Below are positions 1 through 64,000 of a stretch of 64,000 nucleotides of DNA, piece after piece. The DNA lies in assembly GCA_050633305.1 (NCBI GenBank), contig JBOEGF010000014.1, positions 96,001 to 160,000 of the forward strand, written 5' to 3'. Position 1 is the stretch's first letter; each line of letters starts with the position of its first letter. The notes under the pieces are model-generated. The model saw only the letters and a program-made list of their open reading frames with translations. It was not told the DNA's origin and made no database searches. Both the position numbers and the translations under genes were made by a program. This stretch comes from Nannocystales bacterium. Lineage in GTDB: Bacteria > Myxococcota_A > Polyangia > Nannocystales > Nannocystaceae.

Positions 1-900
1 GAGGACGCGGCACGACTGGTGCTCTACTTCAAAGGCGGCGGCGCCTGCTTCAATCCCGTGACCTGCGGTTTCACTTCGCCCTTGATGCAGACGGGCCCCG
101 AGGCGATGCAGGCCAACCCCGACGGTGTGCTGGACTTCGCCCACGACGAGAACCCGTTCCTCGACGCCAACGTCGTCTACATGCCGTACTGCACGGGGGA
201 CGTGCACGCGGGCATCTTGGGTGAGCAGACCGTCCCCGATGTGGAGGAACCATGGAACTTCGTGGGGCACGACAACGTGTTGGCCGCGTTGAATCGCCTG
301 GTCCCGACATTCAGCGACCCGGAGCAGTTGGTGGTGCTGGGCACCAGCGCGGGTGGGCTCGGGGCGTTGTTCAACTTCCGGTTCATTCGAGCGGGCTGGC
401 CCGAGACCGATACCGTGATGATCGACGACTCCGGCGTCATCCTCCCCGATGCGTTCCTCGACCCGTGCCTGCAGACCCAGATGCGTGAGCGCTGGGGCTT
501 CAGCGGACTGTTGCCGGGCGCATGTGATGGCTGCAACCCGGCGGACGGCGGAGGGCTGTCGACGTTGTTCTCCTACTTGCCCGATGCCTACCCGGACGTT
601 CGCTTCGCGTTGATCGCGTCGAACCAGGACCAGATCCTTCGGCTTTTCTATGGGTACGGCAACGAGGGCTGTTCGCCTGGAGGCGGTGTCCCGGACCTCG
701 GAGCGGATCGCTTCGGCGAAGGCCTGTGGACGTTGCATAACGAACGGCTCGAGGGTCGTGTCGCGCTGTTCGAGATCGACAGCGACGTTCACACCTGGTC
801 GACCAAGTCGAACTTCTACGCTGCGGAGACCTCGGGGGTGCGGATGGCGGACTGGTTTCAGAGCGTGCTGGACGGCCCGACTGAGACCGTCCGGCCCTGA
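1..900 (+). CDS. Pectin acetylesterase/Notum-family alpha/beta hydrolase (5' truncated by window edge)
   Basis: The frame is open from base 1. Motifs GGGACF, YMPYCTGDVHAG and the nucleophile elbow GTSAGG are typical of the family. Confidence 0.8.
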   Translation, partial: EDAARLVLYFKGGGACFNPVTCGFTSPLMQTGPEAMQANPDGVLDFAHDENPFLDANVVYMPYCTGDVHAGILGEQTVPDVEEPWNFVGHDNVLAALNRLVPTFSDPEQLVVLGTSAGGLGALFNFRFIRAGWPETDTVMIDDSGVILPDAFLDPCLQTQMRERWGFSGLLPGACDGCNPADGGGLSTLFSYLPDAYPDVRFALIASNQDQILRLFYGYGNEGCSPGGGVPDLGADRFGEGLWTLHNERLEGRVALFEIDSDVHTWSTKSNFYAAETSGVRMADWFQSVLDGPTETVRP

Positions 901-1062
901 GCTGTGGCGCCCGAGAGCGCGCGCGCTGGGATGTCGTGGATCGAGGCGAAGACTCGGAATTCGGCCGTATCACGCGCTGCTTGGCCGCAGCGTTGGTTGC
1001 GCCGCGCGAAATTGTTTCGTTTTAACCTTCAAAATTTATGAAAGTTGGATTACCTTTTCTTC

Positions 1063-2103
1063 ATGTCTAGAAGTGCATGGGTTCTGGCTGTCCTCTCGTT
1101 GTCCCTGGGCTGTCAGAAACAGGCCGAGCCCCCACAAGCCCCGATCGTCGCTCAATCGGGAGATGCGGCAGAGGAGCCCGAGCCTGAGCCTGAGCCTGAG
1201 CCCCCCAAGGTTCCCGAGGACGCGATCGCCGTCGGCACGTTCAACCTCGAGTGGGCGTTCGACGATCTCGATGATCGGCCAAAGAAGGCGCGCCCCCATG
1301 TCGCGAAGACCCCTGAGGACTGGGCGTGGAAGCGTGATCAGATCGTCGACATCCTGATCGCCGAGAAGCTCGACGTCATCACGCTGACCGAGCTCGGTGG
1401 AGAGCGGGAGCTGATCGACATCGCAACCGAGGTCGCGCTCAAAGACGGGTACGAGTACGACACGGCCTGGCTGCAGGGTTCGGATCGCGCGACGGGGCAG
1501 CAGGTCGGGATCCTCTCCCGCTTCCCGATCAGCAACGTTCGTCGCTACGACGTGGCCATCGCCAAACATGTCGCGGTGGACGTCGAGCTTCCCACTGGTG
1601 AGGACCTCGCGGTCGTTGCGGTGCACATGCGGGACGGCAAGGCGCCTGCGTACGGGTCGAAACGTCGCAAAGCCGCTCGTGCGCTGCAGCGAGCGGTGAC
1701 GAAGGAGCTCCGCGGTCGACCTTTCCTGATCACGGGGACGATGAACTCGGTCACGCATCCGTACGACGATGGCTACGCCAAGCGAACGCCGGGGATCCTC
1801 TCGGCCAAGCACAACCGTACAGATGAAGACGACTGCGCTGACTCGGCAACCGACGCAGGGGTCACCAACACCGCTGGTGAACCCGCCGATCACATCATCG
1901 CCTGCGGGGTCGAGCTTCGAAGCGCCACAACCTCGGCGGAGGACAAGGTCGTTCGTCAGGACGAGGACCCTGGGGAGTTGCCGTGGGCCGCGGTTCCTGT
2001 CGAAGCCGAGCCGTACCGCGACGTGAGCGACCACTACCTGGTGTGGGCCGAGATCGCGATGCCGAAGCCTCCAGCGGAAGCGTCCGACGAGACCGAGGCC
2101 TGA
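1063..2103 (+). CDS. Endonuclease/exonuclease/phosphatase (EEP) family lipoprotein
   Basis: Lipobox SLGC and an EP-repeat linker. EEP motifs: GTFNLEW, DVITLTE, ILSRFPI, VHM, DHI and C-terminal SDHYLV. Confidence 0.8.
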   Translation: MSRSAWVLAVLSLSLGCQKQAEPPQAPIVAQSGDAAEEPEPEPEPEPPKVPEDAIAVGTFNLEWAFDDLDDRPKKARPHVAKTPEDWAWKRDQIVDILIAEKLDVITLTELGGERELIDIATEVALKDGYEYDTAWLQGSDRATGQQVGILSRFPISNVRRYDVAIAKHVAVDVELPTGEDLAVVAVHMRDGKAPAYGSKRRKAARALQRAVTKELRGRPFLITGTMNSVTHPYDDGYAKRTPGILSAKHNRTDEDDCADSATDAGVTNTAGEPADHIIACGVELRSATTSAEDKVVRQDEDPGELPWAAVPVEAEPYRDVSDHYLVWAEIAMPKPPAEASDETEA

Positions 2104-2129
2104 GGCCTGCGCCTCGGTCACGCTTCGAG

Positions 2130-2171
2130 ACGCAAAGGAGGCGGTTGGGAAACCAACCGCCTTCTTTGCGT
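2130..2171. terminator. 19-bp stem, GAAA-tetraloop hairpin between convergent genes (likely terminator)
   Basis: ACGCAAAGGAGGCGGTTGG-GAAA-CCAACCGCCTTCTTTGCGT has a single G-T wobble and lies 27 nt after the EEP gene stop. Confidence 0.7.
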
Positions 2172-2245
2172 TGAGCCGGAGCGACATCGCGTGCTCGAGG
2201 TCGAACACCTCGGGCGAGCGGACCTCTTCTCCTGATCCGTCGCCG

Positions 2246-2407
2246 CTAGATCGCCGCGAAGGCGAGCATGGAGACGACGATCGCGGCGACCGTGAGCCCG
2301 GCCCCGACAAGTGCGGAACTCGCCGGTTTCGCATCGGACAGGGGCTGCAGGGGGATCGTGCGGCGACCGGCAGTCGTGGTGGTTTGCGCGGGAATGGACG
2401 AAGACAT
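2246..2407 (-). CDS. Small hypothetical single-pass membrane protein
   Basis: 53-aa ORF ending in a hydrophobic helix (LVGAGLTVAAIVVSMLAFAAI). It fills the gap between the hairpin and a divergent gene. Confidence 0.45.
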   Translation of the reverse strand: MSSSIPAQTTTTAGRRTIPLQPLSDAKPASSALVGAGLTVAAIVVSMLAFAAI

Positions 2408-2562
2408 CGGAAACTCCAGCAAGACCGTGCTCCGTCCTGCAGAAGGTTCTACGGCGAAAACTGGCGTAGGTTTCAGAGTCGGGGCATCTTTCCTCGTCGA
2501 TGGGAACGAATTCCCCAGGAACTTGGGAACCTCTGGCCGGGGTGCTTGCACTTACGCCCTAG

Positions 2563-3744
2563 ATGGGACGCATGGGACTCGGATTGTTCGCGGCGCTGGC
2601 TGCATCGACCCTCTTCCCTGGTTGCGATCTTGAAACCCAAGGCCGGCCGGAGAACACCCTCGCGGGCAGCTGTGAGGGATTCTGTGGCGAAATGGCCCCG
2701 TTGGGCTGCTACTGCGACGCCGACTGTGCCGCGGACGGGGACTGCTGCCCAGATGCCGCGCTCGCCTGCGCCTCGGTGGCGGCCAACGAGGACGACCCGT
2801 GGATCGGTAGTCCGTGCAACCCGGGCGAGGACGCGTGCGACTTCGAAGCCAACGGCGCCCGCGCCGAATGCATGGCCTTCGACGACGGTGACGGCGTGAC
2901 CCACGGATTCTGTTCCGTGCCTTGCGCCGGGACCTGCCCAGACAGCGACGGACACGCCACGACGTTCTGCGTGGAGCACGAAGGGGGCGGACAATGCATG
3001 TCGAAGGCTTCCGCCACCTACAACGAAAACTGCGAAGAGCTCCCGGGTACCCGCGCCAAGTCCAAGTCGCGGTACGTCGGTGGCAGCGGCATCTCATCGT
3101 CCTCGGCGAGCGTCTGCGTCCCCGACCAGCGCTCTGCCGTGACGGGCGAGCTTGCGGCGGACTTGCTCGAGCTCACCTCGGACTGTGACCGTCTCGACGG
3201 CACCCAACTCTTTCGCACCGATGCCGGTCGGGCCCGAACCATCGAGATCTGCGAACTCGAGGGCGCGATCTGGTGGAGGGCCGACGCAGACATCGACTGC
3301 GACGGCGGACGCTCCGAGCCCTGCACCTCCGACCCCTGGTATCAAGCCACCACCTCCTCCAAGGACTCCACCGGCAACTTCATCGATTCGGCTGCCGTCC
3401 CACACTTTGTGGTGCCCATGTCTGGCAGTGGGTTCACGCCCAGCGACCACGGCATCCGCACCAGCTGGAGCGCGGTCGGTAGCGCCGGGGCGATCCTCTA
3501 CGACGGACAGCTGCTCTTCGCTCCTTACGCCGACGCGGGTCCCCGACATGTCGTCGGTGAACTCTCGGCGGCTGCGGCGGACGAGTTGGGCATCCCCAAC
3601 CACCCGGTCAGCGGCGGCGTCGCGGAAGGCGTCACGTACATCATCTTCACCGGAGACGACGCCTACGTGTCTCCCATCGAGAGTCGCGCGGCCGCGGAGT
3701 CGATCGGCGAAGAGCTGGCTCAGCGACTGATCGAGAACAACTGA
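2563..3744 (+). CDS. Lipoprotein with somatomedin-B-like Cys-rich N-terminus and C-terminal GH75 chitosanase domain
   Basis: Lipobox FPGC. SMB-like SCEGFC..CYCDADC..GDCCPD. GH75 motifs DADIDCDG, YQATTS, DSAAVPHFVVP and YADAGP..VGELS. Confidence 0.8.
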   Translation: MGRMGLGLFAALAASTLFPGCDLETQGRPENTLAGSCEGFCGEMAPLGCYCDADCAADGDCCPDAALACASVAANEDDPWIGSPCNPGEDACDFEANGARAECMAFDDGDGVTHGFCSVPCAGTCPDSDGHATTFCVEHEGGGQCMSKASATYNENCEELPGTRAKSKSRYVGGSGISSSSASVCVPDQRSAVTGELAADLLELTSDCDRLDGTQLFRTDAGRARTIEICELEGAIWWRADADIDCDGGRSEPCTSDPWYQATTSSKDSTGNFIDSAAVPHFVVPMSGSGFTPSDHGIRTSWSAVGSAGAILYDGQLLFAPYADAGPRHVVGELSAAAADELGIPNHPVSGGVAEGVTYIIFTGDDAYVSPIESRAAAESIGEELAQRLIENN

Positions 3745-3782
3745 GTTCGGCGACACTCCGTAGAGGTTGGTAGCCTTACGGC

Positions 3783-4244
3783 GTGGAGCGGTTGACCGAC
3801 ATCCTCGGCGCCGCCGACGTCTGGATCGTCGTGGGGTTGGTGTCGGCGGTCATGTTTGGGGCCACGCTGTTGGCGATCCCTTGGCTCGTCGCCCGGCTGC
3901 CCGTTGACCACTTCGTCGGCGCCCGAGGGGTCCTCCAGCCCGAGTCTCGTCACCCCCTCCTGGCGTTTGCGCGCCGCTTGGCTCGCAACACCCTCGGCAT
4001 CGTTCTGGTCCTCGCCGGACTCGCGATGCTCGTCTTGCCCGGTCAGGGCGTGTTGACCGTGCTTTTGGGCGTCGTACTGCTCGACTTTCCCGGCAAGCGT
4101 GGGCTCCAGCAACGGCTCCTACGACAACGGCACGTTCGCAAGAGCCTGCAGTGGCTTCGCAAACGCGCCGGGCGAGAGCCGTTGGTCTTCGAAGACTCTA
4201 TCGGCGACGACGCAGACCCATCAAGCCGAACAGACCCAGCATGA
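3783..4244 (+). CDS. PGPGW-domain transmembrane protein
   Basis: Hydrophobic helices and GLAMLVLPGQGVLTVLLG..LDFPGK. Its 3' end overlaps the convergent gene. Confidence 0.75.
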   Translation: MERLTDILGAADVWIVVGLVSAVMFGATLLAIPWLVARLPVDHFVGARGVLQPESRHPLLAFARRLARNTLGIVLVLAGLAMLVLPGQGVLTVLLGVVLLDFPGKRGLQQRLLRQRHVRKSLQWLRKRAGREPLVFEDSIGDDADPSSRTDPA

Positions 4245-6066
4245 GCGCAGCGGGCCCGCCCGCGTCGTTGGAGCTGCTGCAGTTGCAGCCACCGTCGTCG
4301 TCGAGTTCGGTGTCTTGGCCAGCGCTGTCGGTGCCGCCACCCTCGCCATTGGAGCCGCCACCGGAGTCGCTACCGTTGGAACCATCGGTGCCCCCGCCGA
4401 CTCCGCCGCACTCCTCCGCGCTGGGGAAGTTGTACTCGCAGTTGTGCATCGCGAGCTGCGTATTGATGGTGTCGGTCTGGTTGACCAGGACCATCGGGGC
4501 GCCGGCCTGCATCATCTCGGCGACCTCTTCTTCCCAGGGCATCTCGTCGTCGAAGTCGGGCCAGCTGCCGTCGGGCGAGTAGATGACCCGGTCGTCGGGA
4601 AGGGTCCAGATGACCGATGAATCACAGCCCGTGCCCTGCTGGGCGAACTGGGCGGTGAGGTCGATGTCTTGGAGGTCTGGGTTCTCGTAGAAGAACGGGT
4701 CGGCCGTCATCTCGCCGGGCGACATCGTGGTGTACATGCGGGTCAGGTACGGGAACGCTCCGAGAATCTCGACCGCACGTTGGCCCGGCGCCACGACGCG
4801 AGCCTCGAGGTCGGTGGTGAACCCAGTGCTGTCCCAAGCCTCCTGGTCGATCTGGTCCTGGTAGCAGCTCAGGCAGCCGTAGAAGTCGACCTCTTCGACG
4901 CCCTCGGGAACCGGAAGGTACTTCTGCAGCAGGCCGCGGAGCAGTGGGTGATTGTACTGACAGGCGAGGCCGTCGCCGCCCGAGCTGCTGCTGGATCCAA
5001 AGCCACCGCCGTCCTCAAAACAGGTCATCAGGCCCTGGTTCTCGAGGACATCGACCACGCCGATCGGTGCGAGATTCGCAAACGGGGCCGAGCTCCATTG
5101 GTCGCTGTACAGGCCGCCACTGGGAACGATCGAACTCGTGCCGGCGTACTCCGTGACAAACGCCCGGCCGTTGGCTTCGTCCGCGTCGACGGCCTGCGTG
5201 ATCACGGATTTGTAGTTGGATGCGAGGTTCGCCCAGTCGAGCTTGAGCGGGTTGACCAACACATGCTTGTAGGTGCTGGGAACGACCCGGGAGTCGCTGA
5301 GGAAGAACGACCGGATGTCCATGTCGTCGACCGCGGCGATCCGGGTGAGCCGCAGCGGGATGCAGGCTTCGTTGTTGGGGAAACGGAGCGTGATCGGGTG
5401 GATCTCGGCGGTCTCGGCGTCGTTGGTGAGCTTGAATGCGGCGAAGATGTAGCCCTCGGAGAGGTACTCCTCGAGGATGGGGTCGGCGTTGGGGTCTTGC
5501 TGGTACCCGTTCGTGTCGAGCCACATCTTGATCTCGTCGAGGTTCTCGCCACTGAGCACGGCGATCTCGAAGGCTCCGACAACCTCCTCGAGCAAGATGT
5601 CGACCCCTCCACCATCATCGGTGTCGCCATCAGAGTCGGAGCCGAAGCCGCCGCTACTGCCTCCGCCCGGGAAGCCGGTGGGATCACCGTCTGCGGTGTC
5701 ACCAGTGTCCTCGCCGCAGGACTGGCCGGTGAACACACTGTTGAACCCGTACCGCGGCACAGACGAACTCAGCACCGCATCAAACAGAAGTTCGGAGCCT
5801 ACGCCAAACTCGGGAAGCTCGGTCAGCGGCACGACCCACGAAAACTCCGCGGCTTCGGCGGTCGGGTCGTACTGAATCTGAATGTGAGCCTCCGTGTAGT
5901 CCTCGCCCATCACAAACAGGATGTTCTCGCCGGTCTGGTCGACGGGCATGGAGGTGGGCCCCGCGTCACAGAAGGTTCCGCCGCAGGCGTTGGCCTCTTG
6001 CGGCGTGGTGAGAACGAGTGCACCGGTGAGCGCAACGAGGGATGCAACAAGGGAAGTCTTCATCAT
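4198..6066 (-). CDS. DUF2330-domain secreted protein with MYXO-CTERM-type sorting signal
   Basis: Signal peptide then ACGGTFC..VDQTGENILF, FSWVVP and IPLRLT. C-terminus GGCNCSS..AALMLGLFGLMGLRRRR. Confidence 0.85.
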   Translation of the reverse strand: MMKTSLVASLVALTGALVLTTPQEANACGGTFCDAGPTSMPVDQTGENILFVMGEDYTEAHIQIQYDPTAEAAEFSWVVPLTELPEFGVGSELLFDAVLSSSVPRYGFNSVFTGQSCGEDTGDTADGDPTGFPGGGSSGGFGSDSDGDTDDGGGVDILLEEVVGAFEIAVLSGENLDEIKMWLDTNGYQQDPNADPILEEYLSEGYIFAAFKLTNDAETAEIHPITLRFPNNEACIPLRLTRIAAVDDMDIRSFFLSDSRVVPSTYKHVLVNPLKLDWANLASNYKSVITQAVDADEANGRAFVTEYAGTSSIVPSGGLYSDQWSSAPFANLAPIGVVDVLENQGLMTCFEDGGGFGSSSSSGGDGLACQYNHPLLRGLLQKYLPVPEGVEEVDFYGCLSCYQDQIDQEAWDSTGFTTDLEARVVAPGQRAVEILGAFPYLTRMYTTMSPGEMTADPFFYENPDLQDIDLTAQFAQQGTGCDSSVIWTLPDDRVIYSPDGSWPDFDDEMPWEEEVAEMMQAGAPMVLVNQTDTINTQLAMHNCEYNFPSAEECGGVGGGTDGSNGSDSGGGSNGEGGGTDSAGQDTELDDDGGCNCSSSNDAGGPAALMLGLFGLMGLRRRR

Positions 6067-6200
6067 CGGATCAATCCAAGAGTGGCCAAAACCGGAAGGC
6101 GCAAGCCATGCGCCCCAAAGCGCCTCCAGCGTAACAGCTGCCCCCCGGATCGGCCGTATGACAAAGGTGTCACTTTGCAGCGCTCACCCTGACGCCGATG

Positions 6201-7466
6201 TCATGAGGGTTCGTCGACGACGAATTCCATGCCCTGATCTCGCAGTCTCGCGAGCAGCGAACGACCCATGGTCGCCGCCGGTGTGCCCATGCCGCCGGGG
6301 CTCTCGAGGCCATCTCCGTCGAGCGCGAGACAGAGCGCCGACTCTCCGAGCATCTTGGCGGTCTCACCGTAGCCCGGGTCAGCCTTTCCGACCACGCGGC
6401 TTCGAATCTGCACCTCCTGGCCTGTTTCGGTCCGGCCCTTCCCGATCAGGTGGAGGACGAACGAGCCCGCCTTCCGTTGCTCACGGCTCGGCCCCTCGCC
6501 CGGGGAGGGGAGCTTGCGCATGATGAGGTTGCGCGTGGGGGCGAACGTGATGCCCGCCATCAGCCCGGTGACCCCGGCGGCCAACGTCGTGGCGCGCATG
6601 AAGCCCTTCGGGCCATCGCCGGTTCCGGAGCACTCGGAGTATCGGAAGTCGCGGCCGTAGGGGTACCCGAGTAGAGCGTTGCTACGGCGCACGATCCGGG
6701 TGTTGATGGAGGCCATCACAAACGGACCGGTCCAGCCCGGGAGGTCCTCATCGTATCGGACCCCCTTCTGGTCGCTCGAGTCGGAGCCGCGACGTTCTCC
6801 GTCGGGGTTGAGGCCGTAGGGGTTGCCCATCTTTCGCAGGATGCTGCGGTCGGCTTTAACGTCTTCGACGACTTGCAACATGCTGGCGATGGTTCCGCCC
6901 GACACGCCGCCTTTCATACGGCCGGTGATCAGCTTCACCTCATCCAGCACGACCCCGAACCGTTCCTTCGCCTCATGGACCAAGTTCCATGTCCCGAGGT
7001 CCGAGGGGATTGAGTCGAAGCCGCAGCAGTTCACGATGCGTGCACCCGTCTCGACCGCGCGCTCGTGATGCTTGTCGATCATCGCGCGGACGAATTGCGG
7101 TTCTCCGGTGAGGTCGCAGTAGTCGGTACCGGCTTCGACGCACGATTCGACCAACGCCTTCCCGTACTTCGCGTAGGGGCCAACGGTCGTGCAGACGACT
7201 TCGGTGTCTTTGGTGATGGCGTCGAGCGAGGTACGGTCGTGGCTGTCACCCGAGAGCAGCTCGAAGGCTTTCGCCTCAGGGTCGACCGAAGCGAGCTCTT
7301 GTCGAACCCGTTCGAGCTTGTCCGGGTTGCGCCCTGCCAACGCGATGCGCAGACCTTCGCCGGCATGTCGCTGCAGGAGGTATTCCGCCGTCAACTTGCC
7401 GGTGAACCCCGTGGCCCCCCACAGCACAACGTCGAAGCGGCGAGAGCGGTTGCGCGAGCGCGTCAT
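6201..7466 (-). CDS. Saccharopine dehydrogenase-like NAD(P)-dependent oxidoreductase (trans-acting enoyl reductase family)
   Basis: Motifs DVVLWGATGFTG, IALAGRN, TTVGPY, YCDLTGE, CGFDSIPSDLG and DPGYGETAKML. Confidence 0.88.
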   Translation of the reverse strand: MTRSRNRSRRFDVVLWGATGFTGKLTAEYLLQRHAGEGLRIALAGRNPDKLERVRQELASVDPEAKAFELLSGDSHDRTSLDAITKDTEVVCTTVGPYAKYGKALVESCVEAGTDYCDLTGEPQFVRAMIDKHHERAVETGARIVNCCGFDSIPSDLGTWNLVHEAKERFGVVLDEVKLITGRMKGGVSGGTIASMLQVVEDVKADRSILRKMGNPYGLNPDGERRGSDSSDQKGVRYDEDLPGWTGPFVMASINTRIVRRSNALLGYPYGRDFRYSECSGTGDGPKGFMRATTLAAGVTGLMAGITFAPTRNLIMRKLPSPGEGPSREQRKAGSFVLHLIGKGRTETGQEVQIRSRVVGKADPGYGETAKMLGESALCLALDGDGLESPGGMGTPAATMGRSLLARLRDQGMEFVVDEPS

Positions 7467-7587
7467 GACAGACCCATACCGCACCGCCTCGGAGCGCAGC
7501 TGCGGGTTCGGCACCCATTTTTGCAGCCGAACCCCACTTTTTTTCCGCCGGGTGTCCGGTGAGCTTGCGGTTTCCGGTTGGGCCTGT

Positions 7588-8541
7588 GTGAAGAGCTTCA
7601 GACCTACGGTTCTCCTGTCCAGCCTGCTCGTGGTGGCTGGAGGCTGCACCATCGACGTCGACGGCGACGATGACGGCTCGACCGGCGCAACGGCCGAAAC
7701 AGACCCCGCCGCCTCGGGCGGCGACGAGTCGGGATCCGGGACGGACGGCTGGAGCGAATTCTCTCACTGCGAGCCGGACCCTCAGGCGCCGCTGTCGGGG
7801 GACGCGATGGGTTCGTTCTCGGGGGCGAACGAAGACGGCCAGGCATCGACCATGGGGCTGAGTGCACCCGCCGGGGGCTACGTGACCGCCACCTTCACAC
7901 CCGGACTCGCCCGTGGAGGCCTATTCGCGTTCGGGTCCGGAGACGCGGACGTGTTCAACACCGTCGAGCAGGACTACGAAGAACCCGTCGACATCGCGTT
8001 CTTGGCGGCCCCTGGCGTCGCCTACCAACTCGAGGCGAGACAGCAGGGCAACGCAAACCCGGACGAGTATCCGTTTGGTTGGGCCCTCTCGTGGTCCGCC
8101 GTTCCGATCCCCGACTGTTGGGAGCCGAACAACTCGATGGGTGACGCCAGCGATGTCGCCCTGGGGCACGCGATCTCCGGCTACATCAACGCCGGGCAGA
8201 GCGGTGGCGACCCGGTGGCCCCCGCGGACTGGCTGGACTTCTATCGGTTCGAAGTCGAGGAGGCGGGGACGCTGAGGGTCGACATGATGCAGGTGCCTGG
8301 GGATGGCTTGGTCCGGGCACGGGTCCTGGACCAAGCCGGCGAACAGGTGGGGTCGATCGAGCATCCGAGCGAGGAGACGGAACCGTTTTCGGACGTCGTT
8401 GACCTCGGATCCGGAACGTACTTCCTCGAGGTCAATCCGTTCTTGCTGCCGACGCAGCGTGTTGCGGATGACGCTGAGGGCGGAATCCCTAGCTCCTGGA
8501 CGACGCCGTACACGTTCGAGTTGAGCCTCGACCCAGCCTGA
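7588..8541 (+). CDS. Lipoprotein with C-terminal PPC-like (pre-peptidase) beta-sandwich domain
   Basis: GTG start, lipobox-like AGGC, and WEPNN..A / DFYRF / GTYFLEV pattern. Confidence 0.65.
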   Translation: MKSFRPTVLLSSLLVVAGGCTIDVDGDDDGSTGATAETDPAASGGDESGSGTDGWSEFSHCEPDPQAPLSGDAMGSFSGANEDGQASTMGLSAPAGGYVTATFTPGLARGGLFAFGSGDADVFNTVEQDYEEPVDIAFLAAPGVAYQLEARQQGNANPDEYPFGWALSWSAVPIPDCWEPNNSMGDASDVALGHAISGYINAGQSGGDPVAPADWLDFYRFEVEEAGTLRVDMMQVPGDGLVRARVLDQAGEQVGSIEHPSEETEPFSDVVDLGSGTYFLEVNPFLLPTQRVADDAEGGIPSSWTTPYTFELSLDPA

Positions 8542-8551
8542 GCAACGCTGC

Positions 8552-9127
8552 CTATAGCTCGAGCCCTCGCATGGTGGCGTGCATCCAAGTCCGGGCGCGC
8601 TGCCATTGTCGCTGAACGGTGCGCGCTGAGATGCCGAGCGTCTCGGCGATCTCCTCGTTCTCCAAGCCGCCGAAGAAACGCGCTTCGACGATGTCCGCCT
8701 TTTGTGGGTCGTGCTCGTGGAGTTGCCGCAAGAGCCGATCGATCGTGATGACCGTGTCGGCCCTTTCGGCATCCATCACACCCGCCGGGTCCGCATCTGG
8801 GTCGTGCGGGGTCCCGCCCCCGCGCTTGTGTGCCAGCTGTCGCTCCGCGTAGTTCAGGAGGAGCTGACGCATGGCTTTAGAAGCGACTGCGAAGAAGTGC
8901 TTGCGGTCGTACCACTGCGCGCCGGTCCGCTCGATGAGGCGGACGTAGGCCTCGTGGACGAGCGCGGTGGGGCCAAGGGTGTCGTTGCCTGACCAACGGC
9001 GGCGCCGCTCGACCGCGATCGCACGCAGGTCGTCGTACACCGAGGGCATCAAGGCCTCGATGGCTCCGGGTTGCCCTTCGGTCACCGCACGAAGGAGTCC
9101 GGTGATGTCCACGTGCTCGGACGCCAC
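8552..9127 (-). CDS. ECF-type RNA polymerase sigma factor, kinase-associated (ECF43-like)
   Basis: Motifs DITGLL..YDDLRAIA, TLGPTALVHEAYVRL, HFFAVASKAMRQLL, KRGG and RFFGGL..EEIAETLGISARTVQRQW. Confidence 0.88.
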   Translation of the reverse strand: MASEHVDITGLLRAVTEGQPGAIEALMPSVYDDLRAIAVERRRRWSGNDTLGPTALVHEAYVRLIERTGAQWYDRKHFFAVASKAMRQLLLNYAERQLAHKRGGGTPHDPDADPAGVMDAERADTVITIDRLLRQLHEHDPQKADIVEARFFGGLENEEIAETLGISARTVQRQWQRARTWMHATMRGLEL

Positions 9128-9146
9128 GCCTTACGGTAACAAGCAA

Positions 9147-11459
9147 TCAGTCCGCGGTGAGCTTGGCGAGTTCGAGTTCGATACGCTCGACCCGGTCTGG
9201 GGGAACCTTGTGGCTTCGGGTTGCCTCGAGCGCTGTCTCCAGGACGTCTCGCGCGGCCTTGGTTTCCCCACGTGCGGCCCGGGCCCGTCCGAGGTGAAAC
9301 CCGACCGTGATGCAGGACCGCTCGGGGGGGTCGAGATGACTCCACGCAGTCTCGAGGACTTCGCTGGCTGCGTCGAGCTGGCCTTCTCCGAGCAAGACGG
9401 CGCCCAGATTGGCGGCGGCCATCGAGCGTCTCGGAGAGCCTTCCGGTTCGTGGAACTCGACGATCGTGAGGGCTTGGCGGAGCAGGTCGGCGGCGCGAGC
9501 GGGGTCGTTCGATTCGAGCATCAGCCCCAGGTCGTTGAGGCTGTTCGCGACCCAAGGGTGGGTGGGGCCAGCGACAGCGACCTCGATGGCCAGCGCCCGC
9601 TCCAGCGTGGCCACCCGGACGCTGGGCTCGCTCTGCTGGTGCGCGAGTTTTTGCAGCGCGTCCGCCACGCGGAGGTGTTGCTCGCCGTGAAGGTGCACGA
9701 GGATTCGGATGCCCCGTTCGATGAGCCAAGCACCGACCGACTTCGAGTCCCACTGCGCGAACCCGAGACCGATCAGCGCGACGGCGGCGTCCTCAGACCA
9801 CGGTCCGTCGTGCATGAGCACGAGGGCGAGACCGAGCGCATACCTCGGCGTGGCGTCTTGCGGGGCGTTGCGGTCGAGGGCGTCGGCTTGGGCGATCAGC
9901 CCCCGTCCGGTCCACCCGCTCCACAGGCCGCGGTGCGCCGTGGCCTCGCGGACCAGGCGGGTCGCGGTGGCGAGGGCATCGTCGTGTCGCGTGGCGCGTT
10001 CTTCCGCCAGCGACTGCACATGGAGTGCTTCGAGCCCGCGGGTGTCGCCGGGCTGAAGTTCGCGCGCCGCCACCGTCCATGCTGATGAGGCGAGTTCGGC
10101 CGCTGCGTCGTGCTCTCCTAGCGCAGACTGGGCGCGCGCGCTCAGCAACAGGAGGTCGAGGTTGTTCACGTCATCCGTGTCGAGCGTGGCTTCGGCCCGC
10201 TCGAGGATCGTCGCGACGGTGACCGCCTCACCCACATCCGAGCCCCGAACCCCGCGCAGGAGCATGCCCTCGAGAAAGTCCGAGGATCGCCGCGCCCGCG
10301 TGGCCTCTTGCCGTGCCCTGTCTCGTTCCAACTCGAGCGCCTGCTGTTGGAGCGTCAAGGTGACCGCGTAGGCGATGAGGAGCGCAAGGCAGAGGGCGGC
10401 GAGCGAGACGGCGACCGCGTGTGCTCTTGCAAACGCCCATGCCCGGTACACCCGGCCCTCTCGCGCGGCGACTCGGAGTCCTCCGGCCAACGCACGAAAG
10501 TCCGCCCCCAACGCGCCTGCGGATGCGTAGCGCTCCTCAGGCGACTCGGCCATGGCTCGCTTGAGTACGAAGTGGAGGTCGCCACTTCCGGTCCGCGGTG
10601 TCAGGCGTGCTTCGGACGGCCGGGGACCAACCAGAATACGCTCGGCGACGAGGCCGAGGGCATAGACATCTGCAGCGGTGCCTACGAACCGGCCCTCACG
10701 TTGTTCGGGTGCCGACCACCGAGGCGTGAAGGCACGATCCCCCGTCTTGGTGAGCTGGTCCGCCTCGGGCGATGAAAGCAACTTCGCGATGCCAAAGTCG
10801 AGGAGGACAGGATGACCGTTGTCCCGGACGCGAATGTTGGCGGGCTTGATGTCGCGGTGAACGATCAGCCTCCCATGCGCGTGCTCAACCGCGTCGCAGA
10901 GCCTGGCCAACAGGTGGAGCCGAGCTGAAATCTCGAGGTCTTGTTCGTCGAGGTGCTCGAGCAGGGAGGCGCCTCGAACGTATTCCATGATCAGGTACGG
11001 GACCCCTTGCCACGACCCGGCGTCGAGCAGCCGTGCGATGCCGGGGTGTTCGATCGCGGCGAGGATGCTGCGCTCACTCGCAAACCGCTGGACCAGCGCA
11101 GTGCGCACGACCTCCGCTCGGATGCGTTTGATCGCGACCTCCGTCTCGAACGCCCCATCGACTCGGCGGCCGCGGTACACCCGGCCCATCCCGCCCTCGC
11201 CGAGCACGTCTTCAACCCGGTAGGGCCCCACCTCGACGCCAATCCAGGGATCGGCCGGATCGGGGACGTCCAGAAGCATGGCTGGGGCGTCGAGGGGGCC
11301 GTCCTCTTCGGCGGCGCGCAGCAGTCGCATCGCGGATGCGAGCAACTCGGGCTCGTCGGAGAACAGTTTGCCGGCGCGGTCGGTGCGAACACTGGGCGGA
11401 AGATCGAGCAGTTCGTCCAGCGCGGCATCGAGTCGGGCGAAACGGTCGGCCGTAGACAT
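9147..11459 (-). CDS. Membrane Ser/Thr protein kinase with C-terminal TPRs
   Basis: Kinase motifs LGEGGMGRVY, VAIK, HRDIKPANI, DFGIAK and APE, then a TM helix and TPR-like HPWVANSLNDLG. Confidence 0.9.
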   Translation of the reverse strand: MSTADRFARLDAALDELLDLPPSVRTDRAGKLFSDEPELLASAMRLLRAAEEDGPLDAPAMLLDVPDPADPWIGVEVGPYRVEDVLGEGGMGRVYRGRRVDGAFETEVAIKRIRAEVVRTALVQRFASERSILAAIEHPGIARLLDAGSWQGVPYLIMEYVRGASLLEHLDEQDLEISARLHLLARLCDAVEHAHGRLIVHRDIKPANIRVRDNGHPVLLDFGIAKLLSSPEADQLTKTGDRAFTPRWSAPEQREGRFVGTAADVYALGLVAERILVGPRPSEARLTPRTGSGDLHFVLKRAMAESPEERYASAGALGADFRALAGGLRVAAREGRVYRAWAFARAHAVAVSLAALCLALLIAYAVTLTLQQQALELERDRARQEATRARRSSDFLEGMLLRGVRGSDVGEAVTVATILERAEATLDTDDVNNLDLLLLSARAQSALGEHDAAAELASSAWTVAARELQPGDTRGLEALHVQSLAEERATRHDDALATATRLVREATAHRGLWSGWTGRGLIAQADALDRNAPQDATPRYALGLALVLMHDGPWSEDAAVALIGLGFAQWDSKSVGAWLIERGIRILVHLHGEQHLRVADALQKLAHQQSEPSVRVATLERALAIEVAVAGPTHPWVANSLNDLGLMLESNDPARAADLLRQALTIVEFHEPEGSPRRSMAAANLGAVLLGEGQLDAASEVLETAWSHLDPPERSCITVGFHLGRARAARGETKAARDVLETALEATRSHKVPPDRVERIELELAKLTAD

Positions 11460-11462
11460 CTC

Positions 11463-14171
11463 TCAATCCCTGTTGGGTGCGCACGGCGGGAACTCGGCAA
11501 TCGCCTGTCCCCAGCCGACAAGGGAGGCCCGGAGCCCTGCTCGCGCTTCCTCGGAGATGCCCTCCGCGCTGTCGATCCGCACCCGGGCTTGGCTCTGCGC
11601 GGCCGCGGGGTCACAGACAGCGTGCGCTTGGCACATCAGCGCCGCGACCCCAAGTTCGAGACGGGTCGTCGCATCGGCGGCGAGCTTGGACGCACGTGTC
11701 GCGAGAGATTCGGCGAGCTGTGCCTCGCCTCGGGCAAGCTCGAGCTGTGCGAGCAGCGAGAGTCCGTCGACCAGGTCGGGGTGGTCCGACTTCACGACCC
11801 TCTCCTCGAGTTCGAGACCGAGCCGGACCTCCGCGACGGCTTCGTCCAGCCTTCCGATCATCATCAGCATGCGACCGTGGTTGATGTGGAGGCTCGCGAG
11901 GCGGCGGTCTTCGGTGGTGAGGGATTCGGAGGCGAGGGCGAGAACCTCGACCATCATTCTTTCCGCCTCGAGGGGGTCACCGCGCATCGCCTCGAGGATG
12001 GCGCGCGACTCTCTTGCCATCACGCGTTCCGCGGCTCCGCCTTCGACGTTGGCAAAGATCGCGGCGGCAGATTCGAGCTGTTTCTGGGCCGAGTCGAGCT
12101 GCCCGAGTTCGATCAGCGTGCGCCCCAGCATGAAGCGCGAATGACCGACCTCCCGGTGGTCGTCGCCCAGCGCTTGTGACCGTTGCTCGATCGCGAGCCG
12201 GAACTCGGTTTCGGCCTGTTTGTGCTCCCGCAGCGAGGAGTAGAGGTCGCCGAGGTTGTTGTGCAGCGTCCCGGTCTGCCCGGGGCCGAGGAAGGGGCCC
12301 TCCGATTCGAGGAGCGCTTCCAGTTGCTCGACGGCCCGATTCGACTCGCCCTGATGGCGCAAGACGACTGCGCCACGCAGGCCCAGATTGAAGCGCTCGT
12401 GGTGTGAGAGGTCCAGCGACTCGGCACGGCTGGTGGCGCGGTCCATCCACACTTCCCCCGCAGGAATGCGATCGAGCTCCGAGGCTTCGACGAATCCAAG
12501 GACCGAGGCCACTTGCACGAACGCGACATCGTCCCTGGCCCGGTCGGCGGCACGCGCGGCCCGGAGCCAGGCATCTCTTGCCTCCGAGGTGCGGTCGAGC
12601 TGACGGAGGGCTTCTGCCCGTGAATGCTCGACGGCATGGGTGACCGACGGATGTGTGGAAGTATCCAGAGCCACCGCCTCGAGGACCTGCAGGGCAGCTT
12701 GGGCGTCGTTGGCGAGGGTCGCTGCGGCGTACTGTTGGGCAGCAACCTGCAGCAACGTGTCGTATCGATCTCGCTCAGGACCCGGTGGTGGTGGTGGCAC
12801 TTGGCGGAGAATGGCTTGAGTTCGGCAGCGGTTGCTGTCGCGGCCGAGGGCGGGGCGGGTCGCGGCACGCTGCAACACATCGCGACCCCCGCGCTCGAGC
12901 TGTTGCACGAAGGCCTCCACCACGACCCGGTCCGCGTGCAAGCACGCCATCCGTTGGTCGAGCAATGCCTCGGACTGGGTCTCGTGAATGTGGGTGGCCT
13001 CGCAGGACTCCCGCCATGCGGTGCTCCAGCGCGCTTCGAAGGCGTCGAGCTGCTCGCGAATGGCTGGCCACGCGGGGGCGCCTACATATTGTCGATCGAG
13101 GGCTCTGCGGATGTCGGCATCCCAGACCCCGGTGAGTTGCTCGCTCGCAGCTGTGCACGGTGCCGGGCCTCCGAGCATCGAGACGGTACCGGCCGCGGCG
13201 AGGACGCCCAGGCCAGCACCCGCGAGTCCGAGCGACCTGCGCCGCTGTCGAACCGGATCCAACGCACGCAGCAGGGCGCGCATGTCCGGATGTCGATCGC
13301 CCGGAGCGAGCTGGAGGCCGCGCTCGACCTCTCGCCAGACCCAGCCTGGCATCTTGGCACCCGGATTCTCGTACGCGCCGTCCAGCACGGCTTGGGTGAG
13401 CTTGATGAGGCCGCGCTGCGGGAACGGTCTCTTGCCAACGAACGCCTCATACAAAGCGACGCAGAATGCGAACTGATCCGAGGCCGGTGTCGCACGCTCG
13501 TAGCAGTGCTGCTCAGGAGCCATGTACGCAGGCGTCCCTGCGCCGTGGGTGGCGCCGTCTTGGCTGCCGTCTCGGAGAGTTTCCGGGTCCATCCGCGTCC
13601 GGGCGAGCCCAAAGTCGAGCACCACGGTGCGGCCCGAACTGTCCACCATCACGTTGGCGGGCTTGAAGTCTCCGTGAATGATGCCCGCGTCATGGGCAGC
13701 GGCGAGTGCGGCGCCCGCCTCCAGGTAGTGGTGCAGAAGCTCGCGGGCGCTGGGTTTGTTGTCTCGCTGCCAGGTGTCGAACGTCTTGCCCTCGACGTAC
13801 TCCATCGCGATGAAGAGCTCGCCCTCATGCCAGCCGATGTCGTAGACCGAGACGATGTTGGGATGTCGCAGGGACGCCAGCGCTCGTCCCTCGCGGAGGA
13901 GTTGGTTGGCGCCACTGGAGGTGTGCGTCGCGCGTCCCTCGAACAGAACCTTGATCGCGACGCGTCGGTCGAGTTCTCGGTCATGGGCGGAGAACACTCG
14001 TCCCATCCCGCCGCTGCCGAGCGCGTCGAGCACGAGGTAGCGCGCCACCTCCGTGCCCCGGCGGATCGTCGGGCTTGGAGAGGGGAGCTTGTCCTCCTCG
14101 GGGTGCGTCACAGCCACGCTTGCGGGCTGGGCGGTGGCGGAGCCGTCGGAAACCACGGTCGAGCGGACCAT
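11463..14171 (-). CDS. Membrane Ser/Thr protein kinase with C-terminal TPRs
   Basis: Kinase motifs LGSGGMGRVF, VAIK, HGDFKPANV, DFGLAR and GTPAYMAPE, then a TM helix and TPRs (LHNNLG). Start is uncertain. Confidence 0.9.
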   Translation of the reverse strand: MVRSTVVSDGSATAQPASVAVTHPEEDKLPSPSPTIRRGTEVARYLVLDALGSGGMGRVFSAHDRELDRRVAIKVLFEGRATHTSSGANQLLREGRALASLRHPNIVSVYDIGWHEGELFIAMEYVEGKTFDTWQRDNKPSARELLHHYLEAGAALAAAHDAGIIHGDFKPANVMVDSSGRTVVLDFGLARTRMDPETLRDGSQDGATHGAGTPAYMAPEQHCYERATPASDQFAFCVALYEAFVGKRPFPQRGLIKLTQAVLDGAYENPGAKMPGWVWREVERGLQLAPGDRHPDMRALLRALDPVRQRRRSLGLAGAGLGVLAAAGTVSMLGGPAPCTAASEQLTGVWDADIRRALDRQYVGAPAWPAIREQLDAFEARWSTAWRESCEATHIHETQSEALLDQRMACLHADRVVVEAFVQQLERGGRDVLQRAATRPALGRDSNRCRTQAILRQVPPPPPGPERDRYDTLLQVAAQQYAAATLANDAQAALQVLEAVALDTSTHPSVTHAVEHSRAEALRQLDRTSEARDAWLRAARAADRARDDVAFVQVASVLGFVEASELDRIPAGEVWMDRATSRAESLDLSHHERFNLGLRGAVVLRHQGESNRAVEQLEALLESEGPFLGPGQTGTLHNNLGDLYSSLREHKQAETEFRLAIEQRSQALGDDHREVGHSRFMLGRTLIELGQLDSAQKQLESAAAIFANVEGGAAERVMARESRAILEAMRGDPLEAERMMVEVLALASESLTTEDRRLASLHINHGRMLMMIGRLDEAVAEVRLGLELEERVVKSDHPDLVDGLSLLAQLELARGEAQLAESLATRASKLAADATTRLELGVAALMCQAHAVCDPAAAQSQARVRIDSAEGISEEARAGLRASLVGWGQAIAEFPPCAPNRD

Positions 14172-14230
14172 AACAAGCGGGCGTTGGCCATGCGGCAGAA
14201 GACGTGCGGACTGGAGTAGTCTTGCCGCGC

Positions 14231-15160
14231 ATGCTCCGTGCTTCGCTCTCGCTGATGGCGCTCGTGTTGGCCGGGTGTTCCGCGCTTCCACACCCGGTCG
14301 AGCCGCTCCAGGGGCCACTCGCGGTCGCCTCGGAGCCAGCACCCAACAGCTGGAACGAGGTCTTTGCGGAACCTTCGGACGTGGAGGTGCGGGTCGAGGT
14401 CGCTGCGCATTGGCTCACTTGGCGCCGCGGGCTCATCGACTTCAGCCATCCCACGGCGAAGCGGAGCGAGCTCGAGGCCGGTCCGCAGCTCATCTCGCTG
14501 CTCGTTGGGGTCATCCGGCACCCCGAGCATGGAGACTTTCTGATCGATACGGGGATCGACCGCAGCCTTGCGGAGGGAAAGCCCGAGGCGGTCCGCGGCT
14601 CTGTGGAGCGTCTCCTCGAGACGCTGATGCCGGTTGAGGACATCTCGTCGATGCGGCGGAGGCTCTCCCTCGACCTGCGTGGCGTCTTCCTCACGCACAC
14701 GCACTTCGACCACGTCCTGGGTCTGCCGGACTTACCCACGGACCTTCCGGTCTACGTCGGAGAACGCGAAGCCGATCGTGGTGGACTCGTCGGGACGTTG
14801 TCTCGCCGCGGCCACAAGCAGCTCTTCTCGGGCAGACCACCCTTGAGCGGACTCCGTGAGGCCGATGGCATTCCGCTTGGGCCGTTCTCATACGCCATCG
14901 ACCTGTTCGGAGACCGTTCTGTGTGGGGGATCCCGATGGCCGGGCATACCGACGGCTCGATGGTGTACCTGGTCAACGCGAAGAACGGACCGGTCCTGTT
15001 CCTGGGAGACACGTCGCACACGCGGTGGGGGTGGGAGCACAGCGTCGGCCCGGGATGGTTTAGCGAAGACTCCGAGACGAACGCTCGCGAGCTCGAGACA
15101 CTACGTGTCTTCGCGGCGTCTCATCCGCAGGTCCGAGTCGTGGTCGGCCACGAGTTCTAG
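14231..15160 (+). CDS. MBL-fold metallo-hydrolase lipoprotein (AHL-lactonase-like subfamily)
   Basis: Lipobox LAGC. Motifs LIDTG, THTHFDH, GHTDGS, LGDTSH and C-terminal GH. Confidence 0.85.
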   Translation: MLRASLSLMALVLAGCSALPHPVEPLQGPLAVASEPAPNSWNEVFAEPSDVEVRVEVAAHWLTWRRGLIDFSHPTAKRSELEAGPQLISLLVGVIRHPEHGDFLIDTGIDRSLAEGKPEAVRGSVERLLETLMPVEDISSMRRRLSLDLRGVFLTHTHFDHVLGLPDLPTDLPVYVGEREADRGGLVGTLSRRGHKQLFSGRPPLSGLREADGIPLGPFSYAIDLFGDRSVWGIPMAGHTDGSMVYLVNAKNGPVLFLGDTSHTRWGWEHSVGPGWFSEDSETNARELETLRVFAASHPQVRVVVGHEF

Positions 15161-15165
15161 CCGAT

Positions 15166-15606
15166 CTAGCGCTGCGCTTTGCCGAGCTTTCTGAACTCCC
15201 CGGTCCCCCCGCTGGTGCGGGTGGTGTACCGGCCAACGTCATGGGCGGGTTCGACCGAGATGTTTTCGCGAGTCTCTCGATACGAAGGGAACTCGCTTTG
15301 GGGCTTCCGGCCGACGAACTCCAGCTCGCATCCGCCCATCGTCACCACATCGCCCGCTCGCAGCGGGGTTGGCTGCACGATCTGGGTCCCGTTGACGTAG
15401 GTGCCGTTGGTGCTCGCGACGTCGGCCACGGCCAACGTTTCGCCGTCATCGTGGAAAATGGCGTGTTCGCGCGAGATGCCCGCTTCGCCCAGGACGACGT
15501 CGCAGGAGGGGTCACGGCCTGCCACCATGCGGTGGCGTATCTCGAGCAGAGCGCCCGCATTGGGCCCTTTTACGATGTAGAGGCACGCCCGCCGGCGCTC
15601 GGCCAT
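15166..15606 (-). CDS. FHA domain protein
   Basis: GRDPSCDVVL..ISREHA, STNGTYVNG and LRAGDVVTMG. Confidence 0.85.
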   Translation of the reverse strand: MAERRRACLYIVKGPNAGALLEIRHRMVAGRDPSCDVVLGEAGISREHAIFHDDGETLAVADVASTNGTYVNGTQIVQPTPLRAGDVVTMGGCELEFVGRKPQSEFPSYRETRENISVEPAHDVGRYTTRTSGGTGEFRKLGKAQR

Positions 15607-15833
15607 GTCAGGATTTCCAAGCTGATCGATGTCCTTAGGCTACGCGAGAAGCCCCCGACGCGCTGCCGTTTTCAACCGATGTTGGGGTCGCCGAAGGTGC
15701 GCCGGGGTCTCGCAACCTCGGATCGAGACCGTAGTGTACTGGAGCTTGCGCGTCTTGCCGAACGACTGGGGCTAGGAGGCGACGGCTGTAACGTGGGATG
15801 GCTGGCTACGTCTACGAGCTGCGGCCGTGACGC

Positions 15834-16493
15834 TCAGTCGCCAAATCGGCGTACACGTGCGTGGCAGTAGGGGGTCTTCCCCGTTCGTGCGTAGTAGTCC
15901 TGGTGGTAGCCCTCGGCGATCCAGAAGTCGCCGGCGCCTCGTACCGTCGTGGCCACATCGTAGCCTCGCTCCCGCAGAATCTCGATCAGCTCTTCGGTGT
16001 CCTTCTTCTGGGCGTCGTCGACTGCGAACACCGCGGAGAGGTACTGGTTGCCGATGTCGGGTCCCTGGCCATCTTGCTGCGTCGGATCGTGGATCTCGAA
16101 GAACCGCTTGGCCAACTCGCGGTACTGAACCTTCGACGGGTCATAGCGGATCCGGACGGTCTCGAGGTGGCCTGTCGCGTGGGTCAGGACATCGTCGTAC
16201 GTTGGGTTGTCCGTGGTGCCGCCCATGTACCCGGACTCCACGGCGAGCACGCCGTCCATCTGTTCGAGGTAGTGCTCCACGCCCCAGAAGCAGCCACCGG
16301 CGAAGTACGCGAACTGTTGGCTCTGCGGAGCTTGTGTTGCACCGCGTTCGAGCTGCGTGTCAGGAGATGGTGCTTGGCTCGAGGCGGTCTCGGACGCGGG
16401 GGCCCCGGTGCACGCTCCGAGAAAAACCGCCGCGGCCACAACCATGGGCCAGTGCGGCTTGAAAGAGACGACACGTCGTGGAAAGCGGAGCAT
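15834..16493 (-). CDS. msrA: Peptide-methionine (S)-S-oxide reductase, exported (lipoprotein-like N-terminus)
   Basis: Motifs FAGGCFWG, SGYMGG, HDPTQ..QGPDIGNQY and AEGYHQDY. LGAC lipobox. Start is uncertain (16445-16505). Confidence 0.92.
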   Translation of the reverse strand: MLRFPRRVVSFKPHWPMVVAAAVFLGACTGAPASETASSQAPSPDTQLERGATQAPQSQQFAYFAGGCFWGVEHYLEQMDGVLAVESGYMGGTTDNPTYDDVLTHATGHLETVRIRYDPSKVQYRELAKRFFEIHDPTQQDGQGPDIGNQYLSAVFAVDDAQKKDTEELIEILRERGYDVATTVRGAGDFWIAEGYHQDYYARTGKTPYCHARVRRFGD

Positions 16494-16560
16494 CGGCGTG
16501 GACATCGTGCAGAGTCTACGGGCCAGTGCTGCAGATGCTACGTCTTGTGGCGTGTCTCTG

Positions 16561-18150
16561 ATGGACCTCGACGTCTTGGTGCTCGATGCCCAAGCCACGG
16601 GTGCTTCGCCGAGGCATGGCAACCTGCTCGAACTCGGCTGGGCCTGGGCCCAGGCACACGAAACCGACGTCGAGGTGCGGGCGCGTTTGATCGCCCAATC
16701 CGAGGGCAGCGAACTCCCCAAAATCATCACCCGGGTCACCGGCATCGATGACACGATGCTGGAGCGTGCCCGGCCACTCGATGAGGTTTGGTCGGAGGTC
16801 GCGGCGACATGCGCCAAGCGAGCGCCTACCCGAGCCGTCATCCACTGCGCGCGCTTTGAGCTTTCGTTCTTGCAGTCTCTGATGCCGCTGGGGAAGGCGC
16901 TGCCCTTTGACACCCTTTGTACGCTCGAGCTTGCCCGGCGGTTACTGCCGGGGCTGCCACGTCGCGGATTGCGAGCATTGGCGGGCTATTTCGGCCTTGG
17001 CGTCGAGCAGCTTCGGCGCAGCGAGGACCACGTGCGGGCGACCGCATTTGTGTGGCACCACCTCGCCGCGATGCTCGCCGGGAAAGGGATCGAGGACTGG
17101 GATGACGCAGTCGCGCTCACCCACGAGGACGCGCCGAAGCGGGGGCGCAAGGAGTTTCCGATCCCCAGGGAGACTCGGCTCGCACTTCCCGACGAGCCGG
17201 GCGTCTACCGCATGCTCCGGAGCAACGGAGACGTGCTCTACGTCGGCAAGGCCACGTCGCTCAAGCGCCGTGTGAACAGCTACTTCCAGAAACAATCGCG
17301 CCGGGATGAGCGAGTGCTGGAGTTGCTCTCGCAGGTTCGAGACCTCGACATCACACGCACCGCCACGCCGCTCGAGGCGGCGCTGCTCGAGACCGATACC
17401 ATCAAGCTGCTGGAGCCGCCGTACAACGTGGCGTTGCTCTCGGAAACACGGGAGCCGTGCTTCGTCTCCCGGGACCTGCTCGAGGTTTCGACGGAGCACT
17501 CCGACGCATCTCCTCTGGGTCCGATCCCCTCCTCGTGGCGACAGAGACGATTCGTGGGGTTGTCTCAACTTCTTGCCGGGGACACGTCCGAGCAGGCCGT
17601 GGCCCGAGCCTTTGGGTGGACACCCGAGGAGCTGCCCGAGGATATCTTGGTGGAGGGTCTTCGAGCGTTTGAAGACCGAAACGTCGGGGCGGGGCGGTCG
17701 GCTGCTGGGTTCCGGGCGGCTGGGATGCGTCGCTGGAACACTCAGGCTCGAAAAGAAGACCCCGCCGAAGGAGTGGACGAAGACGACGACACCTGGGATG
17801 TGGCCCGCGTTTTGCGAAACCTCGAAGACACCTTGGTGTTCTTCGCGCTCGAACTCCGCAGAGGTGCTTGGCTTCGGCGGTTGAGCAACGCATCGATGAG
17901 CTTCGATGACGGTGTGCAACGAACGTTGGTGATGCGCGGCGGTCGGGTCCGCTCGCGGCGTGACGGCCACCAGCTCAAACTCGTTCGCCCCGGCGTGCCG
18001 ACGTTCGACATCGCGACGTACGACCGCCTGAGGGTGCTGACCACCGAGCTGCGCCGCGTCGTGCAGGACGGAGGTTCGGTGTCGATGCAGTTTGCCGGGG
18101 GCCGGGTGCTGAGCCCGGACGCTGTCGCCCGTATGCTTCCCTGGGTGTAG
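16561..18150 (+). CDS. DnaQ/DEDDh-like exonuclease domain (degenerate motifs) fused to UvrC/Cho-like GIY-YIG nuclease
   Basis: N-terminal VLDAQATG, ITRVTGI and LCTLELARRLLP. GIY-YIG: LPDEPGVYRM..YVGKATSLKRRVNSYF..ALLE..PPYN. Confidence 0.85.
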   Translation: MDLDVLVLDAQATGASPRHGNLLELGWAWAQAHETDVEVRARLIAQSEGSELPKIITRVTGIDDTMLERARPLDEVWSEVAATCAKRAPTRAVIHCARFELSFLQSLMPLGKALPFDTLCTLELARRLLPGLPRRGLRALAGYFGLGVEQLRRSEDHVRATAFVWHHLAAMLAGKGIEDWDDAVALTHEDAPKRGRKEFPIPRETRLALPDEPGVYRMLRSNGDVLYVGKATSLKRRVNSYFQKQSRRDERVLELLSQVRDLDITRTATPLEAALLETDTIKLLEPPYNVALLSETREPCFVSRDLLEVSTEHSDASPLGPIPSSWRQRRFVGLSQLLAGDTSEQAVARAFGWTPEELPEDILVEGLRAFEDRNVGAGRSAAGFRAAGMRRWNTQARKEDPAEGVDEDDDTWDVARVLRNLEDTLVFFALELRRGAWLRRLSNASMSFDDGVQRTLVMRGGRVRSRRDGHQLKLVRPGVPTFDIATYDRLRVLTTELRRVVQDGGSVSMQFAGGRVLSPDAVARMLPWV

Positions 18151-18191
18151 CGGCCCGTGGTGCGTGAAAGAGGTGGCTCAGACTCTCCACA

Positions 18192-19217
18192 CTACGACGC
18201 GCAACAGAGCGTGACGGCTTGGCTCGGGGTGGCTTCCCCCGAGGGCACAACGTCGGAGGCCTCGCAGCTGCCGTTGTCGACGACGGCGCTCACCGAGTAG
18301 GACCCCGACACGGCGATGTTCGTGCACGCGCCAAGGGGAACCTCTTGGCCGGTGCCGCCGCAGGAGCCACTGTCGTACGCGAACGCTTGCGCGTCGCAGG
18401 TGCTGGGCCCACTGCACGTGCAGCCTTCGCAGGTGCGTTGGTCATCGAACGAGCGGTGCACGAGGGTCCGAGCACTCCAACCGTCGCCGGGGCACTCCAC
18501 GTCGCCCTCGCTCGAGATGCACAGTTGCGTGGCGTAACCCTCCGGGCTCTGTGCGATGCAGACGTCCGAGCCGCAGTCGCCGCCCCGTGCCGGGGCGGCG
18601 CAGAATGTGGTTGCAGAGGCCCACGTTGCCTCCGGGGTCGCGGTGATGACGTCCGCGACGCACGAGACGGGAGCTCCAGCCTGTTCGGCTCGCATGCGGA
18701 TGTTGGCGCCCACCGCTTCATACGCGCGGCATGTCCCATCTTCCAGCGTGTCGCTCACCAGGGGGCCGAAGCACGCGGCGGTGATCGTGAGCTCGAAGTC
18801 GACGCGACAGTCCCCGACTTCCTCAACGCAGTTGCATGTGCAGTCGGAAGCCTCGGCGGTCAGTCCGCTGAACCCGAGGTCTTGCCGGGCGAACCCGGTG
18901 GGACAGTCGATCGGATTTGCGGCCTCCACGACGTGGAAGGGACCATTCCAGCCGCCCGGAACGGTTGGCGCGCATGAGTCGACGCAGGGTTCGTCGTTGG
19001 CGACGGAGGTGGAGCCGGCGACGGAGGATGTGGAGCCCTCGCCACCTTCTGACGCGTGGCTGGTACCGCTCTCTGTGTCGCTTCCGGACGCCGTCGGCTC
19101 GGTTCCCATGGATGAACCGAGCTCGTTGGAGTCATTCGTACCGTCGCTCTCGAACGAGCAACCAATGCCCGCGATGACGATGACGAGCCCGGAAAATCGC
19201 CGTGCAACCTTCCCCAT
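18192..19217 (-). CDS. Cys-rich hypothetical lipoprotein
   Basis: Lipobox-like GIGC, S/T/G linker, then a Cys-rich domain ending VTLCC. Confidence 0.75.
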   Translation of the reverse strand: MGKVARRFSGLVIVIAGIGCSFESDGTNDSNELGSSMGTEPTASGSDTESGTSHASEGGEGSTSSVAGSTSVANDEPCVDSCAPTVPGGWNGPFHVVEAANPIDCPTGFARQDLGFSGLTAEASDCTCNCVEEVGDCRVDFELTITAACFGPLVSDTLEDGTCRAYEAVGANIRMRAEQAGAPVSCVADVITATPEATWASATTFCAAPARGGDCGSDVCIAQSPEGYATQLCISSEGDVECPGDGWSARTLVHRSFDDQRTCEGCTCSGPSTCDAQAFAYDSGSCGGTGQEVPLGACTNIAVSGSYSVSAVVDNGSCEASDVVPSGEATPSQAVTLCCAS

Positions 19218-19256
19218 TGTGGAGAGCGTACCAGCGCTGCTCCGCGGTGGGAGGGC

Positions 19257-19913
19257 TCACCGCGCCCAGTGCGGAGGATGGGCTCTGTCCACCCCTGGGA
19301 GCGCAGCGAATCGGCGCTTGAAGTCCGCCAGTCGAGGGTGCGCGTGTGCCAGCGTGGAAACGCCGAGGTCGAGTTCTGCGACCTCGGGGCGCGCCGCCAT
19401 ACGATCGATGAGGCACGCGGTCGGGTAGAACACGATGTCGACTGCGCTGATTCGCTCGCCAGCCAGCCAGGGGGAGGACTCCAGGAGGCGGTCGAACGCA
19501 GCGAACTCTTCGTGCATCACCTGGGCACGTTCGCGAATATGGTCGGCGCGTTCGGACGCTTGACCCCTGAACAGCGGCGCCATGACTTCTCCGGCGACCT
19601 TGCCGACGTAGCTCTCGTGTTCGTAGAACCGTTGCGCGATCCGAGCGGTCTCGGCCGCCGTCTCGCCGAACAGCGGGGGATTGGGAACCTTGCGGTCGAT
19701 GTACGTCAGGATCGCGAGTGACTCGGTCACGACGGTCTCTCCGTCGACGAGGGCAGGGACCTTCCCTCGGGGAGAGAGCGCGAGGTACTCGGGCGTCTTG
19801 TGTTGCTTCTTTGAGAACTCCAGCAGTTCGTCCTCGAACTCGACCCCCTTGATGATGAGCGCCAGCATCGCACGCCAGGCGTACGGACTTCCGCTTCCCC
19901 AGTAGAGCTTCAT
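19257..19913 (-). CDS. Glutathione S-transferase family protein
   Basis: MKLYWGSGSPYAWR, SPRGKVPAL, ESLAILTY and WLAGERISAVD. Confidence 0.9.
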   Translation of the reverse strand: MKLYWGSGSPYAWRAMLALIIKGVEFEDELLEFSKKQHKTPEYLALSPRGKVPALVDGETVVTESLAILTYIDRKVPNPPLFGETAAETARIAQRFYEHESYVGKVAGEVMAPLFRGQASERADHIRERAQVMHEEFAAFDRLLESSPWLAGERISAVDIVFYPTACLIDRMAARPEVAELDLGVSTLAHAHPRLADFKRRFAALPGVDRAHPPHWAR

Positions 19914-19992
19914 ACTCGGCGAAGATACTCCGTGACGCTCGCGCGCGTACGAAAGCCGCGCCGGGGCCACGCTGTGGTCTTCAGGACGGTCC

Positions 19993-21501
19993 CTAGCTCG
20001 CGAGTTCCCATTGAGCCGGGCCGTCGAAGAGGGCGCCAAACGTGTCGTCGTCGGGGTTGACCCAAACGACTCTCGTTTGGAACACAGCCACTCTCGCCAG
20101 GCGTCCTTCGCCCAGTCGGACTCGGATGCTGACCAGGTCCCCCGGCTCGACGCCTTGTTGGCCCTCGACCCGCAGCCCACCCGCGCTGATGTCGAGGATT
20201 CGAGCCGCCGTTGTTTCGGCTCCCTCCTCCCCAATGCTCGCGGTGAACTGACACGGAAGTCGGGTCCAGCGACGACGGTTTGCCTTGTTGCGATGCGACT
20301 CCCGCAACACGCCTTCGAGCCGGCGCAGGTTCTCCCGGTCTTGGATCTTGAGCAGCGCGCCCCCGCTCTCTTTTGCGCGCAACTTGAGCAGCCGAACCAC
20401 AGCGTCCAAGGTCCGCAGGGCTGCTTCGTGTCCAACATCGTCGCCGTCCGCCGGCTCGTTGCGGGGCGTCCCGTGGCTCGCAGGCGCCGGTGGCTCGGGT
20501 TGTGCCTTCGGCCGCTCGGGCTCGACCTGCTGGGGCAGAGGCTCGGGCTCGAGTGAGCCAGGGATAGGTGTGTGCACGCGCTGGGAACGGGGGTCGAGGG
20601 GAACCGTGGTCAGGTTCATCCCTGGCGCGAGTGGATCCAGTGAGGGCTTCTCGGCCGGGGCCTTGACTCTGGAGATGGGGGGCTCGACGCGTGAGACCGG
20701 GGGCTCGTCTCTGGGAACCGGGCGCTCGAATCTCGCCGTTGGGGGCTCGACACGTGACGCGGGCGGCTCGGCGGCCGGAGGTTCGAGCGGCGTCTCGTCG
20801 TTCCGAGGGTCGGGTTCGGACTCGTCGGCCTTCTCGTGCAGGCTCCACTCGAGTTCGCCGGGCATCGGAGTCGGGAGTCGTACGGCGCGCTCCCGCTGGT
20901 CGCGAAGGTAGGCGGGCTCGGATTCTTCGGGCTCCGACGCCTTGGCTGGTGGATCGTTTGGTGGCGGGCTCGGCGGGGCCTGTCCCCCCGATGCAGGCCG
21001 TGCAGGCCGCTCCAGTCGTTGCTCGGAAGGACGCTCCGCCGCCTCGGCTGCGACGAGTTCTTGCGTCGTTCGCTGGGCGGGCATGTCCTGCGTCCGAGAG
21101 GTCAAGATCTCCGTTGCCATGCGTCGCTTCACGGCGGTCGCGCCCATGGTGTCCTTTGTGGTCAGCTTGTTGAGGAAGATCGCCGAGGTCAGGACTCGGC
21201 CCTTGAGCTGGTCGATGACGTACTCCGAGACGCCGATCGAGACCTTGTCCCCGGTGCGCAGCGGTCTGCGGACGACCTTGAGCCCGTGCACGAAGGTCCC
21301 GTTGTGGCTGCCAAGGTCCTCGAGCAAAACCTCATCGGCGGTCACGAGGATGCGGGCGTGTTCCCGCGAGACCCTCTGATCGAGAATCTGAATGTCGGCG
21401 GCCGCAGAACGCCCCAGGATCACGCTCTCGTTGAGAACGTAAATCGCATGGGCGTGAGCCCCCCGGACTCCCTTTAGAATCCAGTTCGTCTTGCCGAACA
21501 T
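19993..21501 (-). CDS. FHA domain + Pro/Glu-rich linker + C-terminal PilZ domain protein
   Basis: FHA: GRS..VSREHA, SHNGT. PilZ: NRRRWTR and DISAGG. Confidence 0.82.
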   Translation of the reverse strand: MFGKTNWILKGVRGAHAHAIYVLNESVILGRSAAADIQILDQRVSREHARILVTADEVLLEDLGSHNGTFVHGLKVVRRPLRTGDKVSIGVSEYVIDQLKGRVLTSAIFLNKLTTKDTMGATAVKRRMATEILTSRTQDMPAQRTTQELVAAEAAERPSEQRLERPARPASGGQAPPSPPPNDPPAKASEPEESEPAYLRDQRERAVRLPTPMPGELEWSLHEKADESEPDPRNDETPLEPPAAEPPASRVEPPTARFERPVPRDEPPVSRVEPPISRVKAPAEKPSLDPLAPGMNLTTVPLDPRSQRVHTPIPGSLEPEPLPQQVEPERPKAQPEPPAPASHGTPRNEPADGDDVGHEAALRTLDAVVRLLKLRAKESGGALLKIQDRENLRRLEGVLRESHRNKANRRRWTRLPCQFTASIGEEGAETTAARILDISAGGLRVEGQQGVEPGDLVSIRVRLGEGRLARVAVFQTRVVWVNPDDDTFGALFDGPAQWELAS

Positions 21502-21557
21502 CCGTAACCCCCGCTACCCAAGGATAGGTCGGGAGAACGAAAAGAGAAATCGCGCGA

Positions 21558-21971
21558 CTAGCGAGTTCCGACGCGGACCGAAGTTGGGACGATCTGGACG
21601 GTGATCGTGTGCCCGTCGGCCTGGAGTTTTTCGGTGACTCGGCCGTGGGACGCGGTTCGGCTCGCCAACTCGCCGCCATCGCGGCTGTAGCGGAGCTGGG
21701 CGCCGTCGCCTGCGGAAGAGATATCGATCGTGTGCTTATGAAGGTCGCTGATGACCTCGAAGGAGGCCGCGTCACCCATGCGGATCGCGCGCGTCTTCGC
21801 GCGGTACACGCGGCCGTTGGCCTCCCGGACGGTCACCTTCACGACAGCGACGGCAAATTCGGTGGATTCAGCCGCGTGAGCGGTCGCAGCGGGCGTCCCG
21901 ACGAACGTCGCAGCGCTCAAGGTGGCTCCAAGGATCCAGGCGAACGCTTTGTGGTGACGATGTCGGCTCAT
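21558..21971 (-). CDS. Secreted hypothetical protein
   Basis: Signal-peptide-like N-terminus ending AHA. Fills the gap between genes. Confidence 0.6.
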   Translation of the reverse strand: MSRHRHHKAFAWILGATLSAATFVGTPAATAHAAESTEFAVAVVKVTVREANGRVYRAKTRAIRMGDAASFEVISDLHKHTIDISSAGDGAQLRYSRDGGELASRTASHGRVTEKLQADGHTITVQIVPTSVRVGTR

Positions 21972-22085
21972 GTCGGCTTACCCCGCACTCAATATGACAC
22001 CTGATCCCCCGGGTTGTCCGGTCACATCGATGTCATCGCGAGAAAAACCTACATGTGGAGCGAGATCGCTCCTCAGTTGCGCGGT

Positions 22086-22796
22086 TTAGCCTTCTTCGTC
22101 GACACCGAGCTCGGTCTCCGCGTCCGAAGGGGCACCCACGGCGTGCCAGTGTGCTGCCGTCGCGGCGAGTTCGTCGACTTGGTAGCGGTGATACATGCTG
22201 GCCTGACGCCACGCGAGGAGCGCGGAGGCGAGCAGAAGCAGGCCGAGCACCGCGGTCACCGGGAGCGTGGCTCCGAGTTCCCAGACTGGCAGCAGCCACA
22301 GCAGGGCTGCGAACCCGATTCCGTCGTAGGCGGCGCCCAAGATCCAGTACCGCCGTACGAGCGAGTAGGTCTCGCGCAGCCCAGCTTCCGTACGAACGAG
22401 AACCCACAGCCGGCTGTAGAGGGCGTCGGGCTGCCCTGCGTACCGGGCAAAGTCGCTGACCCGGCCGAGGTCGTGTTCCTTGAACAACTCCGCCATCCGC
22501 CGCGCGTTGTTGTGGCCCTCCAGCATCGGAATGCGCTCGAGACCTTTGCGACGGACGGCGCGTCCGAGCGCGTAGGTGACCAGGCCGAGGATGTACGCGG
22601 CGATGACTGCAACGAGGGCCCGGTCTGCCGACAGCCCCTCGGGGATCGCGACCCCGTTTTGCGAGAGCCAGACCAAGAATGCGCCCAACGCCGCCGAGCC
22701 GGCGACGAAGAACGAGAGGTCGAAGACGTCCAGGACGTCGGCCAGCTTCTCGGCAAACTTGCCGGCGGCTTCAGCGAGGCTCCCCATGGAAGCCAC
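22086..22796 (-). CDS. Hypothetical membrane protein (about 4 TM)
   Basis: Four hydrophobic segments and normal coding composition. Confidence 0.65.
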   Translation of the reverse strand: MASMGSLAEAAGKFAEKLADVLDVFDLSFFVAGSAALGAFLVWLSQNGVAIPEGLSADRALVAVIAAYILGLVTYALGRAVRRKGLERIPMLEGHNNARRMAELFKEHDLGRVSDFARYAGQPDALYSRLWVLVRTEAGLRETYSLVRRYWILGAAYDGIGFAALLWLLPVWELGATLPVTAVLGLLLLASALLAWRQASMYHRYQVDELAATAAHWHAVGAPSDAETELGVDEEG

Positions 22797-22908
22797 CAGG
22801 GTACACGCGGCCTCGCGCCGGAATCACCTTTGTGGCGGGTCAGGTCATGGGCGCGCGCACAGCCCTGAACGTGCGGGGGGTCGGCCAGAGCGTGGCAGAC
22901 TCTTCGCC

Positions 22909-24096
22909 GTGGGTGAGTCTCCATCGCTTCCCGACGACCGGTACATCCCGGTGCGGATCGAGGCGTTGATGGCCGAAATCGCGTTGGAGCAGGAGCGCTT
23001 CGGCGAGGTCGCGACGGCGATCGAGCCCTTGGAGCTGGCGTTTGAGTATGCGGTCAGGCAGGAGACCGCGGCGTTTCGGCGGTTGGTGAGCCGGCGCTAC
23101 GAGCCGTTCAACCCCGCACGCGAGACCATCGCGCACGCGGAGGACCCGCAGGGCGAAGAGCGCATCGGATCGCTTCGGGCGATGGTCGCGTACCTGCTCG
23201 ACAAGGCGAACTACGAACCGCTCGAGGAAGGACAGCTCGAAGAAACGCTGCACCTCGCCAGCACCCACGGGATGAGTATTCGTGTGAATCCCGATCGGGT
23301 TGCGTTTCTCGATCTGTCTGTTCGGGGCAGGTCCGAAACGACGCGCACCGTTCGGACCTGGCGGCATCCGTTCTCGGGGGAAGAGCGACGCGTCGAGATC
23401 TTTCGGCGACTCGCGGTCGTGTTCAGGCCTTCCGACGAGGCCCGCGTGAGCCTCAAGCTCTTTCGCGAGATCCCCTTGGAAGACGTTGAGGCGTTGCTGC
23501 CCCACGCCGAGCCGCAGATGACACGGCTGGACAAGCTGAAGATCGTGGGTGGAGGACTGGGGGCGTTGGGCGGGATCGCAACGAAGCTGTGGGCGGTGCT
23601 CGTCAACGGTGCCGCGATCGCCTCGGGGTTCATGTGGGCCGCAACCGTCGCGATGGTCGGGCTGTCGGTTCGCTCGATCCTCGGATACCGGCACGCCAAG
23701 AAGGTGCGGTCGTCCCAGATGACCCATCACCTGTACTTCCAGAACGTCGCCAACAACGCGGGCGTGCTCGATCAGCTGCTCGCGAGCATCGGGCACGAAG
23801 AGCTCAAGGAAGCGCTCATCGGGTATGCGGTCGTGGCGTCGGATGCGTCCATCCACGACATGGCTTCGTTCGAGGCAGCCGCAGAGGGATGGCTGACGGA
23901 AGCGTTCGGGGTGCGGGTCGACTTCGACGGCGCCGATGCCCACGAGTCGCTCACGCGAATGGAACTGTGGGCCGATGCCGAGGCGTGGACGTTGGTCCCA
24001 CCGCAAGAGGCGATCGCTCGCTTGGACAAACGCTGGAGAATGAGGACGGGCGCGGACTATCACGTCCGGGCGTGGCACGAGCACTACGCGAGGTGA
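22909..24096 (+). CDS. DUF3754/TMEM143-like membrane protein
   Basis: YEPFNP, LKLFREIPLEDVEALLP, LYFQNVANNAGVL and EELKEALIGY. Confidence 0.8.
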   Translation: MGESPSLPDDRYIPVRIEALMAEIALEQERFGEVATAIEPLELAFEYAVRQETAAFRRLVSRRYEPFNPARETIAHAEDPQGEERIGSLRAMVAYLLDKANYEPLEEGQLEETLHLASTHGMSIRVNPDRVAFLDLSVRGRSETTRTVRTWRHPFSGEERRVEIFRRLAVVFRPSDEARVSLKLFREIPLEDVEALLPHAEPQMTRLDKLKIVGGGLGALGGIATKLWAVLVNGAAIASGFMWAATVAMVGLSVRSILGYRHAKKVRSSQMTHHLYFQNVANNAGVLDQLLASIGHEELKEALIGYAVVASDASIHDMASFEAAAEGWLTEAFGVRVDFDGADAHESLTRMELWADAEAWTLVPPQEAIARLDKRWRMRTGADYHVRAWHEHYAR

Positions 24097-24289
24097 ACAG
24101 CCGGGGCCGGCAGCGAGCCTTAGAGTGAGACGGAGCAGAGGGCTCGCAGCGCTACGCGCTCACGGGCGAGAGCGTGTTCTCGTTTGGAGGGCGGTTCCTC
24201 TCCGCAGCCCCTGCGATCGAGGGCCCAGAGGCGAAGTCCCCGAGCGCCCCGAGCCCATCGGCAGACCTGCGCAGCCGCGAGCGAGCGGA

Positions 24290-25231
24290 TCAGGCTCGGC
24301 TAGCCTTGAACCGCTTCTTTCTTACCGCGGCTGCAACGCCTTGACCGTTGAGGTTGATATCCATGGCAAGCGTCGTTCGCGTGCTCGCCGACTCCAACCC
24401 GTGGGTCTCCAGCAGGTCCGCAAACAGCGCATCCACCTGCTCGCGGCAGAACGTGTCGATCGCGTCGCCCTCCCGGTCTGAAGCAAAGGCCTCCTCGACA
24501 ATCGCGCCGTAGCGATCCAGCTGCGGGTGGAGCAGCCCCGCGACCCCGGCCAGATCCGTCACACCACCGGCGTGGGTCAGGTACGCGGTCTTGGCTCCGG
24601 TCGCGACGATTCGGTCGACGCTGGCCTTGGCAGCCGCGGCATCGAAATCGGTCGGTGAAGTCGACGGTAGCGCGAACAGCCCCTTCTCCTGCAGGCGTGG
24701 ATAGACCAAACCGAACGCATCTCCGGTGAACACGCCTCTGCTGGCAGGGTCGTGGATGCAGAAGTGGTGGTTCGCGTGTCCCCGTGTGTGGAGGAAGCGA
24801 AGCTCCCTTCCGTTCCAATCCAGCACCTCGTCGTCGGCCATGATGCGAACGCGATCCTCGGGGATCGGATCGATCGTCCCGTACATCTTGGCGAACATGG
24901 CCTCGCCATACACAGCCGTCGCGCTTCGGACGAGCTTGCTCGGATCGATCGCGTGCTTGGCCGCGTTGGGGTGGGCAAGCAACGTTGCGTTCGGGCAAGC
25001 CTTCATCAAGTCCGCAGCACCCCCAGCATGGTCGAGGTGGACGTGTGTGATGACCACGTAGTCGACCTGCTCGGGCGTCATGCCTTTGTCCGCCAGAACC
25101 TCGAGCATCCGCGGGACTGCCGGAGCGTTGGCTGTCTCGATGAACGCGGCCCGGTCACCCTGCTGGAGCAGGTATGTCGTGACGAACTCTTCGTGGCCGA
25201 GGTATTTTGCGTCGATCGTGGTGACGGTCAC
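24290..25231 (-). CDS. MBL-fold metallo-hydrolase
   Basis: THVHLDHAGG, GHANHH, FTGDAFG and PSTSPTDFD. Confidence 0.88.
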   Translation of the reverse strand: MTVTTIDAKYLGHEEFVTTYLLQQGDRAAFIETANAPAVPRMLEVLADKGMTPEQVDYVVITHVHLDHAGGAADLMKACPNATLLAHPNAAKHAIDPSKLVRSATAVYGEAMFAKMYGTIDPIPEDRVRIMADDEVLDWNGRELRFLHTRGHANHHFCIHDPASRGVFTGDAFGLVYPRLQEKGLFALPSTSPTDFDAAAAKASVDRIVATGAKTAYLTHAGGVTDLAGVAGLLHPQLDRYGAIVEEAFASDREGDAIDTFCREQVDALFADLLETHGLESASTRTTLAMDINLNGQGVAAAVRKKRFKASRA

Positions 25232-25247
25232 TCGCGGAGGGTAGCAG

Positions 25248-25922
25248 TCACTCGGCGGTGCCGAACATCATGTCCCACAGCGGGGTGAGTGAGGCGAAGT
25301 TGCCCCCGCGCATGCTGACGTGGTGCGTGGCGTGCTTGCGGGCCAGGGCGCTGAACAGGCGCAGTCCAGGGACCGGAATGTCGAGGCCTGCGTGCACGAT
25401 GATGTTGAGGTTGGAGTGCACCAGCAGGATCACGCCCCAAGTCAGCGGGTCGAGCGGGCCCATGACACAGGCAACGGCGGTGAGCAGGAACTGTCCGAGG
25501 AAGGTCTCCATCGGGTGGAGGAACAAGCTCTCGATCGCGGTCGGCGCTCGCACGATGTGGTGCACGGCGTGGACCTTCTTGAGCCACCCGACGCCGTGAA
25601 AGGCGAAGCGGTGCATCAAGTAGTAGAAGAAGTCGTAGACCAAGAGGATGGCCGCAGCGAGGACGAGCTTGCCCATCCCAAACACCTCGCCCGTGTCGAT
25701 CAACCACCCCCCGGCGCCGTAGGTGAGGGCAAACACGGTGATGCCCGATAGGACAAGGTTGCCGCCGATGCGCTTGTAGAGCTTGGGGCCCTTCACCTTC
25801 TTGGACATCTCGGGGCGGATCCGAAACCGCTCGCAGCGTGTCGAATTCCACGCCGCCTGAACGCCAAAGAACATCGCGCCAGACGAGGCCAGCACGAGGA
25901 TCAGGATCCAAAGAAGCGACAT
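25248..25922 (-). CDS. Sterol desaturase / fatty acid hydroxylase family protein
   Basis: His boxes YYLMHRFAFH, HAVHH, HPME and HATHH, with GNFAS..WDMMFGT. Confidence 0.88.
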   Translation of the reverse strand: MSLLWILILVLASSGAMFFGVQAAWNSTRCERFRIRPEMSKKVKGPKLYKRIGGNLVLSGITVFALTYGAGGWLIDTGEVFGMGKLVLAAAILLVYDFFYYLMHRFAFHGVGWLKKVHAVHHIVRAPTAIESLFLHPMETFLGQFLLTAVACVMGPLDPLTWGVILLVHSNLNIIVHAGLDIPVPGLRLFSALARKHATHHVSMRGGNFASLTPLWDMMFGTAE

Positions 25923-26066
25923 CTGCGGGAGGGTAGGGGAATTCCAACCATCGACGCCGTGCGGCGAAGCACGCGAGAAGCTTCGGTTTCGCCTCTGGAT
26001 GGTTGGTTTGCGCGTCCGCGTGTCGCGGAGCACGCGACGGCCCAGGCGTGCGTGCTATTTTTTCGC

Positions 26067-27125
26067 ATGATTTATCGGTTGAGCATCGGTGCGATGTCGC
26101 TGGCCCTCGTCGGCTGCTTCTCAGAGCCACCGGGGAGCGGGAGCAGCGGGAACTCCACCGCAGGGGGCACCTCCAGTACAGGGACGCCCGTCGATGCGAC
26201 GAGTGCCGGAGACACCGGATCGAGTTCTGGCTCCGTCGACACGCTCGACCCCGATACCGGCAGTGGTAGCGAGAGCTCAACGGGGGACCTGCTCGACTGC
26301 AATTTCGACGATCCGGTTCAGACCGGGCAAGTGCCCGCTGACGTGGTGGTCCTCGTTGGGGAACAAGCTTCCCTCCCCGGCGACTTTCTCGAGCAGTTCG
26401 ACACCAACACCAACGTTGCGATCATCGCCTCCGAAACGGTGACGACCGGCCTGCAGCGGGGGGTCTTGGAGGCGTGTTGGAGTGGCTGCGGTTCGTGCAC
26501 TCCCGCAAACCGCGTGTTGATTCCGCTCCCCGCGGGGGGAGGCGGTGAAGCCTTCAGCTCGTTCTTGACGAACACCTACAGCTGCATGCTCCGCCCGCCC
26601 CCACCTGGGGTTGCGACTTCGGGCCCAAGTCGGCAGCTCTGGCTGTTCACGGAAAGCCCTGGCATCAACGTCCCCGAAGAGGTCGAAATCCGAATCCTCA
26701 CTGAGCGATTCCGGCTGCATGTTGCGTGCCCGGGTTGCGGGAAGAGGTCTCTGCCTGCCAACTCGGATCTTGCTCGCCTCGTGGAGCAGACCCAAGGGAG
26801 CGTTGGGGACAGCACCGGGGCACTGGCGGGCCAGTTTCCGTCCGTCACGGCGGCGCGAACCTCGTGCATCTGGGCCGATGACGACCCGCCTGATGTCCTG
26901 CTCATCGACAATGGTTTCGCACCGATCAACGAGCCGTTCTTCGCTGACGACAGGGACGCGCTTGGGCTCGACCAGTGCGAAGAGGTGTTCGAGACCAAGG
27001 AGGGCGAGGAGCTGTTCCCGCTGTTCTTCGTGAACCAGGACGACGACGTCGAGCTGTGTCCGGTCGCGTGTCGCCTCGCGCAGCTCCCCGCAGGCGACGG
27101 AACCGACATCTATCGCTGCAACTGA
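26067..27125 (+). CDS. Lipoprotein, probable degenerate vWA-type surface protein
   Basis: Lipobox LVGC and S/T linker. ADVVVLV lacks the MIDAS motif. C-terminal VELCPVAC resembles ITVCPQTC of 55859-57034. Confidence 0.6.
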   Translation: MIYRLSIGAMSLALVGCFSEPPGSGSSGNSTAGGTSSTGTPVDATSAGDTGSSSGSVDTLDPDTGSGSESSTGDLLDCNFDDPVQTGQVPADVVVLVGEQASLPGDFLEQFDTNTNVAIIASETVTTGLQRGVLEACWSGCGSCTPANRVLIPLPAGGGGEAFSSFLTNTYSCMLRPPPPGVATSGPSRQLWLFTESPGINVPEEVEIRILTERFRLHVACPGCGKRSLPANSDLARLVEQTQGSVGDSTGALAGQFPSVTAARTSCIWADDDPPDVLLIDNGFAPINEPFFADDRDALGLDQCEEVFETKEGEELFPLFFVNQDDDVELCPVACRLAQLPAGDGTDIYRCN

Positions 27126-27204
27126 TCGACGACGCTGGCACGAAGAAACCCTCGCTCCGCGGCTGCGGGCGAGGGCCGACTTCGGGGCCGCAGACTCGAC
27201 GGCG

Positions 27205-29283
27205 CTAGCCGCCCAGGGAACCCTGGACCACCGTGATGCCGGGTTGTCGAACAGCCTCGTCGATCTCGATCGCGATGAGGGCGCTGCCGGGGGGCAGTCC
27301 GAGCGAGTCGCTGAGGTCGATCTCTGGCAGCTGAATCCCGCCGAGCGAATCGCCTCCGAGGCCGCCGATCAGCCCATCGATCAGGGCGCCTTCGAGCACT
27401 CCGATGAGGGTCTCCTCGGTGGCGATCGCCGAGTCCTCGTTGACGTTGAGTTCGGTCTCGACCGACTGCAGGTCGCCGATGGCGATCCCGATCTCTCCAT
27501 CCTCGGCACTGATCTCCACCCGGACGACCGCGGTGGTGAAGGCGGTGAAGCTCACCGGAGCGCCCAGGAGTTCGAGGCTGGCGTCGATGCGAATGTCGCC
27601 CAAGTGAGCGAGAAGCTCCCCGGTCGAGCAGTCCATGCCGACTGGCGGCAGCATACCGCTGACGTTCACATCGAGGTTCTGCACGAGGTTGCTCTCCGGG
27701 ATGAGGTCCGCGGGCAATGGGAACTCGAGCAGGCCACCCTTCCAAGCGCCGTAGAGGATCTCGTTGATGAGGTCGTCGTGGAGGCCGATCTCCATGACCG
27801 AGGTGCGGGTGAGGTTGACGCTCGCGGGGCCAACTTCGCAGCCGTTGCGCAGCGGGAAGCCGAGGCCCTCATGCGCGGGCTCGCCGTCAGCGAAGCCGCC
27901 GCCGCGCAGAATGATCGCGCCGCCTTGGGGGGGGGAGGGCTCGGGTGGTGCAACACCATCGTGGAAGTCGGTGTCGCCGAAGTCGGTGATGAGATCGATC
28001 GTGATCGACTCCTTCGGGTTGCCGATGTTGGGCAGGTCGAGGGAGGTGCTGAAGTTGAAGTTCTGCAGACCCTCGGAGAGCAGCGGGGCCAACACGCCTT
28101 CGAGTTGCTCGTTGAGCGTGGCTTCGAGATCGCCAACCGCACCACCGATGATCGCGCCTTGAGCGATCGTGAGCAGGAAGTTGGTCCAGCCGTTGTTGGA
28201 GTAAAGGTCGAGCCCCGAGATTGTCGTGTCGGGGTTGACGATGTCGACGAGCAACTCGTGGGACTCGGGATCGACACTCAGCATCACGTCCGCGGTGATG
28301 GTGATGGCGTCGATCGTGAGGCCTCCAGTTCCATCTCCCCCGGCGAGGACGCAGCCGATCGAACCGTCGCAGTCGAAGACGAGGTCGCCGTCGATGTCCA
28401 AGAGGCCCGCGGTGAGACCGATGCCGCCGTCGATCCCCTGGAGGGCGAGGCTGGTGTCGGTGACGTCGAGTGAGGTCAGGTAGATGTCGAAGCCGGCACT
28501 GCTCGCGATCGCGGTCTCCGCATCGAAGAACGACGAGGTGTCGAACCCGTCGAACGCGAGACCGAGCAGCGAGGCGAGGTCGTTGTAGGGCTCGCTGTGG
28601 TCGCCGTCGTCGAGGCCCTCCTGGCTGAAGTAGATGGCGATCCCCGCGGGGGCCATGCCCTCGACGGGTTCGGTGGGTTGGACATACTGCGTGCCCCACA
28701 GGAAGGACTGCACCCGGCGTCGGGTCTGCTCCGCCGAGTCGGCGGTCTCGAAGATGAGGGTGTTTCCGCCGACCGTCGGCGTCACCTCGTGGGTGAAGGA
28801 ACCGTCCTCCTCGAGGTCGACCGTTTCGCCGTTGAGCTGGAAGTCGGTGATGTCGCCCTTGAGGCTGGTGACGGTGCCGCGGACCTCGACGAGTTCGTCC
28901 GAGGCCTTGGCCTGGATGGTGGCTCCGCGAGGCGGGTACTCGATGTCGATCATCGGCCGGCACTCGACGGTGTCACCGTCCATCGTGCCGCAGGTCCCGT
29001 CGTCACCGCAGACGTCGATGGTGCATGGGTCGCCATCGTCACAGTCTTCGGGGACCTCACATCCCATCGGACCGTCGCCGGTCTCGGCGGAGTCCGAGTC
29101 CGAGTTGACACCGTCGCTATCGCTGTCGCTGTCGGTATTGCCGTTGGTATTGCCGCTTCCGTCGGTTTCCGCGGAGGAATCGGTCTCCCCATCGGTCCCT
29201 GAGCCACCTGCGATGTCGTCATCGCCACAGGCGGCAGTGGCCCCAACCAACGTCATGCATGCAACCCAGTACCTCAACCGCAT
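27205..29283 (-). CDS. Large acidic lipoprotein: Cys-rich repeat, Ig-like segment, BPI/LBP(TULIP)-like C-terminal region
   Basis: Lipobox TAAC and CDDGDPCTIDVC. PAGIAIYFSQEGLD and IGLHDDLINEILYGAWKGGLL resemble the BPI N- and C-domain starts. The CDS is secure; the fold is inferred. Confidence 0.65.
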   Translation of the reverse strand: MRLRYWVACMTLVGATAACGDDDIAGGSGTDGETDSSAETDGSGNTNGNTDSDSDSDGVNSDSDSAETGDGPMGCEVPEDCDDGDPCTIDVCGDDGTCGTMDGDTVECRPMIDIEYPPRGATIQAKASDELVEVRGTVTSLKGDITDFQLNGETVDLEEDGSFTHEVTPTVGGNTLIFETADSAEQTRRRVQSFLWGTQYVQPTEPVEGMAPAGIAIYFSQEGLDDGDHSEPYNDLASLLGLAFDGFDTSSFFDAETAIASSAGFDIYLTSLDVTDTSLALQGIDGGIGLTAGLLDIDGDLVFDCDGSIGCVLAGGDGTGGLTIDAITITADVMLSVDPESHELLVDIVNPDTTISGLDLYSNNGWTNFLLTIAQGAIIGGAVGDLEATLNEQLEGVLAPLLSEGLQNFNFSTSLDLPNIGNPKESITIDLITDFGDTDFHDGVAPPEPSPPQGGAIILRGGGFADGEPAHEGLGFPLRNGCEVGPASVNLTRTSVMEIGLHDDLINEILYGAWKGGLLEFPLPADLIPESNLVQNLDVNVSGMLPPVGMDCSTGELLAHLGDIRIDASLELLGAPVSFTAFTTAVVRVEISAEDGEIGIAIGDLQSVETELNVNEDSAIATEETLIGVLEGALIDGLIGGLGGDSLGGIQLPEIDLSDSLGLPPGSALIAIEIDEAVRQPGITVVQGSLGG

Positions 29284-29375
29284 GGTCCGAAGGTTAGCAC
29301 TGGATGCCAGGCCTCGGGTGCGCCGCAGGCGTTCTGAGGCACATCTCCTCGCCGGAGGTGTTCGCGCAGATTCGC

Positions 29376-30707
29376 CTATCTCGGGTCGACCACCCGGCCG
29401 ATGAACAGGATCGCGCCCGTATTCGTGTCGCGAATGAAGAAGAGGAACGGCCGGTCGAACGCCACGGGAACCGGCTCTGCGGGCATGCTCCCTGCTCGCA
29501 TCATGACGACTGCTGTCGCCGCGGCCGCCTCGGTGCCGTTCTCGTCAACCTCGATGAAGCCCTTGTGAAAGACCTCGTCGATCTTGAGGCGTTCGTCCTC
29601 GGGTGCCGCCATGCCGTCGAACTGTGCGAGGTCCGTAAACGCCCTCTTCAGCCCCAGCGCCTTGAGCGGTTCGCTGAGCGTGATTGATTTTTCAGGTTCG
29701 ACGCGAAACCTGGGCATAGAAAGCGCGACGCGCTGGTACCTCATTGCTGCCGACCACTGCGCGAGGGAGTCCGGCGCGAGGGATGCCTCGAGTTCGCCGA
29801 GTCCGTCTGGCTTGTGGGGCATCGCGAGCGTCATCGAGAACGAGCTGCTCGCGTACGAAAGCTCGAGCACGGTGGCGTTGTCCACCACGGTGTACTTGTA
29901 GTTCTCTGTGTTCCGCATCGTGGGGACCTGGACCTCCTCCGTTCCGCTGGCGACGAAGGTCGCGTCGTGGGTGGACGCCTTGTTGAACGCTTCCTGCCAC
30001 TGGGCCTTGAAGTAGATCGCGTTGGCGAGAACGAGCAGGGTTTGCCCCGTAATTGCGCCCGAGGGAATGAGGTCCTGGATCCGATCCCGCGTCTTGGCTT
30101 CCACCCAGTTGTTGATCGTTGTGCGGGCTGCCTCGGAGGCGCCAAAGTCGAGCCGCTCCATGGGTGCTCGGTAGTCGCGAGCGCTCTGCGTGATGAAGGA
30201 GTCCTTGAACGGAGTCTCGCGCGCTCCGAAGAGCCGGTTCGCCAGCGCAATCTCGGGCGCCGCGGGGCGCCCCTCCTCGGCGGGGACCTTCGTCATCCAC
30301 CGCTGTGCGAGCTCGCCGGCTGCCGCATGCCATCGGGTCGCGTCAGTATCCTGGACATGCAGCACGCTCTCGAACTCGTCCGCAGTGGACTCGGTGGCGC
30401 CTTGGTACGTCATGCCCAACGCGAGGACCACGCTCGCGGGTGACATGACGAGGTTTCCATCGGCGCCCGACACTTGCTTGTACAGGTCGACTGAGAACGT
30501 GTTGATGCTTTGGCTGACAGCGGCGATGTCTTCGTCGGACACGGGGAGAGGTTCCGGGATGGGTGTCGGCGTAGCGTTCGCAGACGGGGGCTGGCCTTCG
30601 GAGGGCCCGGCCGTGGCGTTCGACTGTTGCTCCGAGTCGGAGGGCGCGGTGCCCTGGGTCGCGGAACAACCAAGCAGCACAGCGAGAGGAAGAGCGCGAC
30701 GCACCAT
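29376..30707 (-). CDS. Serpin (serine protease inhibitor) lipoprotein
   Basis: Lipobox LLGC. Motifs NLVMSPAS, INNWVEAKT, LANAIYFKAQW, hinge EVDENGTEAAAAT and FDRPFLFFIRD..ILFIGRV.DP. Confidence 0.93.
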   Translation of the reverse strand: MVRRALPLAVLLGCSATQGTAPSDSEQQSNATAGPSEGQPPSANATPTPIPEPLPVSDEDIAAVSQSINTFSVDLYKQVSGADGNLVMSPASVVLALGMTYQGATESTADEFESVLHVQDTDATRWHAAAGELAQRWMTKVPAEEGRPAAPEIALANRLFGARETPFKDSFITQSARDYRAPMERLDFGASEAARTTINNWVEAKTRDRIQDLIPSGAITGQTLLVLANAIYFKAQWQEAFNKASTHDATFVASGTEEVQVPTMRNTENYKYTVVDNATVLELSYASSSFSMTLAMPHKPDGLGELEASLAPDSLAQWSAAMRYQRVALSMPRFRVEPEKSITLSEPLKALGLKRAFTDLAQFDGMAAPEDERLKIDEVFHKGFIEVDENGTEAAAATAVVMMRAGSMPAEPVPVAFDRPFLFFIRDTNTGAILFIGRVVDPR

Positions 30708-30837
30708 AGTGGGACACATCAACGCACCTTCTCGGTTGCCGGTCTACTCGACACCGACAAGCGCAGCGACCCCGTTGCCGTTTCCCAACCCTGCGCGATT
30801 TTCACGAAGACCCGGTCCGGAGTGGTAGCGTGATCCC

Positions 30838-32511
30838 ATGTCGGCAACCGGCCGTGAGCCGAAGAAGTGGGAGCGCCCCGGCGCGCGAGTTCCGGCGTTC
30901 GTGGACCGATGGGGTCGCGTTCCGTTCTTCGTCGTATTGGCGATCATGGTGGCTGCGGCCGTGGGGATGTTTGCGGTGGCTTGGCCCGTGGGTGTGCTGC
31001 TGGCGGCCGTGGCGGTCGCTTTCGGGGCGATGGGCTTTGCCGACATCACGCAGAAGAGCCACACCATCCTGCGCAACTTCCCTGTTCTGGGTCGACTCCG
31101 CTACTTCTTCGAGTCGGTGCGGCCAGAGCTCCGGCAGTACTTCGTCGAGTCGGACCAGGAAGAGAACCCGTACAGCCGGGAGAAGCGGTCGATCATCTAC
31201 CAACGCGCGAAGAACGTATTGGCGACCACGCCGTTTGGAACACGGGCCGACGTGTACGGCACCGGCTACACCTGGATCGCGCACTCGATGGTGCCGAAGC
31301 ACCCCAAGCCTTCCGCCGGCCGGATCCTCGTGGGGGAGAAGCGGTGCAAGCAGCCCTACGATTCCTCGATCTTCAACATCTCGGCGATGAGCTACGGCTC
31401 ACTGTCGAGCAATGCCGTACTCGCGCTCAACACCGGAGCCAAGCTGGGAGGCTTCGCCCACAACACGGGAGAGGGCGGCGTCTCGCCGTATCACCTCGAG
31501 CCCGGCGGCGACCTCGTGTGGCAAGTTGGAACCGGGTACTTCGGATGCCGCGGGGCGGATGGAAACTTCAGCGAGGAGAAGTTCATCGAGATGGCGAAGC
31601 ACGCTGAGATCAAGATGATCGAGCTGAAGCTCTCGCAAGGTGCGAAGCCCGGGCATGGCGGCATCCTGCCCGCCAAGAAGGTCACGCCCGAGATCTCCAA
31701 GATTCGCGGCGTTCCCATGGGGAAGGATGTGAACTCTCCTCCCGCCCACACCGCGTTCTCCACCCCACGTGGCCTCATCGAGTTTGTGACCAAGCTCCGC
31801 GAGCTCAGCGGCGGAAAGCCGATCGGCATCAAGCTGTGCATCGGTCACCCCAGCGAGTTCCTCGCGATCGTCAAGGCGATGGTCGAGACCGGCGAAGGTC
31901 CTGACTTCATCGCCATCGACGGGGGCGAGGGGGGAACCGGTGCCGCTCCTTTGGAGTTCTCCAACTCCGTCGGAGCACCCCTGCGAGACGGTCTCCTCTT
32001 TGCTCACGATGCGCTCCGCGGAGCTGGCCTCCGCGAGGACATCAAGCTGTTTAGCGCTGGAAAAATCGCGACCGGGTTCCATGTCCTGATGCAGCTCGCG
32101 CTGGGTGCCGATGCCTGCAACTCCGCCCGCGGCATGATGTTCGCGTTGGGGTGCATCCAGGCGCTCAAGTGCAACTCCAACAAGTGCCCCGCGGGCGTCG
32201 CCACGCAGGAACCACGGCTGGTCGAGGGGCTCCACGTCGAGGACAAGTCGCTTCGTGTCGCCAGCTTTCACGACAAGACCGTCGAGTCCGTACTCGAGTT
32301 GTGCGGAGCGGCTGGACTCGAGTCGCCCGTCGACCTGCGCCGCCAACACCTCACGCACCGCATTTCTCCCACCGAGGTCCGGACGTTCCAGGAGACCTTC
32401 CCGCTTCTGGCCGAGCGCGCGCTGCTGGATGGGACCGCCCCCGAGGGTCTGCAAAAGATGTGGAACGCCGCCTCGGCGGACAACTTCTGTCCGCCTGCGA
32501 CCGGCTGCTGA
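30838..32511 (+). CDS. FMN-binding glutamate synthase family protein (stand-alone, membrane-anchored)
   Basis: ISAMSYGSLS, NTGEGG, ELKLSQGAKPGHGG, DGGEGGTGAAP and GCIQALKCNSNKCPAGVATQ. Confidence 0.92.
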   Translation: MSATGREPKKWERPGARVPAFVDRWGRVPFFVVLAIMVAAAVGMFAVAWPVGVLLAAVAVAFGAMGFADITQKSHTILRNFPVLGRLRYFFESVRPELRQYFVESDQEENPYSREKRSIIYQRAKNVLATTPFGTRADVYGTGYTWIAHSMVPKHPKPSAGRILVGEKRCKQPYDSSIFNISAMSYGSLSSNAVLALNTGAKLGGFAHNTGEGGVSPYHLEPGGDLVWQVGTGYFGCRGADGNFSEEKFIEMAKHAEIKMIELKLSQGAKPGHGGILPAKKVTPEISKIRGVPMGKDVNSPPAHTAFSTPRGLIEFVTKLRELSGGKPIGIKLCIGHPSEFLAIVKAMVETGEGPDFIAIDGGEGGTGAAPLEFSNSVGAPLRDGLLFAHDALRGAGLREDIKLFSAGKIATGFHVLMQLALGADACNSARGMMFALGCIQALKCNSNKCPAGVATQEPRLVEGLHVEDKSLRVASFHDKTVESVLELCGAAGLESPVDLRRQHLTHRISPTEVRTFQETFPLLAERALLDGTAPEGLQKMWNAASADNFCPPATGC

Positions 32512-32529
32512 CAGCCGTGTGGCGCAGCC

Positions 32530-32925
32530 TCAGCTGCCGACGCGGGTGCAGAGCTCGACCAAGAAGCCGTTGAGGTCACGGACGTACGCGATCGTCTGGC
32601 CCCACGGTTTGGCGACCGGGGCCACCTCGGGATGGGCTCCGTGGTCAACGGCTCGGTCGAACGCGGCCTGGACGTCCTCGGTCACGAACGCGACCTCCAC
32701 GGCGGCCGCCTTTTCATCGGCGCGGTTCGGGCGGAAGGTGTGGCACGTCGTGACGTCGGCTTCGGACGCGAAGGCGAGCGCGGTGGAGCCCGTCTCCATC
32801 TCCGCGTATTGGCCGCTGTCGTGGATCATTCGCTGGGTGAGGCCGAAGGCCCCTTCGTAGAAGGAGACCGCCTTGGTGACGTCCGGGACGTAGATGATGA
32901 CGTAGCTCAGTTGCATGGCTTGCAC
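32530..32925 (-). CDS. VOC/glyoxalase family protein
   Basis: YVPDV..AVSFYEGAFG and KPWGQTIAYVRDLNGFLVELC. Confidence 0.88.
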   Translation of the reverse strand: MQAMQLSYVIIYVPDVTKAVSFYEGAFGLTQRMIHDSGQYAEMETGSTALAFASEADVTTCHTFRPNRADEKAAAVEVAFVTEDVQAAFDRAVDHGAHPEVAPVAKPWGQTIAYVRDLNGFLVELCTRVGS

Positions 32926-32934
32926 CTCCGCAAC

Positions 32935-33702
32935 CTAGTGCGGCGATGACGGGACCGTCTTGGAAGAATGGAACCTGGCGTAGGCGCTGGCGGTGCTTCC
33001 GGAGAGCGCGCGGAACTCGTTGGCCATGTGGGCTTGGTCGCAGTAGCCGTTTTCGAGGGCTAGAGCGGCCGACGGAGGGACACCGATGGCGAGTTCTCCG
33101 GCCACCCGGCGGAACCGCGCGATGCGGCTGAGCTGCTTGGGGCCGAGTCCTGTCGCAGCGACGACGCGCTTGCGGAACTGCTGCCTCGAGACGCCTAGAG
33201 ACTCAGCAACCTCGACCACCGAGCGCTGCGGATGCGTGACGCAAGCGGCCGCCGATTCGAGACACGCGCGGTCTCGCGGCCTCACGGACGCGATTCTCCG
33301 CGTGAGGTGATCTTCGAGGGCAGACGCCGCGGCCTGGACATCGGAATCTCGCTGACAGGCCTCCAAGACCCATCGTTGCGGAGCATCCGGTCTCCAGCTG
33401 GTGGTGTTGTCCACAACCTCTCGGACATCGAGGTTGAGAAGTGCGCTTGCCCCACCCGCGCGGAAGCGAACCGCGAGGAGCTCGTACGGCCCCTCACAGT
33501 GGACGACGCGAGGCCGCCGCATGGTGCCGACGACTCGGGCGGCGTGCTGGGGCGGGTGTCGTTCGAACAGAAGATCGACGCACCCGTCCGGGAGTACAGC
33601 GGTGCGCCCACCGCCTTCGCCGCGCGTCCACCACAGGCACTCGACGAACTCGGCGAGCGGACCCGTGGGTCGGTGCTCTCTGTAGGCAGATCCGGCTATC
33701 AC
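32935..33702 (-). CDS. AraC-family transcriptional regulator (DUF6597-type N-terminus)
   Basis: VLPDGCVDLL, GLGPKQLSRIARF and GYCDQAHMANEFRALSG. Lies directly upstream of the VOC gene. Confidence 0.85.
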   Translation of the reverse strand: MIAGSAYREHRPTGPLAEFVECLWWTRGEGGGRTAVLPDGCVDLLFERHPPQHAARVVGTMRRPRVVHCEGPYELLAVRFRAGGASALLNLDVREVVDNTTSWRPDAPQRWVLEACQRDSDVQAAASALEDHLTRRIASVRPRDRACLESAAACVTHPQRSVVEVAESLGVSRQQFRKRVVAATGLGPKQLSRIARFRRVAGELAIGVPPSAALALENGYCDQAHMANEFRALSGSTASAYARFHSSKTVPSSPH

Positions 33703-33749
33703 CGTACGGACAATCGTACGGTGTTTCGGCGGGATCCGTTACGCCAGCC

Positions 33750-34589
33750 TCAGACCTTCGACTTTCCTTTGGCGATGACCTTCGCGTAGACGTCCTTTTT
33801 TGCCGTTCCTTTGGCGACGAGGGCCTCGGCTTCCTTCAGCTCGACGTCGATCAGCGCCTTGAACGCTTCAAACGGCTGCGCCCCCGAGAGGTGCCGGCCG
33901 TTGACGAAGAACGACGGGGTGCCACGAGCGCCAAGCGTTGCCCCTTGAGACTGCTGCTTGCGCACCTTGGTCTCGAGAGCCTTGTCTTTCATGTCTGTCT
34001 TGAACTTGGCGACATCGAGTCCGAGCTCGCTGGCCCACTTCTCGAAGTTCTCGTCGGTCAGTGCCTTGCCGTTGGCGAAGAGCTTGTCGTGCATCTCCCA
34101 GAACTTGTTCTGGCGTCCGGCGGCTTCAGCTGCGAGTGCGGCTGCCATGGCGCGGTTGTGCATGGGCAGTGGGTTGTGCTTGAACGCAACGCGGACCTTG
34201 TCGCCGTAGGCCTCGTGGATCTTGGCCATGGTCGGGTTCACGCGGTTGCAGAAGGGGCACTGGAAGTCAGACCACTCGACGATGGTGACGAGTGCTTCGT
34301 CGGACCCTTTCACCGCGGCGTCACCGACGTCGACTTTGTAGGTGAGCTTGGGATCGGGGCGGCCGGGGCGCGGTCCGGCCGGTTTGGCCTTACCCGGCGC
34401 GCCCGCCGGTAGAGCGTCGAGCTTCTGTTCGAGGCCGTCGATTTTCGCAAGAATGTTGTCTTGTTTTTGGTCGATGCCGGCGAGTGTATCTTGGAGCTGA
34501 GCGAACCCCGACTGTCCCTGACAGCCAGGAAGGCCCATTCCGAGAACCGAGATCAAGGAAATCGTGAGCAATGAGCTTCGAGCGTTCAT
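33750..34589 (-). CDS. DsbA-family thioredoxin-fold lipoprotein
   Basis: Lipobox LPGC. Motifs VEWSDFQCPFC, HNPLPMH, FWEMHDKLF and GTPSFFVNG. Confidence 0.88.
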   Translation of the reverse strand: MNARSSLLTISLISVLGMGLPGCQGQSGFAQLQDTLAGIDQKQDNILAKIDGLEQKLDALPAGAPGKAKPAGPRPGRPDPKLTYKVDVGDAAVKGSDEALVTIVEWSDFQCPFCNRVNPTMAKIHEAYGDKVRVAFKHNPLPMHNRAMAAALAAEAAGRQNKFWEMHDKLFANGKALTDENFEKWASELGLDVAKFKTDMKDKALETKVRKQQSQGATLGARGTPSFFVNGRHLSGAQPFEAFKALIDVELKEAEALVAKGTAKKDVYAKVIAKGKSKV

Positions 34590-34644
34590 GGACATGACGG
34601 CGAACGCGGTCCGCTCGCGCGACATATCGCTCGACACTGTTCAT

Positions 34645-35796
34645 TCATTCCGCCGATTTATTCGGGGGGGATGTATCGACGTCGTCGCTGTGCCCCGCGA
34701 TGACTCGGGCGCCGACGAGTCCGAGGGCTGAAATGCCCGCCATGACGAAGAAGGCTGACCCGCCGAGGTGGTCGTACAGAGGTCCGGCACCCAGCATCAT
34801 GAGACCGCTGCCAACGCCGGTCGAGGCGGCATACAGAGAGGTGACGGTCGCGGTTGCACGCTCGTCGACCCGCTCTTGCACGTACGCGATCGCGCCCAGG
34901 TGCAGCGCGCCGAACGTCAACCCGTGCAGGATTTGGATCGCGAACAACGAGGACGGGTCGGTCGTCATGGCCAGGAGCGGCCAGCGGGCAAGTCCACCGA
35001 TTGCTGCGAGGGTCAGCAGCCCGGTTGAGCCGAGGGTCCGCTGGACGCGGCCGCTCATCGCGAACAGGACGATCTCCGCCACGACGCCCACCGACCACAG
35101 CTGCCCGATGGTGGTGTCGGGCACGTCATGAGCGCGCCAGTGGGCCGTGCCGAACGCGTACAGCATCGCGTGGGCGGCGTGCAGGAGTCCCGTGGTGAGG
35201 AGGAAGCGGACGTGGCTTCGCTTGGGCGCACCGAGTTGCGCCGGCTTGGACGGTTTGGGCCCCCGCCGCGGCATCAAAACGACTGCGGCCACGACCACGA
35301 CCCCGGCGATGCGCAGGGAGTCCAAGACATCCTGCTCGTCCCCGCGCGCGAGGAGCCAACCCCCCGCATTGGATGCCACGATGAACGCCGCCGAACCGAA
35401 CAACCGTAGGTGGCCGTAGTTGACCGTCCCGGTGCTTCCCAGACGGAGCGCGACCGAATCCACCAGCGGAATCAGCGGGCTGTACGAGACGCCGAGCAGT
35501 GCACCGACAGCGACCACCTCCCAAACGCTGGAGGTCACGCCGAACAGCCCGTAGCTCGATGCGGCCAGAACCGCGAGGACGATCGCGGGTGCCTTGACCG
35601 ACCCGAGTCGATCACTGAGGCGACCGATCAGCGGGTTGGCCGGAACCCGCATCCAGGTGATCGTGCCGAGCACGATACCGATGGCACCCGCCGAGTAGCC
35701 GCGACTCTGCAGCCAGACCGGGAAGTAGGGCATGTGCATGCCCAACGCGAAGAAAATCGCGGCGAACGCCAGTGCGATGCGGACCTTCGCGAACAC
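34645..35796 (-). CDS. MFS transporter (HcaT/MFS_1-like family)
   Basis: About 12 TM segments. PYFPVWL..G, YGHLRLFGS, GVVAEI and QILHGLTFG. Confidence 0.85.
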   Translation of the reverse strand: MFAKVRIALAFAAIFFALGMHMPYFPVWLQSRGYSAGAIGIVLGTITWMRVPANPLIGRLSDRLGSVKAPAIVLAVLAASSYGLFGVTSSVWEVVAVGALLGVSYSPLIPLVDSVALRLGSTGTVNYGHLRLFGSAAFIVASNAGGWLLARGDEQDVLDSLRIAGVVVVAAVVLMPRRGPKPSKPAQLGAPKRSHVRFLLTTGLLHAAHAMLYAFGTAHWRAHDVPDTTIGQLWSVGVVAEIVLFAMSGRVQRTLGSTGLLTLAAIGGLARWPLLAMTTDPSSLFAIQILHGLTFGALHLGAIAYVQERVDERATATVTSLYAASTGVGSGLMMLGAGPLYDHLGGSAFFVMAGISALGLVGARVIAGHSDDVDTSPPNKSAE

Positions 35797-35920
35797 GACC
35801 GGCCCCGTATACACGACCTGGCTTGACCGGCCACGGAGCTGACGCATGACCTTAGATAGCTAGAATCATGCTGCTTTCCCGAAATTTATATTATTTCGAA
35901 CATTCGTTATACAAAACGCC

Positions 35921-36478
35921 GTGCCGAAGATCGTGGACCATGAGGCGATGCGCGATCAGCTCGCCGAGCGGTGTGTCGAGGCGTTCGCCGACCAAGGCTA
36001 CGGGCGAAGCTCGATGCGGAGCCTCGCGGAGGCCTCGGGCGTGTCGACGGGCACCCTGTATCACTACTTCGTCAACAAGTCGGCGCTGTTTCAGCACGTG
36101 GTCGAACGCGTTGCGCGGCTCGACATCGGTGAGGCCTCGCAGCTTCTCGTTGCGGCCTATGACGACCCGGCGGAGCGGGTGCGCCCGCTGATGCAGTTCG
36201 TATCGGCGGCGATTCCTCGCCTGGCCTCCCACTTCCGGGTGCTCAACGAGTACTCGATCCACCCCGACAACCCTGGAGAGGTGTGGACGGCGTTGATGCA
36301 GGAGAGCCGCGATCGGTATCTCGAGGCGCTCCGTGTCGCGCTCGAGGTCGAGGACGAGGCGCGACTGGACATGGTCCTGCTGACGATCTGCGGAATGGTG
36401 CTGCGCGCGATGTGTGCGGACCCGACCAGCACCGATGTGGATGCGGTTGTTCTTCAACTCGAGAGGCTTCTTTCATGA
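35921..36478 (+). CDS. TetR/AcrR family transcriptional regulator
   Basis: MPKIVDH..FADQGY..SMRSLAEASGVSTGTLYHYFVNK. Confidence 0.92.
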   Translation: MPKIVDHEAMRDQLAERCVEAFADQGYGRSSMRSLAEASGVSTGTLYHYFVNKSALFQHVVERVARLDIGEASQLLVAAYDDPAERVRPLMQFVSAAIPRLASHFRVLNEYSIHPDNPGEVWTALMQESRDRYLEALRVALEVEDEARLDMVLLTICGMVLRAMCADPTSTDVDAVVLQLERLLS

Positions 36479-37170
36479 ACCGAGCTTTCATTGTGTTGTG
36501 TGTTGTTCTCGCGGGGTGTGGTGAGGGGCACCCTCGTTCCGCTTCGGAGGCTTCGGAGACGACGGGAATGGGGAGCACCTCGTCGGTCTCGACAGACGAA
36601 CAAGGCTCCAGTGGCTCCGCCAGCGTTCGGGCCGACTTGGGCCTCGAGCCGCCGGAAGCCTGCGAGGCATCCTGCGCCGCGGTATCGGCGTGCCAGGGCC
36701 TCGCTGTGTCCGACTGCCTTCTACAGTGCTCGGCCGAGCTGATCGATGCGGAAGCCGTCTCCGCAGCCTGCGGTGTGGCGCACGAAGCTCTCGAGGCTTG
36801 TGTCGCCGCGCTTTCCTGTGACGAACTCGCGGCGCACGATGCAGGGGAGGACGGTCCGTGCCGTGGCAGCGCGCAGCAGGCTGCGCTCGATTGCGATGTC
36901 TCTGGCGAGGCGGAAGCAGCCGTGTGTGCCGACCTCTGCACCGCTTTGACGGGCTGCGGGTTGGCTGAAGAAACGCCGTGCTTGGCGAACTGCATCGAGT
37001 TGCGTGAAGCCGCCGGTACGTCCGGGCGGTCGTGCGCCGCGGCACAAGACGAACACCTGACCTGTGTCGGCGGGCTTGACTGCGCCGCCCTCGAACAATG
37101 GGTGTCGACGAACTCGACACCAGCTTGCACTGACGCGCTCGACGAAGCTTGCGCTGGAGACCAAGAATGA
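36475..37170 (+). CDS. Cys-rich lipoprotein with two internal repeats
   Basis: ATGA overlap with tetR and lipobox LAGC. The unit C..C..(V/L)..C..CL..C..C..CV..L.C..L occurs twice. Confidence 0.75.
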   Translation: MNRAFIVLCVVLAGCGEGHPRSASEASETTGMGSTSSVSTDEQGSSGSASVRADLGLEPPEACEASCAAVSACQGLAVSDCLLQCSAELIDAEAVSAACGVAHEALEACVAALSCDELAAHDAGEDGPCRGSAQQAALDCDVSGEAEAAVCADLCTALTGCGLAEETPCLANCIELREAAGTSGRSCAAAQDEHLTCVGGLDCAALEQWVSTNSTPACTDALDEACAGDQE

Positions 37171-39107
37171 CCCGCCGATCTCTGCCCCTGTTCCTGTGTT
37201 TCATCTCCGTCCTCGGGTGTGAGGAGCCCACCGCACCCGCCGAAGGGGGCGCGACCAGTTGCGCAGGGGCGAAGTGCGACACGACCGAGCTCGAAGGGGA
37301 TTTCGAGTTCATCGTGGTGGGGTCGGGTGCCGGCGGTGGGCCGCTGGCGGCCAACCTCGCGCGGGCGGGCCATTCAGTCCTCCTGCTCGAGGCGGGAACT
37401 GACGCGGGGGCGAACATCAACTATCAGGTGCCCGCGTTCCACGGCCTGTCCACCGAGGACCCACAGATGCGGTGGGACTACTACGTCCAGCACTACGACG
37501 ACGCACAGCGCGGAGAGCGAGACACGAAATGGGTGGACGAGCCAATCACCCGAGCCGAGCCCGGCATCTTCTATCCCCGCGCGGGCACGCTGGGCGGGTG
37601 CACGGCACACAACGCACTCATCGCCATCAAGCCCCACGCGAGCGACTGGAACCGCATCGCCGAACTCACCGGTGACCCCCAGTGGCGTGCGGAGAACATG
37701 GACCCCTACTTCGAAGATGTGACCACGTGGCTTCCCATCGACACGGCTGACCCCTCGGTCGCGTTGTTCGACATCAAGCTGCAGAAGGTGATCGCGGGGG
37801 GGGTCAAGGCGTTCTCGCTCAGCCAGGGGGAGGGCCTTCTGTCCGGGATTACGGGCAGTGTCTCCGAGCTGTACGGGCTGTTGACCCGCGACCTCAACGC
37901 GATCGGCCCCGAAGAAGAGGGCGTCTATCCGTTTCCGCTGACAATGCAGGACGGTCGGCGTCACAGCGTCCGGGAGTATCTGGTGGAGACCGTGGACCAG
38001 GGCTACCCGCTCACCATCCAAACCGGGTCCCTGGTCACCAAAGTGGTCTTCGATGAACCCGCCGCGGGTGAAGAACCGAGGGCGCGAGGTGTGGAGTTCA
38101 TTCCGGCCGAGCACGCCTATCGGGCTGACCCGGCGGCCTCCCACGAGGACGCCCGGCCCGACACCATCGAGATCCTCGCGAAGCGCGAGGTCATCCTGTC
38201 CGCGGGCGCCTTCAACACACCACAGTTGCTCAAGCTGTCCGGCGTTGGCCCAGCTGAGGAGTTGCGGGCCAACGACATCGAGGTCGTCGCAGATCTTCCC
38301 GGTGTGGGAGAGAACCTGCAGGACCGCTACGAAGTCGGAATCGTCGGACAGGCCCGGGGGGACTTCCGGGTGCTCGCCGACTGCGAACCAGGACAGGCCG
38401 ACGACGAGTGTCTGGACGAGTGGGCGGATGGTGAGGGTCCGTATCGCAGCAACGGTGGTGTCGCGACGATGATCAAACGGTCGGGCCGTACCTTGGCCGA
38501 CCCAGACTTGTTCATCTTCGGTGTGCCCGGAAAATTCGAGGGATATGCACCGGGCTACTCCGACGAAGCACTCGCCGACAAGAGCCTGTTCACGTGGCTC
38601 ATCCTCAAGGGCCATACTCGCAACCGAGCGGGTTACGTCCGACTTCGGTCCTCGGATCCGCGCGACACTCCGGAGATCAACTTCCGCTACTTCGACGAGG
38701 GGAGCGTCGACGAGGGACAGGATGAGCACGACGCGAACGCGATGGTGCAGGGCGTTGCGCTGGTCCGAGAGTTCGAGAAGAGAGCTCGACGACTCATGGG
38801 CGCTCCGTTGTTCGGCAACTTCACCGAGGTTTGGCCCGGAGACAACGCGCAAACCCCCGAGGAAATCGACACGTTCGTGCGTGACGAAGCATGGGGACAT
38901 CACGCCTCGTGTTCGGCCAAAATCGGGGGCGACGATGACCCGATGGCGGTGCTCGACAGCCGCTTCAACGTACGGGGCGTGGACGGCCTGCGCGTCGTGG
39001 ATGCCTCCGTGTTCCCGGAGATCCCCGGTTTCTTCATCCTCATGCCGATCCTGATGGTCAGCGAACGCGCGTCGGATGTGATCGTGGAAGACTGGTCAGG
39101 ACAGTAG
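37167..39107 (+). CDS. GMC family oxidoreductase, lipoprotein
   Basis: ATGA overlap and lipobox VLGC. Motifs GSGAGG, RAGTLGGCTAHN, AGAFNTPQLLKLSGVG, HHASCS and LRVVDASVFP. Confidence 0.9.
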   Translation: MTRRSLPLFLCFISVLGCEEPTAPAEGGATSCAGAKCDTTELEGDFEFIVVGSGAGGGPLAANLARAGHSVLLLEAGTDAGANINYQVPAFHGLSTEDPQMRWDYYVQHYDDAQRGERDTKWVDEPITRAEPGIFYPRAGTLGGCTAHNALIAIKPHASDWNRIAELTGDPQWRAENMDPYFEDVTTWLPIDTADPSVALFDIKLQKVIAGGVKAFSLSQGEGLLSGITGSVSELYGLLTRDLNAIGPEEEGVYPFPLTMQDGRRHSVREYLVETVDQGYPLTIQTGSLVTKVVFDEPAAGEEPRARGVEFIPAEHAYRADPAASHEDARPDTIEILAKREVILSAGAFNTPQLLKLSGVGPAEELRANDIEVVADLPGVGENLQDRYEVGIVGQARGDFRVLADCEPGQADDECLDEWADGEGPYRSNGGVATMIKRSGRTLADPDLFIFGVPGKFEGYAPGYSDEALADKSLFTWLILKGHTRNRAGYVRLRSSDPRDTPEINFRYFDEGSVDEGQDEHDANAMVQGVALVREFEKRARRLMGAPLFGNFTEVWPGDNAQTPEEIDTFVRDEAWGHHASCSAKIGGDDDPMAVLDSRFNVRGVDGLRVVDASVFPEIPGFFILMPILMVSERASDVIVEDWSGQ

Positions 39108-39125
39108 TCGGGTATCTTCCCGCGG

Positions 39126-39776
39126 ATGGGGAAACCGACCCGCGCCAAGGCCTCGCTCGAGGTCCCCTGGGAAGACCGCCCCGCGGTCGTTCACCTGACG
39201 CACCAGATCCTGCGGTTGCAGGCTCTCACCGCGGCCCGAGTTGTGGAGGCAGTGATCGCGATCGGTGACGCGACCCAGGAGATTCACGACGAACTGCCAC
39301 ACGGACAGTGGGCGCGTTGGTGCGCGGAGGCGGTGCCGTTCGCTCGGCAGACGCTCTCCAACTACATGGCGCTCGCGCGTTGGGCAGAGGAACGCCCGAA
39401 GGAGGTCGAGAAGCTGGCCTACCTCGGGCCAAGTAAGCTCTACCTGCTTCTACCGCTCCCACCCGCCGTTCGGCGTCGGCTCGCGGGGCGCAAGCCAGTC
39501 CAGGTTCCGGATGGTCCGCTCAAGACGATCGATCGCATGACGGTGTCGGAGCTGGCGCGGGTGACCGCGCAGGAAGCCCGTGTGCTGCCCGAGCACCGCC
39601 CCATGCCGGTCGGTCGTGTCGTGGGACGGGTCCGACGGTCGATCGCGGGCCTCGACGTGAGTGCACAGGCTTTGTTGGAGCGGGCCGACGATGTCGAGCC
39701 CGACGAAGCCCGCGCTTTGCATGAGGCGCTGCTCAAGGTCGCGGAGTCGTTGCGCGAGACCTTCGAACTCGAGTGA
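39126..39776 (+). CDS. DUF3102-like domain protein
   Basis: IGDAT..LPHGQWARWCAEAVPFARQTLSNYMALA and LGPSKLYLLL. Confidence 0.6.
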   Translation: MGKPTRAKASLEVPWEDRPAVVHLTHQILRLQALTAARVVEAVIAIGDATQEIHDELPHGQWARWCAEAVPFARQTLSNYMALARWAEERPKEVEKLAYLGPSKLYLLLPLPPAVRRRLAGRKPVQVPDGPLKTIDRMTVSELARVTAQEARVLPEHRPMPVGRVVGRVRRSIAGLDVSAQALLERADDVEPDEARALHEALLKVAESLRETFELE

Positions 39777-39782
39777 CTCGTG

Positions 39783-40169
39783 CTAGGCGGGGGGCGTCAG
39801 TTGCTCGGTCGTCCATGCGCGGGCGTCGTCGAACGAAGCGACCACGACCTGCGGACACGGAAGACTCTGCAGGTGCAGGATCGCCCGGAGTGCCCCTCGG
39901 ATCATCGGCGAGTGAATCACGAACGCAATACCGGCGCAGTGGGCTCGGATGCCTTCGTTGCGAAGCTTCTGCGCCTTGGCTTGCAGCCGCATGAACCGCG
40001 GGGTGGGCGTCCCGGACTTGGCGAGGTCGACCACAACCGCGTACCGGACTCCGCGCTCAGGGAGTCGCGTCGAAAGCTCGCTGAACTCGACCTCCTCTTC
40101 CGGCGTGATCGAGCCCTCGATGCGGAGCACGGCCAGCGGCCACTGGGCGTCGTCGAAGAAGTACGGCAT
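39783..40169 (-). CDS. SpoIIAA-like / STAS-SEC14 domain protein
   Basis: WPLAVLRIEG, VVVDL, GIAFVIHSPMIRGALRAI and ASFDDARAW. Confidence 0.7.
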   Translation of the reverse strand: MPYFFDDAQWPLAVLRIEGSITPEEEVEFSELSTRLPERGVRYAVVVDLAKSGTPTPRFMRLQAKAQKLRNEGIRAHCAGIAFVIHSPMIRGALRAILHLQSLPCPQVVVASFDDARAWTTEQLTPPA

Positions 40170-40263
40170 CGCGATGCTCCGCGGAGAGTATCGCGACTGC
40201 CGTCCGAGTCCGAGTGCGATGCGACGGTACGCCGCGCGGTCCGATGACCGTTTGGCTCCTGGT

Positions 40264-41553
40264 TTAGACGAGTCCGATCGCAGCCATGCCCACGTAGGTC
40301 GCCATGCCCGCTGCATAGCTGACGAACGCGACCAAAGAGATGCGACGCGCGTACCACATAAAATCGACCTTCTCCATACCCATAAAGGCCACGCCCGCGG
40401 CGCTGCCGATGATCAGGATGGAGCCACCGGTACCCGCACAGAACGCGATGAGGTCCCAAAACTGGTGGTCGGCCGGGTATTGCTCGAGCGAGTACATGCC
40501 CATCGTCGCGGCCACGAGCGGCACGTTGTCGACGATGGCGGAGAGCACCCCGAGCATCCCGGCAAGGATGGTTGGGTTGCCCGCGACGCTGTCGAGCGAA
40601 TGGGCGAGCGCATCGAGTAGCCCTGCGGACTGAAGGGCACCGATGCCCAGCAGGATTCCCAGGAAAAACAGCACGCCGGAGACGTCGATCTTGGTGAACG
40701 CGGCCGGGACCTTCACGTGTTGTCGGTCCTCGTGCTCGTGGTGCAGGACGTCGGTCACCAGCCACATGATTCCAAGCCCGAGCAAGATCCCGACGAACGG
40801 GGGGATGTGGGCCACGGACTTGAGGATCGGCACCATGATGAAGGCGCCGAGGCCGAGGCTCAGCACTCGCCTCGCACCCAGCTCGACCTGTTGCTCCCCC
40901 TCTTCGACTTCGCCGCCGTAGTGGCCGGCTTTCTCGGAGTACCCGAGCATCAAGACCGCGACCGCCATCGTCACCAGGCTGGGCAGGATGAGCGCGCCCA
41001 TCACTCCGAAGGTCGTAACCTGACCCCCGATCCACAACATGGTCGTGGTGACGTCGCCCATCGGCGTCCACGCACCACCTGCGTTGGCGGCGATGACCAC
41101 CATCGAACCGAGCAGAAGTCGGTTGTCTCGGTTGGGCAGGATCCGGCGAAGCAACGACACCATCACGATCGTCGTGGTGAGGTTGTCGAGCACCGCGGAC
41201 ATGAAGAACGCGAGGATGGCCAGCACCCACATGACCTTCCACTTGGAGCGGGTGCGGATCTGGTCGGTGACGAGTTTGAACGAGCCGTGGAGGTCGATGA
41301 CTTCGACCAGCGTCATGGCACCGATCAAGAAGAAGACGATCTGCGCGACTTCGCTGAGCAGCTCGCTGAGCTGATGCGTTGCGACCTCTTCCGATGGGGC
41401 GAGGCCGGTGAAGTAGAGAAGCCACAAACCGGCGGCAACGAGAAGCGCAACCGCGCCCTTGTTGATGCGCAGGTTGTGCTCGAAAATGATCGCCCCATAG
41501 CCGAGGACGAACACGAGGATCATCGCGGCGTGGGTCGAGTTGAAGGCGTCCAT
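40264..41553 (-). CDS. nhaD: Na+/H+ antiporter NhaD family
   Basis: FFLIGAMTLVEVID, SAVLDNLTTTIVM, AANAGGAWTPMGDVTTTMLW, SAIVDNVPLVAA and GGSILIIGSAAGVA. Confidence 0.92.
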   Translation of the reverse strand: MDAFNSTHAAMILVFVLGYGAIIFEHNLRINKGAVALLVAAGLWLLYFTGLAPSEEVATHQLSELLSEVAQIVFFLIGAMTLVEVIDLHGSFKLVTDQIRTRSKWKVMWVLAILAFFMSAVLDNLTTTIVMVSLLRRILPNRDNRLLLGSMVVIAANAGGAWTPMGDVTTTMLWIGGQVTTFGVMGALILPSLVTMAVAVLMLGYSEKAGHYGGEVEEGEQQVELGARRVLSLGLGAFIMVPILKSVAHIPPFVGILLGLGIMWLVTDVLHHEHEDRQHVKVPAAFTKIDVSGVLFFLGILLGIGALQSAGLLDALAHSLDSVAGNPTILAGMLGVLSAIVDNVPLVAATMGMYSLEQYPADHQFWDLIAFCAGTGGSILIIGSAAGVAFMGMEKVDFMWYARRISLVAFVSYAAGMATYVGMAAIGLV

Positions 41554-41822
41554 GGAAGGCGTCGTCGAGGCTCTCCCGTCCTCGATTTCGGCAGCCCTCT
41601 AGCCCGGCCTTACAGCCCGAACAAGGGGAAATCTTCCCCACTGTAGGTGCGTGTGCTCCAATTCCGCGCCGATGGACACTCCGGGCCTGAATTCAGCGAC
41701 TTAGCAGCTTGCGCATTTTCTGCGCCGCTCTCCGCGCGGGGCGAATCCGAGCCGCGAAGGAGCGGGGTCCCGGTGAGCGCTGGGGCCCCCCATGTGTCCG
41801 ATCCCACGAACTTCGGCCAGAG

Positions 41823-42353
41823 TCAGAGCCGGACGGTTTCGATCGACAGCGAGTCCTCGTCCGGGCTGTCACACAGGCCGGCCCACTCGGCCAGAAGATC
41901 GATGTGGATGTCGGTCACGGTCACGGTCTGACCTTCGGGGAGTGACTCCACCGAGACCTGCACAACCTGCTCTTGGCAGCGCTCACCGGACGCCTCCCAA
42001 TCGCGTTGGGTGTTGAGCGACACGTCCGACTCGGTCGCCGTCGTCGTCGCGTTGGTGACCTCGACGTATGACGAGCTGGTTCCACTCTCCTCCCCCGGGT
42101 CGAGCGTCTCGAGCGTGACCGCAACTTCCCCCTCGTTGGTGGACGTGGTCGCGTGAAAGCTGCTGTACATGTTCAGACCGTTGGGTGAGCCCTCGCTGAT
42201 GCACAGGGTCACCTCGAACGCGGCGACGGGATCGTCGGACGTAAGGACGACGTCCTCATCGATGTCGGCCGAGGTCTCGACTGTCCCCGGTTGGCAGGCC
42301 ATTGCGAGCCCAAAGAGCGCACAGAGGGTGTGGAGAGGCTTTCGTTGTGTCAT
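41823..42353 (-). CDS. Hypothetical lipoprotein
   Basis: Lipobox-like AMAC followed by an acidic beta-rich domain. Confidence 0.65.
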   Translation of the reverse strand: MTQRKPLHTLCALFGLAMACQPGTVETSADIDEDVVLTSDDPVAAFEVTLCISEGSPNGLNMYSSFHATTSTNEGEVAVTLETLDPGEESGTSSSYVEVTNATTTATESDVSLNTQRDWEASGERCQEQVVQVSVESLPEGQTVTVTDIHIDLLAEWAGLCDSPDEDSLSIETVRL

Positions 42354-42402
42354 GACAGCGCGCTCTTGCCCGAGGGACTCCGATCACTTGGGCGGCTCCA
42401 TC

Positions 42403-43461
42403 CTACCCCGGAGGGATGAATTCCTGGCAGGCAGTATCGATCTCGGAGATGGCTTGGGTGAAGAATTCGGCGTAGTTGCCCGCGCAGATCTCCCCTTCGG
42501 CGTGGTTTGTGAATCGTGTGCCGAAGTCGAGGATCCGACTGCCATGGTCGGCACAGCTCGAGCCGGGGAGCCCGACGAGGCTCAGCATCACGATGTTCGT
42601 CTCGATGTTGAACTTGTTGGTGACCAGCCGAGTGAACCACTCGTTGGGGCCGGCCGGGGTCCCGCCGTCGCACCCGAAGATCGGGACGCAGTCTTCCTCG
42701 TCCTCCTCATCCGTGATCAGGACGACGACCAGAAGTGCGTCATCCCGGAGGAAACCGTCATTGCACGCGCCTGGAGCGTTGCGTTCGGCGTCGGTGGCCC
42801 GCAGGACGCCGTGGACTTGCTCTTCGTCTCCACTGCCATCCGTGCCGACCTGTGCGGCGCAAGCAAAGGTGGAGGCGAGGTCAGGCTCGGTGTCGTCGAA
42901 CCAGCGAAACCCGCTGGAGTAGGGTCCGCACGGGCCGTTGCTGGAGTCCGCTCCACCCGTTTGGGTGACGAGGTCTCCGACACCCTGACATCCCGCTTCG
43001 TTGGGGCCATAGCTGTCAGAAGTCACGACGCCGATGTGGTAGCTCTCGGCGAACTGCAACGCCTCCTGGATGCCGGTCACGAATCCGGGGAAGGCAGCGA
43101 TCAGGTTGGCCTGCTCGCCGCCCATCGAGCCGGAGTTGTCGATCGCAAACAGGATGTCGACCTTGGTGCACTCGTCAGGCTCGCCCTGACTGATGTCGGG
43201 TGCCATGCCGAGGTCGAACTTCGGCTCGTCTCCTGTGGCGTCAACATCCGTGTCGGGGCGGTCGCCCGTGTCAGTCGAGATGTTGGCCGTGCTGCCGGAG
43301 TCTGGTCCATCGGTCGCGGACGCCGATGCGGACGCGGAACTCCCGAGTGTGACTCCTGTCGGCGTGGCTGCGCTCGTGCCTCGGCCCCCGTCCTCGTCCG
43401 AACACGCGAGACTCGTTGCAGCGATCCACAGGCCTATCTCGGTGATTCTCAAACGACGCAT
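42403..43461 (-). CDS. vWA-domain lipoprotein
   Basis: Lipobox SLAC and S/T linker. MIDAS DILFAIDNSGSM, IGVVTSD and FLRDDALLVVVLITDEED. Confidence 0.82.
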   Translation of the reverse strand: MRRLRITEIGLWIAATSLACSDEDGGRGTSAATPTGVTLGSSASASASATDGPDSGSTANISTDTGDRPDTDVDATGDEPKFDLGMAPDISQGEPDECTKVDILFAIDNSGSMGGEQANLIAAFPGFVTGIQEALQFAESYHIGVVTSDSYGPNEAGCQGVGDLVTQTGGADSSNGPCGPYSSGFRWFDDTEPDLASTFACAAQVGTDGSGDEEQVHGVLRATDAERNAPGACNDGFLRDDALLVVVLITDEEDEEDCVPIFGCDGGTPAGPNEWFTRLVTNKFNIETNIVMLSLVGLPGSSCADHGSRILDFGTRFTNHAEGEICAGNYAEFFTQAISEIDTACQEFIPPG

Positions 43462-43685
43462 CTCGACACCCTCTCCGACGCAGCCAGTGTCGACGATCGC
43501 TGCGAGAGTCCGCAACTCGCGGCCCAGGTTGCCAGGAACAACCGCCTGAGTAGCGTTTCGAGGGCGATCCTGGGTGGTCTGGAGTTGGCTTGCTCAGGCC
43601 TTGGGCCAGCCGCCAGCTTTGAATCTCCGCCGTGTGTCGATGCGGCGGGCCCGTCGAGATCCGGTGTGTGCCCACATCCGTTGCG

Positions 43686-44591
43686 TCATCGCGTCGCAGC
43701 TGTGGCGGCGGGTTTGCTGCCGACGTCGAGGACCTCTACAAGAGCATCCGCCACGGCACGAACCCGTGGGACGAGCAGCGCACTCTTCGCAGAGACGAGG
43801 TGCATCTGGGCGTGCTTGTGCGCTCCGAGGTCGAGGGAGATCGGTCGTAGCCAGGAGAGTTGGGAGTTGGGGTGTCGGACGGCGGCCAGAATCATCGCAC
43901 CGGCGCCTTCGAGGCAGGCTCGAAGCTGGACGTTGAAATCGTCGCTCGCAAAAGACGGTTCGAAGTTGGGGATCAACGCTCGAAGCTGAGGGTTGGGTGG
44001 AATTTCGTCGAGATGACGGGGCCAGCCTATCCAGTCGATGTCCGCGAGCGTGCACTTGTCGGGAAGCCGCTCGACGTAGGCAGGGGAGGCGAACGCCCCA
44101 TTTTCGAACTCGAAGGTGCGTAGCGTGACGAGGTCCCGGGCATTGTTGGCCCGTCTGCGCAGGGCAAGATCGGCCTCGCGTCGTGCCAAATCCACGTAGC
44201 GGACGGCAGACAGAACTTCGAGTCGAATGCCCGGAAGCTGCTTGCGCAAGTTCGCTGCGAAAGGCGCGAGCAAGTCGAAAGCCAGCCCCGGCGGAGCAGA
44301 GACCCGGACGACCCCTTCGATCCGCGGTTCGGCGCGCTCGACTTGGCGATGAAGCTCGCTGGCCCAAAGGGACATGTTCCGGGCCGGTTCGAGCAGGGCT
44401 TGGCCTCGCGCCGTCAGCGTGGCGCCAGCGACACTACGCTCGAAGACCGCGAATCCGAGGCGATGCTCCAGGTCCCCGATGCGCCGACTCATTGTGGGCT
44501 GGCCGATCCGCAGTGCCTTGGCCCCCTTGGACATGCTCCCGTGTTCGGCCACCGCGAGGAACAGCCGTACGTCCTCCCAAGGGATATCCAT
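43686..44591 (-). CDS. LysR family transcriptional regulator
   Basis: WEDVRLFLAVAEHGSMSKGAKALRIGQPTMSRRI..LE and DLARREADLALR. Confidence 0.92.
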   Translation of the reverse strand: MDIPWEDVRLFLAVAEHGSMSKGAKALRIGQPTMSRRIGDLEHRLGFAVFERSVAGATLTARGQALLEPARNMSLWASELHRQVERAEPRIEGVVRVSAPPGLAFDLLAPFAANLRKQLPGIRLEVLSAVRYVDLARREADLALRRRANNARDLVTLRTFEFENGAFASPAYVERLPDKCTLADIDWIGWPRHLDEIPPNPQLRALIPNFEPSFASDDFNVQLRACLEGAGAMILAAVRHPNSQLSWLRPISLDLGAHKHAQMHLVSAKSALLVPRVRAVADALVEVLDVGSKPAATAATR

Positions 44592-44656
44592 ATTCGGATG
44601 TTAGCATCGTCGATATCACACTTAGCATCCAGATCCAGAGGGGGCAGAGTTGGAGC

Positions 44657-45610
44657 ATGAAGACGCGTGCAGCGGTGCTCATTCTCGGTCTACTGGCCTC
44701 TGGCTGCCGATCCTCAAATCATCCGGTCGTGCCTGCGAGCCTGGCCTCGAACCCGAATACAACGGCGACGATCACGCAGACCATGGACGAGCCGGGTCGG
44801 TGGACCGTGGAGACGATCAACGCCGCGGACTGGGCTGTGCCCTTGGGGGGCCTCGTAAATCTCAAGCACTCCGAGGCGAAAGCGGCGGGACTCGAGCCCC
44901 ACGACGAACCGATTCAGGTCTACTTCCACGCGCTGAGGCATCCCGAACATGGCCTGTTCATCGTGGACACGGGTGTGGAGGAGGCACAGGTCGAGGCGCC
45001 GGACGAGGCGGCCTTTCGGGGGGTGGTGGCGAAGGCACTGCCGGCGGACACGCTCGAGGTTCATGTTACGACCGCCGACTGGCTCGCCGACCAGCCCGAG
45101 CCGCTGGCGGGTGTCTTTCTCACGCATCTGCACCTCGATCACGTGATGGGGCTCCCTGACGTCCCTGTTGGAACCCCGATCTATCTCGGCCCGGGGGAGA
45201 CATCCGAGCGGAACCTGAGCAACGTGTTCATGAGAAAGGTGTTCCGGAGTGCCCTTGAAGGACATGATGCCGTCCGAGAGTGGCAGTTCTCCGAGGACCT
45301 CGACGGCCGGTTCGCGGGGGTCGTCGATGTGTTCGGCGACGCCTCTGTGTGGGCGATTCACGCTCCGGGACACACTCCCGGGTCGACGGCGTTCCTGGTG
45401 AGGACCGCTGAGGGGCCGGTGCTTCTGACCGGTGACGTCTCCCACACCGCATGGGGGTGGGAACACGGTGTCGAACCAGGGACGTACTCCAGCGACAAGG
45501 TCGCGAGTGCGCAGAGCTTTCATGCTCTGCGCGGGTTCGCGATGGAACACCCGACGCTTGATGTCCGCCTGGGACACCAGCCCGCGAACTCGGCTTCTGC
45601 GGGCCATTGA
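44657..45610 (+). CDS. MBL-fold metallo-hydrolase lipoprotein (AHL-lactonase-like), paralog of 14231-15160
   Basis: Lipobox ASGC. Motifs HPEHG..VDTG, THLHLDH, GHTPGS and TGDVSHT.WGWEH. Divergent from lysR. Confidence 0.87.
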   Translation: MKTRAAVLILGLLASGCRSSNHPVVPASLASNPNTTATITQTMDEPGRWTVETINAADWAVPLGGLVNLKHSEAKAAGLEPHDEPIQVYFHALRHPEHGLFIVDTGVEEAQVEAPDEAAFRGVVAKALPADTLEVHVTTADWLADQPEPLAGVFLTHLHLDHVMGLPDVPVGTPIYLGPGETSERNLSNVFMRKVFRSALEGHDAVREWQFSEDLDGRFAGVVDVFGDASVWAIHAPGHTPGSTAFLVRTAEGPVLLTGDVSHTAWGWEHGVEPGTYSSDKVASAQSFHALRGFAMEHPTLDVRLGHQPANSASAGH

Positions 45611-45629
45611 AGACGTCCTCGCTCAGGCC

Positions 45630-45791
45630 TCACGTCCGGCACCGACGACCCGCGGATAGAGCCGACCTTCCAGACATCGTCCCGCGGACCTGCGACGCAT
45701 TGGGCTCGCAGCGCATGAACTGAGGCCCGCCGACACGCTCGAGGACCCACGGAAAGACCCTGTCGGCGTAGCAGCGACGCTGGCCCATCAT
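45630..45791 (-). pseudogene. Possible degraded 5' fragment of a class I SAM methyltransferase
   Basis: YADRVFPWVLERVGGPQF..QVRG followed by frameshifted DVWKVGS resembles the Y..xVLP.L...RG.VLEVG N-terminus. Weak. Confidence 0.3.
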
Positions 45792-47062
45792 CGTGCTGGG
45801 GGCAGCTCGACGCCGAGTACCCATTGCGCGTTGGCGCCCACGTCGTACGTGTCCCCGGGGGTGAGGTTGCCATCGGCTTCGATCGTGTAACCCGCGAGTA
45901 AGCCGCTGTCCTGGCCAGCCGCGTAGACGAAGTTGCCGAAGGGGTCGAGTCCGAACTCCCGGGGCCGAGGTTCGGTCGACACGTTCGTCTGGTACGTGAG
46001 GCTGCCGTCGCCGCCGACCGAAAACACCGCGAGGGAGTCGTCGCCCCTCATCGAAGCGTAGACGTAAGAACCGTCGAGTGAGACGTGGACGTCGGCGCCC
46101 GTGTTGTCGCCCTTGAAGTCGGCGGGTAGTGCCGAGACGGTGTCTGCCAGGGTGAGCGTTCCAGACGCAGCGTCATAGGCGTAGTGGGAGACGGAACTCG
46201 CAAACTCGTTGACGACGTATGCGTTGCTGGCATCCGGTGCGAACGCGATATGCCGAGGCCCTGCGCCCTCGGGTGCCGCCACGCTTGGAGAGTCGTTCGC
46301 AGTGAGCGTCCCGGTGGTGTCGTCGAAGGTGTACTGCTCGATCAGGTTGCTGTCTCGGTGCGGTACGAATACGTGGGTGCCGGCGGGGTCGAACTCGATC
46401 GCATGAGGACGAGCCTGAACCGTCATCGACTGAGACGGCATGTCTCCGACCGTGCCGTCCGCCCCGAGCGGCCGAATCTGGACGAGGTCAGCACCGAAGT
46501 CGGCGCTCAAGAGCCAGCTTCCGGTCGGGTCGACGCTCAGGTAGACGGGCGTGTGGCCCACGGGAGTCGCGCCCACCTCGGTGAGGGTACCGGTGACGGG
46601 GTCGACCGAGAAGGTGGCGACGGATTGCTCTGCGGTTCTTGCGGCGTAGAGAAACGCAGCGTCGTAGTGGGCCAGCGGACCGACGTTTGTGCCTTGGTCC
46701 GCGCTCTGAACCTGCGAGAGCGCACCGGCTGCGTCGACGCTCCACACACTGACAGCGTTGCCGCCTGCCACGTAGATCCGAGGGGCACCCTGTGGAAGGT
46801 CGCCCCCTGTCGAGCTGCTGCCCGCGGGATCGGAGCTGGTCGACGACTCCCCGAGCGTGGGATCGGTTGCGGAGGATGTCGTCGGTGGCCCGCTCGGGTC
46901 GGTCGGGCTGTCACCACCGGTGCTCGCCCCGGGGGATGAATCCGAGGTTGGCGTCGAGCTTGCTCCACTTGCCGAGACTGAACTGTCGGTATCGGCGGGT
47001 ACGCCATCGTCACTGCAACCCAAGAGTAGGGCCATCGCCCAAAGACAATTGCGCTTCAACAT
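45788..47062 (-). CDS. 7-bladed beta-propeller lactonase (6-phosphogluconolactonase/YbhE family) lipoprotein
   Basis: Lipobox LLGC and S/T linker. Motifs RPHAIEFDP, GAGPRHIAF, YVVNE, YASMRG and PREF. Confidence 0.85.
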   Translation of the reverse strand: MLKRNCLWAMALLLGCSDDGVPADTDSSVSASGASSTPTSDSSPGASTGGDSPTDPSGPPTTSSATDPTLGESSTSSDPAGSSSTGGDLPQGAPRIYVAGGNAVSVWSVDAAGALSQVQSADQGTNVGPLAHYDAAFLYAARTAEQSVATFSVDPVTGTLTEVGATPVGHTPVYLSVDPTGSWLLSADFGADLVQIRPLGADGTVGDMPSQSMTVQARPHAIEFDPAGTHVFVPHRDSNLIEQYTFDDTTGTLTANDSPSVAAPEGAGPRHIAFAPDASNAYVVNEFASSVSHYAYDAASGTLTLADTVSALPADFKGDNTGADVHVSLDGSYVYASMRGDDSLAVFSVGGDGSLTYQTNVSTEPRPREFGLDPFGNFVYAAGQDSGLLAGYTIEADGNLTPGDTYDVGANAQWVLGVELPPAR

Positions 47063-47187
47063 ATGCCGCTCACGGTAGTCAGACCCCGCAGGGGTGTCCA
47101 ACTCTGAGGTTGCCGGCCGCTGGTCCCATAGGGCGCGGACTCTGCACGGTTGCGCTCGTAGCACGGTGCTGCGCAGGATCCGTAGCG

Positions 47188-48360
47188 ATGGCAGTCTTGC
47201 AGGAGCATCGCATCGACTTCAACAGCTGGTGCAGGGATGAGCTGTTCACTCCCGAGGTCCGGCAGGCCACACGGTTGATCAACCGCTACTGCGACCTTCA
47301 GCTCGCAGCGATGTATCGCGACTTGGAGTTAGGTCCCATGTTGCGAGAGCCTCAGAAAGCGTCGGACCTGACGGCGCAGTTGGGGTTTGTGGACAACGCC
47401 TCGATCGCTCTTCGGGACGCTCTGCGCCGGATGGGAGAGCGGAGTGGAACGGTCCGCGTCGAGGGGGATCCGCTGGAGGAGACCTTCACGCATGTCGAAG
47501 GGCCGAGCGATCCCACGCAGGAACTCGCCGAGGTGCGCGGCGAGGTCGCGGCCCTAGGGCCCGACTACACGGCGGCCACTGACTTTCTAGACTTCGGCCG
47601 AGCGAGCCTCATCAAGTCGCTCAAGGACGACCCCGACTACATGGACAAGCTCCTGTCCGGGAGGATGAAGGACTTCGCGGAGCTCTGGCACCGGGCAACC
47701 AACGCCGACCCGCTGCAGGACCTGCACGGCGCCATGGGTGCTCGGGTGTTGGAGAGGATGCTCGACGGAGGGGCCGTGCTCGAGATCGGGGGTGGGACGG
47801 GGAACGGAGCCCGCCACCTGTTCGGGTTGCTGGAGGCGCACGGCAGCCTCGGCAAAGTCGGCAAGTACATCTTCACCGACATCTCGATGCGGTTCGTCCT
47901 GTCCTCCAAACACGAGTTTGAGAAGCAGTACCCGTCGGTCGACTGGGGGTGGAAGTTCTTTGATCTCAACAAACCGTTTGGCCCGCAGAAGGTCGAGCCG
48001 GCGTCGGTCGACATCATCTATGCCGTCAATGCGGCTCACGTCGCCAAGGACATCGTGGGGTTCCTCCAGGGCTGCCGCGAAGCGCTGCGGCCAGGGGGCC
48101 ACGTGGTGTTTGCCGAGCGAATCCGCATGAACCAGTACGAGATGGCCCCGCGCGAGTTCACTCTGAACTTGTCCGTGTACCACCGCAGCGCCCCGCAGAA
48201 AGCCGACTACCGACCGATGCACTGCTACCTTCACCCCGACAACTGGCGGGCCGTGATGGACAAGGCTGGGTTCTCCACGTGTGACGTGTTGCCGGACCTG
48301 GACGCACTCAAGACCGACTTCCCCGATCAGTACGCCGCCGTCATCGTCGCCCAAAAGTAG
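47188..48360 (+). CDS. Class I SAM-dependent methyltransferase (PKS C-MT-like, stand-alone)
   Basis: VLEIGGGTG, YIFTDIS, FDLNKP, DIIYAVNAAHV and LRPGGHVVFAE. Confidence 0.82.
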   Translation: MAVLQEHRIDFNSWCRDELFTPEVRQATRLINRYCDLQLAAMYRDLELGPMLREPQKASDLTAQLGFVDNASIALRDALRRMGERSGTVRVEGDPLEETFTHVEGPSDPTQELAEVRGEVAALGPDYTAATDFLDFGRASLIKSLKDDPDYMDKLLSGRMKDFAELWHRATNADPLQDLHGAMGARVLERMLDGGAVLEIGGGTGNGARHLFGLLEAHGSLGKVGKYIFTDISMRFVLSSKHEFEKQYPSVDWGWKFFDLNKPFGPQKVEPASVDIIYAVNAAHVAKDIVGFLQGCREALRPGGHVVFAERIRMNQYEMAPREFTLNLSVYHRSAPQKADYRPMHCYLHPDNWRAVMDKAGFSTCDVLPDLDALKTDFPDQYAAVIVAQK

Positions 48361-48367
48361 CGGGCGC

Positions 48368-48802
48368 TCAGGCGCGCTTGATCGGCAGCACCCGCGGGAG
48401 TTCGTCGCGAAGCAGCAACTCGCGGAGCGCCGCGACGTCGATGTTCCACGGGCCGAAGTCGAGCGTCTCGCAGAGACCGTCGAGGTGGCGTTGTGCGCCG
48501 CGGCGGTGACTTGCGACGCCGCGTTCGGAGCCATCGCGCCGTTTCACGTGGGCCGCCGTCGTTCGGATGAGCGCCCGAACGAGGGATTCGAAAGGGGAGC
48601 CATCTTCAGCGACGTGCCAAACATGCTCCCAAGCTTCGTGCGCTTCCCAGAAGTAATCCGCGTGAAAGAGGTCGACGCCGCCTGCGAACAGGTCTTGGGT
48701 GCTCCACAGCTGAGGTCCGGCCTCCTCGGGCCGCGTGCCGTACCCCGGCCGATACGGCGCGTGCTCGGGGAGTGGGCGCTGGGGGAGCAGCCGGCGGGGC
48801 AT
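48368..48802 (-). CDS. DUF309 domain protein
   Basis: GVDLFHADYFWEAHEAWEHVW. Confidence 0.85.
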   Translation of the reverse strand: MPRRLLPQRPLPEHAPYRPGYGTRPEEAGPQLWSTQDLFAGGVDLFHADYFWEAHEAWEHVWHVAEDGSPFESLVRALIRTTAAHVKRRDGSERGVASHRRGAQRHLDGLCETLDFGPWNIDVAALRELLLRDELPRVLPIKRA

Positions 48803-48804
48803 GG

Positions 48805-49089
48805 CTAGTCCTCGACCTCGACACCTTTCCAAAACGCGACGTGGTCCTTGATCTCGCTCGCGGCCGCTTTTGGATTCGGGTAGGTCCACGCGGCGTTCTC
48901 ATTGACCTGACCGGCGACCTCGAGGCTGTAGTAGCTCGCATCGCCTTTCCAGGGACAATGGCTCCGGTGCTCCGTCGCCTTGAAGTGTTCTTGCTTCAGA
49001 GAGTCGGCGGGGAAGTAGTGGTTGCCCTCGACGACCACGGTCGCATCGCTTTCGGCGAGGAGGGTTCCGTTCCAGGTTGCGCGTGCCAT
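48805..49089 (-). CDS. DUF427 domain protein
   Basis: ATWNGTLLAESD..VEGNHYFP, CPWKGDASYY and AAWTYP.PK. Confidence 0.9.
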   Translation of the reverse strand: MARATWNGTLLAESDATVVVEGNHYFPADSLKQEHFKATEHRSHCPWKGDASYYSLEVAGQVNENAAWTYPNPKAAASEIKDHVAFWKGVEVED

Positions 49090-49272
49090 GCCTTCGGGAG
49101 CGTACGCGGCTGGGGCGAAGTTACGGCAGGGTCCGGCGGGGAAGGCGGGTCGGGTCGCGAGGCCGGCAGCCGCGCGGTCGCCCGGGGAGCGTGGGCATCG
49201 CGCCAGAGCCCGCATTCGGCCGTGAAATGGCGTTGTCGTCGCCGCAGCCCAGGTATGGGGTACCCTCGGGCT

Positions 49273-50172
49273 ATGGATTCGATGCAGCGCTACACAGCGC
49301 CTTGTCTTGCCGTGATGCTGAGCCTGGGGTGTGGGGACCCCGATTCAGCGGGGGAGGATACCGACACTTCCGACGCCGGGACCGGCTCCGAGTCGACGTC
49401 GGCCGATGGACCGACGGGCGGAACCGACACGCAAACCGACACGGCAAACGAAGACGGCTCCACAGACGGCTCATCGGCCGATGAAACCGGTGACTCGACG
49501 GATGACCCGACCGAAGGCGCTTCTGACTGCGACTTCTCCGAGGACTTTGAAGGTGTGGCCAACGGAGATCCGTGGCCGGCGACTTGGGTGCCAGTTGGAG
49601 GGGTCGCGTTGGCCGACGTCCAGGATGGCTGGGGTCGGCTCCGGCCAGAGCTCAGCGACTACTCGCTTGCACGGATGGTGACGTTCATCGACTGTCCAGA
49701 GATCGACACGTCGCTGACGTTCATGTTCACCGATCAAGATACGCAAGGCGTCGGGTTGTATGCCCGACAAAACGGCGGACACTTGCGCGAGACCGATCCG
49801 TTTGGCGAAGGGTATGCCGCGTTCTCCGAGTCGTTTCGCGACCCCGCGGGCATCGGCGCCTGGAGAGAGGTCGAGGGCCAAGAGCAGCGGATCGACAACA
49901 CCGAGCGCTTCGACATCCAAGCGAACGTGGCGTACCGGATGCGTCTTCGTGTGACGCAAGTGGATGACGCGACGAGCTTGCTGCAAGGAAAAATCTGGGC
50001 GCTCTCGGATTCGGAGCCCGATGCGTGGACGGTCGAGCGGATGGACAACACGGCGTCACTCCAGGGAGTGGGCGGCGCGCTCGCGGTGGACGCTTGGGCG
50101 CGTGCTGCGGCTCAAGGCAGCGCTGCTGCCGACTTGTTGGTCGACGATATCGTCTCGGCAGCTGCGGACTGA
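49273..50172 (+). CDS. Hypothetical lipoprotein (tandem paralog A)
   Basis: Lipobox SLGC and D/T/S linker. C-terminal domain starts CDFSEDFEG..WP..W. Confidence 0.78.
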   Translation: MDSMQRYTAPCLAVMLSLGCGDPDSAGEDTDTSDAGTGSESTSADGPTGGTDTQTDTANEDGSTDGSSADETGDSTDDPTEGASDCDFSEDFEGVANGDPWPATWVPVGGVALADVQDGWGRLRPELSDYSLARMVTFIDCPEIDTSLTFMFTDQDTQGVGLYARQNGGHLRETDPFGEGYAAFSESFRDPAGIGAWREVEGQEQRIDNTERFDIQANVAYRMRLRVTQVDDATSLLQGKIWALSDSEPDAWTVERMDNTASLQGVGGALAVDAWARAAAQGSAAADLLVDDIVSAAAD

Positions 50173-50260
50173 AGACTGACCCAAAATGCGACGATGTCGG
50201 GGTGACCCCGACGTCAGGTCGCCCCGACGTTCCTGGGCGTTGTTCGGGTACCATCGAGAC

Positions 50261-51418
50261 GTGGATTGGGACGCCTGGTTCGCGGCGCGGAGCACCCCAT
50301 GTCTCCTCGCCGTACTCCTCGTAGCCTGCGATGCCGGGGCCGTCCCGTCCCGAGCGGACACCAGCTCCGGAACGACGGGCGCGGACCCTCTTTTTTCGTC
50401 CTCGACGACAGTCCCCAGCACCAGCACGGACGGCACATCCGAGGTCGAGAGCACGACCGGCGGGGGGCAATCGCCGACCGAGCCCGGCACCGCGACCGGG
50501 AGCATGACGACACACGGGACGACGTCCGAGGGCAGCACAGGCACGGGGGATGAAACGACGACGGGCAGGGAAACCCGCGGTGGGGGGACCAGCGGTTCCT
50601 CGACCGAGTCGTCATCCTCAACTTCGGCCGTGACGTCGACGACGAGCGAGACGACGACGAGCGAGACGACCGCGGGCGGGACGAGTACGGGCGGGACGAG
50701 TACGGGCGGGACGACAGCGGGCGAGACGAGTACGGGCGAGGTCCCGACCGGCACGACCGGTGAGGACGACGACCCGTGCACCTTCAGTGAGGACTTCGAG
50801 GGCTACGCCGACGGTTCGCCGTGGCCTCCGGGTTGGACCAGCAGCGGCGGAGTCGAGCTCGCGGACATCGAAGGCGGGTGGGCCCGGCTTCGACCCTTAC
50901 TCACGGACTACTCCCTTGGGCGGATGGTTCGCGCGCTCCCGTGTGTCGAGCCTGATGTATCGCTCACCTTCATGTTCACGGCGGCCGAGGCCCAGGGCAT
51001 CGGGCTGTACACTCGTCACAACGGTAGCTACCTCCTCGAGGGGGTCCCACCGGGACGGGGCTACTCGGCCTTCGCGGAGTCGTTCCGAGATCCGCACGGC
51101 ATCGGCGTGTGGCGTGAAGTCGGGGGGACCGAGCAACAGCTCGCGCATCAGCCTGCAACGGTCGAGGCGGATGTGGAGTATCGCATGCGCTACCGTGTCA
51201 CCCAGCAGGATCCGTACACAGCGCTGCTCCAGGCCAAGTTGTGGCCGGTCGGTGAGCCCGAACCGGCGGATTGGATGGTGGAGAGCACGGACGACGCGCT
51301 GTCGCTCCAAGCCGTGTCGGGCCGGATGACGGTGGATGCGTGGGTCAGTGAGGAGTTCAACGGCCCTGTGGCACCCGACTTGCTGATCGATGACATTGTG
51401 GTGGCCCCGGCGTTGTAA
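50261..51418 (+). CDS. Hypothetical lipoprotein (tandem paralog B)
   Basis: GTG start after TACCAT-N6. Lipobox LVAC and long T/S/G linker. C-terminal domain (CTFSEDFEG..WP..W) is homologous to paralog A. Confidence 0.78.
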   Translation: MDWDAWFAARSTPCLLAVLLVACDAGAVPSRADTSSGTTGADPLFSSSTTVPSTSTDGTSEVESTTGGGQSPTEPGTATGSMTTHGTTSEGSTGTGDETTTGRETRGGGTSGSSTESSSSTSAVTSTTSETTTSETTAGGTSTGGTSTGGTTAGETSTGEVPTGTTGEDDDPCTFSEDFEGYADGSPWPPGWTSSGGVELADIEGGWARLRPLLTDYSLGRMVRALPCVEPDVSLTFMFTAAEAQGIGLYTRHNGSYLLEGVPPGRGYSAFAESFRDPHGIGVWREVGGTEQQLAHQPATVEADVEYRMRYRVTQQDPYTALLQAKLWPVGEPEPADWMVESTDDALSLQAVSGRMTVDAWVSEEFNGPVAPDLLIDDIVVAPAL

Positions 51419-51435
51419 AACGTCGACGGCTCTAC

Positions 51436-53160
51436 ATGCAGACCTACGAAACCGATGTCCTCGTCGTCGGCGGTGGCGGTGCCGCCACGGCTTCCACGAT
51501 CAGCGCTCACCAAGGTGGCGCGCGCACGATGATGGCGGTGAAAGGTCGCTTCGGCGTGCCCGGCAAGCGCGGCGCGGGGGCGACGTCGAACCCCATGGCC
51601 GACTTCTGGACGATCCGAACCGTCGGACCCAAGGGCGGCTTCTTCAACCCGCCCGAGTTGGTTCACGCGGACATGGTTCAGATGGGCCTGGGGACCAGCG
51701 ACCCCGCGCTGTGTCAGATTTTCGTCGACGAGGTCTCCGAGGCCACGAAGCGCTTGCGCAAGATGGGCATGGAGTTCGAGAGCAAGATGCTCGCGACGAT
51801 GCCCGCCAACGAGAAGACCAAGGGCACCAACAACATCGTCCAGATCCAAAAGGCGGTCATCGAAGGCACCGGAACCGAGGTGCTCGAAGGCGCCAACGTC
51901 GTTGACCTGATCGTTCAGGACGGTCACGTGCAAGGTGTCGTTGGGGTGCGTGATGATGGCGAGCCGTTCGTGATCCATGCCGGCGCGGTGATTCTGGCCA
52001 CCGGCGGGGTCGGGCAACTGTTCCAGTACTCCTTCAACCCTCCGGGAAACACAGGCGACGGTTACGCGATGGCAATGCGTGGCGGGGCCGAGCTGTTCAA
52101 CATGGAGTTCATGCAGCAGGGCATGGCGTCGGTCTACCCCGTGCAGGCCATGGTCATGCTGTACGAGATGGAAGAGCCGTTTCGCATGTACAACGGCCAC
52201 GGCGAGTCCTTCATCGAGAAGTATCTTCCCGAGGGCATCTCGCTGGAGCAGGTCTCCAAGGACAAGGCGTACCACTGGCCCGCGTCGTGTCGGGACACGG
52301 GCATCCACCTCGACCGAGCGATGCACAACGAAGTGCTCGCGGGCAATGGGACTCCAAACGACGGCGTGTTCTTGGACCTCTCTCAAGGCGAGCGAGGGTT
52401 CCAGCCGGAGGTCTTCGACAAGTTCATGCGCGACCTCGGCATCGACATCAAGAAAGACTTGGTGCAGGTGCAGATGTTCCACCACACCTCCAACGGCGGC
52501 GTGCGGGTCAACGAGCAGTGCCACTCCTCCACGGTTCAGGGGCTGTTCGCCATCGGTGAGACGATGGGTTGGCAGGGCGCAGACCGCCTTGGCGGCACCA
52601 TGCTGGGTGGGTCTCAGGTCTTCGGTTGGCGCGCGGGTGCGGCTGCTGCCGAGGCCTCGAAGCAGCGTCCCGATGCTGGCTCGGTCACCGCCTCGTTGCT
52701 GGAGCACCTCATTGAGGCTCCGGTCCGCAAGATGCGCGAGACCAAAGGCTCCAAGCGCCCGCAGGACCTCAAACCGGCGCTCCAGCGCACGATGTGGAGA
52801 GAGCTCCTGGTCGAGAAGGATGCCGAGGGGCTCGCGCGCGCGCAGCAATTCGTCAACGACGAACGTGACCGTCTCGCGAACGACCTCGCGTTGGCCGAAG
52901 GGCTCGACCTCGCGCTGGCGTTCGAGCATCGCAACCTGCTCGACGTCGCTGAAGCGATCATCGGTGCGGCCGACATGCGCAAGGAAAGCCGGGGCTCGCA
53001 CTACCGCGGGGACTACCCCGAGCGCGACGACGCCAACTGGCTGACCAACGTCTTCTCAACCCACAAGGAGGGCAAGCTCGTGCAGGCCAAGAAGTGGATC
53101 AACGAGGAGATCGGCTGGACCGACGCCCCCGGCGACGTTCGCATCATGCCGTGGGGCTGA
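51436..53160 (+). CDS. FAD-dependent oxidoreductase, SdhA/FrdA/NadB flavoprotein superfamily
   Basis: DVLVVGGGGAA, VILATGGVG, NTGDGYAMA, HHTSNGG, GLFAIGE, GADRLGG and RKESRGSHYRGDYP. Confidence 0.85.
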   Translation: MQTYETDVLVVGGGGAATASTISAHQGGARTMMAVKGRFGVPGKRGAGATSNPMADFWTIRTVGPKGGFFNPPELVHADMVQMGLGTSDPALCQIFVDEVSEATKRLRKMGMEFESKMLATMPANEKTKGTNNIVQIQKAVIEGTGTEVLEGANVVDLIVQDGHVQGVVGVRDDGEPFVIHAGAVILATGGVGQLFQYSFNPPGNTGDGYAMAMRGGAELFNMEFMQQGMASVYPVQAMVMLYEMEEPFRMYNGHGESFIEKYLPEGISLEQVSKDKAYHWPASCRDTGIHLDRAMHNEVLAGNGTPNDGVFLDLSQGERGFQPEVFDKFMRDLGIDIKKDLVQVQMFHHTSNGGVRVNEQCHSSTVQGLFAIGETMGWQGADRLGGTMLGGSQVFGWRAGAAAAEASKQRPDAGSVTASLLEHLIEAPVRKMRETKGSKRPQDLKPALQRTMWRELLVEKDAEGLARAQQFVNDERDRLANDLALAEGLDLALAFEHRNLLDVAEAIIGAADMRKESRGSHYRGDYPERDDANWLTNVFSTHKEGKLVQAKKWINEEIGWTDAPGDVRIMPWG

Positions 53161-53341
53161 GCAGAACGCGCCGCCCTGCAAGACAGCCGGATGGACTCAC
53201 GGGTCGAGGACCATCCGGCTCCCGCGCAGCTGCGAAAACAAAGGGAAAGAAAAGTTGACGAGCCGTCGAGTACCCGGAGGACGACTGGGTATATGCGGAT
53301 CTCAACAGCTTATTCATCGCCGTCGCGGTGCCGTAGGCTGC

Positions 53342-54187
53342 TCAGCGCTCGAGAAGTTCGTTTGAGAAGGCCAGGATCGCGTCCGTCACTGCGCCCGGCG
53401 CATCGAACTGCATCCCATGGGCGCCGGGTGCCGTCGTTCGGGTGACGGGTTGGTCGAGCTTCGCAAACGCAGCGTCCACCTTGGCGTTGTCGGTGGCCTC
53501 GTCGTCGTCGGCCAGCAGCAGCAGCGTGGGTAGCGATAGCTTCCGCAACGCCATCGTGGCACCCATGCCGAGCTTCTTCGTCTGGGCGAAGAAGCGGGGG
53601 GTGAGCTTGAGAAGCTTGAGTGGATCGGGCCGGACAAACGCGTCGAGGTACGGACCCTTGGTGAACATCGTCTCGGCGATCGGTGTTTCGACCGCTGGCT
53701 CGTCATCGGCCGCGCCGACCGCAGCCGCCTGGGCCCCCGTGGCCGCTTGGACAACTTGTGCGGTTGGGAACAGCCCGGGGGTCAACAGCACGAGGCCTTG
53801 GACTCGATCCCCGAGAGGACGGACCAGGTTCAGCGCAAGAATCGACCCCCAGCACCACCCGGCGAGAACCATGGTGTGTCCATCGGGGACACTGTGGCCG
53901 ATGATCGTGAGCGCGTCGTCGATGATGGCTTTGCCCGAGGGGGCGTCACCGCGGGCCTCCTCGTTGAGCCCCGAGCCCCGGCGGTCCGCGCCAACGACCG
54001 CGTACCCGGCGTCCACGAGGGCGTCGACGAGGGGGAAGAACCACCCCGAGTGGCTCATGATCCCGTTGAAGAGGACGATCGTCGCACGCGCTTCAGATGC
54101 GGGGCGCCACGTACGGTAGGTGAGCGTGTAGCCGTCGTCGGCGGTCACGCGAACGAGCTCTTCCGGGGTGCGAGCGGCGAGCTGCAT
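53342..54187 (-). CDS. Alpha/beta hydrolase (lysophospholipase-like) with GWCWG nucleophile elbow
   Basis: NGIMSHSGWF, DRRGSGLN, LAGWCWGS and C-terminal GAHG. ATGA overlap with the SDR. Confidence 0.82.
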   Translation of the reverse strand: MQLAARTPEELVRVTADDGYTLTYRTWRPASEARATIVLFNGIMSHSGWFFPLVDALVDAGYAVVGADRRGSGLNEEARGDAPSGKAIIDDALTIIGHSVPDGHTMVLAGWCWGSILALNLVRPLGDRVQGLVLLTPGLFPTAQVVQAATGAQAAAVGAADDEPAVETPIAETMFTKGPYLDAFVRPDPLKLLKLTPRFFAQTKKLGMGATMALRKLSLPTLLLLADDDEATDNAKVDAAFAKLDQPVTRTTAPGAHGMQFDAPGAVTDAILAFSNELLER

Positions 54188-54972
54188 CACAGGCCCATCG
54201 CGACGCCGCCGCAGACGTTCCAAGACTGCCCCGTGACCGATCCCGAGGCCGGGGACAGGAGGTGCAGGATCGTTTCCGCGACCTCCTCGGGCTCGAGGAT
54301 ACGACCCATGGGGTTGCCTTCGGCGATTTCCTCGATCACGGAGTCCGCGTCGCGCCCGGCCATCTTGCCGCGCACGGCCATCCCATCGCGCATCAACTTG
54401 GTGTTGACCTGGGAGGGTGCAACCGCGTTGACCGTGATGCCCAACTTCGCGACCTCGACGGCGAGCGACCGGGTAAAGCCATCCACCGCGGCTTTCGATG
54501 CGGAGTACAGGGTGTTGTAGGGCGCGCCCAGCTTGGCCGCGACGGAGGAAACGTTGACGATGCGCCCGTATTTGGCGCGCACCATGGGCTTGAGACACAG
54601 CTGCGTGAGGCGGATGACCGCGAACACATTCACGTCGAACATCGGCTGCCAGGTCGACTCCTTGCACATCAGGAGGTTGGCGACCATGTTGGTGCCCGCA
54701 TTGTTGACCAACCCGTCGACGCGCCCATGCGTGTTTCGGACGTGCCGAACCATCGCCTTGCAGGCGTCCGCGTCGGTGATGTCCAACGGGTAAGCTTCGG
54801 CTTTGAGTCCGCTGGCCTGCAGGGCCTCCGCCTCAGCACCAATCTGTTCGGGCGAACGCGCGACCAGGATGGGTAGCCCGCCAGCCTGAGCCACAAGCTT
54901 GGCGGTCGCGAGACCGATCCCGCGGCTGGCACCAGTGATGATGTGCACCTGGTTTGACAGCTGAAGCGGCAT
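54187..54972 (-). CDS. Short-chain dehydrogenase/reductase (FabG-like)
   Basis: TGASRGIG, LVNNAG, GRIVNVSS, YSASK and ITVNAVAP. Confidence 0.9.
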   Translation of the reverse strand: MPLQLSNQVHIITGASRGIGLATAKLVAQAGGLPILVARSPEQIGAEAEALQASGLKAEAYPLDITDADACKAMVRHVRNTHGRVDGLVNNAGTNMVANLLMCKESTWQPMFDVNVFAVIRLTQLCLKPMVRAKYGRIVNVSSVAAKLGAPYNTLYSASKAAVDGFTRSLAVEVAKLGITVNAVAPSQVNTKLMRDGMAVRGKMAGRDADSVIEEIAEGNPMGRILEPEEVAETILHLLSPASGSVTGQSWNVCGGVAMGL

Positions 54973-55009
54973 GGCCTCGTTTACCAGGAATCGGGGTAGA
55001 CCGCATGAT

Positions 55010-55810
55010 ATGCGTGGGTCGGTGCTGGCGCATCGTGAGCTAGGAGGCGGGCCGGGAGCGCTCGTGTTCCTGCATGGCTTCTTCGCATCGAGCGCAGACC
55101 TGGAGCCGCTGGCGGAACAGGTTCTCGGGGGAACCGCGCGCGCGTTTCTGCCCGACTTGCTGGGCCACGGGAACTCGCCGGGGCTCCCGAGGTCCGCCGA
55201 CCTTGCGACGATGGCGGATGCGCTGGTGGGCTTGCTCGACGCTCAGGGAGTTCGTGCTCGGGTGCCGGTGATCGCCCACTCGATGGGAGGCAGGGTGGCG
55301 CTACGCGCGTTCGATCGATTTCCTGACCGGGTCGGGCCGCTGATGTTGCTCGATGCTCCGCCGGGCCCAGTGCTCGAAAGGCGTTCCCCCCTCTCCCCGT
55401 TCATGAGGGCAATGTGTGCGGCGCCGCAAAGAGCGGCCACCGAGGCGGAACTCGTGGCGGTGTTCGAGCGGGTGATGATGGGCGACGCGCTCCGGCGGTG
55501 GATTCACGACCGTGTCAAACGTGACGACGAAGGGTTCACGTGGGACTTCGACCGTCAGCGACTCGCGGACTATCGCTCTGCGAGCATCTCAGAGGACCTG
55601 TGGCCGGTGGTGGAGGCGCTGGACCCCGCCGAAGTCGCGGTGTTTGCCCCGCACACGTCGGCCTACTTCCGCGCCGCAGATCGGCAGCGCTACGCCGACC
55701 TCGGCATCGAGGTTCACACGCATCCGGACGCGACCCACGACATGCACCGTGCGATGCCCGCGGACTTCGTGCGAACCATGAGAGCGCTGCTTGGTACCGG
55801 TTCTCGCTGA
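55010..55810 (+). CDS. Alpha/beta hydrolase (YbfF-like esterase)
   Basis: LVFLHGF, DLLGHGNSP, AHSMGGRVA and HDMH. Start is uncertain. Confidence 0.82.
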   Translation: MRGSVLAHRELGGGPGALVFLHGFFASSADLEPLAEQVLGGTARAFLPDLLGHGNSPGLPRSADLATMADALVGLLDAQGVRARVPVIAHSMGGRVALRAFDRFPDRVGPLMLLDAPPGPVLERRSPLSPFMRAMCAAPQRAATEAELVAVFERVMMGDALRRWIHDRVKRDDEGFTWDFDRQRLADYRSASISEDLWPVVEALDPAEVAVFAPHTSAYFRAADRQRYADLGIEVHTHPDATHDMHRAMPADFVRTMRALLGTGSR

Positions 55811-55858
55811 GCGGGGAACCTTCCGCGGTGTGGCGAGCACATCCACTTCGGGGTGGGG

Positions 55859-57034
55859 ATGGTGCGGAAGACGAAGTACACGGCTGTAGGGATACTGGTG
55901 GCCTTGATGGGGTGCGGTGACGACGACGCCCGGGAGATGGGTTCGTTCACCCAGACCGGGCTCACAGGAGTCGGCGGCGCGACCGGAGGGGATGGAGGCG
56001 AAGACTCCACCTCGGGTGGCGAGGACGAGTCTGGGGGAACCGGTCTCAAGTTGGATGTCGAGGCGATGACGGCCGGCGACGAGGGCGGGCCCAGCGGCTG
56101 CGAGTCGCTCGTCGACGAAGCCGACGTTGGCCCGAAGCCGCAGGACATCATCGTGGTGGTCGACAATTCGGGCTCGATGTCCGCCGAAGCCGACTTCGTT
56201 CAGCAGCAGATGAACTCGTTCTCGGTGCAGATTGGCGCCGCGAACATCGACTCACACATCGTGCTGATCTCCGCGTACCCGACCTCGGACGCGGGCGTTT
56301 GCATCGATCCACCGTTGGGTTCTGGAGGGTGCCCCGCCGACGACAACAACGCACCCGAGTTCGTCCACATTGGGGCCTCGGTCGGGAGCAACGACGCGCT
56401 CCAGCAGATCCTCTCGCGCTACCCCGAGTACAGCCAGTATCTGCGCCAGACCGCTGTCACCCACATTGTTGTGGTCACGGATGACGATTCTGACCTGGGC
56501 GCACCGGAGTTCATCTCCGCGATGGCGGGGCTCTCTCCTCACCTCTCCGAGTTCAAGTTTCACGGGATCATCGCCCCCGAAGACCTGATTCAGGCCTGCC
56601 TCAACGGAACGACATGCTGTGGGCTCGCGGCTGACCAAGGGACCGTCTATCAGCAGCTCATCGCGACCACGGGCGGGGTCGAGGGCAACCTGTGCGAGCA
56701 GCAGTTTCAGCCGATCTTCCAGGCGGTCGCGCAGCAGGTCATTGGGGGTGCCACGCTCTCGTGTAGCTGGGAAGTCCCCGAACCGCCCCCGGGAGAGGAA
56801 TTCGACAAGGACGAGGTGAACATCGAGTTCGATGACGGCCAGGGGGGCACGTTGCAGATCGGGCGCGTCGACGATCCGTCGTTGTGCGGGGGTGTTGCCG
56901 ACGGCTGGTACTACGACGACCCGAACGCTCCGTCCGTCATCACCGTCTGCCCGCAGACGTGCACCAAAATCCAAGGCTTTGCGCAGGCCGAGATCTCGAT
57001 CATCTTCGGCTGCGCGACGATCCCTGCGGGCTAG
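55859..57034 (+). CDS. vWA-domain lipoprotein
   Basis: Lipobox LMGC. MIDAS DIIVVVDNSGSM and VVVTDDDS. C-terminal GWYYDDP..ITVCPQTC..IIFGCAT. Confidence 0.82.
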   Translation: MVRKTKYTAVGILVALMGCGDDDAREMGSFTQTGLTGVGGATGGDGGEDSTSGGEDESGGTGLKLDVEAMTAGDEGGPSGCESLVDEADVGPKPQDIIVVVDNSGSMSAEADFVQQQMNSFSVQIGAANIDSHIVLISAYPTSDAGVCIDPPLGSGGCPADDNNAPEFVHIGASVGSNDALQQILSRYPEYSQYLRQTAVTHIVVVTDDDSDLGAPEFISAMAGLSPHLSEFKFHGIIAPEDLIQACLNGTTCCGLAADQGTVYQQLIATTGGVEGNLCEQQFQPIFQAVAQQVIGGATLSCSWEVPEPPPGEEFDKDEVNIEFDDGQGGTLQIGRVDDPSLCGGVADGWYYDDPNAPSVITVCPQTCTKIQGFAQAEISIIFGCATIPAG

Positions 57035-57108
57035 CTAGACGTCGTTCTCAACCGGCCGAGGCGCCCTGGCGGTGCCGCCGGCATCTGCGCGCTCGTTCTT
57101 CATCGGTC

Positions 57109-57489
57109 CTAGCTCATCAAGCCGCTGAGGACGGTGCGTGCCCGGTCATCGTCCATGCCGATGGCTTTGGCGACCGCGCGCAGGAGGTCGTCCTCCTCCT
57201 CGAGCACGAAGCCGTCCGCACTCGCGACTCGGAACGCGGCGGTGAGCACCTTGGCCTGGGCGTCCGCCCCGAGATCGCTGGGAAGGCATCCCAGGACCTC
57301 CTGTGGACTCCGCCCTTGGGACTGTGCCTCGGCGGCATCCCGCGCCAGCTCCCCGTCCGGGAGCGCTCGGCCGGTGAATTCGTCGTACGCTCGTTCGGCT
57401 GCCGCCACCTCGTCGGGATCGACGTCTTCGTCGGCGACGATCATGGCCAGCAGGACTCCTCGCAAACAGGGCCCAAGAGAATCGCTCAC
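57109..57489 (-). CDS. TerB-family (tellurite resistance-like) protein
   Basis: AMIVADEDVDPDEV and VASADGFVLEEEDDLLRAVAKAIGM. Confidence 0.75.
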   Translation of the reverse strand: MSDSLGPCLRGVLLAMIVADEDVDPDEVAAAERAYDEFTGRALPDGELARDAAEAQSQGRSPQEVLGCLPSDLGADAQAKVLTAAFRVASADGFVLEEEDDLLRAVAKAIGMDDDRARTVLSGLMS

Positions 57490-57509
57490 GGGCGGCTCAT
57501 ACCATGGCG

Positions 57510-57515
57510 TAGGCT
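57510..57515 (+). promoter_or_regulatory. Putative -10 element (TAGGCT) 6 nt before the ATG; leaderless-type promoter
   Basis: The same geometry occurs before array copies 2-4: TACGCT 57900, TACGCT 58372 and TAGTCT 58906. Confidence 0.5.
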
Positions 57516-57521
57516 GGTTGC

Positions 57522-57887
57522 ATGGCTGCAAGTCTGGTCGTCTGTTCGTCGTGCGCGGTACACGTAATACAGGGCGAGGAGCGGTGTCCACATTGTGGTG
57601 GAGCGGTTCGTTCGGATGTGACCCGTTCTCTGGGACGGGCAACGGGGGTGGTGCTGGCAGGATTGGTCCTTGCGGGCTGCCAGATCGAGCCCGAGTACGG
57701 TGTGCCACTCACCGCCACCACGGGCGGAGACACGGACACGGACACGGACACGGACACCGAGCCGTCGAGTACGACCATGGGAGGCGAGGGCACGGCGAGC
57801 ACGGGCTCCTCGTCGACCGGCGCGGGGTCCGGTGGAAGCACGAGCATCAGTCCCGACTACGGTGTTCCGACGACGGGCGAGTCGTAG
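57522..57887 (+). CDS. Zn-ribbon/lipobox/YGxP-motif protein, array copy 1
   Basis: CSSC-x10-CPHC, then LVLAGC, with PEYGVP and ISPDYGVPTTG. Confidence 0.8.
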   Translation: MAASLVVCSSCAVHVIQGEERCPHCGGAVRSDVTRSLGRATGVVLAGLVLAGCQIEPEYGVPLTATTGGDTDTDTDTDTEPSSTTMGGEGTASTGSSSTGAGSGGSTSISPDYGVPTTGES

Positions 57888-57912
57888 CGAGCGATTTGCT
57901 ACGCTACGCGGC

Positions 57913-58347
57913 GTGGCTTTGACTGCGTGTTCCTCATGCTCCTTGTACATCCGTCGCGATGAGATCGTGTGCCCGCATTGCGGGTCCGAACACGGTCCGA
58001 ATCGGGCTCCTGTGGCACGGACCGCCGCGGCGGTTCTGATGGGCCTGGCGCTCGCCGGGTGCCCCGCCAATGAGGACGATGAGGACACGGGGGACTCGAT
58101 CGCGACGTCGGCTCTGTACGGTGGTCCGACGACCGACACCGCGACGGAGGGTGGCTCAGGCACGACGAGCGGCACGGACTCCGCGACGTCGAGCAGCGGG
58201 TCTTCCGGGAGCTCGAGCACGACAGCGGCCGACACCAGTGGGACATCGAGCTCGACCGGCGGCGAAACCGACACCGACGGGAGCACGGGGTCGGGAAGCA
58301 GCACGGGCATCAGTCCCGACTACGGCGTGCCGACGACGGGTGAATAG
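57913..58347 (+). CDS. Zn-ribbon/lipobox/YGxP-motif protein, array copy 2
   Basis: GTG start (ALTACSSC-x10-CPHC), then RTAAAVLMGLALAGC, with ALYGGP and ISPDYGVPTTG. Confidence 0.8.
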   Translation: MALTACSSCSLYIRRDEIVCPHCGSEHGPNRAPVARTAAAVLMGLALAGCPANEDDEDTGDSIATSALYGGPTTDTATEGGSGTTSGTDSATSSSGSSGSSSTTAADTSGTSSSTGGETDTDGSTGSGSSTGISPDYGVPTTGE

Positions 58348-58383
58348 CCTCGCACTGCACCATCCGGCTGCTACGCTGTCACT

Positions 58384-58893
58384 ATGGCTTTGGTAGCGTG
58401 CTCATCTTGTTCTGTCTACGTCCGGCGTGACGAGTCTGGTTGCCCCAACTGCGGTGCCGATCTGAGCGGTGCCGGCGGTCCTGTCGTTCGTACCGCGGCG
58501 GCGGTGCTCATGGGACTGACGTTGGCGGGTTGCCCCGCGCCCGAGCCTGAGGATGAGGGCGCTTCGTCTTCAGCAACGGACACCAGCTCACAGACGGATT
58601 CGTCTTCGAGCACGACGGGTGTTTCGGGGACCACCAGCCCCGCCACGATGTCGTCGGGCTCTGCGTACGGGGTCCCGCCCACGCAGAGCGGCACCGGAGA
58701 AGAATCGGGTCCGCCCGATACCACCGGGCCAGGCACCGATGGCTCCACGGGCACCGACACCGACACCGACGCAAGCACGAGCACCGGCTCGGCGACCGAT
58801 ACTGACACGGGTACCACCGGTGGCACCGATTCAGCGACGGAGACCGGGAGCACGGGCATCAGCCCCGACTACGGCACCCCCCCGACGGGCTGA
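58384..58893 (+). CDS. Zn-ribbon/lipobox/YGxP-motif protein, array copy 3
   Basis: CSSC-x10-CPNC, then RTAAAVLMGLTLAGC, with SAYGVP and ISPDYGTPPTG. Confidence 0.82.
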   Translation: MALVACSSCSVYVRRDESGCPNCGADLSGAGGPVVRTAAAVLMGLTLAGCPAPEPEDEGASSSATDTSSQTDSSSSTTGVSGTTSPATMSSGSAYGVPPTQSGTGEESGPPDTTGPGTDGSTGTDTDTDASTSTGSATDTDTGTTGGTDSATETGSTGISPDYGTPPTG

Positions 58894-58916
58894 GCGGGGA
58901 TGCGATAGTCTCGGGC

Positions 58917-59372
58917 ATGGCTGGCCCACTTATCGTTTGCCCCTCTTGTTCCACGCACGTTTTGGTTCGTGACGCCGGATGTCCGCACTGCGGCGCGACC
59001 GTGCGCAGTGGTGGTCAGGTGCTCGGTCGTACCGCGGGGGCGATGCTCATGGGGCTGACGCTCGCCGGGTGTCCCGCATCCGACGACACGAGCGAGACGA
59101 TGGGCAACGGGGAAACCAGCACCACCAGCACGCAGCCGACCTCGTCCACAACGGACGACAGCGGCAGTACGAGCACGTTTGATGTCAGTAGTGGGCCCGT
59201 GGGCGAAGCCTACGGAAACCCCGACACCTCCGATACGCTGGGGACCAGCTCAGGCGGCGACACCGACGGGACCAGCTCGGGTTCGAGCGGTTCCAGCAGC
59301 GGCAGTGGCTCGGACAGTGGGTCCAGTACCGGGATCAGCCCGGACTACGGCGTGCCGACCACTGGTAAGTAG
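58917..59372 (+). CDS. Zn-ribbon/lipobox/YGxP-motif protein, array copy 4
   Basis: CPSC-x10-CPHC, then RTAGAMLMGLTLAGC, with EAYGNP and ISPDYGVPTTG. Confidence 0.82.
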   Translation: MAGPLIVCPSCSTHVLVRDAGCPHCGATVRSGGQVLGRTAGAMLMGLTLAGCPASDDTSETMGNGETSTTSTQPTSSTTDDSGSTSTFDVSSGPVGEAYGNPDTSDTLGTSSGGDTDGTSSGSSGSSSGSGSDSGSSTGISPDYGVPTTGK

Positions 59373-59443
59373 GCCTTCCTCCCTACCGTCTAGGTCCGTC
59401 GTGGGCTGGTGCTTGGCATCGGCTCCATGCGACCCTCCTACCC

Positions 59444-59950
59444 ATGGCTGGCCCTCTCATTGTTTGCGCTGCTTGCTCGTCCCATGTCCTGACTTCCGAC
59501 AAGGCCTGCCCGCATTGCGGAGCGGCGGTCCACGATGGCAAGGGGCAGGTCTTGGGGCGCACCGCAGCGGCAGTACTCATGGGGCTTGCGCTCGCGGGTT
59601 GCCCAGCGGATGACGACTCGGGCGATTCGATGGGCGGTGGGGACTCGTCATCCTCCGCGAGCACCGACCCTGGGAGTTCGGGGCCCAGCGAGGGAAGCAG
59701 CAGCACCGCTTCGTCGACCACCGCCGGATCGACGGCCGACACCTTCGCTGAGTCGGGTGCGCAGTCAGCCTACGGTACGCCAGACACCGAGACGTTCGGC
59801 ACGACCGACATGACCGAGTCGGACACGACCAGCTCGGGCGGCGACACCGACACCGACACCGACGCCGGAACTGACACCGAAGCGGGCGGCACGGACCCAG
59901 GCACGACCACGACCGCTCCGCTGTACGGCGCCGCGCCCAGCGACGAGTAG
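59444..59950 (+). CDS. Zn-ribbon/lipobox/YGxP-motif protein, array copy 5
   Basis: CAAC-x10-CPHC, then RTAAAVLMGLALAGC, with SAYGTP and PLYGAAP. Confidence 0.82.
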   Translation: MAGPLIVCAACSSHVLTSDKACPHCGAAVHDGKGQVLGRTAAAVLMGLALAGCPADDDSGDSMGGGDSSSSASTDPGSSGPSEGSSSTASSTTAGSTADTFAESGAQSAYGTPDTETFGTTDMTESDTTSSGGDTDTDTDAGTDTEAGGTDPGTTTTAPLYGAAPSDE

Positions 59951-59952
59951 CC

Positions 59953-60477
59953 TTGTCTAATCCGAGTTCTCAGGACGAGATCAATCCGTACGCTCCGCCG
60001 GGCATGCCGGAGCGTACGGCACAGACGTTGACCGACAAGGAGAGCAACGCGCTTCGAACGGCGGGGAGAGGCCGCGCGGCGACGCTCAAGGCCGTCGCCG
60101 TACTCCACTATGCCAAAGCCGTCGCATTGCTGTTGACCTCTATCGGTGGCTTTTCCACGGTCATTCGAGGGCAGTATGCGATTGGCGCCATCATGATCGC
60201 AACGGGGTTTGGGCTCGCACTCATTCCGTTTCTTGCGGCGCGCTGGCTGTTTCGCCTGCGCCCGAAGGGCCGGATCATCGCGACCGCGTTGGCTGCAGTC
60301 GAATTCGCGGCACTGGTCTGGCGGGCCGTGGCGGCGCCAGCAAGCGAGTCGATGGCAGAGACTGGGGCCAGCACGGTCGTTGGTGCCTTGTTCGTGCTCG
60401 CGGTCCTTTGGGTGCTGTGGAGCCCGCCTTCGGCGACGGTGTTTAGCCAGCGCTTCCGCGATGCAGCGATGCCGTGA
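59953..60477 (+). CDS. Hypothetical membrane protein (about 4 TM)
   Basis: N-terminal NPYAPP motif and four hydrophobic helices. Starts 2 nt after array copy 5. Confidence 0.7.
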   Translation: MSNPSSQDEINPYAPPGMPERTAQTLTDKESNALRTAGRGRAATLKAVAVLHYAKAVALLLTSIGGFSTVIRGQYAIGAIMIATGFGLALIPFLAARWLFRLRPKGRIIATALAAVEFAALVWRAVAAPASESMAETGASTVVGALFVLAVLWVLWSPPSATVFSQRFRDAAMP

Positions 60478-60546
60478 CGAACACGCGCGGACGGTCGCGT
60501 TACGTCGGGAACGTACCGCTGCAGCGGTGGCTTGCCGTAGTCTGCT

Positions 60547-61062
60547 CTAGTCGTTGATGGTGACTTTGACCATCTTCACGGGCGTTCGGGGTCGGTCGTT
60601 GCCGTCGGTCGATGTCGTGCCGATGCTGTTGACGACGTCCATCCCGCTGACGATCTTGCCGAACACCGGGTGCTTGGAGTTGCCCGGGGTGAAGAAGTCC
60701 AAGAAGTCGTTGTGCTTAGTGTTGATGAAGAACTGGGAGCTGCCGCTCCCGGGTCGGCCGGTGTTGGCCATCGACAGGGTGCCGACTTCGTTGGAGAGCT
60801 TGTGTTCGGCGGGATGCTCATCGGGGATGCATCCATCGGGGCCGTCGCCAGTCCCGGCACGAGACGAGTTGGGGTCGCGGCTGTGGGGGCAGCCGAACTG
60901 AATCATGAATCCGTCGATGACCCGGTGGAAGTGCAGTCCGTCGTAGAAGCCGCTCTTCGCGAGTTTCACGAAGTTGGAGGCCGTGATCGGCATCTCGTCG
61001 GTGAACAGCTCCACTTCGAAGGAGCCCATGGACGTTTCCAAGGTGGCGGTGGGATTGGCCAT
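60547..61062 (-). CDS. Cyclophilin-type peptidyl-prolyl cis-trans isomerase
   Basis: [32 protein letters not shown] and HPVFG. Confidence 0.93.
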
Positions 61063-61111
61063 GCCGCACGAGTATCAAGCTCGCGGCGCGCCGTCACGGC
61101 CGGGCGCGCGT

Positions 61112-61711
61112 TCACGGAGACCAGCGGGCCACAAACTCACACCGATCGTGACCTTCGTAGCGACAGCGGACGTGTTCGACTGTCCCGCCGGTTCCTGACA
61201 GCTCGAGGCCGCGCTGTAGCCAGGGGCCGGGACCGTTCGCGCAGGTCAGCGCGCCAGCGGTCTGGGTCTCGTCGGCGCGGTCGGTGAGCCAGAGTCGCCA
61301 GTGCCCCGCGGCCTCCTGTTTTGCGCCGAAGACCCCGCTGTCGAAGTAGCGCTTCCACAAGAAGCCGGTGCGCTTGAGCATGAACTCGGGAGACCCGAGC
61401 TTGAGTACGATCCGCACCAGTGTGTTCAGCTCGCGTTCGCCGAGGTCGGCGCAGAACAGAGCCATACCTTCGTTGGGATCTGTGTACTGTTGGCTGAAGA
61501 AGTCGCGGACGATCGTGTTCCATGCTGCGATGGGCTGCCAGCTCGAGGCGAGGATGATGCCGTTGAAGAGCTCCTGTTCGCGCTCGCCAGTGCTGACGAG
61601 TGCTGCATCCCACGCGCCTTGGCCGTGCTTCTCCACCGCCCACCGCTCCAGGTGGTTGAAGAGCAACCCCTTGGCTCGGCCACCGGGGGCGTGGAGTTCG
61701 TCGCGGCTCAT
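61112..61711 (-). CDS. Myxobacterial H-NOX/V4R-like ligand-binding fold protein
   Basis: KGLLF..EKHGQGAW, ILASSWQP, WKRYFDSG and C-terminal CRYEGHDRCEFVARW. Confidence 0.65.
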   Translation of the reverse strand: MSRDELHAPGGRAKGLLFNHLERWAVEKHGQGAWDAALVSTGEREQELFNGIILASSWQPIAAWNTIVRDFFSQQYTDPNEGMALFCADLGERELNTLVRIVLKLGSPEFMLKRTGFLWKRYFDSGVFGAKQEAAGHWRLWLTDRADETQTAGALTCANGPGPWLQRGLELSGTGGTVEHVRCRYEGHDRCEFVARWSP

Positions 61712-61723
61712 GGGGGCACAGTC

Positions 61724-63166
61724 TCAGAACTGAACGCTGGATGCGATGCTATCCACCGGAACATAGGCAGGGACGCCCTGGGCCTCGAGTGTGGACTCCA
61801 GCGTGATGAGGTCGTTTCGAAGTTGGGTATTGGCTTGACGCAATCGGGGGCTGCTGAAGCCGTAGTCGATGTCCAAGAGCCTCTCGGTCACGTAGGGGCG
61901 AAAGAACATCAGCTTGCACATTCGGTAGTTGAAGTTGTCCCCCGAGGTCATGAGTGTACGCAGATCGGGGGCGTCTTGCTGGTCGAGGGAAGGGAGCGTT
62001 GTGTGCAACCGGAAGGGAACCTCGCGTTCGTTGACCGCTCCGTAGATGAAGTGGTCGGCCGAATGCGACACGGCGACGTCGAGCACGATGCTGGTGAGGG
62101 CGCGCGCCAGTGGGTCCGCGTCGTAGATTTGGGTGGCGTCGGGGAAACCCGGGAGCCAGCGTGCGCAATAGCCGGCCCAGCGAGACACCGCGTCGCTGGG
62201 TTGCGCGACGACCTCGTCGGCGACCTCGCGGATGAACTTCAGGAGGACTCGGTGGTAGTGCCCGAGGAAGTCGCCGTAGGGCGAGTGGATGACGGGGGCG
62301 TCGAGGTTGAGCTTGTAGGTTGGGTAGGCCTGGTTCGGTGTGCCGTCCGGGTGCTTGAAGCCGCGCCACAACGTGGCGACGACCTCGTCATGCTCCGCTT
62401 GGGTGCCCGGATAGGGGGAGTACAGCCGCCCCGGTTTGAGCACGGTCTGAGTGCCGTAGAGAACGGCGTAGTTGACCGCCAGTGCGAGTCGGAAATGTGG
62501 CCGTAGAAACTTGGAGAGCGTGCTGCTGGCGGGGAGCCTCGAGCGGGTGATCGCGTCCACGCAGTTGCTCGGAAAGTGCAGCTTCGGGTGCATGAGCAGG
62601 GTCGTGAGCACGCCCGCGCCCTGAAGTGCGAAGTACTTCGCGCGAGTCCACGCCCCTTCGTGGCTGGCATCGAAAACCTGGTCGTGGACCGCGATCGCGA
62701 CCAACTCGTAGGTGAGGTCCTCGCCGCGCCTGAAGAGCACGACACTGGGCGCCGTCGCACTGTCCGCGTCGCTTCGGATGAGGCGCATCGGCGTGAAATC
62801 ACTCTTGAACCATCCCGCACCATCCCCGAGGCCCGGACCCTTGTCGCCGCTGAGGTAGTCCGCAAACAGGGCGTTGTCGGGCGGGTCGAAGAGCGACTGC
62901 GGCGTGAGGAACTTCGAGAAAATGCCGTCGCAGAGGATCTCGCAGAACCGGATGTCGTCGACGGGCACGGCGCCGGGATTGCGGCGCGACCACAGCCACG
63001 TCGGGACCGTATCCAGGAGAACTTGTTTGATGTAGCGGCGTCCGACGTGCTTGTTCCAGTCCTTCTGCACGTCGTCGGGGACATGCAGCACCGCGGGTGC
63101 CGCGTCCTCGAAAAAGCGGGGCGCCGGCTGTGGCCACGGACCGAATCCCTCTGGTTGTTTCGCCAT
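61724..63166 (-). CDS. Compact, divergent lipoxygenase-like protein
   Basis: GGAGG RBS. Motifs WTRAK..MHPKLHF, KFLRPHF..AVN, SHSADHF and C-terminus IASSVQF. Confidence 0.72.
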   Translation of the reverse strand: MAKQPEGFGPWPQPAPRFFEDAAPAVLHVPDDVQKDWNKHVGRRYIKQVLLDTVPTWLWSRRNPGAVPVDDIRFCEILCDGIFSKFLTPQSLFDPPDNALFADYLSGDKGPGLGDGAGWFKSDFTPMRLIRSDADSATAPSVVLFRRGEDLTYELVAIAVHDQVFDASHEGAWTRAKYFALQGAGVLTTLLMHPKLHFPSNCVDAITRSRLPASSTLSKFLRPHFRLALAVNYAVLYGTQTVLKPGRLYSPYPGTQAEHDEVVATLWRGFKHPDGTPNQAYPTYKLNLDAPVIHSPYGDFLGHYHRVLLKFIREVADEVVAQPSDAVSRWAGYCARWLPGFPDATQIYDADPLARALTSIVLDVAVSHSADHFIYGAVNEREVPFRLHTTLPSLDQQDAPDLRTLMTSGDNFNYRMCKLMFFRPYVTERLLDIDYGFSSPRLRQANTQLRNDLITLESTLEAQGVPAYVPVDSIASSVQF

Positions 63167-63657
63167 CGCCGTCCCTCCTGGGTCGGTCACAACGATACCC
63201 CAACGAGGTGGGCGCGGCACAGGCGATCGTCGACGGTCGCTGGCCTCGGTTTCGGAGTCGGTGCAACGCTGCGTTCGATGGGCTTCCGCGGATCAACCGC
63301 GGGCGAGGGGGGGCCGTCGACGTCGGGGTCGACTCGCAGCCCCTTGCCCAGTTGGCGCCGGTGCCAACTGCCGAGCTGTCAACGGGGAACGGGCGGCGAC
63401 CTTGGCTCGCGGAAGCCCTCCCCGTACGCGCGGGGTGGCACAGGGGCGATGCCGCGACACTGCGGCACGCGGAACGACGCCGGGGAGGGCCGCTGCGTCG
63501 GCGTGAGTGCCGTGCCGCACAACCGACTCCGGGGACCGCCGCTGAGCCACCCAGGCAGGGATGCGTGAATCGGGCTCTCGCGGTCTCGCAGGGCATGTTG
63601 CGCACACGCGCGCTTCAAGGGGGTGAGGCCGCGGCGAGAGGGCTCTAGACTGACTCG

Positions 63658-64000
63658 ATGAGTCTCCCCGCGCCAGACATCAGGGCAACCGCGGCCGCAG
63701 AATTGTTGGGCCAGACCCTCTCGGGTCGTTTTCGGCTGGACTCGTTGCTCGGTCACGGCGCGATGGGAGCCGTGTTCAAAGCGCATCACCTCGGACTGCA
63801 CAAGGACGTTGCGCTCAAGCTCCTTCACCCCGAGCTCACGGCGAACGACGAGATGGTTGCGCGTTTCGATCGGGAGGCGGCCGCGGCGTCTCGCCTCGAC
63901 CATCCCAACTGCGTTCGCACGATGGACTTCGGGTCGACCGAGGACGGGCGCCGCTACCTCGTGATGGAGTTCCTCGAGGGGAAGGATCTGGCGGACATCG
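63658..64000 (+). CDS. Ser/Thr protein kinase (3' truncated by window edge; absent from the ORF track)
   Basis: Manual translation gives MSLPAP..RFRLDSLLGHGAMGAVFKA..DVALKLLHPE..RFDREAAAASRLDHPN..YLVMEFLEG. Confidence 0.88.
   Translation, partial: MSLPAPDIRATAAAELLGQTLSGRFRLDSLLGHGAMGAVFKAHHLGLHKDVALKLLHPELTANDEMVARFDREAAAASRLDHPNCVRTMDFGSTEDGRRYLVMEFLEGKDLADI

Follow-up and report, generated by a model that had tools for sequence, protein, structure and literature searches.

The question raised by positions 57522 to 59950 of the window, the 64,000-nucleotide stretch of Nannocystales DNA analysed here, is what might be done with the products of five tandem genes, each opened by a cysteine ribbon and each bearing a tail in which tyrosine is always followed by glycine (YG). 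Our reading, to which we give a probability of about 0.65, is that the array encodes lipoprotein substrates of P0001, a splicease whose gene lies outside the window. The products are small proteins, probably membrane-anchored, and their Tyr-Gly sites are likely to be rewritten to reactive keto-amide groups by an enzyme encoded 9 kb away.

All five genes are on the plus strand and, as the sequence-only reading had it, one architecture is common to them: a CxxC-x10-CPxC ribbon, a hydrophobic stretch, an LAGC motif and an acidic tail occur in 5/5. Copy 1 (57522..57887; 121 aa) carries at 57543..57596 the four-Cys ribbon (Cys8, 11, 22 and 25), a predicted enzyme-docking module that opens every copy, followed by lipobox Cys53, EYGVP (Tyr59) and DYGVP (Tyr113). 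The corresponding features are Cys50, LYGGP (Tyr69) and DYGVP (Tyr137) in copy 2 (57913..58347; 144 aa); Cys50, AYGVP (Tyr95) and DYGTP (Tyr163) in copy 3 (58384..58893; 169 aa); Cys52, AYGNP (Tyr99) and DYGVP (Tyr144) in copy 4 (58917..59372; 151 aa); and Cys53, AYGTP (Tyr110) and LYGAA (Tyr161) in copy 5 (59444..59950; 168 aa). The lipobox Cys falls at position 50-53 throughout, the 14-residue hydrophobic stretches have mean Kyte-Doolittle values of 0.96-1.64, and the tails, 69-120 aa long, consist of S/T/G/D to 67-75% and have net charges of -11 to -23.

The genes are separated by 25, 36, 23 and 71 nt. A TAnnnT element 6 nt ahead of the start of copy 1 (57510..57515, plus strand) and others ahead of copies 2-4 (57900-57905, 58372-58377 and 58906-58911, plus strand) are putative -10 boxes of leaderless transcripts; such elements precede 4/5 array copies and 13 of the 21 members that the precursor family has in this genome (the array's five included), versus 0.3% of internal ATGs. 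The GTG at 57913 as the start of copy 2 is backed by alignment as well as by its upstream TAnnnT. A scan for sigma-70 promoters and terminators found none, and a repeat search returned coding paralogy and nothing else. Divergent from copy 1 is a TerB-family gene (57109..57489, minus strand; PF05099, E 9e-12), a conserved left neighbour that serves as a synteny anchor and has no known role in the system.

Pfam and NCBIfam profiles gave no match above cut-off to the five proteins, the Nif11 and DUF1843 profiles gave no match to them, and the ESM Atlas matches were unnamed Myxococcota clusters only, with one auto-named zinc-ribbon protein. The signal that the proteins do carry is in their tyrosines. 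Every tail Tyr is in YG (10/10), in the motifs described earlier, for which p is ~3e-8 given 17% Gly in the tails, or 2e-4 if five independent sites are counted; two more Tyr, residue 12 of copies 2 and 3, lie within the ribbon and are not in YG. The ISPDYG block of copies 1-4 is indeed conserved at the protein level, its pairwise codon differences being 24 synonymous versus 6 non-synonymous. The earlier rule of exactly two YG per protein describes the array (5/5) and not the family, in which 49/106 homologues have two and the range is 0-5; similarly, YGxP fits nine sites, and the last site of copy 5 is YGAAP. These 106 homologues were chosen by the leader alone, without use of YG, and the pair is conserved among them at 215/237 tail Tyr and in 102 proteins, compared with 2/16 Tyr, in 2/75 proteins, for a control set of ribbon-less tether-type lipoproteins.

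The maturase that such sites would call for was expected to act in trans, no candidate having been seen in the window. A splicease-type radical SAM (rSAM) gene is in fact absent there, while the genome contains five splicease-clade rSAM/SPASM genes, four of which directly adjoin a family gene. The fifth, P0001 (419 aa; G000:C14:165345-166604, minus strand), is the inferred cognate gene; it converges on the array from 9.4 kb away and ends 5.3 kb past the right edge of the window. The expectation stands as to the window, and has to be amended in that P0001 looks like a displaced neighbour: TerB gene, precursor(s) and enzyme are contiguous in four same-genus genomes (G003, G004, G005 and G006). 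The 9.4 kb between array and P0001 is occupied by unrelated genes, and the four other paralogues could also serve the array.

Family-profile matches place P0001 as a putative rSAM/SPASM enzyme of the PlpX clade. It matches TIGR03913 at 5e-125 and TIGR04103 (which we take to be IPR026482, the subclass of PlpX) at 3e-120, the next family following 75 orders of magnitude behind at 2e-45; both scores are under the curated cut-offs (417.5 of 591.75 bits and 401.5 of 725 bits, respectively), and the TIGR03913 match stops at model position 389 of 477, the C-terminal extension being absent. CxxxCxxC and the SPASM Cys are invariant among 111 enzyme homologues, the named close ones being from Plesiocystis, Enhygromyxa and Paraliomyxa. 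In the clade of P0001 (FastTree support 1.0) the neighbouring genes bear AYG[STNI]P, DYGVP and LYG[AS]A, which are the motifs of the array itself. P0001 also shares 43.6% identity with a TIGR04103 enzyme from Nostoc, whose neighbours are a Nif11 precursor containing YG and a small downstream ORF; a likeness of this Y-like ORF to an Azospirillum C-terminal ribbon-helix, suspected by eye, yielded no BLASTP alignment. By eye, no separate Y protein was noticed beside P0001. A sequence search of solved structures reached a best E of about 1e-15 and found no solved splicease complex.

A P0001-type enzyme very probably acts on the array proteins, and tyramine splicing is the probable chemistry at YG. 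The enzyme might instead carry out some other chemistry at or near Tyr (a cross-link or another backbone rearrangement), or might splice only the LYG and AYG sites while the acidic DYG and EYG serve as binding sites. The sub-threshold scores of P0001 would allow this, as would the residue before YG in the 106 homologues, which is mostly Glu, Asp or Ala and is Glu or Asp at 131/215 sites, and the YAGP or YSCP found in place of YG beside some related enzymes; the native sites of PlpXY are MYG and LYG, and in the type II substrate RcsA the DYG site was left unmodified (PMC11414181, PMC11626197). We nonetheless hold this alternative to be unlikely, since the PlpX type is one of the two families that stand so far ahead of all others and since Gly follows 91% of the tail Tyr in the homologues, which is the known splice-site rule of spliceases.

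Comparison with known systems shows what the proposed splicing of array lipoproteins would share with them. Type I spliceotides (PlpA/PlpX/PlpY and PcpAXY from Pleurocapsa; TIGR04103) likewise rely on an rSAM/SPASM enzyme from this clade, have precursors with XYG sites, frequently two in each, and include an enzyme-binding accessory element (PMC11414181, PMC11002830); the array differs in that it lacks a Nif11 leader, in that a four-Cys ribbon carried by the substrate replaces the separate helical Y protein, and in its lipobox export signal, disordered acidic tails, mostly acidic X residues and an enzyme below the TIGR04103 cut-off. The binary type II systems (RhaXA and RcsXA/RasXA from Rheinheimera) likewise have two components with the activating element in the substrate leader (PMC11414181, PMC11626197), and that element can be moved to the enzyme C-terminus, as in the engineered RhaX-leader fusion (PMC11414181); however, it is a PlpY-like helix, whereas the array's is a predicted metal ribbon that is naturally fused in TIGR03913 enzymes. 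The GDL-motif/DUF1843 system, which belongs to TIGR03913, the top-scoring family for P0001, has the same ribbon, there on the enzyme C-terminus, and its substrates, too, have a Tyr close to their N-terminus, whether in YG or in another context; unlike the array's, they are DUF1843 peptides of 54-70 aa that lack signal and ribbon. The Bacteroidota TIGR04133/TIGR04134 system also pairs a radical SAM/SPASM enzyme with putative lipoproteins and in this respect resembles the array; P0001 misses the TIGR04133 cut-off (145 of 425 bits), TIGR04134 has two weak matches in this genome, neither of them a family gene, and we know of no ribbon in that system.

The ribbon had been proposed as a recognition element, and natural enzyme fusions together with structure prediction support this. 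Its four Cys are invariant in 76/76 aligned homologues, and it shares homology with the C-terminal domain in TIGR03913 (DUF1843-type) enzymes: it is found in 4/5 outside enzymes that are annotated (E 5e-10 to 4e-8 in a set of 15 proteins), C-terminally in three that are DUF1843-linked, and in 0/79 myxobacterial enzyme frames. A homologue search with the fused C-terminal region returned 7 proteins, a search too insensitive to gauge how far the fusion has spread. When P0001 was co-folded with residues 1-55 of copy 1, the ribbon was docked with a score, a measure of model confidence, of 0.85, the best of three controls reaching 0.01, on a scale whose mark is reached by 116/157 solved versus 2/215 mismatched pairs, a calibration that holds roughly for the alignments and ligands used. 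At least 31% of contacts were common to the runs, partner pLDDT was at least 62, and the confident contacts were confined to the ribbon. They are predicted at enzyme residues 267 and 336-340, beside the invariant SPASM Cys 271, 335 and 341, and the docking residues so predicted are conserved in TIGR03913 enzymes. The conserved contact at Tyr336-Tyr337 is not a clean marker, one locus with a ribbon precursor (L213) having Ala-Phe at these positions. The AlphaFold model of the fused enzyme P0128, for which a fold search found distant enzymes only (12-22% identity), cannot place the fused ribbon at the same site because of the low pLDDT of ribbon (about 62-68) and linker (<50), and it reports no contacts. 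Being fused to TIGR03913 enzymes and docked by co-folding, the ribbon is therefore, with good probability, an enzyme-docking module. What the analysis adds is that a ribbon common to these precursors and to DUF1843-type enzymes is placed on the enzyme by a predicted complex.

From what was observed, namely the genes, their motifs, the enzyme, the linkage between them and the ribbon in common, a sequence of events can be proposed. In the cytoplasm, the N-terminal ribbon would bind P0001 where barrel and SPASM domain meet and would recruit or activate it, a part that in known systems is played by PlpY or by the leader of RhaA. The hydrophobic stretch, which ends at the lipobox Cys of LAGC in all five copies, would act as the signal for export; lipidation of the Cys and removal of ribbon and signal would fall to Lgt and signal peptidase II (the genome has 4 lgt and 3 lspA matches above cut-off), leaving an acidic envelope tether that bears one or two ketoamides. 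More speculatively, these might trap Ser or Cys proteases at the envelope, the cell's own or a rival's, and the paralogues might vary the residues around the warhead. Judged from the protein sequences, export with lipidation is probable, with the reservation that the n-region is not of the short basic type: about 35 residues, including the ribbon, precede the hydrophobic stretch, far more than is normal for a signal n-region.

That long n-region, the reliance of known binary spliceases on a leader helix and the absence of the lipobox Cys from 5/12 genes of one related array (G088) would all suit a classical RiPP route, in which ribbon and helix are a mere leader, the Cys is unlipidated and proteases free short, soluble ketoamide peptides. 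We judge such a route quite improbable. The Cys corresponding to Cys53 is kept in 75/76 aligned homologues; the tails frequently terminate in domains that are Cys-rich or of the PF11617 type (PF11617 motifs occur in 4/9 longer homologues scanned), which suit an oxidising compartment; the helix lies outside the confident co-fold contacts, where residues not named count as uncertain only; and no protease-transporter was recognised by eye beside the array.

The metal in the ribbon would be zinc. A rubredoxin-like ribbon that binds iron and is a redox partner of the SPASM clusters besides being a handle is suggested by predicted contacts so close to the SPASM Cys, and would alter the docking step only; it is very doubtful, given the ten-residue spacing, best Pfam matches (weak and all below cut-off) that are zinc-ribbon types, and type I enzymes that function without such a domain.

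The proposed pairing of array lipoproteins with a splicease is borne out by gene neighbourhoods, as the sequence-only reading had suggested it should be. Among enzyme matches with E<1e-100 in 40 genomes, including this one, 57/78 lie no more than 2 kb from a listed leader match, where ~0.3 would be expected, kin not being independent in this count; among weaker rSAM matches the figure is 1/19. In the phylum sample, 24/29 enzyme loci have a precursor by HMM and 27/29 by eye, and a collection scan with the enzyme returned 3 loci. Counterparts of copy 4, about 63-72% identical, are present at the syntenic locus in three genomes (G002, G003 and G005), and those of copy 5 in four (G001, G002, G004 and G006). 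Of the phylum genomes with a leader, 18/19 have the enzyme; this includes G088, which with 16 leader matches and at first no enzyme seemed a counter-example until two frame-split enzyme genes were found, each beside precursors, and the sole exception has a partial leader match in an 873-aa frame. That YGxP goes unmodified and serves as a binding motif in ordinary lipoproteins, the enzyme link being incidental, is extremely improbable in the face of this adjacency, this co-occurrence and the fusion of the ribbon to homologous enzymes, even though many family genes are far from an enzyme (67/150 leader matches among those listed are within 4 kb of one).

The enzyme is present in 44/151 phylum genomes searched, and the pathway is therefore common and unannotated. 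Scott et al. 2022 (Chem 8:2659) are said to have defined spliceotide types III-V by surveying PlpX relatives on the basis of phylogeny and YG, with 27 characterised and 939 predicted systems (PMC10533398). Such a survey would have caught enzymes of this kind, and the array family may be one of its types; our literature search for the ribbon-lipoprotein family found nothing, with the proviso that this typing may include it. A broader and tentative reading, against which we would lay the odds when it is taken as one joint claim, is that Myxococcota use spliceases to modify envelope lipoproteins, not small peptides; that a portable metal ribbon licenses the enzyme, couples modification to export on the substrate and is then cut off, the same module being enzyme-fused in Proteobacteria and Bacteroidota; that 5-14 separately promoted paralogues display varied tethered ketoamide warheads, including acidic and Tyr-Ala sites; and that this is not in print. 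No report of splicing at acidic or Tyr-Ala sites was found in the spliceotide literature examined. Were the broad reading true, membrane anchoring would explain the elusive native products, and a lipid-anchored class would direct chemists to membranes, which can be tested in cultured relatives. The ribbon would give structural access to the way in which spliceases are activated, paralleling engineered enzyme-leader fusions (PMC11414181), and it leads one to expect TIGR03913 enzymes to be leader-independent by nature, a property useful for protein labelling. Enzyme clades are, moreover, paired with distinct motifs (KYGAP, CYG, xYGVP, FYGGC and YAGP), which are potential new splice tags.

The five forward-strand genes of the array (window 57522-59950) are present as the sequence-only reading described them, each with a four-cysteine ribbon, a LAGC lipobox and an acidic tail; copy 2 starts at a GTG codon (57913). 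The same reading placed every tail tyrosine in a YG motif and invoked protein-level selection on the ISPDYG block, and both points were borne out: glycine follows tyrosine in 10/10 cases across the array (p about 3e-8, or 2e-4 if five sites are counted), and pairwise codon differences in the block are 24 synonymous versus 6 non-synonymous. None of the five proteins matched a Pfam or NCBIfam model at its cut-off. All five ribbons show weak matches to positions 426-456 of TIGR03913, the DUF1843-linked radical SAM maturase model, which gave a lead toward the search for an enzyme. TAnnnT elements lie 5-7 nt upstream of the start codons of four of the five copies (window 57510-57515, 57900-57905, 58372-58377 and 58906-58911, + strand) and precede 13 of 21 family genes, versus 0.3% of internal ATGs and 9.6% of crude gene starts. 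Judging from these elements, the copies are probably separate leaderless transcripts, so that the array may not form one operon.

The window spans C14:96001-160000 of an 11 Mb genome, G000. This source genome encodes 21 intact members of the family of proteins with this ribbon leader and one truncated member (L038, G000:C16:57035-57247), whose ribbon is intact and whose frame is lost ahead of the hydrophobic stretch. YG occurs in 20/21 of the intact genes and accounts for 36/47 of their post-ribbon tyrosines. A leader-only profile found 4008 matches (E<=0.001) among 1.84 billion representatives; many of the 150 listed are unrelated multi-ribbon proteins, and we retained the 106 with one ribbon, a lipobox-like cysteine and fewer than 300 aa, dropping 44. 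Among these 106 listed homologues, picked by their leader alone, YG is conserved: it holds 215/237 tail tyrosines and occurs at least once in 102 proteins (none in 4, one in 28, two in 49, three in 15, four in 6 and five in 4). The preceding residue is Glu at 76 sites, Asp at 55, Ala at 43 and Leu at 19, and Pro is the third residue after Tyr at 161. As controls, 9.4% of tyrosines genome-wide are in YG, and the ribbon-less tether lipoproteins of this genome have YG at 2/16 tyrosines, in 2/75 proteins. Ribbon-less lipoprotein-like genes sharing the acidic S/T/G tether also lie at window 48772-51418 and 55853-57034, two of them tandem paralogues and another with a weak VWA match.

The maturase, which had been expected to act in trans, was sought in the rest of the genome, where TIGR03913 gives five strong matches (1e-108 to 1e-130; next best 1e-15), four of them directly adjoining a family gene. 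P0001, a 419-aa radical SAM/SPASM enzyme of the splicease clade (C14:165345-166604, minus strand), lies outside the window, ends 9.4 kb from copy 5 and has no directly adjacent family gene. It scores 417.5 bits with TIGR03913 and 401.5 bits with TIGR04103 (nif11-class maturase 3), both under cut-off, and 155 bits with the next family; a Nostoc TIGR04103 enzyme paired with a YG-bearing Nif11 precursor shares 43.6% identity with it. We take TIGR04103 to be the same family as IPR026482. PlpX is a member of IPR026482 (PMC11002830). On sequence and gene order, P0001 is the predicted cognate enzyme of the array. Four genomes of the same genus (G003, G004, G005 and G006) have an unbroken order of TerB, one to three array-type genes and a converging enzyme (84-90% identical); the spacing is 7.3 kb in the related genome G002 and 9.4 kb here, and array and enzyme are on separate contigs in G001. 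In an enzyme tree (FastTree, rooted on a weaker match), genes next to the enzymes of the P0001 clade (support 1.0) carry AYG[STNI]P, DYGVP and LYG[AS]A, and the remaining clades pair with KYGAP, CYG, Cys-rich FYGGC or YAGP precursors, a pattern that can arise from shared ancestry alone and serves only for partner assignment. At L208:1390-2721 an enzyme has a KYGAPP motif at its own C-terminal end; the motif recurs at the end of the following frame, and the case is possibly one of a self-substrate or a duplicated fragment. YAGP or YSCP, possible non-Gly splice sites, replace YG in enzyme-adjacent precursors at L033:7008-7457 (G000:C24:121008-121457), L122, L130, L165, L168, L170, L120 and L128, and most YAGP precursors cluster in one part of the tree.

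A survey of 40 genomes bears out the proposed co-occurrence of homologues with splicease-type radical SAM genes: of 78 enzyme matches (E<1e-100), at least 57 lie no more than 2 kb from a leader match, versus about 0.3 expected. The 57 are a floor, since 150 of 187 leader matches are listed, and kin among them are not independent. Weaker radical SAM matches have such a neighbour in 1/19 cases among the leader matches listed, and a rebuilt leader profile found neighbours at six further enzyme loci. Because of this kinship we took a phylum-wide sample, in which the enzyme is present in 44/151 genomes; of the 30 enzyme loci listed, one is our own, and among the other 29 a ribbon-leader gene lies within 1.5 kb flanks at 24 by HMM and at 27 by eye. 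Leader matches at E<=1e-6 occur in 19 other genomes, 17 of which have an enzyme match. Of the other two, G051 has a partial leader match within an 873-aa frame, and G088 has two frame-split enzyme genes, both next to precursors. One of these genes converges with an array of 14 leader matches (L219:8900-16100, G088:C128), and its split could reflect an assembly error or mark a pseudogene. Of the 150 leader matches listed, only 67 have an enzyme at a distance of 4 kb or less, so that many family genes must, from their positions, be served by a distant one.

The ribbon itself is probably a docking module. With the leader profile it is found at the C-terminus of three enzymes that adjoin DUF1843 peptides, two from Azospirillum and one from Aureibacter, and at the N-terminal end of a Tropicibacter enzyme (E 5e-10 to 4e-8 in a set of 15 proteins), but neither in the Nostoc enzyme nor in 79 myxobacterial enzyme frames; the ribbon thus belongs to one partner, substrate or enzyme. 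In known systems PlpY and the RhaA leader act as enzyme activators, also when fused to the enzyme C-terminus (PMC11414181). When P0001 was co-folded with Zn, two clusters and copy 1 residues 1-55, the model scored 0.85 (best control 0.01), which supports binding of this ribbon to P0001; 116/157 solved and 2/215 mismatched pairs attain the mark, counts that are only rough for the P0001 case. The runs have at least 31% of contacts in common, with partner pLDDT of at least 62. In the contacts predicted with confidence, residues 2-5, 7, 11-14, 16 and 23-24 of the ribbon meet enzyme residues 251-257, 265-269 and 336-340. Leu5 (71/76), His14 (67/76, Tyr in 7) and Pro23 (73/76) are conserved in the aligned ribbons, as are Gly252, Glu255, Tyr336 and Tyr337 in 111/111 enzymes. 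Sequence and fold searches found no solved structure resembling the complex. The Tropicibacter enzyme (L185:2680-4302, on a plasmid) combines its ribbon with a leader-like hydrophobic stretch, has no YG precursor seen nearby and groups with the myxobacterial L100 (support 1.0).

The array and its enzyme would work like a binary spliceotide system and fall outside the type I spliceotides, the TIGR03913/DUF1843 system and the TIGR04133/04134 system. Summaries of Scott et al. 2022 report 27 characterised and 939 predicted spliceotide systems of at least five types (PMC10533398). The literature searched, in which that study is represented by its summaries, yielded no description of ribbon-lipobox precursors, and the chances are roughly even that Scott et al. 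already list the family. Two published observations caution against tyramine splicing at the array sites: the native sites of PlpXY are MYG and LYG (PMC10533398), and the DYG of RcsA remained unmodified (PMC11626197). Ketoamides inhibit Ser/Cys proteases, as did three synthetic spliceotides (PMC9811515, PMC10849128), and our best guess is that the modified array proteins would be tethered protease traps; alternatively, the ketoamide might be a handle for covalent attachment.

Radical SAM enzymes require SAM and reduced clusters, so modification would have to precede export. LAGC follows the hydrophobic stretch in 5/5 copies, the lipobox cysteine is retained in 75/76 aligned homologues, and the genome has lgt and lspA. 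Against lipidation throughout the family stand the long ribbon-bearing n-region, atypical for a signal sequence, and the G088 array, where 5/12 genes read lack the cysteine. Judged by eye, a PF11617-like motif closes most of these 12 genes. Many homologues have tails extended by Cys-rich or PF11617 domains. In the CYG subfamilies (L034:6502-7158; L140, L141, L154, L159 and L164) YG stands right behind the lipobox cysteine, and splicing there, if it occurs, would turn the lipid-bearing residue itself into the ketoamide. At L032:6838-7944 and L035:6903-7937 a YG linker precedes a Cys-rich domain (19 and 27 tail cysteines) with no Pfam match, making full-size exported proteins putative substrates.
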